From positions 2,914,001 through 2,978,000 of the forward strand of contig OZ176053.1 in assembly GCA_964247055.1 (NCBI GenBank): DNA of 64,000 bases. The letters run 5' to 3'. Of the stretch, positions 1 through 64,000 are shown piece by piece. The DNA is from Paragordius varius (Eukaryota; Animalia; Nematomorpha). Position 1 is the stretch's first letter. The number at the start of each line of letters is the position of its first letter. The notes below the pieces were generated by a model. It saw only the letters and a program-made list of their open reading frames with translations, was not told the origin of the DNA and did no database searches. Made by a program: the position numbers and the translations under genes.

Positions 1-849
1 GGGCCTCTATTTTATATATTTAAAGCTTAAATAGGTAATTTATAAAAAACTTTTTATTGTTTCATATTAATATATATATATATATATATTATTACCATTT
101 TTAGATATTTAATCGGTCGAAGATTAGTTAATTTTGAACGAAAAAACAAACAAACATCCCAAAATACTTCACAAGAGGCATTAAAAACAAATTAAATAAA
201 ATTAGTAGTGTGGCTCAGTTCCAATATATTTTTATTTAATAATGATTTACCTTTATATTTATGTATAATATAAGTTTTATATAGAATTAGTTTTCTCCTT
301 TGTATTTGTGTATGTGATTGTAAATAAATAATAGCATATATAGTATTTATACATTGATGTGGTATTGACTAAAATTTTGAGTTTTTTGTTTATTGAGTCT
401 AGATTTTTTGTCTTTAAGTTATAAATGATTGATTTATAGATAGTTTAGTCAACAAGATTTGATAAAAGTTTTTTTCACAAATCATATATGACGAGCGACT
501 AGTCAATATTTATAGGCACATTTCAAAGCACTCATATAATTTGATTTAAAAATAGATGTCATTTTGTTTTATTAGGATGAAAAAGACTAAAGGTTCAGAA
601 ATTTTTAAACAAATTCAAAAAGTTGGCCAATATACATCTAATATAGTCATTAATTAGGAATAGACTATTTTTCTAAACGAAAAAGTCATTTAAGAAGGAT
701 AATTCGGAATTGTCGATAAATAATTTATTGATATTATATAAAAAATATAAACTATGCCAATTGCGAATTAAATATAAACTAATTGATAAAAATTAAATTA
801 GCTAGAATAAATTAATTTTTTGGACGGGGTAATGGGTAGGCAATATATT

Positions 850-1821
850 TTATTTTCGGTTACATTTAAGGGTGGCTTCGTTTATATCCTCTTCAGACAT
901 AATTTTAGTTTCGATTAATGCTTTAAACATTTGATACTTGGAATGTCCAATAAATTTTTGATCCAGAAAAGCTGGAAATCCTCTGTAACCATCGTCCATA
1001 GTGTATAAAGGTACCCGACAAAACCCCAAAACCTAAATAATGAGAAAAAAAGTATAAATGAGGACGCGATCATAATACAAAGTAGTTAATTAATCAGGCA
1101 TTATGTAATAAATAGCCTTAGATGCATAACGATATATTAATAAATTTATGAAGGGGATTCACAATACTAGATAATAAAGGGACATAATTTAATGAAATAA
1201 TATAAGATTTATAAAATAAGACATCTTAATTTTAAAAGACAATTAGGTAATTAGATTAATAAAAAAAATACGTAAATTTTAAATAATTTGATACTTCTTT
1301 CCCATAATCGTGGGCTAATAAACATCGTTTTTCTAAATCACAAAAATCTTCATACTTTAGTTTTTTCACATAAAAATGAAGACAAAGTTCCTGTTCTTTG
1401 ATAATATTTGAAATCTAAATAAATAAAAAATAGTGTACTAAATGATCTTGCTTATAAATGGTATATTTTTTAGAATCCCATCCAATCTCTTCACTAAGTT
1501 CGCGTGTTAAAGATTCCTCAAAAGATTCGTCTGTTGAATCAACTATCCCACCTGGAAATCCGAGAAAACCATCAAATCGAACTTGCATCTAAATATCACA
1601 TTTTATTTTTGAAATACGTATATTGCAGCTTTAGTCCAATATTTGTTAAATGTTAAAACATCGTGTGGGGCATAAATCATACAATGCGTGGCATGAGTGT
1701 AATCTTTTAATTTTATTGCATCTTTATAATCGATTTCTTCAACGTTGCGAAAAGATAAGTACCATTTATCAAAATGTTCTTCTCGTTCGACACATTTTTT
1801 GTCATCATGATATCCATTCAT
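850..1821 (-). CDS. NUDT16: Nudix hydrolase 16 (U8 snoRNA-decapping enzyme / IDP phosphatase family), about 218 aa, 4 exons
   Basis: Exons 1821-1618, 1588-1439, 1414-1295, 1032-850 join at GT-AG introns of 29, 24 and 262 nt, all phase 0. The translation contains HATHCMIYAP, AAIY|MQVRFDGFLGFPGGIVD, the Nudix box ...LTRELSEEIG, HFYVKKL, AHDYGKE|VLGFCRVPLYTMDDG and GFPAFLDQKFIG. These are collinear with recalled NUDT16 motifs (MQMRFDGRLGFPGG, RELREELG, DHGLEVLGLVRVPLY). Confidence 0.92.
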
Positions 1822-1952
1822 TTGAAAATACAAAATAAATCGAAAATTTAAATCTCAAACTTATTTCATATGACCCAAATTTTTCAAGAGTGAAAAACTG
1901 TTATAAAAAAAAGATATTTTATTTGCTGCTTAAGTGAATTTTTTATTTTTAA

Positions 1953-2512
1953 CTTTTTGATTCAAATTGGGGTATCTAAATAACCCAGACTATTTGAATT
2001 ATTTTTAAATAATTGAAGGAAACGTTCCCAATTTAAATTTATGCTTCTATCCTAATAAAAATTATATAAATAGGCAAAAATATCTAAATAAAATTTTGTT
2101 TTGAAAAAAAAGTTCCATGTAACACTTCTTCGACGCCATTTTTATTTTACAAAAAATATCGTCTTCATTTAATTTTAAGGGTAAATTTAAAGCTATTTTT
2201 TATTCAAATTACATCTAACATTGAGAGAAATAGAAAAAGCGGTTTATTTTGTATTATTTTTCAATTTTACCATTGCACACATGTCACGTTGACTAAATTT
2301 TTACCTTTAGGTTTTAGCATAAAATTAGTAATATCATTTTTGAATAAAGATTTTTATATATTTCAGTTTATTAATGTTATATAAGTGCAAAATTTTGCCA
2401 TGGTTTCAATTCCTTCCATATTTTTTAAAGAATTCAATTATAAACAGGCCTGGGGTATTTAACTACCCCAATTTGAATCGAAGGACTAAAATGAATGTGT
2501 TGTATCCAAGTG
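1953..2512 (-). mobile_element. piggyBac-type MITE, family copy 1 (reverse orientation, decayed ends)
   Basis: Reverse complement of 23869-24448 along its length. TTAA at 1949-1952; the right end ...TGTATCCAAGTG is followed by TTGA (mutated TTAA). Confidence 0.8.
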
Positions 2513-4679
2513 TTGAAATAATTATTATCATCACTCACGAATCTGAGATAATAATATATTATCTGTTGGAAAAAAGTAATGATACTTCTGATTTTGTTTT
2601 TAGAGCTTAATTTCTAAATTGCTAAATAATATTAGGCCGAAATATGGATATTACTTCTAAATAGGAAAGTCCATCGGCATCATCGTTGATCTTTTGATTT
2701 GGGGTTATAAATCACATAAACTAAGCACAAAATAATGGTCTAATATATATTTTGATTGAATAATGTATAAAAATATTTTATCTGGATTTGGGCTTTATGA
2801 TTCATAAAGAACGCAAATACTACTTTTGGGGCAATTACTGATATCACATCAAACGACTCAGTTTGTTTATTTGGGATGTTTTTATGCCTTAAAATTGTGA
2901 TTGAGTATTTTAGAGTCATTTTGGTTATTCCCGGCCTTACTCCCTAAATCAAAAAACTGAATCAATATATGTTTTTTATTTGATTATAGGAAAGGTATTT
3001 ATAATTTTTATATGGGATGTTTTGTAAAAAAAATATAACTCACCTTTTGCTTTACGGACAAAGTGCAAAAAAATTTATATAAGTCTTATATCATTTTTTT
3101 AACGCAATATGATGAGCATGCTCTGGATATATAGTAAATAAAGTTATAATAATAATTAAAACCGCATAATTACAAGTTTATTAGATTCAAATTTAATATC
3201 AATGTGCTATTTTTTAGCATTAATACCAGTAACATCAAGGACCCTCTAAAAATATTTAAAATCGTTATGTTAATATTTAGCGTTTAGGAATATGTCTATA
3301 ATATATATTATCAAATAAAATTTCCGTGGCCGGTTTTTTTTGTATTTTTGATTTTATTCGACTTGCAGCATGTATTTTTTTCTAACCTGTAAACTGCATT
3401 TATTTTTGACATTTATTATCTTAAAGCTTTTAGTTATCAAATAATATATGATTGATAAATTGCGCATTTTTTATCCTTGTTTTTGCCGAATTTCGGACTT
3501 TTTTATATATAAATGTTCTAAAAAATCTTAAAAGGTGGTTAGACTTTTGGAGCCCACATTTTCTGTATTTATTGCATTTGAAATCTTTTTTTATAGCTTT
3601 AAATAATCCTTGAAAATCCAGATACCCTTTTTATATATGTTTTTCATCGGGATACTTTGTGAACTGCTTATATGCAAAAACGCTTTTTTTACCTTTTACT
3701 CCAACTTAATTATTTTATTGTTTTTAAAAGCAATAATTAATATTCAAGAATCGTTCAATGCCATTTGGTCAATAAATCGTTTTTTAAAAATAATCATGGA
3801 ATATAAGACTTTTGCCAAATATTTTTAAATTTTATTGTTAATTTTACATAAAAAAATAATATTGACCGAGACAAATAGAGAAATTATAATCAACAAGTAA
3901 AATTTATAATATTTTATTTAATAAAATTGTTAAAATATTAATCGGTTAGATTGTAACAACACAAAACTTTTCTAATTGAAGTCCAAAACATATATATATG
4001 CCTTTTTACCGGCTAATGATTATAATTTTTCAAATCCATTATTAATATATATGGTCAGAAAGATATATAAATGTTTATTGGAATCAATCAAAACCAAAAA
4101 ATAAATCACATATATATTCTTTTGTTGGTAATTCTCAAATTCACATTATTTTATTAATCTTTGATTTAAGAAAATGCGGTTGATTATTTTAGAAAACTCA
4201 ACTAGACTTTTATATAAACTATTAAATATGAAAGCGTAAACTTCTATATGTATTATTAACAGATTTCGATCAAAAAAATTCATCATACCTAAAACTCAAA
4301 CATCGTTTTTTATATACGGATAAGAACCAAACAATTTGACAAAGATGGTTAAATCAGCATAATCTTGGGGAATAGCACACAATATATTATTAAACGGTCA
4401 ATGATGATATCATTTTTTCACTATATAAAATTATTTTAGAGGAAATCTTTAGCCACCTTTGTGACAAAGAGTGGTGACATTCAAATAATATATGGATATA
4501 ATAATTAACATACTTTTAAATGAAACCAAGTTAGTTTACGATAAATAGAAATCTAATCAAGAAAAGCTTTAGCAAGAAATTTATTCGTATAATAAGATAA
4601 CTACTAAGAGTAATAGCATTGAAGTGGAAAGAAATTAAATCATTATCATTATTATTTAATTCGCATTATCATTTTGCAA

Positions 4680-6371
4680 TCAATTGTATAAAGTAGGACG
4701 CTTACACAACGGACACATAGTGGGTTCTTTCGAATCAAATGGCCTAGCGCAAACTGGACAGCACGTCATTTTTGGTGGATCGTTATTTATGTAAAAATTT
4801 GGTGGTTGTTGATTAATAGGCGGTGGTTGTTGGTAACTCATATCATACCCATAGTTTGGTATTTGTTGCCCAAATTTAGCGCCTTGATTTTGGTTAACCA
4901 CAAGAGTATTTCGCTTACATTCCGGACATTGGGTTAAGGCTTGACCGGTGGGAAATGTTGGCTCTTGATTCCCCATAGAATTCCACAATCCTTCGCCTTG
5001 TTGTCCGGGCAAAAAGAAGAGTGGAACACTACAGGGTGCTTGAAATGACATAGGCATCATATTATTACCGAAACCGTTAACATTATTAATGGTATTTTGC
5101 CCTTCGGGTGGTATAGGATTGTTAAACCTCTCAATCGGTTGCATGCAAGCTTCACAATAAACCTTCTTAATTGGTTGAATCTCATACGGTTGATTGTTGG
5201 TTGGGTATTGAGGCACAGAATAATTGACTGCAGGCGGGCCTTGTTGATTAACCCCAAAATTTGGTGGTGGACAAACAACGGGCATATTAAACTGCTCTTG
5301 TTGCTGCGGTTGTTGTGTCATATTCATATTATTGTAGGGTGTTTGCTCAATCTTAAGAGTCATTCTGTGACATGCCGGACATTCGGTACACCCTGTGCCA
5401 GGAAATGATGGAGGAGGAGCATTAACCATTGATGGGCCTATGTTATTAACCATCATGGATTGGCCAAACATATTGCCGTTATTTAAATAATTACCGGCAC
5501 TTCTAAAATCTGAATTAACCGGAGGAAAACATGATTGTTGTTGGAACTGAGGTTGTGCCGAAGCGTTGAAAGCTAAGTTATTAGTTGTTGAAGGACACGG
5601 GACTCTTAAAGTATTTCGCTTGCATTCAGGACACTGAACGACTTTATCGGTGTTTCCAGAGCTGGGAAATACTTCGTTAGAGAAGGGAATAGGTTGTGGT
5701 GGTGCAAGGTATTGTGGGGCAGGCTGTGTTGCAGCATAATTCATTGGCATTTGTTGCGGTTGTTGAGGCATAAAATCAAAGGTTGGTTCATTTACAAGCA
5801 ATGTATTACGCTTACAGTCAGGGCATTGAACTAATTTTTGTTGCATTGATCCTTCTGGTCTCCCTTGATTACCCATAGGCCTTGGGAATTGATTCATTCC
5901 CCCATTAAATACAGTTTCATAAGAGATTTGACTTTGTCCACAAACTTTACAATTACTGACTTTTGGCACGGTCATTGGTGTGGGAGCGTTTTGAATCATC
6001 ACTGGTTGATTGTCTGAGAAACCTGGAAACGCAAAGTTCATTGGCTGTTGCGATGGAAATGGAATAGAGGCCGTTGAAATATCGCCATAATTTGAGGGCA
6101 TTATGGTAGGATCATTATTTTGTGCTATCGGAATATTAAAATTGGTATTTACATTCCCACCAGGTGCATGGCACACAGGACAAAGACCCCCCGTAGCGGG
6201 TTGATCAAAATTATCATCGGGTACGTCTATAACTTTATTAATCATAAGAGTATTTCTGTGACATGCTGGACATTGCGTGAGTGTGGGGACAATAATATTT
6301 TTGGTTTGCCGTGTCCCAGGAAATTTCCCAGGTCTGGCACAGAGAGATGGGCTAAACATTTGTTGTTGCAT
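4680..6371 (-). CDS. Intronless 563-aa Pro/Gln/Asn/Met-rich protein with ten CxxC (zinc-knuckle-like) motifs; family not recognised
   Basis: 1692-nt open frame from ATG to TGA, clearly GC-richer than its flanks. Internal repeats CPxC[KH]RxTL x6 and CxxC x4 are also visible at nucleotide level (e.g. 5356-5395 vs 6246-6285). Confidence 0.85.
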   Translation of the reverse strand: MQQQMFSPSLCARPGKFPGTRQTKNIIVPTLTQCPACHRNTLMINKVIDVPDDNFDQPATGGLCPVCHAPGGNVNTNFNIPIAQNNDPTIMPSNYGDISTASIPFPSQQPMNFAFPGFSDNQPVMIQNAPTPMTVPKVSNCKVCGQSQISYETVFNGGMNQFPRPMGNQGRPEGSMQQKLVQCPDCKRNTLLVNEPTFDFMPQQPQQMPMNYAATQPAPQYLAPPQPIPFSNEVFPSSGNTDKVVQCPECKRNTLRVPCPSTTNNLAFNASAQPQFQQQSCFPPVNSDFRSAGNYLNNGNMFGQSMMVNNIGPSMVNAPPPSFPGTGCTECPACHRMTLKIEQTPYNNMNMTQQPQQQEQFNMPVVCPPPNFGVNQQGPPAVNYSVPQYPTNNQPYEIQPIKKVYCEACMQPIERFNNPIPPEGQNTINNVNGFGNNMMPMSFQAPCSVPLFFLPGQQGEGLWNSMGNQEPTFPTGQALTQCPECKRNTLVVNQNQGAKFGQQIPNYGYDMSYQQPPPINQQPPNFYINNDPPKMTCCPVCARPFDSKEPTMCPLCKRPTLYN

Positions 6372-7029
6372 TTTAGGGTCGATACTTACTTACTAACCAA
6401 AATTGTAATAGCGAAATATATACATTAACTTTTAAAGTAAATGAAGTTAAATATATATGATAATCATTAATAAATGAGTATTAAAAAAAGTTAACAATCA
6501 ATTAAAATTTGCAATATTAGATTAAACAACTTTTAAATATTGTCTCTCATGCCACATCAAAACTAATTTGCTTTTTTTACAGAAAAACTATATAAAACTT
6601 TATACACAACAAATAATTTGAGCAAAACATTAAAAAAATTAACTTAAATCTTGATATTATTTAACTATTATTATAACAGCCATCGCTGTAAAAATTTAAA
6701 GAGATGTATTTAGAACTCAAAAATATATGAATGCTACCATAATAAAAATAGTGAATAACCGTCTGATCACATATAAATGCTTAGATAAAACCGTATTCGC
6801 TATTGAAATTTTTTAAATATCTTACTTTTTAGTATATTTATTAAATAAAGCTTTGTTAGGGAGCGGTCTTCATATTCAAGAAAACTAACCAGAGAGTATT
6901 GTAAGTATCATTATTGACATTTCTATTGCCAGCGACATTTATGTCTAACATTCTTAAAAACTTTCATATAATCATATAATAAAATTACATTAGGTCATAT
7001 TCGTAAACTATTCCGATATGAACCCTAAT

Positions 7030-7470
7030 TATGGCGTTTTAGCATTTAAGTTTGGTTTTGCCATGTTTCCTTTACCGTATCTATCCAAAGCGTTTGAGGA
7101 CTTCTTCCCCTTTCATCTTTGACAATACTCATCAATCTTTTGACCGATATAATTACCATCTTCTAGGTGTCCAAACCATATAAGATTTAATATCCTCTTT
7201 CGTATTAATTTTATCTCAGGACTTTCTATAGAATTCCATACTTTATCCTAATTTGTAACAGCACATGATAAGCTATCTCATTAGAGTAACTTCAATGTAC
7301 TTGTCTTCTGATTCCATTAGTACCGCGTCTGTGAATGACATATCATTGCTGTACAACAGGACTGTTTAATCTTACCTTTTACTTTTAAATCAATATTTTG
7401 ATCGCATAAACATTTCAGGATCTTTTATAATTTGCCCAAATATTTGGAATTCCTCAATTTATATCATGCA
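7030..7470 (-). mobile_element. Degenerate RTE-clade LINE, 3' part of the RT ORF
   Basis: Minus-strand fragments in shifting frames resemble EFKYLGQI, KGKI, E.K.EVT.MR, WFGHLE and RGR..P..LWIDTVKE, the typical C-terminal region of RTE ORFs. Many stops and frameshifts. Confidence 0.7.
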
Positions 7471-9219
7471 TTAAAGAACCATCTACTGCTAAAATTGGTC
7501 CTAAATATTTTCTTCTTCATCGTGAACATTTTTTGTCCCACATTCCCATTGAAATCACCATAGGCCTTCGAACGATTTCGCAAATACCAGTTTCATTAAC
7601 CCCATTTCGGTTTCGAAATTTCACGACACCCGGTTCCATTTTTTATTTCCTAGGAATCAGCCCGGTTCCGGTTCTAATCTCAAATAGTGGCTCCCATATA
7701 AGATTATTTGCAAAAATAAAATATAGTTTAAATTACTATTTAAATTTGATTGTCTAATAAGAATTTTTTTGGTTTGCCATCAAAGTGAAAGGAATCATAA
7801 TTTTAGAATATATTGTTTAATGATTATTTTTAAACTTCATAATGATTCATTTTTTTGCATACGATTGAAATGTAATTACTGTGTGAATATTTTTCTTCTC
7901 AATTCCTATTAACATTTAAAGAGTATATCACAGACATAATTATTGAGGTAGATTTTTTTGAATTATAGATTAATTAAGCTTATTAACTAACAAATAAACT
8001 TCTGATAAAAAAGTATAAACTGTATTTTGGAATCCCATAGCTTATAAAAAATGAAAATACGATAATCCAGGTCATGCTTTTTTATATTTTCTAATTTTAC
8101 AAATTTTATATGATTACTTTATACTATTTTAAAAACCATAAACTATAGTGTCCATATTTACTCATAAAGGAAAAATGAACCACACTATATATCAGTGATA
8201 TTCAGGGCCAGGAACCGTATGAGACCCGGAAAATGATTTTCTGGTCAGAGATTCAAAAAATATTTTAATATTATCTTAGAATGCTAGATAAGCGGTACAT
8301 ATTTCGACAGCCCAATATGTATGAATTAGTTGCAATGTGTTAACAAACAAGTAATGAATATGTTCAATGTACAATAATTGTTGATATTTTGGGTTTATGT
8401 TTTTATAATAAAAATATTGTATGAAAATCATTTAATATAAAATCAACAGCTGAAATAGAACTGTTTCCGTTACAAAATTTTAGAAACACCGGTTTCATTT
8501 TTTAATTCTTAAGGAATCAAGGCGGTTCCGGTTTCAGCCATCCTCCTACTACCGCTGATTTACTTTTTTTCGAGCTGATTCTAAGTCCTGATAGCTTATA
8601 GTGACCAGATAAGCTGTTTTTCGCAGTACTGTACTGGGTTTTCTGAAAAAAACTGCGCCTGTACTGCGCCCACTTTTGTACTGCTTTTTGAAATAAAAAA
8701 AAATAATTTTTAAAATACATTATTTACCTTTTATTTATTCAAAAAAAAATATTTTAGAATTTAATATAGTACCCTCTGTAAAAATAACCTCATAATTGGT
8801 AAAAAAATGCATTTTGAGGTACAAAACTAATCTTCTCGAAATATACATAAAACATAGGATTACGACCTTTCGCGCAGTGGCGAAACTATAAATCTCGGAG
8901 TCTACACCGTAAGATTCAGGCTAATGGTTCTTTCACTTAGGGCTTCGTTTAAAATTAAAAATCTAATTTATGATATTTTTATAAATGTTTGACAGTTAGA
9001 ATTTTTTGTTCAATTATTAAACGGAAAATTATATAGAAAAATTTAAAATTCATTATATATGGCAGATGATTTCGAAATAACCTTTTTTCGTAAAAAATAG
9101 AGTTTTTACGATATCCATACTCACTAGGTTGTAGGTATAATATTTCTTAATTTTTTTCCTAAACATTAAATTTTATTTTTTTATACAGTTTAGAGTCTCT
9201 TTTTTCCTTTTTAATTAAA

Positions 9220-9373
9220 GGGCAAGGACTTAAATTGTATCCGGACTTGTGAAGGCTTTAATACTCGCCTGCCCAGGGCTGACAGTGATGATGGAAAAAT
9301 TGCGTAATATCGAGGTTCAAACTCTGTCATGCATTGCAAGAGTCCGGCGCCCTACCTACTATACCATCACGCC
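9220..9373 (-). pseudogene. tRNA-derived SINE head or tRNA pseudogene (Lys-like loop)
   Basis: Minus strand GGCGTGATGGTATAGTAGGTAGGGCGCCGGACTCTT...GAGTTTGAACCTCGATATTACGC has A-box- and B-box-like motifs and a pairable acceptor stem (GCGTGAT/ATTACGC). The anticodon and T stems do not pair. Confidence 0.35.
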
Positions 9374-9445
9374 TCTGAACATTAATTTTTATTAGTTATC
9401 TCATTTTTTTGCATAAATAAAACTGAGATATTTTGTTGAAGCGTA

Positions 9446-9736
9446 CTTCAAACTGTTTTGAAGCATGATGGAAACTGTATAACGCTTTGAGATATAATAA
9501 AATTCTTTTTCCAAATAATTCGATGATGTTGAACATTCATAGTTTAATGTTTGCTTGCAAATTTTGGTGCATTTTTGTGAAAAAAAAACAATTTTTATCT
9601 AACATAATTTTGAAAACGAACAAATATTTCAATCAAAATCCGTGTGAGAAATTAGCATTATCGAATTATATATATAAAATGTTATAACATCTCAACCGTT
9701 TATATCGTTTCCATCATGCTCAAAATAGTATGAAAG
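9446..9736. mobile_element. Old MITE-like inverted-repeat element
   Basis: Imperfect inverted arms of about 50 bp: CTGTTTTGAAGCATGATGGAAAC...GAGAT at 9453-9492 vs ATCTCAACCG...GTTTCCATCATGCTCAAAATAG at 9689-9728. Confidence 0.5.
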
Positions 9737-10160
9737 GGAATTTTACGTTTATTTTGGGACAATGATGTATGGCACCGGCTGACGCAACATCCTCTCCAGG
9801 CTAGAATCGAACAATGACCGTAAATCCTTAATGACCCCGATCTTTAACACTTACCGAAAAAACTTCAATAATTGTGGCCAACTGAGCTCTTGAAGCTGCA
9901 CTGATGAACGCGATTACGATTATACCCCGAAAACCTCGATCACTTTTAAGCTCTTGGCAAGAGGAAACGCACCAGAGTTACTAATCCTATCCCGTTGAAA
10001 ACCAACGCAAAACTTCCTGCTATATGACGATGACATCGGAACCGCTGATATTTGAGGGCTGATTACCAATATTTTACTTTTATTTGAACCGGATACTTTG
10101 CTCCAGATTGATACTATTGCGAAGTCGGTATTATTTTAAGGTTAATTCCCACTGCTGGAT

Positions 10161-10500
10161 AAGGTATGAATTTTATTTTACAACGCTCTGTTAATGTCAG
10201 TTAATATTGATGTAATTAAGGTATAAATTTTTATTTTAAAACGCTTTGTTAATGTCAGTATTGATGTAATTAAGGTATAAATTTTATTTCACAACGCTCT
10301 GTTAATGTCAGTTAGTGTTTATGTAATTAAGGTATAAATTTTTATTTCACAACGCTTTGTAAATGTCAGTTAGTATTCTTGTAATTAATGTATAAATTTT
10401 TATTTTACAACGCTCTGTTAATGTCAGTTAGTATTCATGTAACTAAGGTATAAATTTTTATTTAATAACGCTCTGTTAAAGTCAGTTAGTATTGACGTAT
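10161..10500. repeat. Minisatellite, 6 units of 54-58 bp
   Basis: Units start at 10161, 10218, 10272, 10329, 10387 and 10445. Consensus AAGGTATAAATTTTTATTTTACAACGCTCTGTTAATGTCAGTTAGTATTGATGTAATT. Confidence 0.95.
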
Positions 10501-11927
10501 AAAATCTGTTAAGGGTAAACACCTATACAGTTAGTTAAGAATATAGACTGCTTCCCACAGATATCCCACGAACAAAATGTACCACTGAATGTATAAAGCA
10601 TGCAAGACGCGACTCTGAGTAGACTATTAGCCAATTATTGTGGGACGACGTCCTGGGAAGCAATGTTGGAGCCGCTGATATTTGAGCAGGGCTGGTTACC
10701 AATCTCCGACATTTTGTTGGTCGGAGTTGAGTCTTACCTCAGAGCAAGGTCAACGACCACTTATCCCGGGTTAGCGTCCCAGTTGAAGGTACAACTGAAA
10801 CATGGTCGCACGAAGGGGTAACGTTGACGCTTGTAATGTCTAAGATCTCCAAAATTGGTCTACCTTAAAGGCCACACTCATTTAGAAGCAAAAGAAGACC
10901 CCCTTCCACACCAAAGATAAGAGCTTAATTAACTCTACATTTGATCCAATATAGACCTTTGACATTACTTTATGGAGTAATCAAACCCTGTTTGTACGGT
11001 TATTTAAACTCAAATATTGCTTTTATTTACCTAACAAGGCGATATTAACATTTCTTTTAAAAATATATGTATATATATATATATATATATAGCTTATTAA
11101 CTATACTAACTCCCATTAACACATCTAACATGAAGGCTTTTATTTATGTATGTAGATACTAACGTCAACCCAACCTCTGATGTGTTTCCCCGCTCTGAAG
11201 CTCAATGCATTACGGGTGGGTAGGGATTGCCTTGACGGCAGGTGGCCGACGATCTTCCGACGCTACACCCTTTACTTGTTTACTTGTTTACGTTTATTTT
11301 AAGAGAACGGTTAATTTTAAAAGAGCCAAAAAAATTGGGACTTTTAGAGCCACACCTAAAAACTTAAAACATTGTTTTGCTTTTTATATGGAATGTTATA
11401 TTTTAGTGATATTTGAAATCATACATTTAGCATTCACCAAAAAATATATTTAAAAAATTGCGCCCCTTTTGCAATTTTATACGGAGCACTTATTGTAAAT
11501 AACTTTTTTTAATAACTCGTAAAGGTTCAAACCAAAAGCACCATGATAATCCTGATATTTTCCTATCAGAATATAGATATATTTCATCAGGATATTTTTA
11601 ACTGTGGAATATTCCACACCGATGGTTTAAAAACAAAGCAAAGTATGTTTTAATTTTGTACTGCGTTCAAGTTAAAAATATCTGGTCACATTATGATAGC
11701 TAAACAATCATTAAATAAAAAACTCGAGTGAGAATTCAAAGTGATAAAAAAACATTTAGGGCCGTGATTTGTACCACTGATATGTAATAGTCAATAGGTA
11801 ATTTGATTTCACAGAGTTTTTAAATGGTAAATAATAATAAATTTATCACATAAACTCTGCAATCAAGCTATGGATAAGCGCACAGACTGTGTAGTTGATC
11901 ATCGTTTCGTTCATTCGTTTGTAAAGC

Positions 11928-14900
11928 ATGGGTAAAAAGCGAAAAAATTTATCTCAAAAACTTGTTAATCAGGAGAAAAGAATTGAGAAGGCGATTGATA
12001 AAGACCGTAAAAAGGCAAAAGAAGTATTAATTTTTACTAAAATAGGAAAAAATATCCGATATTTTAACTGACCTATGGCAAAACAAAAATGATAAAATTA
12101 CCAAAACATATCCATCTCCTCGAAGCGGGGCTACTCTTGTTTCTCATCCCACCAAAGATATACTTTACCTGTTTGGTGGTGAATATGATAATGGAAAAGA
12201 AGTTAATTATGCTTTTATTATAGATTGTTTTTTATGACGAACTATTTACCTACGATATAATAAAAGATGAATGGACATGTATGCGACATAAAATATCTCC
12301 AGGTGCTAGATCATCGCATCAAGTATTAATTAATTTAATATATCATAGATGGTAGCTTTTTCACATCAAGGAGGACAATTATGGTTATTTGGTGGAGAAT
12401 ACATAAGTAAGAGCCATTTACAAATACATCATTATAATGATCTTTGGTTGTATGATATTACTCGAAATGTATGGGAAAATATAAAGTATTCTTTCTATGC
12501 TAAATATATGCATGCAGATTAAATTCTGGTCCTTCACCTCGTAGCGGTCATAGAATGGTTGCACTCGATAAATTTATTGTGCTATTTGGTGGTTTTTTCA
12601 ATGACAACAAGTGTATTTTTAATCATTTTAATTTATTTTTTATTGCAACCTAATAAATATTTTTTTGGCATTTTAGGGCTTTTAATATATATAAAAATAT
12701 ATGGCATCTCTATTATTATATCCATTCCATTATAACAATATGACAATAAAATAGCTTTTAGAAATAAATCAAATTTCGCTTATCAATATACGACGAATAG
12801 TAAATTTAGGGACGAAATTTATACATTAATCACGCCGCGTTATAGGATTCATTTAAATAATTGTGGCCTAATATTTTTTTATCGGTGTTTAAATTGTCCT
12901 TAGATCTACTATAAATGGAATTTATATATGTTTATAAGCATTGTTATATTTTAGACGTTGCGAATATTTCAACGACTTATACGTATTTGATATCGAGAAT
13001 CGGATTTGGAACAAAATTGAAGGATTGAATCAAAAAGGAATTCGCCCACCACCCAGATCTGCATTCCATATGCTTGCATACACGGATAGCAATAATTCGA
13101 AGCCTAATGAAAAGTCCGAAAACGGTAATAAATAATAGAAAAACAATTTAAAATTATAAAAAATTGAAGATAATTTTTTGTTGTTAGAAACATGCAAATT
13201 CTTTTTTATATAAAATATTATTGTTATATTAATTTTAATGTTTTCTATATTAGAGAATGACTTTTCATTATCTCTTTTTTATATTGTTAAAAATTTGAAA
13301 CAAATTGTATTATCGTGATTGACATAAGCATATATAAAAAAGAAATTTTGTGGTGTCCCCTTTCCTTACTTGTGTTAAAAATATATTTAATTGATATTTT
13401 TTAATTAATTTTATAATCATTTTAACTCAATTTTTTATATACATATTAATTATCAAATTTCACATCTAAGGTATTCTTATATTTTGGGGATATGCCATAA
13501 CAAACGAAACTAGCGGCAAATCCAACATTAAAGATCTCAGCAATACAAAATCAAAGGCGCAAAAAGTCGCATCAAATTCCAATGGTGTTGGCAAAAATTA
13601 CATGGATATGTACAAGCTCATACCTGATACCACATGTAAGGATATATTTATTTTTTGTTTAATTATGCAATAAATTATGTTGTTGTTTTTTTGTGAAAAA
13701 ATAATAAATTTAGACAATTATAAGAATGTAATGCATTTTTTCCCTATTATTTTTTACTTTGGGGGATGATATTCTGGAACCGGAATCGAAACATTTGCAT
13801 CTTTCGGACTTTTTGTTTTGCCATATTTCTAATTATTAAAACCTATTTTAAAGCGTCTTTTTTAAAAAAATTATGCAAATATTATTCCAACCAACTTTTA
13901 TTGCCATCTCTCCGCTGTGTTGACCGGGATATGAAAATTTGCTTGGGCAAAGGCCAGTTTTTCTGAAATTTTTAAAATTATTACGCAAAGGCATGTGTTA
14001 CGTAAAAAATCACCTCAATAAACCATGAAACATGTATATCCCGAATAATACGATTACTTCATTGCAAGAAAACTCCTAATCTTTACCCAATTCATACAAT
14101 TGTTGATGGCTATTTTTACTATAACTGAACTGCATTGTTTTTTAACAAACAATTAGCTTTCGATGTTATTTATCGCAGCCTAAAAATTATCTATTGACAA
14201 ATGTCTCCTTTTAAATTTGCATATAACAATCCTCCGAAATCGAATCTACTTGGTTATTATAAATATTGATGTTATGGAAAAAAATGAAATATTTTTTATA
14301 GTAAATTCACGTAATATGATCTATATATAATTTTTTACAATAGTTCAAAATTGGCGCTGGCATCCCCTCAAACAAAAAATGGGTGCAACCATGACAATCG
14401 AACAATCTTCAACTCTATACAGGTGTGGAGCTAGTTCATTGTGTTACGGTTCTGGTCGAATATTACTTTTTGGTGGGGTTTATGATCAACATGAGACTGA
14501 CGATAGGATAAGTAAGTAAGGTTTTTATATTTTTATTTGGTTTTACTTAATATATTTTAAAATAGATACAAAAAATCAATTAAAATACGAAATTTTTATC
14601 TTGAAGTTAGAATAAAATTTTAGGGAATTAAAGTTAATTTTAACAGCCATTTTTTGTAGGGTCATATTATTATCATTATTATTATTATAATGTTTCATAT
14701 ATTAATATTTTGTTTATTTTTAAAACGTTTCTGCAAACTTTCTGGCTAGTTTATTTATTACTAGCACAAATCTCATGCAGCTACACAGCCCGAGGAAGTC
14801 CTTCTGACTTATGGGGGGAGGGGGGGAGCTATTTTAAAAAAGGGATCAATAAAATGATCCATATATGTGGATTATTTCGAATCATTATTTAATAGCTATG

Positions 14901-17900
14901 ATCTCATAGGATTTTCTAAAAGTTGCATTCAATATCTTTTTTACTGGTGTAAAAGCCCCAAATTGACAGCTAACGGAAAAAACCGCTATACTATAATTTT
15001 TACCTTTTTATGGGTAGTATTTAAAGCCTTAATTGAACTTGTGTGACTTCTTAAGTTTTTTGAAAATTATCTCCAAAGCCACGCCATTTTATGTCGTCTC
15101 AGTTTTAACCGGTAGACCCCTACCAATAGGCCTATATGGAAAAAGCGCTAAGTTAAATTTTTTGTCTTTATAGGGAATTCGAAAAACTACCTTAACACTA
15201 AATAATTGTTATATGATGGCGTATTTTTAGGGCATAAGGCCCCAAATAAACGGCTAATAAAAAAAGGCCTGACCTTAATTTTTACCTAGTTACGGGTAAT
15301 ATTTCGAACCTTAAATGAGCTCATATCGCATAAGTTTTCTTTAAAATAGTTCCAAAACAACGTAATTTCTATATAGTGGCACAAAACAAAAAAAAGCGCT
15401 TGATTAAAATTTTTGGCTTTTTACGGATGCTCTCATTAGTTTTTTGAAAAAATTGCTTCAAAATTAAAAAATCATTCTATGGTGGCGTATTTTTCAGGGC
15501 ATAAAGGGCCTAATTAACGGCTAGTTTTAAAACCGCACGGTATAAATGTTTGCCTTGTTACGGGTAAAATTTTCAGCAGCTATTGAACTCATATAGCCTG
15601 ATTGGTTTTCTGAAACTTAGCCCCAAAGGCACGCCATTTCGATATGACGGGTCAGTTTTTAGCGGGTACTCCTTACCCAGCAGCTATCATCAAAGAAACG
15701 GTTGACTAAAATTTTTGCCTTTTATCAGGAATACCTGGAATCGTTATTGATTTTTACCGTCTCATACTTTGGGCGGAAAATAGAATTAAAAAATTATTTT
15801 TGTGGACTTAATTTTTTGAGAAAATGGCATTTTACGGGGGGAGCGGGTAAAAAGAGGGCCTAAATTAAAAAAGCAAGCCGACTATGTTCGGCGCAATCGA
15901 AAAAAAGTAAAAAATTATATTGGAAATAGAATGGTCCAACACGTTTTCCGGAAAATTGTCTCAAAGACACGATTTTTGTGGACTTGTGTTTTCAAAAAAA
16001 CCGTTTTTTACACGTGGTGGGCCCGAACTGGGGGCTTAATTCAAAAAAAGGACGAAGCTATTGTCGGGGCATTCATTAATGATTATATTTTTCGATGTTT
16101 GGATTTAAATGGGTCTACCGGTTTCCCGGAAACAGATCACAAAGCCACCACTTTCCATTTTATTAAATATATAAATTATTGGTTAATTAAATTTACCACA
16201 TATATTATGGACTCTTAGGGTTTAAATTATATAATTGTTAATCAATGCTATGCTAAATTTTAATTTTTAGAGCATATTAAAACAATAATTACAACCATAT
16301 TAATTTTAAAAAAATGATATACATATCTTGATAGATAGTCAATTTTTCAACGATATGTTTCAATTCGATATTGGGACAGGGGTATGGGTCCCATTTCCAA
16401 TCCTTAAACAGCATCGGAATGATCCACAAACTTGTGCAGATGAACAATCTACAATCATTGACAATGAAATGTCGGATTCAATAAAACGCTCTAAAATTTG
16501 TAATGGCTCATCAACAAATAGTGCAATATGTTCCCCACTGTTGAGTAATGAATGGTAATTTTTTTACTCTTTTATTTGTAAATAAAACAATTATAATTTG
16601 GTTCTGATTCTTTACCGTGGAAAAAAGAAAATGTATTGATTATATACTTTATTTTTAGTTATCATTTCGGTTCTACTATCCGATTTATCACACTGTGTTT
16701 AAGGTTAAACGCTGATAACCATTTTTTTATGATTTGATTAGCTTTTCCCTGCGTCATTTAGTAACCCAATTATGTCGCAGCGCGTTTTTAAAGGAATCAA
16801 ACTATAATTTGATACTAATTGGTCTATACATTTTCGTAATATCATGATCTCATATTTATGCGTTTTTCCATTCCATAGAACTCTCTGTGACCCGGCCTTT
16901 ATACGGAGATTATATGATCTAGCTTAAAACGTTAGTTTTACAGAAGCTGGGGCTAAATACAGCAAATAAAAATCACAATGTTTGACGCATTTATATATGA
17001 AAAAATACTCATGAATATAAATTACATTTTCTCGATTATTTGAAGGCAATACATTCTGATTTATGTGGGGCCTGGGGCCTAATATAAGAGACCATTGACA
17101 AATGAATATATATGGTTTCTCTCATTTTATTATCTCTATATATTTGTACATCTTAGTTGTCAACCAGAAATAAAAGCATCAAAAAACAAAACTAGACAGC
17201 AAAATTGTGAAGGAGACGCCGAAAATAATTTATACAAAATACCACCCGAGAATTGTATTAGACCATGTCCACGCATGAAATCTGCATGCACAGCCCATTA
17301 TAAAAATGGCTCTAATCTAATGTCTGTCTTTCTTTTTGGCGGTATGTTAGAAACGTCTAAAAACGCTCCCAGAAATGATCATTGTCCATCAACTGAAGAG
17401 TCGACATCCCCCTCCTCAGAAAGCGATGATGAAAATGAAGTTTATATAATTTTTTTGTGATGTTTAGACAAAATATGATTCATAAATTGTTATGGTTTAT
17501 GTAGTAAATTGGTATAGGTTTTGAGGTTTTTATGGCTTATTCTTCATTTGTCAAAAAAATATTGTTAAAAACGGGATCTCACAAAAAATTAAATTAAAAT
17601 TATACCATTGTTAAGCACAAAATGACATAAATATTTAAGTACTACTATAATTCGTACAAAATTGCCATAATTGGTTTGAAAATATATTAAACCTTTTTTT
17701 AAATTTCTTTATATGTATGTTAATTACATATATACAAAAAATAGTTTTGTGTAGGGTTTGGGTTTTTTGACAGAAAAAACAACCGGTCTCTCCTTATAAT
17801 TATAGTTTTTAGTGGTAATATGTAGTCCTTATTATAAGAAATTATGAAATATTCCAATTAACTATACCAAATAATCGAGTTTAATTATTTCAATGCTTTA

Positions 17901-18796
17901 AAAAGTATTTATTGATAATTTTTATAATTAAACACAAATTTATATTAAATATAAGTTTTAGACCATGATTTTATATTAATTTTATTCAGTTGATAAACTA
18001 ATATGTAGCTTTTCACCGATTACTTTAAATACATTGATTGGGTAGTTTAACCATAGTTATTGTTATGAAAGTAAAAAGTATAATATGATGATACAAAGGT
18101 TCGCAAAAGTATTTGACTGGGTTCTTGATATAATATTTTCATTACCCAAATAAAATATGTTGGTATATTTCTTTTATAGAATTCATCTGATACTATTGAG
18201 AATGTTCATAAGGGCACCCAAAATATTTTAAAACAACCTGAAGATGACATAACCATTATTTTTGATGATTTTTATCGGCTAGATTTAGCATTCAACTCCA
18301 AAAGGTAGAAATTTGTCTTTTCTTTTAGCAATGAAATATTGATTTTTAAACAAAGTCAATAATATGATTTTAGTGTATTAGCAATTAATAAATACCGCTA
18401 ACAATTTTTTTAGCTATTTTAAGTATATTTTTTAATTTATTTATCAAAAGAAATGTCAAAAATAGGATAATAATTTTATTGATTATATGATAAATTTTGA
18501 TTTTCATATTTTATTCTCTAGCGGAAATGCTTTGGAATAGGTGTTTAATATAATTTATTTATACAAATAATTATGGGTTAAAATATTTTTTAATAATTAT
18601 TATAACAGTTGAAAAAATTATACAAATAATTATGTTTTTTTAATTGTATTTATTGTCCGATTATAGCAAAAAAGGTGGAATAACTGAACGACATTGGGTA
18701 CAACTTAACTCGGGATCTCATCAAAACAATATTTCAAATTATTATTCGGATTCGATAACTGAATCTAATGAAAGCAGCGACAATTCTTTGGAATAA
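11928..18796 (+). CDS. KLHDC4: Kelch domain-containing protein 4, about 613 aa, 12 exons
   Basis: Exons 11928-12023, 12046-12201, 12224-12322, 12349-12485, 12518-12610, 12955-13124, 13471-13635, 14344-14511, 16335-16554, 17157-17439, 18180-18304, 18667-18796. All introns are GT-AG and the exons sum to 1842 nt in frame. Motifs MGKK, PSPRSGATLVSHPTKDILYLFGGEY, GGQLWLFGGEY, HHYNDLW, GPSPRSGHRM, YFNDLYVFD, FGGVYD, QFFNDMFQFD, PCPR and FGGMLE match KLHDC4. Confidence 0.9.
14761..16175 (-). mobile_element. Non-autonomous Helitron, long copy with internal tandem repeats of about 270 bp, in KLHDC4 intron 8
   Basis: Shares both ends with 41944-42552. The minus-strand 3' end is CTAG followed by T, with a degenerate hairpin; the 5' TC is mutated to TT. 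Internal landmarks recur at about 266-282 bp spacing (GGCGTATTTT at 15218 and 15484; GGGTA at 15012, 15294, 15562). Confidence 0.75.
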
Positions 18797-19207
18797 ATGC
18801 AATATATACTTATTTTTCATCATCTGTTATGTCAATTTTGAATATGGTCTTGTTTTTGGCCTGTTGAAACTGTTTTATCCTAGCTTTGGGATGTGAATCT
18901 TTAATACATGAAGATATTTTATTAAATAAATTTGTCTAAATAATTAATTACATGTTCTACTATGTGTTCTGGTGAGGAATCTGAGCGATTAAGTATATTT
19001 ACATTTATGAGACAATGTTTGTCAAGCCATTTCTTAATTTTTTCGACCTTTCTATCAAACATTATCGGTTGTTACTTGTATATGAAGATCATGATCCATT
19101 ATTTTAGGCGAAAATATTATTTCTTTTACTTTGGTGGAAAAACATGCTTTTAAAATCATCACCCAGTTTTATATGTCATATGCCAAACGCTTATTTGGTT
19201 AATCACC

Positions 19208-21847
19208 ATGCTTTCTGCGTTTGATAAATTTGCCTCGATTACTTGCCGTGGTTCTGTACGTAATGTATCCTATAAAATGAAATCTAAACATTGGAATCCA
19301 AAATATAAATATGCTCGTCAGCAAAAATACAAATATATAGAATTGATTGATACAGATGTTCTTTTTGACCGTCAAAAGTTAACTACAGAAGAAATTCGCT
19401 CACAAATGAAACGAAAAGGTAATATATCGTATATGTTAAGGGGTTTTACCCTATAGACCATATATGGAAAAACCGATGCATATTAGTTCTACTGCGGGAG
19501 TGTATGAACCTTATGTTCCAATTGAGGGGGATGGTAAAAGTTTTGACCTTAAAAACAAAATTAAAGAACAATATGAGGAGATTGTTTTAAAGGGTATATG
19601 AATTTATTAAATTATAGGGAGATCTATGCTTGATGTCCAAAAACTTAAAAGAATTGAACCCAATTTTAGCCTTAAGACATTTCCCTCACTGGCTCAAGAA
19701 ATTTATATAAAGGCCCACGAGGCACTAGTTAAATACGATGAAAAAGAACTGCATGATTTGGTGACAGAAAAAGCTTATATTGATATGACTCATGGTCTAG
19801 AATATTGCACCGTAATTTTTCGTTAACATTATGTTAAATATTATAATATAAATTAATAGTTACCGTTAAAAGCTAAAAATAATGTAAGGCATCACAATGG
19901 TTTTAATGTAAAGAATTTGCAATACATTTATGCATATTTATTTCTTGCTCTAGCTCATTCCTCGTTTTTATTAGATCTTAGCCTAAGTTCAATTTAAAAA
20001 TAAAACTAGAAACAAATTGAAGGTTATTTAGGATCTCAGGTCAGGATTTGTCCTCGATATGAATAAATATTTAACAATGAAAGCTCATTGATTATGATTT
20101 CATAAATTTTTGTCTTTTTTGGGGGAAGGGGGTGGACAAGACCGGACGTAAAAATATGGATTCTTTTATTATTTTTTAAAATTAGTTTATTGGTTGATAT
20201 TTTATTCATTGCTGTATTCAGTTATTAAAACATTTTTTAATTATTAAAAATCATGGGCATAATATTATCACGGTTAGGCGTGTGGTAATTAAAAATATAC
20301 GAATTGTGTTTCTTGATATTACTTAAATCATAAATCGGTACCAAAAAGTACCCTTTACGGTGGATGCCATTCAAACAAGCATACTTTGTTCAATTTTAGC
20401 TTAAACATTTACTTGGACTTTATCGCTGTTTTTAAAGAAAGCTAAACCTATTTTTTATATTTTTTAAACACTATAAATAATTTATTTTTTTATAATCCAT
20501 TAAACAGCTGTAAATTTTTAAATCTATTTAAACTAACTTATTTTTTTCTCACCTTTTTCTTTTTCTACTACACATTTTCTTCCCGTTGGGGAGGTTGTGG
20601 AAAGGAATGCCATCCTCACATAAAAAATTTGGGAAAAATGCAAAAATTACTAGTAAATCCCATATTGTAATACGGTTTTAACAAAAGCTAGTTTTAGACA
20701 GAAACTTTTTTAGCACAATTTACACATCATAAGTAATTTTCATGAAACATTTTTGGTTATATATTTTGTTCATTTAAAATTTTTACCTCTTAACTATTTT
20801 ATATTAATCAAAGTTGATATTGTGTAACAGATTATATTCATTAGATGAAATGGGACTTCATTGAATCTTTGGAGCCGCCAAGAATCGTTCATGCCAGAGT
20901 TTTTCCTTTTTCAGATCCGAAAGCCCCTCCCGATTTTGCGCAAATAACTGTACGGTTTTTCACGAAACAACGGCTAGCCATATATGATCGGTTTGGGCGA
21001 TTGTTTTATGGTAAACTTGATCTATACACATTTTTTAAGTTTTGAATAAAGTTTTATAATTAAAACTTTTATATTTACAAATTAAATAGACGGCAAACAC
21101 ACTAATTTTGCATTACAACAGTTTGGATGAATCGCATTAAGAACAATCAGACATTTTTGATGATTTTTTAAGTCAAATCATCATACATTACTGTATTAAC
21201 TTAATTCAGTATAAAATTATACGGACAAACACGTTAATTAACTTAATTTTTGGATATTGTGTAGCTGAAGTGTTATTGTATTATTAAGCTGAATTATAAT
21301 ATCAATAACAATGCAATAAATTAATTTTATTTGAATGTTTAAAATTGTTAATTATTTATAGAAATGTGTGTGGGTAATCAATTATATAATTTAAAATTGT
21401 AATTTAATAATTTATATAGGAAAAACGTTAAAAGAGTGTGGTTGTGCAAAAAATATGTCTTCGTATATTTTTACGTTTTCTCCGTATAATTTTTAATTTT
21501 TACTGTACTTTTTCATAATGATTGTTATATGGTATCTTAAAGATTTATTAAATTTAAAGTGAAGTTTTCAATAATTTGCTCTAGGAAATTCACCATTTTC
21601 CACGGAAACTACACCCACTGACGTTTTGGAATATGTCGTGTTTGAAAATCATATAGTTGACACTTATGGTAAGTGGAGATTGCATGCAAAAATTATTCCT
21701 GATTGGATGAAAGATGATCATCCCTCCAATAAACAAAATAAATCTCAAGTCATTTCAACCTTTATTCAACAATCAGGGCCATCAGCATCACCGCACACAA
21801 ATGAACAAAATAATGATACCATTGTAAACATGTACAAACAAACTTAA
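19208..21847 (+). CDS. MRPL45: Mitochondrial large-subunit ribosomal protein mL45 (Tim44-like domain), about 328 aa, 5 exons
   Basis: Exons 19208-19418, 19441-19593, 19618-19811, 20845-21010, 21585-21847 total 987 nt in frame; introns are 22, 24, 1033 and 574 nt. Motifs KHWNPK, YEPYVPIEGDG, AQEIYIKAHEAL, LHDLVTEKAY, WDFIESLEPPRIVHAR, FAQITVRF, QRLAIYDRFGRL, DVLEYVVFE and WRLHAKIIPDW. Confidence 0.93.
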
Positions 21848-23868
21848 ATAAAATAAATAAGTTTTATATAAAGAAATGATTAAAAACTAATTTGATAAAT
21901 TTGGTCGCTTTTAAAAAAATATTTTTTTATTCTTTGGGTCATGGTTTTAGTCTGATTTTTTACCATATGTTTTACGCCTGAAACTATTTCAGAATCCTTA
22001 CAATAAGATAAAGGCTTAAATTTAGAACCCGATCTTACGTTCTAAAAAATCATTTCATTTGGTAAAAACGCGGTTTTATATTTTTCGTGAAACTTATTAA
22101 CATTTTAAGATTATTGTGGGGTTATACAGATGATAGTATTAAATTTTTTAATTAATAATATAAAGTTTTGAACGTAGCCGTTTGGGAAACTTAATTAGTT
22201 TTTTTAATAGTTTCAATTTACCGCGTTTTCTTGAACCTTTAAACTCATATATACTAAAAAAATGTTTGACTTAAAAGGCAATGATATTCGTAAGCTTCAA
22301 AAGTCTATATATTTAACACCCGTTAAAATAGGTCATATCTCTCACAATAAACCTAAAACACTATAAACTTCTGGTATTCAAAAAATCGGCCGCATAAAGT
22401 TTTTTTTTGTGTCAAGAGCAAGCCACAACCGACAAACATTGCTTATGCGGGTTTTTAAAAACTAAAATAAACCAAATATTTTGTAATAAAATTTGAAAAT
22501 TGACATATTTTAATGTAAACCAATATTTTTGGACTACAAATCTGATTATCATAACAGGCTAATCTATAACGTCCGTATTATATGTCTCTTAACACATTTT
22601 ATTTTAAAATATGGCGCCTTGATGTGAATCGAAACAAAACAATAAGGATAACTTTAACTTTGTATTTTAATTTTTAATTGGCACATCTTGCTAAAACTCA
22701 ATATATCCTTATTCTTTGCGATTTCATTCAAATAATTCTTTTAAACTGGGATCATTATAATCGATGAATTCTAATGCGTATGATCAAAACCGAAGCATAT
22801 CTTCTCAAAATTAAGTTTCTATAATTAAGGAATTACCGAATGCAACGGAATTTTTTTAAAAACTAAAAATAAATAATATCAATTGCACTCAAAAATTTTT
22901 AAAATAAAAAAAACTTTTGATTAAGGATCAGCATTTTTAGGGCCGCAGTTCGAGTATCGCTCCCATGAACTCAGTTTATATAGGATGCATTTGCTACTTA
23001 AATCGAATTGTAGCAAAACTATTCAAGTATAAACATTCATCCCCTAATAACAGCTAACAATTGTCTTAAGTTTTGAATTTAATTTAAGTTAAAAAAATTC
23101 ATCAATACTGAAAATTCAAAAATAATTACTCTGAAACTCTTTATTTTACAGTTATCGGCATGTTCATTTACCTTAAAATTATGGGTAATTATCATAATAT
23201 CCTAAAAGGTATCGATTAATACTAAAAAACCACAACAATTAATTATTTTAACCGCATCAATATGGCTCTTTTATTGAGAAACCATTATTGGTTTTTTTAG
23301 GAATACCAACCAACGTGTGTGGTTTTGACATTAAGAATATTAAAAATGTTTGTCTGCATTTTAACCTCGCTTTTTAATACAGGTTAATTGCAAATTATTA
23401 TATATATATACGTAATATATATTTATCATAAAATGAAATGCGTCTGGAGTCTAGACATAATAATTTTTATGATTATTTTTTTATATTGTTGCGCGCATGA
23501 AAGATTAGTTTATTGTTACATTCTTCTTTGTGGTTTTTTTTTCATATAGATAGCTAGTTGTTAGATAGCTTTCATGTCTAAAAAAATGAAATTATTAAAA
23601 AATAATAATTCTTTGATGGTGGCACACAGCGGCGTTTGTGTTGTTATTATCCATAACTTGCGCATTTTTCTTTTTATATATATATACAATTGATTAAAAG
23701 TATATCATATGCTTACTTTATGGTTTGTCATTAATATGATTGAAGGAAAGTTTTTTTTAGTGCGGAATGTATTAAAAACGGCTTCGTCTACCAATATAAA
23801 AATAGTTCGGCCAATGGTTTTAATTAGATGATAATATTTGTTTTATGAGAGCGTTCATTAGTTATTAA

Positions 23869-24448
23869 CACTTGGATACAACACACTCATTTTAGTCCTT
23901 CGATTCAAATTGGGGTAGTTGGATACCCCAGGCCTTTTTAAAAACAAATACTTTAAAAAGTATGGAAATATTCTAAACCATGGCAAAATTTTGCACTTAT
24001 ATAACATTTATAAACCGAAATATATAAAAAATTTTATTCAAAAATACTTGATATTACTTATTTTAAGCTAAACCCAAAGGTAAAAATTTCGTCAACGTGA
24101 CATGTGTCAAATTGTAAAATTAAAAAATAATACAAAATAAACCGCTTTTCTATTTCAATCAATGTTAGATGTAAATTATATAAAAAATTAGCTTTAGTTT
24201 TAACCTTAAAATCAAATGAAGACGATATTTTGCAAAAATTTTGTAAAATAAAAATGGCGTCGAAGTAGTTAGAGATGGAACTTTTTTTTCAAAACAATAT
24301 TTTATCAAGATATTTTGGCATATTTATATAATTTTTATCAGGATAGCAGCATAAATTTAAATTGGGACCGTTTCCTTCAGTATTTTTTTAAAAATATTAA
24401 TTTAAATTTAGTCTGGGGTATTTAGATACCCCAATTTGAATCGAAGTG
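23869..24448 (+). mobile_element. piggyBac-type MITE, intact 580-bp reference copy
   Basis: Perfect TTAA on both sides (23865-68 and 24449-52). Termini CACTTGGATAC... and ...GAATCGAAGTG. Internal inverted repeat CTTCGATTCAAATTGGGGTA. No ORF. Confidence 0.85.
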
Positions 24449-25628
24449 TTAATTTTATTTAATTTTTTTATTGCTCAAATTTTATATGTTATCTAAAATT
24501 GTAACAAAAAAATAAATCATACATGATCACATATCATTCCATATTATAACGCACATATTTCTTTTTTTTGCTACTTAACTTTAACGGAATAATATTTGTG
24601 TAAAATAAAAATTACCATTTACAATATTAGGACTAATTTTAAATTTATGAATTAGATATCTTTTTAATTAAAAACAATATTAATATTGTTTTTTGAAAAA
24701 AATTATAAATTTGTAGTTTAGATTTTTGTTCAAACAAACTTATTATTTTTTTGATAATGCATTCTTTATCATTATACCAAAATATTTTTATAACCCCATG
24801 TAAAATCAAAATTCACCTGTATTGTTTTAGCCTTTAGATGTTTCGTGTTTTTGAAGGTTAATTTCACCATTTATTCACAAGAAACTTTGCTAAAAGTGTA
24901 AAATTATCGATTTTTATGTCTGTTACTTTTACAAGGTCTCTTGAAAAATTTATGAGTAACATTGTTTAAGTCCAAAACTATTGCAAAATTTAATATTTGT
25001 AAATCAGTAAAAAAATTTCAAATTATCAATTTATTATATTTAGTAATGTAAAATGATAATAAAAGAAGGAATGGTCAAAATTGAAACAATGATAAGAGTT
25101 TTCTAGAATGGATTTTAATCATTTTATTAATCTAGGGAATAATGGTGCTCTGTTTGTTTGTTATAAAAACATATTTTTTATCATTATTATTATGGAGACA
25201 AAAATTTTTTTAAGAAATATAAAAATTTATATGGTGTATCCAAATTTTTTTGATTAATCTCCTAAAAAGTTCTAGTAATCTTGTTGCGTTATTACTATCA
25301 AAATTTAATAAATCTTTCAAATGGTCTTTGAGTGTCATTTTTTATCTGGTATTAAATTGTTTAATTTACTTAATAAATCGAAATTCCATGAGAGTTATTT
25401 CCTAAAAAATAAATTATTTTTTGTTAAAGGAAAAACAAAGATGTTTTAATGATTTTAATATTTTATCTTGTGATTTATTGGATATTGAATAATAAAAATA
25501 CATCATTCTTTTTGAATTAAAACCGTAATTTGATTTATACTTTAAGTATTTTTTGTTAGTATTTGTAAAATATTTGAAATATCGATGTATTGTTCGACCT
25601 AACCAAAAGTAATACCAACTGTCTAAAT

Positions 25629-25877
25629 CAGGGGTCTCTAAGACAAATGGTTTGGCGTGCCGCATTTTTGACTAGAAAACTCTAACGGGCCATAATTCGA
25701 GATATATATGGGTTTCAAATAATTTATTAGATTTCCTGACTTTAAAAATAAATAAAAATATAGTTTTAGCTCCTGCTATTGAAGAGGTTAATATAGTAAA
25801 ATTGTTTGAGAATTAATTTTATTTAGTTTTTTAACATATTTTTGCAAATTAATTTCCAAAAATTTTCGCTGGCCGAG
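25629..25877 (+). mobile_element. hAT (Charlie/Buster-like) MITE with the right TIR lost
   Basis: Starts CAGGGGTCTC. The 8-bp direct repeat GTCTAAAT at 25621-28 and 25878-85 fits the NTCTARAN target preference. Related ends occur at about 22940, 29950-29971 and 41126-41407. Confidence 0.45.
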
Positions 25878-27437
25878 GTCTAAATCTAGTCAAAAGTTTC
25901 AAATCACTCCTATTTCTTTACTCTTATTTTAACAGTCATATATCTGACACTGATCAAAACATATTTTTTTTGGTAATTTGATTTTAACTATTTTAAAGAT
26001 ATCTGTATAAAGGCAAAATTGACGAAAATCATATCTTTTTAATTTCTGTCACTTTTATGATAATAAATCAAAATCCCATCTCCAAAAATTTTCATACATA
26101 TCAATTAATCTATAATTTGCAATTATTTGCTGGTCGGAGTGATTATAAAACAACTTATATTTGATGGCTTAAAATAATCTTACAAACTCAATACATTATA
26201 AATTAATTTTCTTGAGAATTTAGATTTTAGTCAGTAAAAAATTATTTGTACTTAAATTTGTATTGCTCTAAGGTAGTTACTACCCCAAAATGCAACTAAA
26301 CGTAGTAAAAAATCTTTGTCGTGTTCTGTCACATTCCGACAGTATAATAAAGTGGAAACATTTATTGAACGCTAAATAAATTAAGATTAATATTTTGAAA
26401 TCCAAATTAGACAATGAGTATTATAGACTTGTATGTATTAAAATAATATATTATGATTAATTTATGACAAAAACTACTTAGCAATGAAGGGAATTAGAAA
26501 AATTATTATAATTTAAGCCATCGTGACTGCAATTAGTTACATAACCATGATTTATGCATAAAAAATTTTTTGCCTTAACAAATTATTTAACGTGTTGGTC
26601 GTCCGTAGCACGCATAAATAGCACGGATAAAATGTTCATTATTTTATGGAAAATAATTTATATTAAACTCTGCTTAGTTAAAACTGTTTGAAATTTTAGC
26701 TAACCAAAAAGGATAAGTAGAAAATTATAATAATAATAACTAATTATCACAGTCCTTTAACTACAATCCATCCAACAATTTATTTATACATGCTAAATAA
26801 TTTAAAATAGTTTTTCTGACATAATTATATATGCAGACATGTCTTGTCCAGAGAACTAATTTCCAACTTAAGTGCTGGACAACAGTATAATATAATTAGA
26901 GAGACAATTTGTCTGGAAAAAACAATTCTCTAGCTAATTTGAATTTTAAAACTATATATTCATGATAAAACTTATTTATTTATTTAGTAATTCATCACAA
27001 CTTATGAAGAAATTTATTGTACTTTTTGGTTCAGGAAGAAATATTATGTAATGATCATATTTTTGCATAAATTCATTAGGCTTTTAAAATTATTAAATAT
27101 ATTTCAAATTTATTAACTTGCGCGCATTATAATTAACTCAAAGGAGAGCCAAATGTTTAAAATTAAAATATTTGACATTTTCACCCTTTGGTATAGTTCA
27201 CTGAAGCGATTTCAAGAGAATATTGGTTTAATTAGATTCTTGTAAGGACCAAATACTTTTTCTGTCTGGCTTCACATATTAACGGTGACAAATTTAGGGT
27301 CACATCAGTTTTGTATTTTTGAAAAATTAACTCCAAAAAATAGCCCAAACTAATTTTAAGCAGTCATCCAGAATCTTTTTATTAATTCATCAAAATGGCT
27401 AACTTTGCAAATTAACAAAGTAAAAGTACAAAATTAA

Positions 27438-28195
27438 ATGGGCTTTGAACCGGATCGATAAAAACAAAACCGAAACCGCTGTGGTTCTTAGACGAGGCGA
27501 AACCGGCCTGGCTCCAAAAAAATAAAAATAGACCGGGGTGGTTCATTAAAAATTAAATGGGTTCGGAATCGGTTCTTTACATTTGGAACCGGTTCTATTT
27601 TGGTTCCTGCTGACTACAACCAGGCTGTTAGTGGTTTTTTGAATTTCAGGAGCTGGTAAATTTAAGTTTTAGTGCAAAAATATCAAAAGACATAACCTGA
27701 ATATATTAAACGTATTTTCCCTTTTCCTAGGCTATGAGTCTTCAATATATATAGTTTATATATTTTTACCAAAAGTTTCTTTATCAATAGGGTAAATGTT
27801 CTTAACTATGGAATAATAATTCACGTAAATTATTATCTATCTGGTATTATTTAAAAGTAAAGGGTAAATATACAGAAAAAAATTGTCAATATGTAAATTC
27901 TATTTTAATCGGATACGAAAAAAAATGTTATCATATGATAACTTTTTTAAAAAAATAATTTTAAATAACATATTTTTAAATTATGAAGATCAAGATCAAT
28001 TTAAATTTAAATAATAAAATGAATAATAAATTTTAACTTATTTTGGAGGTGGGCCGAAATCACGCTTTTAAAGATTAAATGGAAGGGCGGGTATTAAGAA
28101 AGGCACACCGGAACAAGGTCGGTTCCAACCCAACGGAACTGGTTCCTGCTAATCCCCGTAACCAGTTGTAATTTATGTTCCCTTTCGAAGCCCTG
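27438..28195. mobile_element. hAT-like element rich in GAACCGG/CCGGTTC subterminal motifs (boundaries uncertain)
   Basis: Left GGGCTTTGAACCGG and right TTCGAAGCCCTG (reverse complement CAGGGCTTCGAA). The same terminus or motif cluster occurs at 7561-7680, 8488-8545, 51249-51345 and 60230-60345. No matching TSD found. Confidence 0.4.
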
Positions 28196-28568
28196 TATTA
28201 TATACATTGGTTTAATTATTAATTAGGGGCGTCAAATAAGCAAATATGTTAAAATATATATTTTATTTTTTGTAAAAAAAAACTTTTCACTAATTTTTAA
28301 TTTAAACACTAATTTTTTGTAAATATTCGTCATGTAAAAATGGGAAGCCTTCTTAATGCATGATAGAAAATATCTAAATTGCTTTAAGTTCATAAAGCTT
28401 TAAAAACTATAAATTAAGATTAAATTAAACAAATTTTAATTACGTCATTTCACTCAAGATTTATAAAAAATGGTTAAGAGGTAAGGGTATGGGAGCCAAA
28501 TTACTTCTGATTTTATTTTAAGAGTGTTATACTTCACTTTAAATCAAAGATTATAGATTAATATGTGA

Positions 28569-28833
28569 TATACCATTTACTTTTCAAATTCACCCTTGAA
28601 CAATTTAAATTCACCCTCGAACAAATTAAATTAACCCTAAAATAAATTATTTGTCTTTTAAGATTGACAATTACCTATAAAATAAAATTTTGTTTAAAAT
28701 TAAAATAATAAAAATAATAAACTTAGCCATAAAGATATGTTTCATAAAACACCTAATTTATTTTTAGGGTGAATTTGAATGTTCAAGGGTAAATGTTTAT
28801 TGCTTGAGGGTGAATTTGATTGTAAATGGTATA
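28569..28833. mobile_element. Foldback-like MITE with 21-bp subterminal repeats (AAGGGTGAATTTGAATTGTTC type)
   Basis: Perfect 12-bp termini TATACCATTTAC / GTAAATGGTATA, with tandem 21-bp units in each arm. Confidence 0.75.
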
Positions 28834-30163
28834 TTTGTTGATTGGCAAAATAGATACATATTAATAGAAAATAATATATAGTATTTGTCTTTAGCATTTC
28901 TTGAACGTTTTAGCACACAACATTTCGTGGAGTCGATGTGAGGTGAAATACATTTATTGACCTAAATACCTGAAAAAATCTAAATTATTAATATATTTGA
29001 AAAAAATATTGTTTTGTTTAATTTTATTCTTATAAATTAATTATTTAATTCTTAATATAAAGTCTGTTATAATCTTACGGTGACATATTTAATATAGCAC
29101 CGTTCTTTAAAATCTTAAATTTCCCAATACAGCAACACATATTTACATTTGTCCCGATTTTGAATATTAAAACGTTGAATTTACAAATCATGCTATAATA
29201 AATTATTTATTTAAATGTATTACTTTTAATTATTGTTATAATTTAATTTTTTTTATTTGTTACAGTTTAAAAACCCGATATAGAAGTTTAATTAATAACT
29301 GGAGTGAGAAAGTTTGTTATAAAAATGTTTCATATTAATTTTATGATCGAAATTATTGATAATAAATATATTTGAAGCTTAGAAATGTCAGAAAATTTAG
29401 TCGTTAAAGATAAGGGTTAACTGCATTTGTATCAAGTCCTTTCGACTGTCTATGTATTCTTTTATGGTCTTTTATTACTCAGAAAATTGGTCGTTAGGTC
29501 ACATATCCATATCTGTTTTGATTTTTTACTGGTTTGAATATGACAAATTTATTAAATGGATATCACAGGAAAGAGTGCCCAACATACGGAGCTGAAAATC
29601 CAAGTACAATATATTTTATTAAAACAAATTTTTGGATAAATCTTTCCGAATTTTGGCAATGAACTAACAAAAATAAAGAATTAATAGTAGTCATTAGAAA
29701 CGTAAAACTAATAAAACATTTGTTAATCAAAAAATCTGACGGGCCGCATTCGCAAATTATATGGGCATTAATTAATATTTTATTGGTTCACATAAGACAA
29801 CGAAAACCACTGTTAATTTCAAAAATTTTTGTCAGTTCATTGCCAATCAGAAAGACTTACTCAAATTTGTTTAAGTAAATCACTTTTACTTAAAATCTCG
29901 TAAAATTTTGTAATTAACATTTCTCGCGGTCTCCATAAATATATTGGAGGGCCGTGTGTTGGCCACCCATGATTTAGAATTTTGCTCTATAATTTTAAAA
30001 ATATTATTATTCAAACTAGGTATATTATTCGGAGAATAGAATTGTAAATTTTTATGATTAATACTGGTTCCAACCATTTAAAATGTATAAGTTAGCAACA
30101 TCTAATCTATGATTAGCCAGTTTTTGCCATTACGGAACTCTTCAGTTTAATAAACCGTCGGAA

Positions 30164-30200
<37 letters not shown>

Positions 30201-30506
30201 AACACAATCATATTGCAACAATTTATTAATAACAATTATCTATAATAAAAATAGGATAATCAATAAATTATATGTATTATAAAATGTGATGGATGCATTT
30301 ACCAATTTTTATTATGTAATATTGTTAGAATATAATAATACAAAAGTTTATGTATATGGGCAATTTTCATACTTTTTGGTTATTTTGTGAATGTTGGTTG
30401 GTTATTGGAGTGAGCACATTTTTTTAATACTTATATAATTAAATATATAAACTATAGATAAAATTGGAGGCGGTTTATGATAAAAACATATTTTAGCACA
30501 AAACAA

Positions 30507-31706
30507 CTAATCAATCAAACGTTTCTTGTATTCTTCCCATAAATTGGTATATTCAATGCCTGCCTTCTTCTCTTGCTATTATCCAATAGATGGTGCAACA
30601 ATGTTATTTATTCTGCTCCCTTGTAAGATTTGATGTTGATTTCTGTCATCTTCAAGATCAAACCATGTCCCAGTTGAGGCCGCAGTGTTTGAATCAAACA
30701 TTTCATTGATATCCATAACATTACTGTTGTAACTGGTAGAATCTGACGTGGCTAAAGATTCAGATGACAGTACAGACGAGATTGACGATTCGTCGGGATT
30801 TGGGATGGAATTTAGTTGTATTACAACATTATTTTTATTCTCAATATGCTGGTCCGGCGAAATTTGTGCCAAACCTGTTTGATTGTTATGACCTTGTCGA
30901 ATTTTTCCATAATCTATTGGCCTTGATTGATGTTTGACTTTGTCACAATATTGTGTGGGCAGCAATTCTGGGGAGGAGCTCTTTACCTCTAACGTATGTT
31001 GTGGTAAATTTTGGGCATTTCGATTTGGAGGCGCTTGTATATAACTTCTAAGATATTCGTCTTCTTCAGAATAACCATTCCAAACCCAAGCGCGTTGAGA
31101 GCTCGTGTTTTTCAAGTCATGATTATTGTAGTTATAGCGATTGACATAACATTTGTGAAAATTATATTCTTCGCCATCTGGCCTTGATATATGTGTCGTG
31201 GTAGGAAAATTTAAAATCACGTCACGCTTTGTATTTGTATGTTTGCTAGAATCGATACATTGTAATTGGATTGGTTTTTGCCTACAAACATTAGTGGTAT
31301 CATGAGATGTTCCTTTTTGAGATTGATTGAAATATTGTGAATCCAAGTTAGCGCTGTTGAAATTCAGGTCGCGTTGTAAATTGTGGAAACGTTTTTCCCC
31401 TTTAAGCAAATCTTGCGTTTCCTCCATTTTATCAATGTTTTTGTTATCATAACTGTGCTTTACTCTTGTGGAGGGTGTGGCAGTATTGATATTTTTGTTA
31501 GTTTTTCCACTTTTTATACCATTATTACTGTTGCTGGTGGAAGATAAGAATTTAGACATGAAAGATGATGACGATGATGAAATGTTTTTATTGTCTCGAT
31601 TAGTAGTGGATTGATTAATAATCGTATTGTTTTGAAATTGATTGGATTTATTGGAACAATTTGGTGGTGATGTCGATATCGCAGAAAATTTACAGTTAAA
31701 TCGCAT
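30507..31706 (-). CDS. Uncharacterised Ser/Asn-rich low-complexity protein; probable last 22 codons after a 24-nt intron; upstream exons possible
   Basis: 1128-nt open frame (375 aa) with coding-like composition. Candidate GT-AG intron 30599-30576 restores the in-frame tail QEKKAGIEYTNLWEEYKKRLID*. A possible acceptor CAG lies at 31715-31713. Confidence 0.65.
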
Positions 31707-33783
31707 TATGACCTGGTTTGGATATTTTATAATATAAATAAATGTGGAAATAAGGTAAGAAGCTAATACTAAAAATAATGGTAGTAAATTGTAATAAAGT
31801 TTTGAATATACAGAGATGAGACGCGAAAGCAGTTATAACCACACAATACTGCCTCTGCCTTGTGTTAGGTTTTATATTTTTACCACAAATTATAGAAAAA
31901 TAAAAAAATTAGTATACTAAAATATTCTAAATTTTTTTATACGTATACACTTATAAAAAATGCATAATTTCGTACTAGTTATGCCTAGCATTAACGCAAA
32001 AATGTAAAAATAGTTGTAGATTTTTAGATAATAATATAAGTAATGTTGTAGTGGAGAAAAATATACGATATTATAGAGAATAAATTGTATAGACACAAAA
32101 AGCAAAACAGACTAGACGGTTCAACAAAACATGGTAAAAAAATATTTTATACATTTTTTTAAATATGTATATAACCTTTTCGTATTCAAATAACATTTTT
32201 TTGTAAATAAAATGTGATTTGTACTGTAAAACATGTAAATCTTTCATCGTTTATATTATTTTTTAATTTTATAACATAAATCGCGGTTTTAATTTATTAC
32301 AGTAAACACCTAACAAATTGTTTTATAGAGTTTTTAAGTTAATTGAAAATTAAAAGTGCGCGAACAGGTATTATTCCCTATGAACAAATAAGCCCCAGAT
32401 TTTGCTTTATTTATGATTTATTATTTGTCCAATTAAAACTTATTGACACGCCGTTTTTATGTAGTTACAAGGTCTATTATTGGCCCTTTTTGTTATTTAT
32501 CGTGCTAAAAGAGGTTTTAATTAATAGTCTATTAGTATGTGATATATTCTATTATTTAGTTAAATTTAAAAGTATGCACATTTATGATGGCCTATTTACA
32601 TTATAGTTGGCCGAATAGCAACACAATATTGTATGGGTAGAAACGACACAATGTTGAAATTAAACAATTTTTCCCTTCTTACACCATTAATTTGTTTATT
32701 TAATTTATGGAAAAATTTGTTGTCCAAAAAAGCTACTGTATCACCAATTGACCAACATTAATGATGGGAATAGCCCAACATAAATGTGAATACTGTATTA
32801 CATACAGGATATTTTTTGCTAACTGGAACCATCTTAAAATTCAATTAAAATAAAATTATACATACCAGCAGACTGTAAATTAAATACCCTTTTAGCCAAT
32901 AAAAAAACTGAAATAACCAATAATAGCTCTCGTCACATAATTAAAATCTATTGTATAATTTGATTATGTTAATTCAATGAATGATAATGGTTTTAAAGCT
33001 CATTAGTTTTCTTTTGAATTTTTATGTAAGAAATTTTTTACCTGCTACAATTCAGTTATTCCCAACCAATACATAATAGTCAATAATACGGCTTTATAAT
33101 GCATAACATTAAATGTTAGTTTTAGACTTTACATCCACAATATGTAATTATACTTTTACCTGAGACAAATGAATATTGTTTAAAATTAAAGGTAAGCATT
33201 AGGGTTAAATAAGTTCATATATTGTTTACAATTGGTCAATTACAATATACTGTCTATATCTAATATTATATGGAAACAAATTAATTATATGATTATAAAG
33301 TGTATCTCGTAACCTCGAAAATCAGGATGATATGAAAATTGAGAGGAGAAAAAATTATATCAAAATCTTTATAATTTAACAAAAATATTTTTTAGAAAAA
33401 TATAAAATCGGTGAAAATAGCGAAGCGAAAAGTAGTACGTGATGCATCACTCTGGATTAAGACTAAGTAAATTGTGGTTTTAATAGTAATAAATTTTGTC
33501 TGTGGCTTTTACGTCTAGTACACAAGTATATGACCCGCACATACACCTTTTTAAAAAACAAAAAATTGTTAAAAAGATTGAAACATAATAATAATAATAA
33601 TAATAGTCTCTATTTTACATTAAGATCATCCTTAAAGAGTTTAAAACTAATGTGTTAAAAAATAAAACAGTAAAATGAAAACCAAATTATGTTTTATTTC
33701 AAAAAAATACACAAAAGTAATTTGTTTGATCTTTTTGAACATTCAGCCAGCGCTAGTATTAAAAAATATATGTGTGTATGTTA

Positions 33784-33945
33784 CAGTGGCGTATGCAGTA
33801 AAAGATTGTTAGTGCAAAATAATCTTAATGAACACAAAACAGGGGGACATTTTTCATATATTAAAGTCCTATTTATAAACATATCCATAATATCCCCCTT
33901 TTAAGATTATTTTGCACTAACAATCTTTTACTGCATACGCTACTG
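33784..33945. mobile_element. 162-bp MITE with 45-bp near-perfect TIRs, flanked by TA
   Basis: CAGTGGCGTATGCAGTAAAAGATTGTTAGTGCAAAATAATCTTAA and its reverse complement differ at one base. TA lies on both sides. Confidence 0.85.
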
Positions 33946-35744
33946 TAAAAGGTAAAATGTATGTTTAATGCGAAAATTCAAATTTCGTTACATTCTATCG
34001 TAGAAAAAACGATTATAGTTTACAAAAGATGGTAGCAAAAGATGTGTGCGATTGAATTAGAATGACTACATGTTTGTGTGTCATTTTTGTGGCCAGACGA
34101 GACACATTAGACAATTAACATCAGTAGTGTGTTGGAACATCAAAAATATAATGTTTCTCTTGTCTTTTTGTCATTTTATACACACATACGTATAAATGTG
34201 CTGTTCTAACTTTTTTTTACTATATCCTAAATACTTGGATTTATTTAATGTTTACGCTACATCAAATATGAAAAGCAAAAGAAAATGATATTAAATTATT
34301 TGTGACGTTTAATCTTTTTGGATGTCTTCTTTTTGGTTCAAAAGGGTGTGGACCACATTTCCTTTATAGTGTTTTCTTTGATGCCTGTGAACATATTCAA
34401 GCAAAATATAAATGATGTGTTTGACCATAAGTTCATCATTTCATAATGATGGCGAATTCTGTCCATTGCAATGAAAAATGAGTTTTTAGTTTGGAATATA
34501 ACGACTGATTTTATAATATATTTATGATTTTTTATTCAATTTATTAAAAAGATTGAATATGAGAAAAATAATGGTAACTATCCAATTTTTCTTTAATTTT
34601 TTAAATAATTGACCATTAATTTTTATGACCTTTTGGGGTATTTCGTATCCCAAAGCAATTTAAAATTTGAATAACTCAAAAAGTATTTAAAATATTAAAC
34701 CGAATTTAAAAATATGCTGTCTTTAGCCTTTTAAACGCATTATATTTTTTTAAAAAAATGTAAAATTGTGAAAATATTCTCATCTCAAATATTTAGCCGC
34801 CATTTAAATAATTAACTTTGATAAGCTTTTGCATTTTACCGCGTAACACTTGATATGATTTTGAAATCAGCTGTTAAGCTCTATCGCTTTTGGAGCTGTG
34901 CCAATTAATGATTCTAGAAGTCGAAAAACTGTAAAATATAAGATTTATTAAATATCAATGTTTGATAATTAAATTTCAACTAAAACTTTCAAAACAGTAG
35001 ATTTACAAGATTTGCTCTGGTATATAAAACTACTCCAATATCGCGTACATAATAATGAAAAGGTTATGAAGTGTTGTCATTAACGCTTCTTGTAACTTAA
35101 AAGTATGCTTGTAGCTAGAGTATTATACATTCGCAAAAATATGAATCTTTAAAAAAATTAAGAAATGAATATTAAAATTAATATATAATAAATTCAGATA
35201 GTTACTATTAATTAAACATTTTTTTATAAAGAATCTTTGAAATTGTGCTTGTCAGATGATATCAATAGATATTGATATTGAATGGAATTTATAATTAAAG
35301 ATGTACAAATCATACTTTAATAAATAATCATAGGAGTTTTGACTTCTGAATATGGGAATAATGAGATGGTTTGGACAGACAAAAAAATTTAAATTTATAT
35401 GATTGATATGAAAGCAATGAATAGACGCTTATTTTAAAACCGACTCTTGTTTTAACAATATATTTATCTGCTTTGAACACTCATTTTTTGTCGCTATTTA
35501 TTTTCAATACCAGTCGATAGTGAAATATAATATTCACGGGTAGTATAACATTACAAATTTCATCAAAGAGGACATAGATACTAGGTGGATTCATAAGTCA
35601 TTACTCGGTTATCTAAGAGAATATGTTAGTAAAAAGTAAGGAGACGATTAATTTACGTACCCTATATTTTTCATCTTACATTGGATCACAATTACCCATA
35701 ATCGCCCCCAAAAGGTAGCATCTTATTTTTATTAATCTATAATC

Positions 35745-36390
35745 ATGTAAAGTTTTGTGCCTGAAAAAGAACATCTGGGGCACAATTCAAAAGTTGCTCG
35801 GTAAATGGGTCCGCAAATGGACGTTAAATCAAAAAGTGACTTATGAAACTTGTCTAAACGTCGCGAAAGAAAATCATTTTTGGACCAAATTGTGATGAGT
35901 GGTGAGAAATGGCTTTATTTTATAAATCAAAGGCATGAAAAATCGTGGCTTCGACCTTGCCTGTCTATTAACATCAAAACCAAATAGCTTGATAAAAAAA
36001 TCAGGCTCGGTGTCTAGTTGCGGTATTATGTATTATGAACATTTGTGGCTCGGGGAACGTTAGAACGCTATCGGCAACAAATAATTAATTTAAACCATGA
36101 ATTAAAAAAACCGGAATGGGCTAGAAGACACATCAAAAGGATTTTTCCTGACAATGATCCGTCTCACACAATGAAACCAGTGAAAGAATGGAACTTCTCC
36201 CGCCTCATCCCGACATGACGCCATCTGACTAGGAGCCCATGCTCGCAGAGCTGCAGTTCGTAATAATAAAAAGGTTGGAAAATAGCTTGAATAATGGTTT
36301 GCCACAAAAGACAATCAGTTTTTCTGGAAATTTATATATTATGGACGAAATCAGAAGAAGCCGGTAAAAACTTATGCCTGCACCGGTATA
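35745..36390 (+). mobile_element. Decayed mariner (DD34D) transposase relic
   Basis: Fragments FVPEKEHL, GKWV, FLDQIVMSGEKWLYF, PDNDPSH (HDNA-like), HPDMTPSD* (SPDLAPSDY-like) and WFATKD.QFFW. Internal deletions and stops. Probable 3' TIR AAAACTTATGCCTGCACCGGTA near 36367-36388. Confidence 0.8.
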
Positions 36391-38913
36391 GAAGTCATAA
36401 ATTATTACAAATTTTAAAATGGAGTTATCTAACAATGATATTAAATCGAAAATAATAGAAATGGCTTAAAAATTATAAGGATTCATGGTGCTTTTGGTTT
36501 CGGGGACAAGCACTTATGAAAGTTCCTTTTGCGGTTGCATATCGAAAAAGTCGTAAAATTTAAACATTACAAATTAAATGGTAACTTAAACAAAATATTT
36601 TATAAATATATATTCAATCCATTTAAATATATCGTGATATATTTTTTTATATATCAATCAAAAACAAAATGTTGTTGGGTATAAAGAAAATAAAGGAAAC
36701 TTTAAGGACACACATAAATATATGGTATGTTATCCGGATCGTGATTGTTTTTTTAAAACATAAAATATAAGATAATAAATAATACAATATTAAATATATG
36801 TTTTTATTATTTTTGGCTGACTATAGGGTTTCTTCGAATAAAGTAGCAAATTTGTTTAAACTGTTTTAATTTTTGATAATTTAGGCCTTGTAAAAAATCG
36901 ACAGAGTGGATCATCTGATTAATTTTTCGGCGCTTTCTATAAGAAAAAGGCACATTACAAGGGGTAGTCAAGGGTAGTTCTAATCTATATATATATTCAT
37001 ATTTTAATTGTATCCTACATTAAAAAGCTGTCCAAAGATTTTTTACAAATATATATTAACAAAAGAAATACATGTACCAGAGATGTCCGACATGCTTTTT
37101 TTGGCAAAAGTGCTTTAAAAAGAAAAAATTGGATTTCAATCAAATTACGATTATTTAGAAGATACTATATCATCCAAAATTGGGCTCACAATAAATTAAA
37201 AAAAGCAAAAATTATCAAAGCTACCGCAAAGTTATTTTGTTAGACACCCCTCCCTAGACAATATAATTCTAAGCGAAAAAACAATTGGAAAATAGTTAAC
37301 AATTTGTACATGAATTGATAATTTGATAGGATACAAGGTTACATCGTACATCATAAGTTTTTAAATATATAATAAAAAAATTAATTTTTCAAATTTAAAA
37401 TTTTTAAATAATGAAACTATCAGTTTTTAAATTTGAAGGGTCAATTTAAGGGGTCAGCTATTGAAATAAAAAATTATAAATATGCTTTACAGTAGATTAA
37501 ATTATTAAATTTATAAGCTATAACCTCGACATTAGTAAAGCGAAAAATAAAATTAGAATTTGAAATTTATAACCATTCTTTAATCTGATAATTTTTAAAG
37601 TAATTATAGCTTTTTATTATAACTTAACTAAAATTTAGTCACTTCGTCTATCCTTAATAAAAAATTTCGTAAAATTATCATTGTGAAAAGTCGTATTATT
37701 TAGATATAATATACTTTAAAATAAGCATTATTTTTACTTCGGGCAATGGTTAGTTGACTGGTTTTAAAATTTATTGCGTAAATTGCGTAGTACTGTAATT
37801 TTTTTATGTTTCCACACTAGGATAGAAACCGCAGACACTGGCTCAAAGAGAAAATGGATATCAATAAATATCTATATTTTTGGTGTGCTGCTCAAAAAAA
37901 TAATTATAAATGATATAATTATTAATATAATAATTTTTTTCATTTTAAAACATACTCAATAATTAAAACATAAATAAAACACGTCGAGTCTAGACTACTA
38001 ATCAAAACTATTAAAATTTTTGATTGTGTTAATTTTTATAGGTACTAAAAAAACCATTTCTAATTACAGGTTTATCTCCTCTTTTCTCTTGGTACAGTAC
38101 AACATTTTTGCAAAAAGAATTTATAAATTGTTGTTTTTAAATATAAATGATTAATTTAATTTCTTGGGAATTCGCTTGAGTTTATTAAATCTAAGTTAAT
38201 AACTGTTTAATATATCGCAATCATAATTTGTATTTGACTTAATTAAATTTTAGTTTTTAATACCAAACCTGATTATACAATTTTGCGTTTTATTTATTTC
38301 AAGAGTTAAAATTTAACTTCACCTCTTGGTCGTTCAATGACTTTAGAATTTTGTGACAGGGAAAAAAACTGTAAATTTTTTAATATAAAATTTGCATTTT
38401 CATTACAGTATTATAAATTTTACAAATGCGCATATTACTTATTATGCTATCATTATATAATACAAATGAAAATATTGAAATATTAATTTCTATATGATAT
38501 TTTTAATACCAAAAATAGAAAACATATTTTACATTAGTATTAAGAGGCAAAAAATAACGAATACAGACAGACAAACAGATATTTGAACTTTTTATTTGCA
38601 TAAATAACTGTAAAAAAGTCTTTGGACTTTAAAAATCCATATTCAACGTTTCACAATTTGATATGTAATATGCAATTTGCATTTCTGAACTAAAATTTAT
38701 AATTTAAGCAAACCAAACGGTGGAAATAAAATATTGATTATAAAGTTTGCTATATGTTTATATACGAGAATAAAAATGTATAATTTAAATTTCGCGAAAA
38801 AAAGATGTGTCAGATAATCTATATATTTATAAAAAAGGAAAATAAAACAGGCGAATTCATACAGAAATTTAAAATATATTACTATAATTTCTATATTTTA
38901 CTTAGTAATTTAA

Positions 38914-39443
38914 CACCACATTCATTTCAGTCATTCGATTCAAATTGGGGTCGTGGATACCCCAGACTTGTTTAAAATTAAATATTTCAAAAAATATGTA
39001 ATAAATGAATCCATGGCAAAGTTTGCACTATAACATTTATGAACCGAAATATTAAAAAAATTCACTCCATAATACTTGATATAACATATTCAGAGGAAAC
39101 CAAGATAAAAATTTAGCTAACATGACATGTTTGCATAAATTAAATATAAAAATAATGCAAAATATACCACTTTTTCTCATATTCATGTTAAATGTGATTT
39201 TAATAAAAAAGTAAACTTAGTTTTAGCATTAACATCAAATTAACACGATATTTTGCAAAAATGTTGTAAAATAAAAATGGCGTCGAAGTAGTTTGATACG
39301 GAACTCTTTTTTCAAAACTAAATTTTAAGATATTTTGGCTTATTTATACAATTTATATTAGGGAAGCATGATTTTAAATTGGAACCGTTTTATTCAGAAG
39401 TTATCAACCTAAATATTGCCTGGGATATTTAGTTACCCAGAGT
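38914..39443 (+). mobile_element. piggyBac-type MITE, family copy 3 (left-end deletion, right end truncated)
   Basis: TTAA at 38910-13, then CAC...TTCGATTCAAATTGGGGT. The interior is collinear with 23869-24448. Confidence 0.75.
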
Positions 39444-39692
39444 ATATTTAAAACTTGTTTAGGGTATTATGTTTATGTTATATTACTTTTTATTTAATAT
39501 TTGCAGAGTATTCTAAATAGTAATCAACAACCATATTGTTAAATAACCTAACCTTATATAGGTTAAACCATTAAATTTTTAGCTGAATTTAATTAAATAT
39601 ATTTAAATACTAAAGAATATTGAAAATATTATATATTTTATACATTTTTATGTTTGCAATTGGTATAATACTGCCTATGGTTCACTTTAGAT

Positions 39693-39956
39693 CAGGGGTA
39701 ATTAACTTGCGGCCCTCCTAGGCTTAATAAGCGGTCCGTGAAAAATTAATCAATAATTTCTAAAAATATGCTCACAAAATCTCAATAAAGTGTATATTAA
39801 CTGAAAAAAATTGCTGAATCGTGTTTGCATTTTCCAGTTTTATGTTTGAAATCTGATAAATTCCTTATGAATGCCCATATATATTTCAAATGCGGCTACC
39901 GGGTTTTTTTAAGTCAAAAAAGCGGCCCGCGACGCCATTTGTGTTGGACACCCCTG
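39693..39956. mobile_element. hAT (Charlie-like) MITE
   Basis: Termini CAGGGGTAATTAAC / GTTGGACACCCCTG with subterminal GCGGCCC motifs. The 8-bp flanks do not match each other. Confidence 0.6.
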
Positions 39957-41943
39957 ATTTGTAATCTCTCAAAAAATTAAGCATTAGATAACATATATTA
40001 AAAAATATTTTGCCTTAATAGTCCCTCGAATTTATATTTTCTCCAATAACCTAATTAATGATAGTATTAAAAACTAATACCTACGATGTGGCCCTAATGT
40101 CTTGATTAAAAATCTCTTGACTTTTTCACTTAAACAAAACATAACTAAAATTATTTTCTCATTCATAATGATTCTCATAAGTATGTTATTTCGCCTATTT
40201 CTGAAATTTAGAAATATTAAACATTTTATTTCCATAGGTTTTACGTGTTTAATGAATAACTTCAAAGCTTTTACATGAGGTTAGATAACAGTGGTGGAGC
40301 CCCGACCAACGGTATATTTTAAAAAAGGTTCTTTATATTTTTTGAATGTTCTTAGAAATAGCTCCTATTCAATCCATAGATCTCGTAAATATTCCTAAAA
40401 TTTTACTTATAAGCCAGTTTTAATATAATGGCTCACTAACATAAAAAAGCAGACGGAAAATTGTGTCAAACGACAAACTTTAATTCTAATCTTTTATCGC
40501 AAATGTGTCACACATTTTGCAAAGTAATGCAAACTTTCATTATGTTGTTTTTTTTGTGATTAATTTTTTCAATTTATTTAGGTTTTATAGGATATAAATG
40601 ATTATTTCTCAATAATTGAATCAATATCAATTTTCAGCGAGTTTTTGATAATTTATAAAATTTCTATTATATATCTGCTTTCATCTGAATGGATTAAAAG
40701 TAAATTCTTTTGATCTTTCATTTCGTCTTTCAAAAAGTGGCAACAAAGTAAATTTTGATAAATGTTGTTTTTGGAGAATGAAAAATATTTCTGGTCCTTA
40801 TTAAATATTGATTAAAATGATTAAAAGAAAATTCTGTTATAGATTAAGACTTTTTTAAGTGCACAGTCGCAAAATTTTTGAATTCTTTGAAGTATAACAA
40901 AAGTTAAAAATTACATATATTTTTTGTGTTTGCAAAAAAAGTCCGAAATTAATTAAATTTTTTGAGGCTTCAAAAAATGAGAATTTTATCATCAGATATA
41001 TGGTGACCCCTTTAATGACCCCGTCACAATGTATTTTTTTAAAAGGCCCTATTTAAGTTATTATAGTTCAAATGAGCTGTATCTCGCAAACTTAGTAATT
41101 GGGCATTATAAGATCCTTACTAGTTCAGAGGTGCTCAAACAAATAACTTTGGTGGCCATATTTCAACCAAAAAAATGCCGCGGCTATATTCAAAAATATA
41201 TATGATTGATAAATTTATTAGAATATTATGCATTAAACTGTAAAAAATTACATATTACCAATATTAGTATGAATTCAGATATAGTTTGGTAAATATTAAT
41301 TTAAATTTAGCAAATTATTTGCTATTTATTTGAAGTTTTGCAAATTGGCCGCAAATATGTCTTGAAGGGCCGTATTTTCCCAGCGAGCCGTGTGTTGTAG
41401 TAACCTAAACTATTATTGGTATTTAGGTTCTTAAACTGAAAAGATATTTATTTTAAATGGCGATCAGCATTTATGATTTTTCCATTTTTATTAGAGTTAC
41501 ATATTCAATTGGATTGTCAAGAAAAATACAGCAGCGATTGTTCGCAATAAAATATTATGATAGAAATTATTATTAGTCAACTTTAACGCATGTGAAAAAT
41601 TAGGCTTAAATTTTTGAAAAAGTTTGACACTTTATTAAATAATCTTTCTTTTATATTTAATTTACTGAATAAAATTTAATAATAAAAGTATCGGATTTAG
41701 CCTGTCATTTAACCTTAAACACGATGATTTTATAATCATTAAATATCAAAATTTGCATATAAATAAAAAGGTCCCAATGATAATTACACTTGTCGACAAA
41801 TTTGGACTTTTTCAAGCACCACCACTCAAAATTTTAGATTATGACGATCCCCCCCCAATCAGAATTTTGTGATATTATAGTTTTTTAACAAGAGAAAATC
41901 GAGAAAATATAACTTTATAATAAAAAGTTATTATATTATAAAA

Positions 41944-42552
41944 CTAGCGTAAATCTCGTGCTGCTACGCAGCCCAAGAAAGTTTTTCGGACTCCTGGGGG
42001 GGTTGTTTGAAAAAGGGACAAAAAAATGATCCACATATCCTTACCCAGCAGCTATCATCAAAGAAACGCTTGACTAAAATTTTTTGCCTTTTAACAGGGA
42101 ATACGTGGAATCCTTATCGAATGTTTACGGTCTCATACCTTGGGTGAAAAATAGATTCAAAAAGTTATTTTTGTGGACTTTGTTTTTTTGAAAAAATTGC
42201 ATTATACGGGAGGAGCGGGTAAAAAGAGGGCCTAAATTAAAAAAGCGAGCCGACTATGTTCGGCGCAATCGAAAATAAGTAAACAAAAATCATATTTGAG
42301 AATGGTCCAACACGTTCTCCGGAAAATTGTGTCAAAGACACGATTTTTGTGGACTTATGTCTTCTTTAAAAAACCCGTTTTTTACAGTTAGTGGGCATAA
42401 CTGGATGCCTAATTCAAAAAAAAGGGCGAAGCTATTGTCGGGGCATTCGTTAATTATTATATTTTTTCGATATATTTGGATTTGAATGGGTTTACCGGTT
42501 TTCCGGAAACAGATCACAAAGCCAGCATTTTCCATTTTTATAAATATATAGA
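41944..42552 (-). mobile_element. Non-autonomous Helitron, 609-bp copy with canonical ends
   Basis: Minus strand begins A|TCTATATATTTATAAAAATGG and ends with the hairpin GCTGC-GTA-GCAGC, 12 nt, then CTAG|T. This gives 5'-TC, a 3' hairpin plus CTRR, insertion between A and T, and no TSD. Confidence 0.85.
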
Positions 42553-42879
42553 TTAATATCATTTAATAAAGCGTTTTAAACTCTATCTTTTGAATATAAA
42601 TATGTCATTATTAGGGAGAAAAAAATAGTACGGATATAAACGTCAAAATTTAGTATTTTTTTTAAGTTAATTTTAAACACGTATAAATTTATACTAAAAG
42701 TGGCATTATATGGTTTAAACCTTCGGCTTTCAGATAGGCTATATTCATTTTGTTAGTTTTTGTTATTTCTAGTACTTATTAAGGTTTTTCTCTTCGGTTG
42801 ATTCACAAAATCCTTTTACTTATACCTAGTGGATGTTTTTAATTTTTAAAATGATTATGAGTTATTATTTGAATTTTAG

Positions 42880-44900
42880 ATGGATGCTGAGCAGCCACTT
42901 TTATTACCTGGATTATGGATTATATACTACCATATTTTATGAAATGCAATAATATTTGAACCTTATCTGATTACATGGTCAAATCTGTCTAACTTTATTC
43001 TGTTAATTGGTTAATTTCATGTTAATTTTAGATTTTGCTGAAGTTAACTACGTTTTTTGGAGGTCTCTGCTACAGGGTTTTAATCATCTCATTATTGTAT
43101 ACCTTTGCCATATATGGCATTATTATAGGATTGCTTGGGGGATCATTGCAGAGTGCAAGCCGCCGGGATATCATGCCACACACCATACATTAGCCCTTTT
43201 CGATTTTTAATACTCTTTGGCTCTTAGCAATATATTTTAATTCTATATTTTTAAAGTTTTGTATCCTCTTTTATTTATTACATAGAATTTTTAATTAATA
43301 TATCCAAATTGGTATTTATTTATTGTATAATGTCCATTTCTTTGCCGATAAACTAGCCCGCTTGATAAGACGTATTTCTCGTGCAAAAGAGATAACAAAC
43401 CTTCAGCAGCGATTTCGGGCAGTTTATATTTCAATATAATGATCGACGACATTTTTATAAAGTTCTATTATATGGATCATCAATAACATTTTCTGCAAGT
43501 CTTTGTTAATAAAAAAATCTTCTGTGATATCGTATACTTAGGCTGGTATATTTGGATCATTTCTGCATTTCGTTCTAAAATTATAATGTAAAATCTGGCT
43601 TTGGAATACCACTTGTATTGACTTTCTCGTTTAAATATTTAAATATATGTATACGAGAATTTAATTTTACAAAAATCCTATTGGCGGCCTTAAATTTTTT
43701 TTGTTTTGGCCTCTCGCCATCAAGCAGAAAATGCAAAAAAATGCGGTGGTGTAAAACCTTGTTGAGCAGTGTTATTTACATTTTTTAACCATAAATACAT
43801 TTGTCCAATGTGTTAGCAAATTTAAAAAATCCAAAGAATGGCGAAGATTATGAGATATTTTTTCACAAATTTTTGTTTACTCAATTTTTTTTGAAGCATG
43901 CACCTAAAAGGCTAGCATATTTTTAAATTTTGCCAAATACTATTAAATATATAATTAATTTAAAAATAAGCTCTGTTCAAAATTATCCCATAAAATGCTT
44001 ATTGTATATATTATTTCTTAAATATACTCAGGTCATGATGATGGATATAATAAGTATCTTGATGAAGTATATATTCTAATAAAATTTTTCCGGATTTTTA
44101 TAGTGATTTTGAGCCCTACAAATATTTTAAGAATTAAAAATATTTACACTTTGGTAATTTCTCAATCTTACAAAATAGCTAAATATGCGTATTTTATGGT
44201 AAAACATAGGCAAAATGCTACATTTCTAAACAATATATTTTCAAAATAAACCATAAACTATAATAAATCAAAGCTAATTTTTTTATAATTTAAATTTTTA
44301 GATGCGGGTTTGAAAGTCTCAAATATTGGGCCTCTCTAAAATGGGGTTTGCCTAAGATAAACGCACCCGACATTGTACGATAAAATTTTTTAATGTAAGG
44401 TAGATCACGACATCAAAAAGATTGATGCATCCCTTATTTAAATTTAAATAGCAATATTTTGTAGCGAAAATGATTTGAGATATTATGACACCCTTTTTCT
44501 ATAATTCGATGATGCTATATATTATTCGTCTTCAAATTTTGGTCAAATATAAATTCTGCATATAAAACAGGATCAATATTTTACTTTAATAAAGTAAAAC
44601 TTTTTCAAAATTATCTAAAATTGAATTAATATGTAAACTTGCCAGACAAAAATATTCTTATGCTTCATTGCAATCAGCGCCACTCTATTTAAACCACTTT
44701 CCAACAGCCAATTGAAATATTTAAATGTCCAACAATAGTTCACGTTACCGCATTACAAATATTCTGCTAGGTTAGGTGATTTGCCCTACGAGGGTATTAT
44801 ATGAATGAGACGAAATTTTTTTATGACCTTTCTATGATTTTTAAATTAGGAGTCATCTGAGGCTCTACCGTTAAAAGCTATTCGTGATATAAGTATATAT
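42880..44900 (+). pseudogene. Possible fragmented multi-pass membrane protein gene (weakly MFS/SLC16-like)
   Basis: Typical 22-nt GT-AG intron at 43010-43031 and a 25-nt candidate near 44376-44400. Hydrophobic peptides LTTFFGGLC, IYGIIIGLLGGSL, LLYGSSITFSASLC and AGIFGSFLHFVL are present, but I could not build a stop-free model. Confidence 0.25.
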
Positions 44901-46540
44901 TTGCATTTGTATTAGGTATGCTTATTTTAAGCGCATCTATCTATTAACCTATGTTCATTGTTTTCTCTATATTTTTGTGATTTATTATTGTAATTATGGC
45001 CTTTCAAATTTATTGAAACGTATCCTTGTCTAGACAGAGGATCATTAATATGGTTAGGATATGTTGTTGATTATTATTGTTGTCTTTACCATTCATTTAT
45101 AATAATACACTAATCTACTTTTTATTCTTACTATTTGTCGTTTTTTTGTAAAATTTCAAGGATTTATTCTAGCCAGACACTCTCAAAACAATCTAAATTC
45201 TTTAACATATAGAAATTTTATCTACAATCAAAAATAATTAAAGAGCAGAACGTACATAAATCACATAATACCTCATCATGAAAAATGAAAAAAAAACCAT
45301 TAAACAAAATGTTTGGTAAAACTAATTATATTGATTGCTTTTTACATATTGTGTGGAATGTAAGAGGTGGATATAAAAATTTTAGGTTTTTCCTAATCCT
45401 TAAATTGTATATTAAATCCCTAATCCATACAATCTAGACTACCGTGTATTTGAGACCATTTTTGTGATTTTGATTTAAAGATATTTATTTCGCAATAACT
45501 TTTAAGTTTAAGTGTTTTTTGATATAAATTAATAATTAAAATTTTACAGCATTTTAACTGTATTAATATATAAATTAATAATTATAAAATTCCCACCATT
45601 TTTTTTTGGTTTTTTAATCAAATGCTTTAGGTATTTAAATATTATTTTCCACACAAGCTGTTATATATTAGAGATCAGATTAATTTGGATTAAAATTTGA
45701 TAGCAAATTAAAAATAGTCCTTGTGGCGCTAAATTTTGCTAATAGGTCAAATGTAAGGAAAATATAAGTTTTTAGTTCAACAATTTAATGATAGTTTAGA
45801 TTCACGAAATTTTTACCATCCATATTGACAATGTAATAAATATCTTTTTAAGGGTATCAATTCTGAAACTGATTTGGCCTGTATTAATATTTTCTTTTTT
45901 ATAAAATTAAAACTGAGTAAATGAAATTTCGGTCATAACGCTTTTCTAATTTCTAATTTTAATGAGATCATTTATCATGCAGCTTTCATAAAATATTCAT
46001 TATGAAGATATATAAAAACATAAAATTTGAAAATTTTAGATATAATCATAATGATAAATGTAATAGTTTTTAAATTATATGTGTAATCTCGATTGCCATT
46101 ATGTACATTAAAATTTTTTGCAATGCACTTTCGTACATTTAATTGTCATAATATACAGATAAAAAAACGTTCGAGTGGATCAATACAACATATGATAGAT
46201 AAAAATTTACACTTTTTTTGGATTTTTTTTAATTCCGCTCAATTTTTAAAATATGGGTAATAAAAATTTACACGAAGAGAAATTATGAGTATTGTGTGTC
46301 ACAAAAAATAAAAAAAAGGGATCATAAAAAATGTTTGCGAAAACGTTTTGGTGATGAAAGACTGTTTAGACTAACAGGAGAAAGAGGATTCCGTATCGAA
46401 ATAGAGGAAATGGTAGATATCGATTCGGTTTCTGATAAAATATCACATGTGTCGTCATCGTCATCCAGATTGCTTCCTAAAAAAACACCCAAAAAAGACC
46501 GTGAATAAAATATAGATTTGTACAAGATGTTGATATAATT

Positions 46541-49500
46541 CTATTTATATATATATATAGTAAAGCCACACAAATTTAAGAATATGGCAAAAGAGTTTAT
46601 GTCATTGAAATTATTGCTAATAATAAAAAGTTTCAAGTTAAATGTATTGGTTTTACAAAATTCATAAACTTTATTCGATTTTTTGACCTTATTTGTCGTA
46701 TAAATCATATTACCTTTTGGTATGGAGAATAGGAAACAAGATTTATCTGTATCATGAGGCGCATCATATTCATCCTCCTCCAAACACTTTTTTAGCTTTT
46801 TAGATTGCGGACCCATAGAAATCGCAGTTTGGTTTGTGTTGATTTTTTCACAATCAGACATATCAGGTGCCGAACAAGGTTGCATTGAACGCATTAAAAT
46901 GAAAAAGTTGGTAGCTGGTCCATACTGGATTCCTGGTAAGAACTGTGAAAGAAAAAAAAACGTTAATAGTAATGCAGATTAATGGACTTGTTTTAAAGTT
47001 AGTTTAAATGGTAAGCAATTTAATTTAATTAAAAAACTAGATTTAATAAATGGTAAATTATTGTCTTGAGAAAATCTTCTCTAAAATAACTTTGAGAAGG
47101 GCAATGATTTATCAAATATTACATATATTAAAATAGCAAATTAATTTTTAAAAACCGTATGAACATTTTATCATTTTTGATTCTTTTACCTTTAAATGAA
47201 TGTAATCCGGCCATTTAATACTTATGAAAAGTAATTTAAAATAAACAGAATAAAAACCTTGGGGGTAAGTAAAAAGTATTGAGGAACGTTTGGTTTTTCT
47301 GACAATTCAACTAACAAATCCATAACTTTTCTTTCATTGTGAGCATCCATCCCTTGATTTATTTCATCAACCATGCGAAATGGACACTGAGTCAATTCCT
47401 AGGATTAATAAGTTTCATGCTTTAAATTATTACAATTCATAGACCATTTACACCTTAAATTCACCCTTGATCACGTCTACTTACACACTTGAACATTTCA
47501 AATTCCCTCTGATTTACAATAACCCTAAATTTTTAAATCCTAAAAAATAATATGTTTTGGGCCATTAAAACCAATATTGATATTAAATATTTGTTTATGG
47601 CATAGTTTATCATTTCATATGCATACTATTTCACTATTTACAAATATCATAAATAAAGTATTTGAATTTGAAAAACACAATTCATTTTTAGGGTAACTAT
47701 GAAATGTTTGATTAATTTTGAATAAAGGGTATTTTAAAATAAAGGGTAAATTTTAGTGATTGGTATTATTTAATGTTTTTATAATATAATATATTGTTTT
47801 ATAAAGGTGATATATCTTGCCGAAACTCATTACACCCTTATTTTTGACATTTTCCTTTAAATATTTTTCTATTCCGGAATCATTATAATTGATAAATTTT
47901 TCAGCAAGATGCATATGAACAAAACTAAACATTATCCAGAAATTACCAAATTATACAGAATTTTATAATAATGAGAATATATATAAATATTCAATTAGTT
48001 TTTAAATCATTATTTCTAAGCCATAAAAAATTTGACTTTAGAACCATATAAAATCTCTTAGTGCCGCATAAAGCCCATGGTCAATTTAACTATCCCTGTA
48101 ATAAACTGTAGACGACTACAATTGTTTGGGCGATATGAATATTAATATTTTTATGTTTTGCGAAAGTAGAAAACAATATCAAAATAAGGAAGAAACATTT
48201 ACATAAACCAAGATCATAATATAACGGAGAAAATTAACAATTACATTTAATAGTTTAATTTCATTTTTATTTTAGTATTTTTTAAATTTGTATGATTCTA
48301 TAGTTTGCAAATCGCACATACAAAACAATCCCGTTAAATAAATTTAATTATTTCTGAATTTAGAGCTATTTAACTATCGCAAACTCCTATTTCAGCTTAA
48401 AAACATATAAAACGCAAAAAACCTGCAATGATAACAGGTAAAATATGGTGGCTAAACTACGTTCACCCCCAGACTGTTGCATATGATTGAGAGTTGATAA
48501 ATCTTGATCAGGTCTAAATTTTACTTTGATAGCCAATCCATATGTTCCAAAAGTATCTGACAAAAGTTTTTCCATTTCACTCACTATGTGTGAATGGAAA
48601 GAAATTAAAAGCATATATATTTTATGGTTTTTTTACCAAACTCTATATAACAAGCTCAATACTTTTTTAATTAACTAAACTATTTCACAAAAACTTTATC
48701 ATCGTAAACGATTTGCAAGTATGTAAAATAAATATTTAATTAATCATTTTAAACTTTAAATTTCGTTTTAGGGTATATTTCTTGAAAAACCAAAGTTTTG
48801 ATAAAAATGTTAATAAATAATTCAATTACTATAAAATTACTCAAATATTGAGTGACAAATGCTTATACATCATGTAAAAGCCTATTAATCATTATGAAAT
48901 TTGAATTAATGAAAATAAACGGCGAAATAAAATGGAGTCTTTGATTTGGAAAATGTTAATTTGATTTTAAAACCATTAAATTAAATAAAAAGTATTATTG
49001 CGTTTGAATATAAAAAGGTCAAAAAAAGCAATACAAAAAGTATTATATTCTTACATTGTTTCTGCATATCTTGATCTCCAATAATAGTATTTTTAGATGT
49101 TTGCTGCGTAGAATTCAAACAAGTCTCAGAAGTTGATATTGTGTTGTTATTTACATTATGTAATTTATCGCCTTTACCATTTATTTTCGTCGGTAATTGG
49201 GGAACCACAGTTTTATCATGAGAAGATGTTCCTTCTTCATGTTCTTTTTGTTTTAATAATTCTACTCTGGCTGGACAATCAAGACGTGAAAAATAAGCCG
49301 TAAAATTGGTATTAATTTTCTCCAAAAGTGTATCCCATTCAATTTGCCATTGCTGTTGCGTGGGTAGGATAGTATGATTTAGGCAATCCTTAACACTTGC
49401 TAGATTGGTATGAAAATCGTGTTCGAGCGATTTTATACTCCTTTGACGTTCATAATAGGCTTGAACAACCTAAATCAAACCATAGCATGCAAAATTAATA

Positions 49501-50381
49501 GCAACTAAAATCTTAGTCTTTGAGGCATTAAAAATTATGCATTTAACCAAAAAAGTAAAATAAATTTTGGCAGAAAATATGTTTATAATATGTTTTATAA
49601 AAGATTACTTTAAAGCGATAAATAATTTTTAGACATTTAGTTAGGAAAACAAAAACAATAAAATGCAATATTTAAAAATTACATCTTCGCCTACAACCAA
49701 CATATCAGCTCGTATTTTAATTATTTCAATTTCTCTTTCCAATGCTTCACGCGTGCCAGGTATGGTTTCAAATGACTGTAAAATGCATACATAAATAAAA
49801 GAAATAAAAATAAAAATTTACAAACAGTAAAAGACCAATAGTCTCTAATGTTTTAAATAACAATTATCGTATTGGGTGCAACATAAGAAATAGTTTAGAG
49901 ATGAAAAATAGTAACGTAATCAATTCAGTTATATAAAAAATAGAGGATCAAAAATATTGTTTTTTCTAAGAGAATAGCCTTTTATCATATATGTGGTCTT
50001 TATAATTTTATTAACTGTACATGTGATAAAAGTTGGGTCTAACCCCTAATAATGCAGTCAAAACTGTGTTTATAGTTTCATATAAAACCAACCAGTCATA
50101 AGACATTTACGAAATTAATAAATATAAAAGGAATTTTATTAATTTAAAAATATTTTTTTATTACAATCAATTTAATTGAGGCTAATTTTCATTATTTTAT
50201 CAAACTATATATTTCCCTGCGGCATTATATGACCGGCAGAAAGATTCAATTACAAAAAGGTTAGACTGGTTTTTATTTAATCAGTCTAAATATATTCTTA
50301 CAATATTTAATAAAACCACACTGTAAAAAGCCATATATAAGGTTTATGCAATTATATAGCTTAACTTTAATGCATAAAATA

Positions 50382-50414
<33 letters not shown>

Positions 50415-50660
50415 TATTTACACTTCAAATTTACCCTTGAACAATTCAAATTCACCCTAAATTATGTGTTTTTTAAGATTAGATATTATCTGTATTATTT
50501 TATTTTTCAAAAAAATTTTGTTTGTAACTATAATAATACTGAAAAAATAATAAAATAAGCCAAAAAGAGATATTTGATATTAATAATGAGTTATATCTGC
50601 CCGAAAACATATAATTTATTTTTAGGGTTAATTTGAATTGTTCAAGGGTAATTTGGATTC

Positions 50661-50704
<44 letters not shown>

Positions 50705-53700
50705 TACCTCCAATAATTTAGTATTTAATCGTATATCATGTATACTATTTTCCAGTGCATAATCCCCAAAATTTTTTATCAAGCTGGATTGTGAAATAGA
50801 CAACATAGATGTATTGTTCAAAGCTTTTTTATTAGCTAAATTGTTTTTAGATGATTTAGAAGTCGAAGACACAGTAGATTTCTTTGCGTAATCCGATTCA
50901 GATAAAAAAGATTTTAAATTTTTTACGCTTGTTACAAATTGTTTTTCAGCGTCCAACAAATTAACTTTTAATTCGATTAGTGTGTTCTATAAAAAGAAGG
51001 ATATGGATACATATGTTATATTGTTTGTAAAATTACGATTTTAGGAATAAAAATTTCATATTATCTATGAAGTCATTGCATATGCGAATAAATTGAGTGA
51101 ATTGTTTTGGAAGTATTTTTGGAGATAAAATATTTATGTAAATAGCCAAAAAGTAGCAAAAATTATTTTTAAATCATAGATCGACTTTTAAAAAATTAAT
51201 ATTTAGTAAACAAACATATATTTTTGTAAATTTGCTTATTACACTTGCCAGGTCTTCGAACCGGAACATGGTCACTGAAATTATGGCAGAAACCACGGGT
51301 TGAAACCCTCCCGGTTTCAACATCCTCAGTCACATTCGGTTCTCATAACAAGTTCTCATGTTTTTATTTTTGAAAAATAAAATTTTTTGTTTAAATTAAT
51401 ACGTAAATTTGATTGCAGGATAACATTCCATAAGAATGGAATGACCATCATAAAATTAAAATATGTTTTCTAAATATACCATTTGCACTTCAAGAGTGTC
51501 CTTGAACAGTTCAAGTTGGTCCTTGAACAATTCAAGTTGGTCCTTGAACACTTCAAGTTGGTCCTTGAACACTTCAAGTTGGTCCTTTGACTTTTTTGTT
51601 TTGTTTTTAATTTTTATCAATCAAATCGTAAATAATTCATCTATTTTTAACCTATTTTCTATTATTTAACATAAATTTTAAATCGATATCAACTTTTAAT
51701 CTTTGAGAAATCGTATATTTTTACTAATTTCTTAAAATAATTTTGGATATTTATTAGATTTTAACACGAAATGAAAAAATATATTAGTTTTCTGGGTTAT
51801 TAATTAAAATTTTTTTATTAAAAACATTTAAAAGTCAATAATGTTGTTCAATTGAAAAAAAATAATTTGAAACAAAAAAGTGGTTTTTAAATAAAAATTT
51901 TTATTTTTAAATGAATAAATATATAATAAATAAAGAAAATTAGGTTAATAAATAATAAAATTAAAAAATAAATGCAAAAATTATGGTAAAATCAAAATTT
52001 ATAAATTTTAAGGACCAACTTGAACTGTTCAAGGACCAACTTGAAGTGTTCAAGGACCAACTTGAACTGTTCAAGGACCAACTTGAAATGTTCAAGGACC
52101 AACTTGAACTGTTCAAGGACACTCTTGAAGTGCAAATGGTATATTTAACATAAATTTTTAATCGTTAACAACTTTTAATCTTTGAGAAACCGTATATCTT
52201 TATTAATTTTTTAAAATAATTTTGGATATTTATAAGATTTTAACACGAAATGAAAAAATATATTAGTTTTCTGGGTTATTAATTAAAATTTTTTTATTAA
52301 AAACATTTAAAAGTCAATAATGTTGTTCAATTGAAAAAAAATAATATGAAACAAAAAAGTGGTTTTTAAATAAAAATTTTTATTTTTAAATGAATAAATA
52401 TATAATAAATAAAGAAAATTAGGTTAATAAATAATAAAATTAAAAAATAAATGCAAAAATTATGGTAAAATCAAAATTTATAAATTTTAAGGACCAACTT
52501 GAACTGTTCAAGGACCAACTTGAAGTGTTCAAGGACCAACTTGAAATGTTCAAGGACCAACTTGAACTGTTCAAGGACACTCTTGAAGTGCAAATGGTAT
52601 ATTTAACATAAATTTTTAATCGTTAACAACTTTTAATCTTTGAGAAACCGTATATCTTTATTAATTTCTTAAAATAATTTTGGATATTTATAAGATTTTA
52701 ACCCGAAATGCAAAAATATATAAGTTTTCTGGGTTTTTAATTAAAATCTTTCATTAAAAACATTTAAAAGTCAATAATTTTGTTCAATTGAAAAAAAATA
52801 GTTTGAAACAAAAAAATGGTTTTTAAATAAAAATTTTTATTTTTAAATGAATAAATATATAATAAAAAAAGAAAATTAGGTTAATAAATAATAAAATAAA
52901 AAAATAAATGCAAAATCTATGGTTAAATCAAAATTTATAAATTTTAAGGACCAACTTGAAATGTTCAAGGACCAACTTGAAGTGTTCAAGGACACTCTTG
53001 AAGTGCAAATGGTATATATTTTTTATTTATTTATCACATGATAACATATTTTCTCGTATCCGATTAAAATAGAATTAGCGATATTTTTCTGTATTTCTCA
53101 TTTAAACTTGAGAAAGCGAATCACAGGTAATTTATACATATTTATATATATTATATCAAAAAAATCTTAAGTGGCTGGTATAGCCATTATGTTGACTAAT
53201 TTATATAAACCAGGGTGACTAAGTTCCCTGTTTCCTCATATCTACATTATATTGACTGACAAGATTATAAACGAATGTTTTTGCCTACATAAATCGTGTT
53301 TTTGATGTAATCAAGGGGCTATTTTTAATATTCTTTTGTCAAAATTATTTCCAATTCGTAATATCCACAAATATATTTAATTTATTAATGCGTTTGTACA
53401 GCATAAGTTTAAATATAAAGCGGCATAAACAGGTCAAGTTTCTGGGCATTATTCTTCCCTTAATACAAGTATAACTTAAAAAATATGCAGTTATAACCTC
53501 TCTCTTAATCTTAAAAATTAAGCATTCCCAAATACCAAAAGAATCTTATAAACTAATTGGTCCCTCTGCATGTTGGAAGAGATGTATAGAAATTAAATCT
53601 TAAAAAGTAAGGTAAAGCACTCATTTGGACTTTAGTACTAAATAATATATAATTAATCATAATACCCAATCAACCTATCATTGAATTAGTTGTATTCTCT

Positions 53701-56700
53701 CAGAGAAAAATTCAAAAATGGTTTTGGAGAGTTAAAATTTATTTATAAATTTCATATAGGTTTTCATTGATTTTCAGACCAATAAAAAGCATCTGACAAA
53801 CGATATCCCGGTTAGAATTCATATCATTATATATTTTAGCAAAAATAAGGTCCAGCCTCCCAAACTGAGTACTCCTTTAATGGTTGCAGTGCTATCTAGG
53901 AATTAACTTCTATACTGGCCCGCTTCTTAAGAGCGGAAGCAATTATTCTCATGAGATCTTGACAGAATTCGGAAACGTTTTTTTGAGTTTAAGAGAAAAA
54001 AAAGTTAGATATTGTTATAGTCGTAACAAACATGCTCATTTGAATGAACATTATATTAACCTCGCAACCACGTTTTGAATTTTTATATTATTGATTAAAC
54101 TGTAGTTGCAGGCACTTTACCTTGATAAATTTGGACACATTTATACCTCATTAAGTTACATATACATATATATATATAGTCAACAAACGTGTATTTTTGA
54201 TATACAATAAATATACCTTTTTACTTTATCTCCCTTTACGTGTGCCCCTATTCAACATTTGATGGCCAAGACGATCGGTACCTGTTCACTATTAACCTCA
54301 TGACTTAAAATGCGCCCAAATCCCAGATCTGACGCATCAGTTTCTATTATCAATTTCCTTAAATGAAGTTAAAAACACTTTTTCGCTTAACAAATTCTTA
54401 GCTGCTAACCATTCCTCGGTCCAAGACCATATCGTATTTTAACAAGTTAATTCATGTAAAAGACCGACTATCATTTGTAATTTTGGTATAAAGCGTTCAT
54501 GAAACGTCCAAAAACCTAAAAAACTACGTAATTTTTTTTTATCTACCGGCTTTTTTAGTTCCTTAATTGCCTTGATTTTGCTTTTACATGGGCTTATACC
54601 CTTTTTCTATATTTCAAACCCTAAATAGTTTACTGATTCTGCACATATCATTAATTTATCTTGTCTTAATTTAAATCCGGCCTTGCCCTACCAGTCACTA
54701 GGACGTCATCTAAATATACTCCGGACTTTCAGGCAGCACCTGTTCCATCACCCGTTGGAAGGTATGAGTGCCGTGGCCAGTTCAAACGGCATGCGTTTGT
54801 ATCTAAAAAAAACCTTTTTGTGTTGAGATAGTTAACAATCATTGACACTCCTCTGCCACTGGCATCTGGAGGTAAGCATCTTTTAAATCAATTTTTGTGA
54901 ATGTGATACCTTCGTCTATTTTCGACACCAACTCATCAAATGTGGGGATTATATGAGAGTCTTGCAACCACTTATTAAACGTGCGAAAACACTGCATTAA
55001 CTCGCCATTCGGTTTAAGTACATTAACCGCAGGCGTGGCCCACACAGGAGTAATGTAAGGATCAACCGGTTCTAAGATGCCTGACTTTTCTAGCCTTATC
55101 AGCTGTTTCTCCACCTTTTCTCTTAATGGAAAAGGCACCCTGCGACATGACCATACTTTCGGGATCGCATTCGCTGCAATGTGAATTTTTACTAAGTCTT
55201 TATAACACCCTAACTTATTTTCGAATAAGTTTTTAAAAATTTCGCAAATCTCATTTAATTTAAGATAATTAATTTTAACCTGTGGCATCTCAATCTGGGT
55301 TAGCCAGTCCAGTCCAGAGATCAGTGGTGCCATCCCTATCGTTTTGCAAACACATATGTCTTCGACATTTGTTTGCCTTTTACCTGGACGTTGACGCTTG
55401 CTATCCCCATCATTGGAACCGTGGTGTTGTTGTATGATTTCACTGGTGGTGTCGGCCTTAGTTTGGGTTTACCAATTTGTTCCCACGTTGTAAAGTTTAT
55501 TACACTGATATCAGAATCGGTATTATAGATAAAGTCTTTTTTCATACCGTTTATTATTTATGTTATTAGTAAAGGTGTTTGAGCATTTCGACCTACCTTG
55601 ACATCCTTCAATAGTTGTCTATTGAAGTTAAGTTTTTGTCTCTTGGCTACGCACATCCTAGCAAAAAGGTTCAATTTGCCACATTTATTGTTGCCAATTT
55701 ATCCATAGAAAAATAGAATGATAATAATAAATTCGAAGATCCTAGAGTATATTAGCAACGTACTTGAGGCAAAGGATTTTTCGGTAACCAAAAAAACGCT
55801 TAAATCAAGTATACTAGCATGTGGCGGATTCATGATTGTGAGGAATATTAACCAACGCCTGTACCCTAAGAAAATAAAGGAAGCCACGCGGGCTGAAATT
55901 ACGGAAACAGGAAAAAAAATATTCAACCCGACGAAATCAAAATTCCAAAGCCGGTTTGAATTTTTTAGGCCGGTGTGCGATGATGAAAGTTTCATGCTAA
56001 TTTCGAACGTGTCAATATGGGCGCAGAAGAAGCCCAATTAACTGAAGCCATAGAACAGCGCATACGTGATGCGTTCGTAATAGGACTGCGACAACCTCAA
56101 CTAGAGATGGATATCCATTCCAGGTATCCAGATGCGTTGATAAACGGTATTCCTGTCCCACTAGAAACAATCGTAGATCTCGCACTAGCACATGAGGCTG
56201 CTAGGGCTGGATTACAGAATAACAATAATAGTAATAACAATAGCAATCGATATAGTAACAGCAATAATAATAATACGGCTACAACATAATAAATCGATTC
56301 GACAAACAATAATAAAATCTTCTACTACATGTAAATATTGCGGCACCACACACCCGCCCAACAAGTGTCCAGCCTGGAGACGATCCTGCAACAAATGCGG
56401 AAAGCTGAACCATTTTGCTAGGATGTGTGTGGCCAAAAGACATGATCTTCAATAGGCAATTATTGAAGGAAGTTAACGTAGGTCGTAAGGCGCTAACTCC
56501 CTTACTGATAACACTAGTAATAAACGGGTTAAAAAAAGACTTCATCTACGATACCGGTTCGGACATTAGTGTAATAAACTTTGCCACATGGGAGCAAATC
56601 GGTAAACCCAAGCCGAGTCCGACACCCCCAGTAAAATCGTACAATAATACCACTGTGCCAATGATGGGGACAGCAAGTGTCAAGGTCCAGTTAAATGGTA

Positions 56701-59700
56701 AACAAATGGTCGAGGACATATGTGTCCTAAGCAAAACGATGGGGATGGCCCTGCTAATCTGTGGACTGGACTGGATGGCGAAATTCCAGATTGAGATGCC
56801 ACAGGTTAAAGTTAATTATCTTAAATTAAATGAGATTTGTGAAAATTTTAACTTATTTGAAAATAAGTTAGGGTGTTATAAAGACCCTTTAAAAATTCGC
56901 ATTGCAGCGAATGCGATCTCGGGTGCCTTTTCCATTAAGAGAAAAGGTGGAGAAAGAGCTGATGAGGCTAGAAATTTTAGGCATCTTAGAACCGGTTGAT
57001 CCTAACATTACACCTGTGACATGGGCCACGCCTAAGGTTAATGTATTTAACCGAATGGCGAAGGACAAGATTTTAACATAAATAATTTTCTTTTTTTATT
57101 CTATATTATTTATGTTAAAATCTTGTCCATTATGCAGTGATTTTCGGGTAACGATTAATAAGTGGTTGCAAAATGACTCTCATATAATACCCACGTTTGA
57201 TGAGTTGGTGTCAAAAATAGGCGAAGGTATCACATTCACAAAAATCGATTTAAAAGATGCTTACCTCCAGATGCCAGTGGCAGAGGAGTGTCAAGAATTG
57301 TTAACTATTTCGACACATAAAGGTTTTTTAGATACAAACGCATGCCGTTTGGACTGGCCAGAGCACCCATCATCTTCCAACGAGTGATGGAATAAGTGCT
57401 GGCTGAAAGTCCGGGATGCGTATATTTAAATGGCGTCCTAGTGACTGGTAGGACGGAAAACGAGCACATTAACAATTTAAATAACGTATAAAGTCGTCTC
57501 GATAAAGACGGATTCAAATTAAGACAATATAAAATAACGATAGGTGTAGAATCAGTAAACTATTTAAGGTTTGAAATATCGAAAAATAGTATAAGCCCAT
57601 GTAAAAGCAAAATCAAGGCAATTAAGGAACTAAAAAGGCCGGTGGATAAAAAGTCGTTACGTAGTTTTTTACGTTTTTTGACGTTTCATGAACGGTTTAT
57701 ACCAAAATTACAAATGATAGTCGGGCTCTTACATGAATTAACTAGTAAAAATACGAGTTGGTCTTGGACCGAGAAGCATGAAAAAAGCTGGTTAGGAGCT
57801 AAGAATTTGTTAAGCGAAAAAGTGTTTTTAACTCCAAATAACCCTAATAGGAAATTGATGATAGAAACTGATGCTTCAGATATAGGATTTGAGTGTATTT
57901 TAGGTCATGGGGTTAATAGTGAACGGATACCGATCGCGTATGCCTCACAAAAATGTAGCAACGCCGAACGGAATTATTCCACTATCGAGAAAAAACTGAA
58001 AGCAATATTGTTTGCGCTAAGAAAGTTTCATAGTTTCGTATATGGTAGAAAATTTGTAATAACGGATCATTTACCATTAGTAAAGTTAATTAATAGAGAT
58101 CGAAATACATAGTGCTAAAGTGCTAAGGATAAATAAAATAAATGAATATGATATTTAAGTCATCGAAAGGGGGCTCAAAATAGAGCTGATTATTTATCAA
58201 GATGACTATTGACGAGATCGATGCCTATGATGAAGATTATGCGGTTACCAGATACCTGAGATTTTTGAATTGTTATAACGTTAAAGTGCGGTAAGCAGAG
58301 ATGAAATTAGTAAAGAAACCGCGTTAGATCCGGTATTACTAAAAGTAATTAAAGCGTTAACCAACCATGACTGGAGTTATCCAGAATTAGAAAAGTTTGT
58401 AAACCGTAAAGACGAGTTGGCATATCAATATGGCTTATTAAGTTTAAATGATCGGATTATAATTCCAAAGCCCCTCCGAAAAGTGGTGGTAAGATACCAA
58501 CACAGCGGTCATAACAAAGAGACCATGAAAGCATTGGTCAAATTTACGTGTTATTGGCCAGAATTAAAAAAGGACCTGGTAAAAGCCAGTAGTCAGTGCG
58601 AATCGTGCCAATGTAGTAGGCCGAATGTTACTCAAAATTCCACTTATCAGTGGGATCATAATATTGCTGTGTGACAGCGTTTGCATATTGATATAGCCGG
58701 ACCATTAGACGGTTATTATTGGTTGTTGATATGATAGCGCCTTTAAATCGGCAGAAGGGTTTATTTTGAAAAAGGTAACCGTAGCGAATATAATCCATAA
58801 AGTAGAAGAAACGTTTGCAAGGTTTGGTTTTGCAAGAGAGATAGTTAGTGATAACGCATCGTATTTTATGAGTACTTTACGTCAACATTAAGTAAGTCAG
58901 GGTTGTAACATTTTAAAGTTACCCCCTACCATCCTAAGAGTAATAGGATGGTAGAAAGGTTAGTGGGTACGATAAAAAATAAAAATAAGAGAATAAAAAA
59001 TAATGCGATCTCCACCCACGAAGCTTTTAACACTAGCCTATGGGCGTATAAAAACTCTATACACTCGACAACTAAAAAAACCTCGGCTGAATTAATGTTC
59101 AAGCAAACACCCCATACCCCCTTAACCGGGTTAAATAGTAGGGCGAGATTGTAAGATGCACCGGCTCCCCGACGTCAGTTTGCGATTAATGAGCCACTAA
59201 TGATTAAAAATGAACTAAGTCCAAATTGAAACGCAGGAGAGATCATGGACCTTACAGGGTTATTTTCATACAAGGTGTGGGACAAAGACCGTAAGAAACT
59301 CGTAAGAAAACACGCCGATCAAAAAATACACCAGCCACATTAACAAGCTACCATTTCCAGCAAAACAAATGATGAGGATTTAACCACGGTCAGGAATGAT
59401 GTTACGATTGCCGAATCTCAACCAAACAGCACGATCAACTCAAGTGACGAAACGGAACCGATTGCCCAGACAGCCTCAAGTCAAAACAACAATAATAATA
59501 CCCAGGAACCTACGACAACCAGCTACCCCACGAAAATAGAGGAACGGTGCCCGACGAGAATTCGTCAGAAACTCGTCCGCTTTCGTTAGAAGAAGTGATG
59601 TTATAGTGGTAACTGATATAAACATATACATTAAAGTTCTCTTATAGCTTATTATAGCAGTTGTAAATGATCGCCAAAAGAAAATCAAAATGATATACTT

Positions 59701-60988
59701 GATTACACCGAAAATACGAATTATGAATTTTCGTCAAACAATCATTCATTAGTTACCCCGTCATCCAATGTGTAAATATGGAGAAGCATAACCTAGCCAC
59801 CCTGTATAAATTGGCCAACATTGTAATGGTCGCACAGCAACATAAGTTTTTAATATATGTATACAGTAAAAATTGAAATTATACTGACAAAAATTAAAAA
59901 CATAAAAACAAATATTTTTTCATTCTATACTTTTTCACATGTTGATTTAAATTATAACATTGTTTTAAATTGAAAAAAACAAGGTTCAAAAAGTATGATT
60001 GATTCTTTAATAATATTTATTTATAAATACATAAGGATCCGTAGAAAAATATACGCTAAATTTTCTATTTTTATATCTGAAGAGTAGTTTGACGACCGAA
60101 TTTTTGATGCAATTTTTTTAAAGTTAAATAAAGAGTTCCTCCAAAGATGCGATATTATACATTAAAACTTAGTTGAATTATATTTTGATATTATAATAAA
60201 AATGATGTGAGAATATCATTCAATGAAAAAAGGAAGCGGTTCCGAACAGTTAAATTTTTAAAAAACCAACCCGGTTCCATTTTTGAATGGTTAAAAAGCA
60301 TCCGGATTTTAATTTCACTTTTTTTTGACTCGGTTCGAAGCCCTGACATTTACTAATATTATAGAAACTGGTTTCCTAATTTTTCTAAGTTTACACAAAG
60401 TAGAAAATGATAAAAAAATATTACTTTACTTGAGGCCGCTAAAATTCAAAATAACTAATCTTTGCTTTCAATATATAACTATTCAATTAAATTACCCTAT
60501 TTTGTTGTAGTGTGTTAGTTATTTCGTCCAATGCGGTATAATAGTTTTGATAAACATTAATATTATCCAAATTTTCGTAATACATAGTTTCCAACAATTT
60601 TTTCTCCGCAATATATTTCTAAATAAATAAGATAATTAAATAAAAACATTTAAAGTATTCCAATTCTTCATAATATTGAATTATTATGAATAAAATGTAA
60701 TTTAGATGTATAAACCTCAATTATTTTTGTACGTTTTTCCAGGAGGGTCATAACTGTTTTTCCGATTTCCATTAATTGTTTTTCTAATTCAACCTTAAGA
60801 TGATCCAAATCAATTAAATTTGATTCTTCTTTGGTTATTCTAAAATATAAAATTTCGATATGGAAAATGTATTTAATTTCAACTATTACCCTCTTTTGAA
60901 TAATATATCGTTTTAATTAATATCGTGTAATTTACACAATCTACTTTAGTAATGAATTTTTAAAACTTTTTTTGTTAACCTCAACCAC

Positions 60989-61020
<32 letters not shown>

Positions 61021-64000
61021 TAAGTAATTTTTATTGGGTTTTAATTTTAAACATTATGTATAACTGTAAATAGTTGATAATGAATTCAGAAAATTTTACA
61101 ATTATAACTTTGATCGGTAGTCAAGCCTTACCCTCAAACCTATATTCAACGAGACAAATTAGATATAGGTCAGTATCATACAGATATAGAAAACAGATAT
61201 TTCAATAAATATACCTTAATTTAACAGATCGAAGTTTAGTTAGCAAGATTTGTTGAGTGTTTCGATGTTTCATTAATTCTTGCATATCGAATGTTAGTTC
61301 CTTTATTTTGTTTTCCAAGTTACCCCGTTCCTCGTGCAAAGTATTGTAAGATTTCTGTAATTCTGATAACTCGTTTTCAATTTTCTGGAAAAAAGAGACA
61401 TTATAAGTTATGTTTTATGAAGGCATGTTATGTTTAAAAAATAAGCGTACAAGTTTTTGCGGCAAAATAAAGAAGTTTTTTACAAAAAAATGTGTTTTAA
61501 TAACTTTTTTTGTTTAATATGCACCTAAAAATAAATTTCAATTGTTAATTTCTTCACTTGATAGAAATCAAAAAATTCTTCATTAAAAACCAATAATTTT
61601 ATATGAAAATTATTACTTCAATTATTATCAATGTGCTTTATTAACATGTTTTTAAAGCCTTTTAATTTCAATTTTTTTTAAGTACATCATTCAATCATAA
61701 ATATACCATTAAATTTGTTCTAACATTCATTTCTTGCATCAACTCATCGTTTGAGGGGGATACCCAGTGCTGTGAAAAAATATAAGGATTCATATTAAAA
61801 TTTAGCGTTCGTTGATCAAAACCGGGTTGTCGAGGGCGATATCGAGATCGAATAATTCGAACAAGCGTCCTCCCCGCAAAAAATGTGTGGAGATTGGAAA
61901 AGGCTTCAATATTTTCTGAACACAATGTTTGAGTTTTGCATATAATATCATTCTCTTTGGCACGAACTGTATCTAAAATTAAAGTTTTTGATAATAATAT
62001 TTATAAATATATTATAATATGGGTAAAAGATTTAAGAGTTATGTATACTAAAATTTTTTTGATAACTATCTCAAGCTACGTAATAAAAAATGAGAACAAA
62101 CCATTTATGGATATTAAAATTTATCGCTTATAGTTAATAACTTAGTGATTTTCGTATATATTAAAACAACTATATTTTAAATATAATAATCCATTTATAA
62201 ATTAGTTAGAATCCCAAAAAACTCTTGCGAGCTAAAATCAAATTCTATAATAATTAAAATTTTCAGTACGATGATTCATTTTTAAAATTTACTCAAATTT
62301 AGAAGATTTAAATTTTTATAAAAAAAGTATTACTCATAATATTGTGTCCTAATAGAAAAAAAACATACAATCAGTGTGTAATTCTACTTGGGGCATTAAT
62401 GGTTTATTTAATATATGTTTATTCAACTTTTATACCAATTTTACCCCGCACTTGGGTATTAGTTTAAAGATTTTAGATAACTTATATTTTTTTCAAAAAA
62501 TTAAGGATTTTAATTTTCAAAAGTTAAACCAAATAATATTTATTTAAAAGGCATCAAAATACATACATTTATGTCGCAATGCGGTATTAAAAAAAATAAA
62601 ATTTTGCTAAATAAAATGTTTATAAAAGTATTTATAGGTTAAAAAAACGTACCAGAATTTCCTTTAACAACATGGCTTATGGGTATTTCGTGGAAACGAT
62701 GCTTTCGACAAAGGAATTCCATAACCTCGGCTGGACAGCTATATATCAAATCTCGCAAATTGCAATCAAAAAGGGTGTTTATAGACTCGTTTTGTTCACT
62801 AAAATGCACATAAAAAAGGTTATTGGAAAAAATATGTTGTTGTGATAAAAGCGAGCTACACTAAAATATATATTATTTACACCTCGAATTTACCATTATA
62901 CATTTCAAATACACTCTTAAATATTTCAGTTTTATACCTGATTAGAAATTCATCCAAAAAATAAATTGTGTTTTTGGGATATTTAAACTTATATTGATAT
63001 AAAATATTTTTTATGGCATAATATATTTTTTTCTAGATGTTAATTTTAAACAAGATTAAATTTTTTAAAATTCCGAAAAAAATAAGATAATTTTTATTAT
63101 ATTTAAAAACAAATAATTTATTTAATGTTAGGGGTGAAATTTAATGGTTCAAAGGTATATTCGAGTAGTTTTTTAATGTTAAAGGTGAATTTGAGATGTA
63201 AATGGTATAATTTAGTTTAATTTTGATGAACAAATCAAAAATCTCATCAAAAATAAAAGTATAGGCATATTTTTTTTCATAATTAATTTAGTCATAAATT
63301 AAAAATAATTTTCTCACATAATTAATGCTTACAATCCTCGAAATAAATGGTATAAAATATAAAATTACTCTGACAAATTCATATCTCAACTCTGGTACTA
63401 TATTAAGCATTATAAATACTAACAATCAATGATAATAGTTATAAATGTTTAATTTGCAACACATGGCAAAAATGTTGGCAAATATTTACTTTATTGAAGG
63501 ATATTGTTTCACAATATGTTGGCAAAACGGATTATCCGGATGTTTTACATATTCATGATTACACATGGGATCCTCTAAATAAAAAATAGACCCATAAAAA
63601 TTATCTTATACTAAAGAAGTAATAATATAAACCTTGGGTGTAGTGATAAAAACAAGAAAAGGCTTAGCGTTCATGTGTTTCATTTTGTAAAAAAAATTAT
63701 ACTTCAATTATACCAAAGATTATCTGGTTTTTATCACATTAATTGATTCTTTTTCTTGTTTTTTGAAAAAAAACATTAAATCTCAATTTTTAAAAACCAA
63801 AAAAGTTTTTAAAATGCAAATCTTTCATATAAAACATTTAGCGAACCCTGATCAGATGCTGGAATTGTAGAATTAGGTTCATAAAAAATTGGTATATTTA
63901 GGCGCATCTCTTTGCGAAAAACACGAGTACACAGTAAAAAATCTTCCCTGTCAAGGCAAATAAAGCCAATCCATTCTTGGCGTCCAATTATGTTTTCCAA
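46541..64000 (-). CDS. SMC5: Structural maintenance of chromosomes protein 5 (hinge to C-terminal head; 5' part lies beyond the window)
   Basis: Exons 64000 to about 63830, 62798-62653, 61972-61707, 61384-61215, 60839-60716, 50986-50708, 49775-49683, 49469-49055, 48583-48423, 47398-47258, and 46942 to the stop (46671 if the 26-nt intron 46713-46688 is spliced, otherwise 46541). Phases are consistent from 62798 onward. Signature QSGGERS, Walker B CPFRMVDEINQGMD, D-loop region NERKV and QYFLLTPK, plus YGLAIKVKFR and LEKINTNF, are SMC5-specific. The first junction is unresolved. Confidence 0.93.
47440..47766. mobile_element. Foldback-like 21-bp-repeat MITE (decayed) in an SMC5 intron
   Basis: TAGACCATTTAC left end, AAATTCACCCTTGA units, GTGATTGGTATT right end. 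Confidence 0.55.
50410..50670. mobile_element. Foldback-like 21-bp-repeat MITE embedded in a (TA)n microsatellite
   Basis: AAATTTACCCTTGAACAATTCAAATTCACCCT / AGGGTTAATTTGAATTGTTCAAGGGT arms, flanked by (TA)15 at 50384-50413 and (TA)19 at 50665-50702. Confidence 0.65.
51475..53016. repeat. Foldback element with one left arm and three tandem right-arm units (479, 458, 415 bp) carrying 21-bp arrays
   Basis: Unit AAGGACCAACTTGAA[CGAT]TGTTC x4 (inverted, 51504-51587), x5 (52010-52114), x4 (52489-52572) and x2 (52946-52987). Each array is capped by the 29-bp terminus AAGGACACTCTTGAAGTGCAAATGGTATA. Confidence 0.92.
54271..55694 (-). mobile_element. Truncated Ty3/Gypsy (Mag-like) copy: gag knuckle, protease, RT and part of RNase H
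   Basis: Reverse-complement homolog of 56388-57936. Contains FIYNTDS, PFPLREKVEKQL, WATP, KIDLKDAYLQ and an intact VYLDDV motif (54703-54720), plus IETDAS. Confidence 0.9.
55700..59850 (+). mobile_element. Dead, near full-length Ty3/Gypsy (Mag-like) LTR retrotransposon
   Basis: Gag (RFEFF, IRDAFVIGL, CKYCG..H...CPA....CNKCGKLNHFARMC), protease DTGS, RT (KIDLKDAYLQ; YLDD mutated to YLNG), RNase H (ETDASD, AYAS, ERNYS, KFHSFVYGRKF, TDH) and integrase (H..H...C..C, HIDIAGP, SDNA, PYHP.SN.MVER) occur in PR-RT-RH-IN order. A purine tract AGAAGAAGTGA precedes TGTTATAG at about 59600 (probable 3' LTR; its end is uncertain). Many frameshifts. Confidence 0.92.
57063..57128. repeat. 66-bp perfect hairpin (23-bp arms, 20-bp spacer) interrupting the Gypsy RT
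   Basis: GGACAAGATTTTAACATAAATAA ... TTATTTATGTTAAAATCTTGTCC. Absent from the homologous site of the inverted copy (about 55000-55010). Confidence 0.9.
62890..63209. mobile_element. Foldback-like 21-bp-repeat MITE (decayed) in an SMC5 intron
   Basis: TTACCATTATAC left end; AAAGGTGAATTTGAGATGTAAATGGTATA right end. Confidence 0.55.

Follow-up and report, generated by a model that had tools for sequence, protein, structure and literature searches.

The minus strand between positions 4680 and 6371 of the 64,000-nucleotide stretch of Paragordius varius DNA that was analyzed here (below, the window) carries a genuine, taxonomically restricted protein-coding gene. Its product is rich in proline, glutamine and asparagine, is built from four tandem repeats of about 150 amino acids and is studded with CxxC knuckles. 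When these features are considered jointly, we give almost an even chance, though not quite that, to the view that this restricted gene encodes an unfolded P/Q/N-rich four-repeat chain whose paired putative zinc knuckles make it a multivalent adaptor or scaffold. As it stands, the locus is a well-supported and constrained orphan gene, which helps to annotate this genome and addresses no long-standing question; the original prediction, which was drawn from the letters of the stretch, had spoken of a new system, and this is an overstatement for a single orphan protein. The fourfold periodicity, on the other side of the ledger, is an addition to what that prediction contained. Should the knuckles indeed pair over long loops that are disordered, the protein would offer a natural model of how zinc controls the compaction or the assembly of an unfolded chain, and CPxCKRNTL would become a named motif to be sought in other neglected animal genomes.

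The gene consists of one unbroken open reading frame of 563 codons followed by a TGA stop; it begins with an ATG and is the sole frame of that size nearby. We annotate it as a single-exon coding sequence (4680..6371, minus strand) on the basis of this reading frame and of the allelic variation described below. Its neighbors are divided into several exon-sized pieces, such as a Nudt16-like exon at 1418-1588 on the minus strand and the Kelch-repeat pieces at 12046-17457 on the plus strand. The GC content is 0.35-0.42 across the frame, as compared with 0.21-0.29 over most of the DNA around it. In-frame TAG and TAA codons lie closely 5' of the ATG. AG dinucleotides are present between these stops and the ATG, so that the gene may have an additional upstream coding exon encoding, for example, a signal peptide; no coding-like piece was found on the minus strand of the interval 6400-8500.

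Words of the locus were found in five public runs, whose contigs span the intergenic flanks at the depth of the frame itself; because the flanks are covered so evenly, these runs must be DNA. Five small runs that we guessed to be RNA held no words of the locus, which is no proof of silence. Allelic contigs from the DNA runs, which come from two studies, reveal that the gene is under purifying selection. Among the 26 allelic differences listed within the frame, which are the best-supported ones, 17 are synonymous and nine non-synonymous; with an expectation of 3.8 non-synonymous sites for each synonymous site, this corresponds to a pN/pS of about 0.14, and the synonymous excess among these listed differences has a binomial P between 1e-6 and 2e-4, depending on the synonymous fraction assumed. 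None of the differences listed creates a stop codon, and all the non-synonymous ones lie at least nine residues from any CxxC. At 5127-5199, for example, one run (X1) has the alternative letters alone, and both forms, each at half depth, are present in another (X2). One contig differs in length within the frame, by a net 3 nt, and this is the sole such difference seen; indels of 1 and 8 nt, which are of the frameshifting type, occur outside it, directly upstream of the ATG.

The read depth of the frame equals that of its flanks and thus indicates a single-copy locus, in a neighborhood where the segments 7349-7545 and 8531-9900 are respectively about 10 and about 100-1000 times deeper. There are no direct or inverted terminal repeats flanking the frame, and neither reverse transcriptase, integrase nor gag CCHC domains were detected in the protein with Pfam; the hallmarks of a transposon protein, a possibility which the original prediction had kept in view, were not found. 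The third codon positions have a GC content of 0.32, versus 0.26 in neighboring exons, and the preferred codons CAA, AAT and CCA/CCT are shared with them, a host-like usage. A recent transfer of the gene into this genome is disfavored.

The protein contains 27 cysteines and ten CxxC knuckles, which start at residues 34, 64, 141, 183, 247, 328/331, 406, 482, 538 and 553. At residues 328/331 two CxxC overlap (CTECPAC), and if the overlap is counted the total becomes 11, a figure that was never attained when the protein was shuffled 20,000 times. There are five more, unpaired cysteines (C11, C259, C281, C367 and C447). Six of the knuckles belong to an extended motif, [TV][QEM]CPxC[KH]R[NMP]TL, in which C, P, C, R, T and L are invariant. 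Its copies, all on the minus strand, are LTQCPACHRNTL (copy 1, 6246..6281), LVQCPDCKRNTL (copy 2, 5799..5834), VVQCPECKRNTL (copy 3, 5607..5642), CTECPACHRMTL (copy 4, 5355..5390), LTQCPECKRNTL (copy 5, 4902..4937) and PTMCPLCKRPTL (copy 6, 4689..4724). A six-frame scan of the whole 64 kb window detected no copy outside the gene. An FP dipeptide precedes five of the six units by 8-21 amino acids. In all these respects (the ten knuckles, the six extended motif copies, the FP dipeptide ahead of most of them and the unbroken intronless frame) the gene is as it had originally been described. The spacing of the knuckles requires a correction, however: the C-terminal pair (C541-C553, 11 residues) does have the spacing of an ordinary zinc ribbon, as had been claimed, but it is not the only one to do so since C37-C64 (26 residues) has it too. 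There are thus two ribbon-spaced pairs, one at each end of the chain, and most of the knuckles are 38-100 residues away from the next.

The distribution of the knuckles follows a regular pattern. At the DNA level, a repeat family centered on the core motif recurs every 453, 444 and 447 nt; in the protein, the knuckles at residues 34, 183, 331 and 482 are 149, 148 and 151 amino acids apart, and these define the four tandem repeats. Repeat 1 (residues 1-149; 5925..6371, minus strand) has its first knuckle at C34/C37 (CPACHRNTL), an extra one at C64/C67 (CPVCHAP) and its second at C141/C144 (PKVSNCKVC). In repeat 2 (residues 150-297; 5481..5924, minus strand) the first knuckle, C183/C186 (CPDCKRNTL), is followed by a second, C247/C250, that is likewise of the CPECKRNTL type. 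Repeat 3 (residues 298-448; 5028..5480, minus strand) has C331/C334 (CTECPACHRMTL), then C406/C409 (KKVYCEAC) and then a decayed third knuckle, and repeat 4 (residues 449-563; 4683..5027, minus strand) begins with C482/C485 (CPECKRNTL) and ends with C538/C541 (CPVCARPF), 11 residues and C553/C556 (CPLCKRPTLYN), at the end of the protein. The first knuckle of every repeat conforms to FPGT...[LV][TV]QCPxC[KH]RNTLx[VI]N, and the second, at C141, C247, C406 and C538, to [PDI]K-x3-CxxC. The sequence PPEGQNTI of repeat 3 aligns with CPLCKRPTL of repeat 4, the cysteines having been lost in the former. Repeats 1 and 2 are without the 15 intervening residues and, in the repeat alignment, two knuckles have apparently collapsed into one. 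This collapse, together with the loss in repeat 3, implies that some of the knuckles are dispensable.

Pairwise alignments of the repeats give shuffle z-scores of 3.8-11. The similarity is not confined to the core: when its 12 residues are masked, it persists between repeats 3 and 4 (z 6.7) and between repeats 1 and 4 (z 4.9), spanning PN[YF]G ... QQP.NF ... NNDP ... PK-x3-CxxC. A comparison of the six core motif copies gives a pS of 0.68, which is near saturation, versus a pN of 0.29. Such near-saturation at synonymous sites implies that the repeats are old and have been maintained at the protein level. Judged by its sequence, then, the array is old and partly decayed, and recent duplication is not its origin. 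TRF found no tandem DNA repeats within the frame, and no paralogues of the protein were found in the 64 kb window; a tblastn match at 32841-32909 was considered as a paralogue and rejected as a chance similarity with stops around it.

The composition of the chain is biased toward proline (14.7%), asparagine (11.2%) and glutamine (10.7%), with 5.2% methionine and 4.8% cysteine. It had been called prion-like, a description that finds no support: the best 60-residue window is 35% Q/N and contains 12 prolines, the longest proline-free run is 28 residues, and the longest homopolymer is QQQ. Nor do the linkers deserve to be called low complexity, since the entropy of 40-residue windows is 3.15-3.95 bits and the DNA of the frame is free of tandem repeats; the chain is compositionally biased without being truly low-complexity. 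The Kyte-Doolittle mean over 19 residues peaks at 0.96, and there is neither a hydrophobic N-terminus nor a segment resembling a transmembrane helix, in agreement with the original claim that a signal peptide is lacking. The short linear motifs PPxY, P(S/T)AP, YPxL, NPF, DPF and SH3 class I/II are all absent from the protein, which contains one tryptophan and four FG dipeptides. AlphaFold2, run without an alignment on the whole protein and on repeat 4, gave models of pLDDT 33 and 43, respectively, which are devoid of secondary structure and too poor to show beta-hairpins at the two ribbon-spaced pairs. The chain is apparently mostly unfolded; the AlphaFold2 output is compatible with disorder, of which a low pLDDT from a single sequence is no proof.

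The search for relatives was extensive. Comparison of the protein with Pfam, NCBIfam and the PDB sequences gave nothing beyond sub-threshold fragments corresponding to generic knuckles. The whole protein scored 15.7 bits or less against Pfam; when it was searched repeat by repeat, many zinc-ribbon models matched one knuckle half below their cutoffs, the best being Zn_ribbon_9 (24.0 bits versus a cutoff of 29.1), with PADR1, TFIIB, Zn_ribbon_8 and DZR_2 weaker. Profile searches of the PDB with an alignment of the six units (A1) and with one of the four repeats (A2) returned only generic CPxC matches (E 0.3-9), and the PDB sequence and profile matches overall had E values of about 0.07-9. A word-index search was blank for both the whole protein and A2. 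An exhaustive phmmer search of 1.84 billion representative proteins, the type of check that had been proposed with the original prediction, gave 0 matches. The exact sequence was not on record, and pattern scans of viral and metagenome contigs yielded no confirmed relative. In the ESM Atlas the whole protein scored 0.77, and residues 470-563 scored 0.81 with a leaning toward double zinc ribbons; both values are below the meaningful level.

We calibrated the phmmer search at an equal library size with artificial relatives in which the cores were kept and the linkers were randomized and resized 0.5-1.5 times. With intact 12-residue cores such sequences were recovered at E values of 1e-26 to 1e-30; when a quarter of the non-cysteine core residues were changed they were still found in most cases (three of four trials, E 1e-14 to 0.1), and when half were changed nothing was found. 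The bias filter was not responsible for the blank. It follows that the libraries searched are without a comparable array of conserved cores, and that a very diverged relative would escape. These libraries did not include the protein itself and perhaps lack its own lineage, so that "orphan" has to be understood as meaning outside of unsampled close kin. With this meaning the protein with the CPxCKRNTL array is, as far as sequence comparison goes, an orphan in all the libraries searched. The orphan status that had been proposed for it consequently stands, and it belongs to no known family defined by a cysteine pattern; the knuckles resemble the halves of generic zinc ribbons.

In zinc ribbons, paired CxxC knuckles hold one zinc by means of four cysteines. 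For the orphan protein we infer zinc binding, a pairing scheme, disorder and a multivalent role. Adjoining knuckles would pair, with one Zn(Cys)4 for each pair, and the simplest arrangement would join them in order (34+64, 141+183, 247+331, 406+482 and 538+553) across loops of 26, 38, 80, 72 and 11 residues. This would generate about five small ribbon-like beads from which the biased segments are looped out. The in-order arrangement would place a K-x3-CxxC ahead of a CPxCKRNTL, as in the compact C-terminal pair, and the compact pairs at both ends of the chain would resemble ordinary small ribbons. Pairing within the repeats (34+141, 183+247, 331+406 and 482+538) would be equally compatible with the repeat structure, and knuckles may also pair in trans. 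The basic and polar face that [KH]-R-N-T-L would present beside the knuckle could serve as a repeated binding surface. The strict retention of these residues through saturated synonymous change suggests such a repeated contact surface, and this in turn favors a multivalent, zinc-stabilized adaptor or scaffold; our guess is that the ligand would be either nucleic acid or a partner protein. A bolder proposition, which we regard as doubtful, is that the protein represents an undescribed class, a repeat array of split zinc ribbons, with conserved CPxCKRNTL knuckles that disordered P/Q/N loops keep tens of residues apart and with zinc reversibly compacting or multimerizing the chain. Such a multivalent scaffold would be gated by metal and confined to a little-studied animal lineage.

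Several known zinc modules offer partial parallels. The zinc beta-ribbons (Zn_ribbon_9, PF02591; the TFIIB-type Zn_Ribbon_TF, PF08271; PADR1, PF08063) share with the orphan protein a hydrophobic residue before CPxC, and basic residues and an extended x-T-L-x-V after it, as well as the spacing of its two terminal pairs. Unlike a true member of these families, however, the protein matches them over only 10-20 residues and below every gathering score (the cutoffs of Zn_ribbon_9, Zn_ribbon_8, Zn_Ribbon_TF, PADR1 and DZR are none of them reached); moreover its unit is arrayed, and the KRNTL signature belongs to no family. The RanBP2 zinc fingers of Nup153 and Nup358 are small Cys4 modules that are distributed along an unfolded, biased chain and mediate multivalent binding. 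The orphan protein similarly strings small putative zinc modules on a biased chain, but the W-x-C-x2-C-x3-N-x6-C-x2-C signature of the RanBP2/NZF fingers is absent from it, no pair has their 10-residue spacing, and zf-RanBP gave no match at E values up to 10. There are precedents for unconventional pairing as well. In the zinc hook of Rad50, lone CxxC half-sites complete the zinc site in trans, and in the cysteine-rich domain of DnaJ, with its four CxxCxGxG repeats, a zinc site can be formed by pairing with a non-adjacent repeat. Rad50_zn_hook matches residues 537-549 weakly (15.7 bits versus a cutoff of 24.3); in contrast to Rad50, the models of the orphan protein have no helices or coiled coil, and in contrast to DnaJ its knuckles are without GxG. 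In LITAF the cysteine pairs of a zinc ribbon that holds one zinc flank an inserted segment, and a flexible proline-rich region lies alongside (PMC5142333). LITAF/SIMPLE-like proteins thus share with the orphan protein both a flexible proline-rich region and cysteine pairs that are held apart by an insert. What is inserted in LITAF is a hydrophobic stretch of 22 residues that serves as membrane anchor, and each protein has a single domain, whereas the orphan protein has polar, P/Q/N-rich inserts and ten knuckles; the LITAF model (PF10601) does not match it at E values up to 10, and the PPxY and P(S/T)AP motifs are missing, as noted above.

These parallels raise the question of whether the protein could simply have come from an ordinary multi-zinc-ribbon family and have diverged so strongly, its loops inflated by biased insertions between the knuckles, that the family can no longer be recognized. 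The ribbon-spaced pairs that remain at the two ends, 26 and 11 residues, and the numerous zinc-ribbon models that the knuckles match just under threshold speak for such a descent. We nevertheless think it unlikely, because no cutoff was reached by the whole protein or by any repeat, the E values in the PDB sequence and profile searches were only about 0.07-9, and the exhaustive HMMER search was blank in spite of the fact that a relative which had kept its cores would have scored 1e-26 to 1e-30 even with randomized linkers. A role as a structural material, in an egg envelope, sperm or cuticle, where single knuckles would link chains in trans by zinc or disulfides, an alternative raised by the original prediction, must be weighed too; the many isolated CxxC half-sites, the five unpaired cysteines and the proline-rich, repetitive character of the chain would suit it, and its start might be situated in an undetected exon further upstream, one that encodes a signal peptide and for which the AG dinucleotides before the ATG could be used as splice acceptor. 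This explanation appears to us quite improbable given that neither a signal peptide nor a transmembrane segment is present in the frame as it stands, that 6400-8500 has no coding-like piece on the minus strand, and that the conservation of K/H-R-N-T-L exceeds what cross-linking alone would need.

Both of the preceding alternatives accept that the gene is functional. The contrary view, in which the frame would have arisen by chance or be a decaying retrocopy or a relic of a transposon or virus, draws on its being intronless amid intron-bearing neighbors, on the failure to find homologues, on the five presumed RNA runs that are devoid of words of the locus, and on the high-copy repeats that adjoin it at 7349-7545 and 8531-9900. 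It is disfavored and we attribute to it only a very slight probability: a frame of 563 codons stands amid intergenic DNA of 23% GC, it has a pN/pS of about 0.14 and neither stop nor frameshift alleles were seen among the differences listed, its depth is that of a single copy and terminal repeats are absent, its codon usage is like that of the host, and the scan of viral contigs was blank.

A few minor features of the locus may be added. A scan for bacterial promoters and terminators is irrelevant here, the host being eukaryotic, and Rfam gave no matches in 3000-12000. A candidate poly(A) signal, AATAAA, is located at 4580..4585 on the minus strand, 97 nt past the stop, and is a weak one in a flank that is very AT-rich. 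The GC content of a nematomorph genome, 26.9% (10.1101/2023.06.26.546503), is compatible with that of the window, in which the intergenic stretches have 23%.

The locus of the zinc-knuckle gene (4680-6371), a single-exon reading frame whose product carries ten CxxC knuckles, is covered by five public DNA sequencing runs that are labelled with two organism names. The run bearing the second of these names (X5) has several alleles in common with the first-label runs, at positions 4905, 5662 and 6342, and hence the two labels may designate a single gene pool or else reflect a mislabelling. Among the best-supported variants listed, their density looked higher within the ORF than in its flanks, a comparison that is unreliable because only such variants were listed.

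The window contains a second uninterrupted ORF, located at 30579-31706 (-), which encodes an N/S/T-rich product of 375 aa. This product has no match in Pfam and no sequence relationship to the zinc-knuckle protein; the ORF may be another intronless gene that is lineage-restricted. Among the genes neighbouring the zinc-knuckle locus, Pfam identified a Nudt16-like exon (U8 snoRNA-decapping enzyme) within 853-1588 (-), with an E of 3e-17, and it confirmed a multi-exon Kelch-repeat gene at 12046-17457 (+). A further multi-piece neighbour at 19440-21844 (+) appears MRPL45/Tim44-like by eye, but the two pieces of it tested against Pfam gave no match.

In DNA that is otherwise 25-30% GC, there is an unassigned island at 10500-11300 with a GC content of 0.43-0.51; stop-free stretches of 45-74 codons occur on both of its strands. 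Contig depth revealed high-copy repeats at 7349-7545 (about 10 times the single-copy flanks) and at 8531-9900 (about 100-1000 times). Internal deletion joints and loose ends are numerous in the contigs, and together with the depth they form a pattern typical of a dispersed repeat family.
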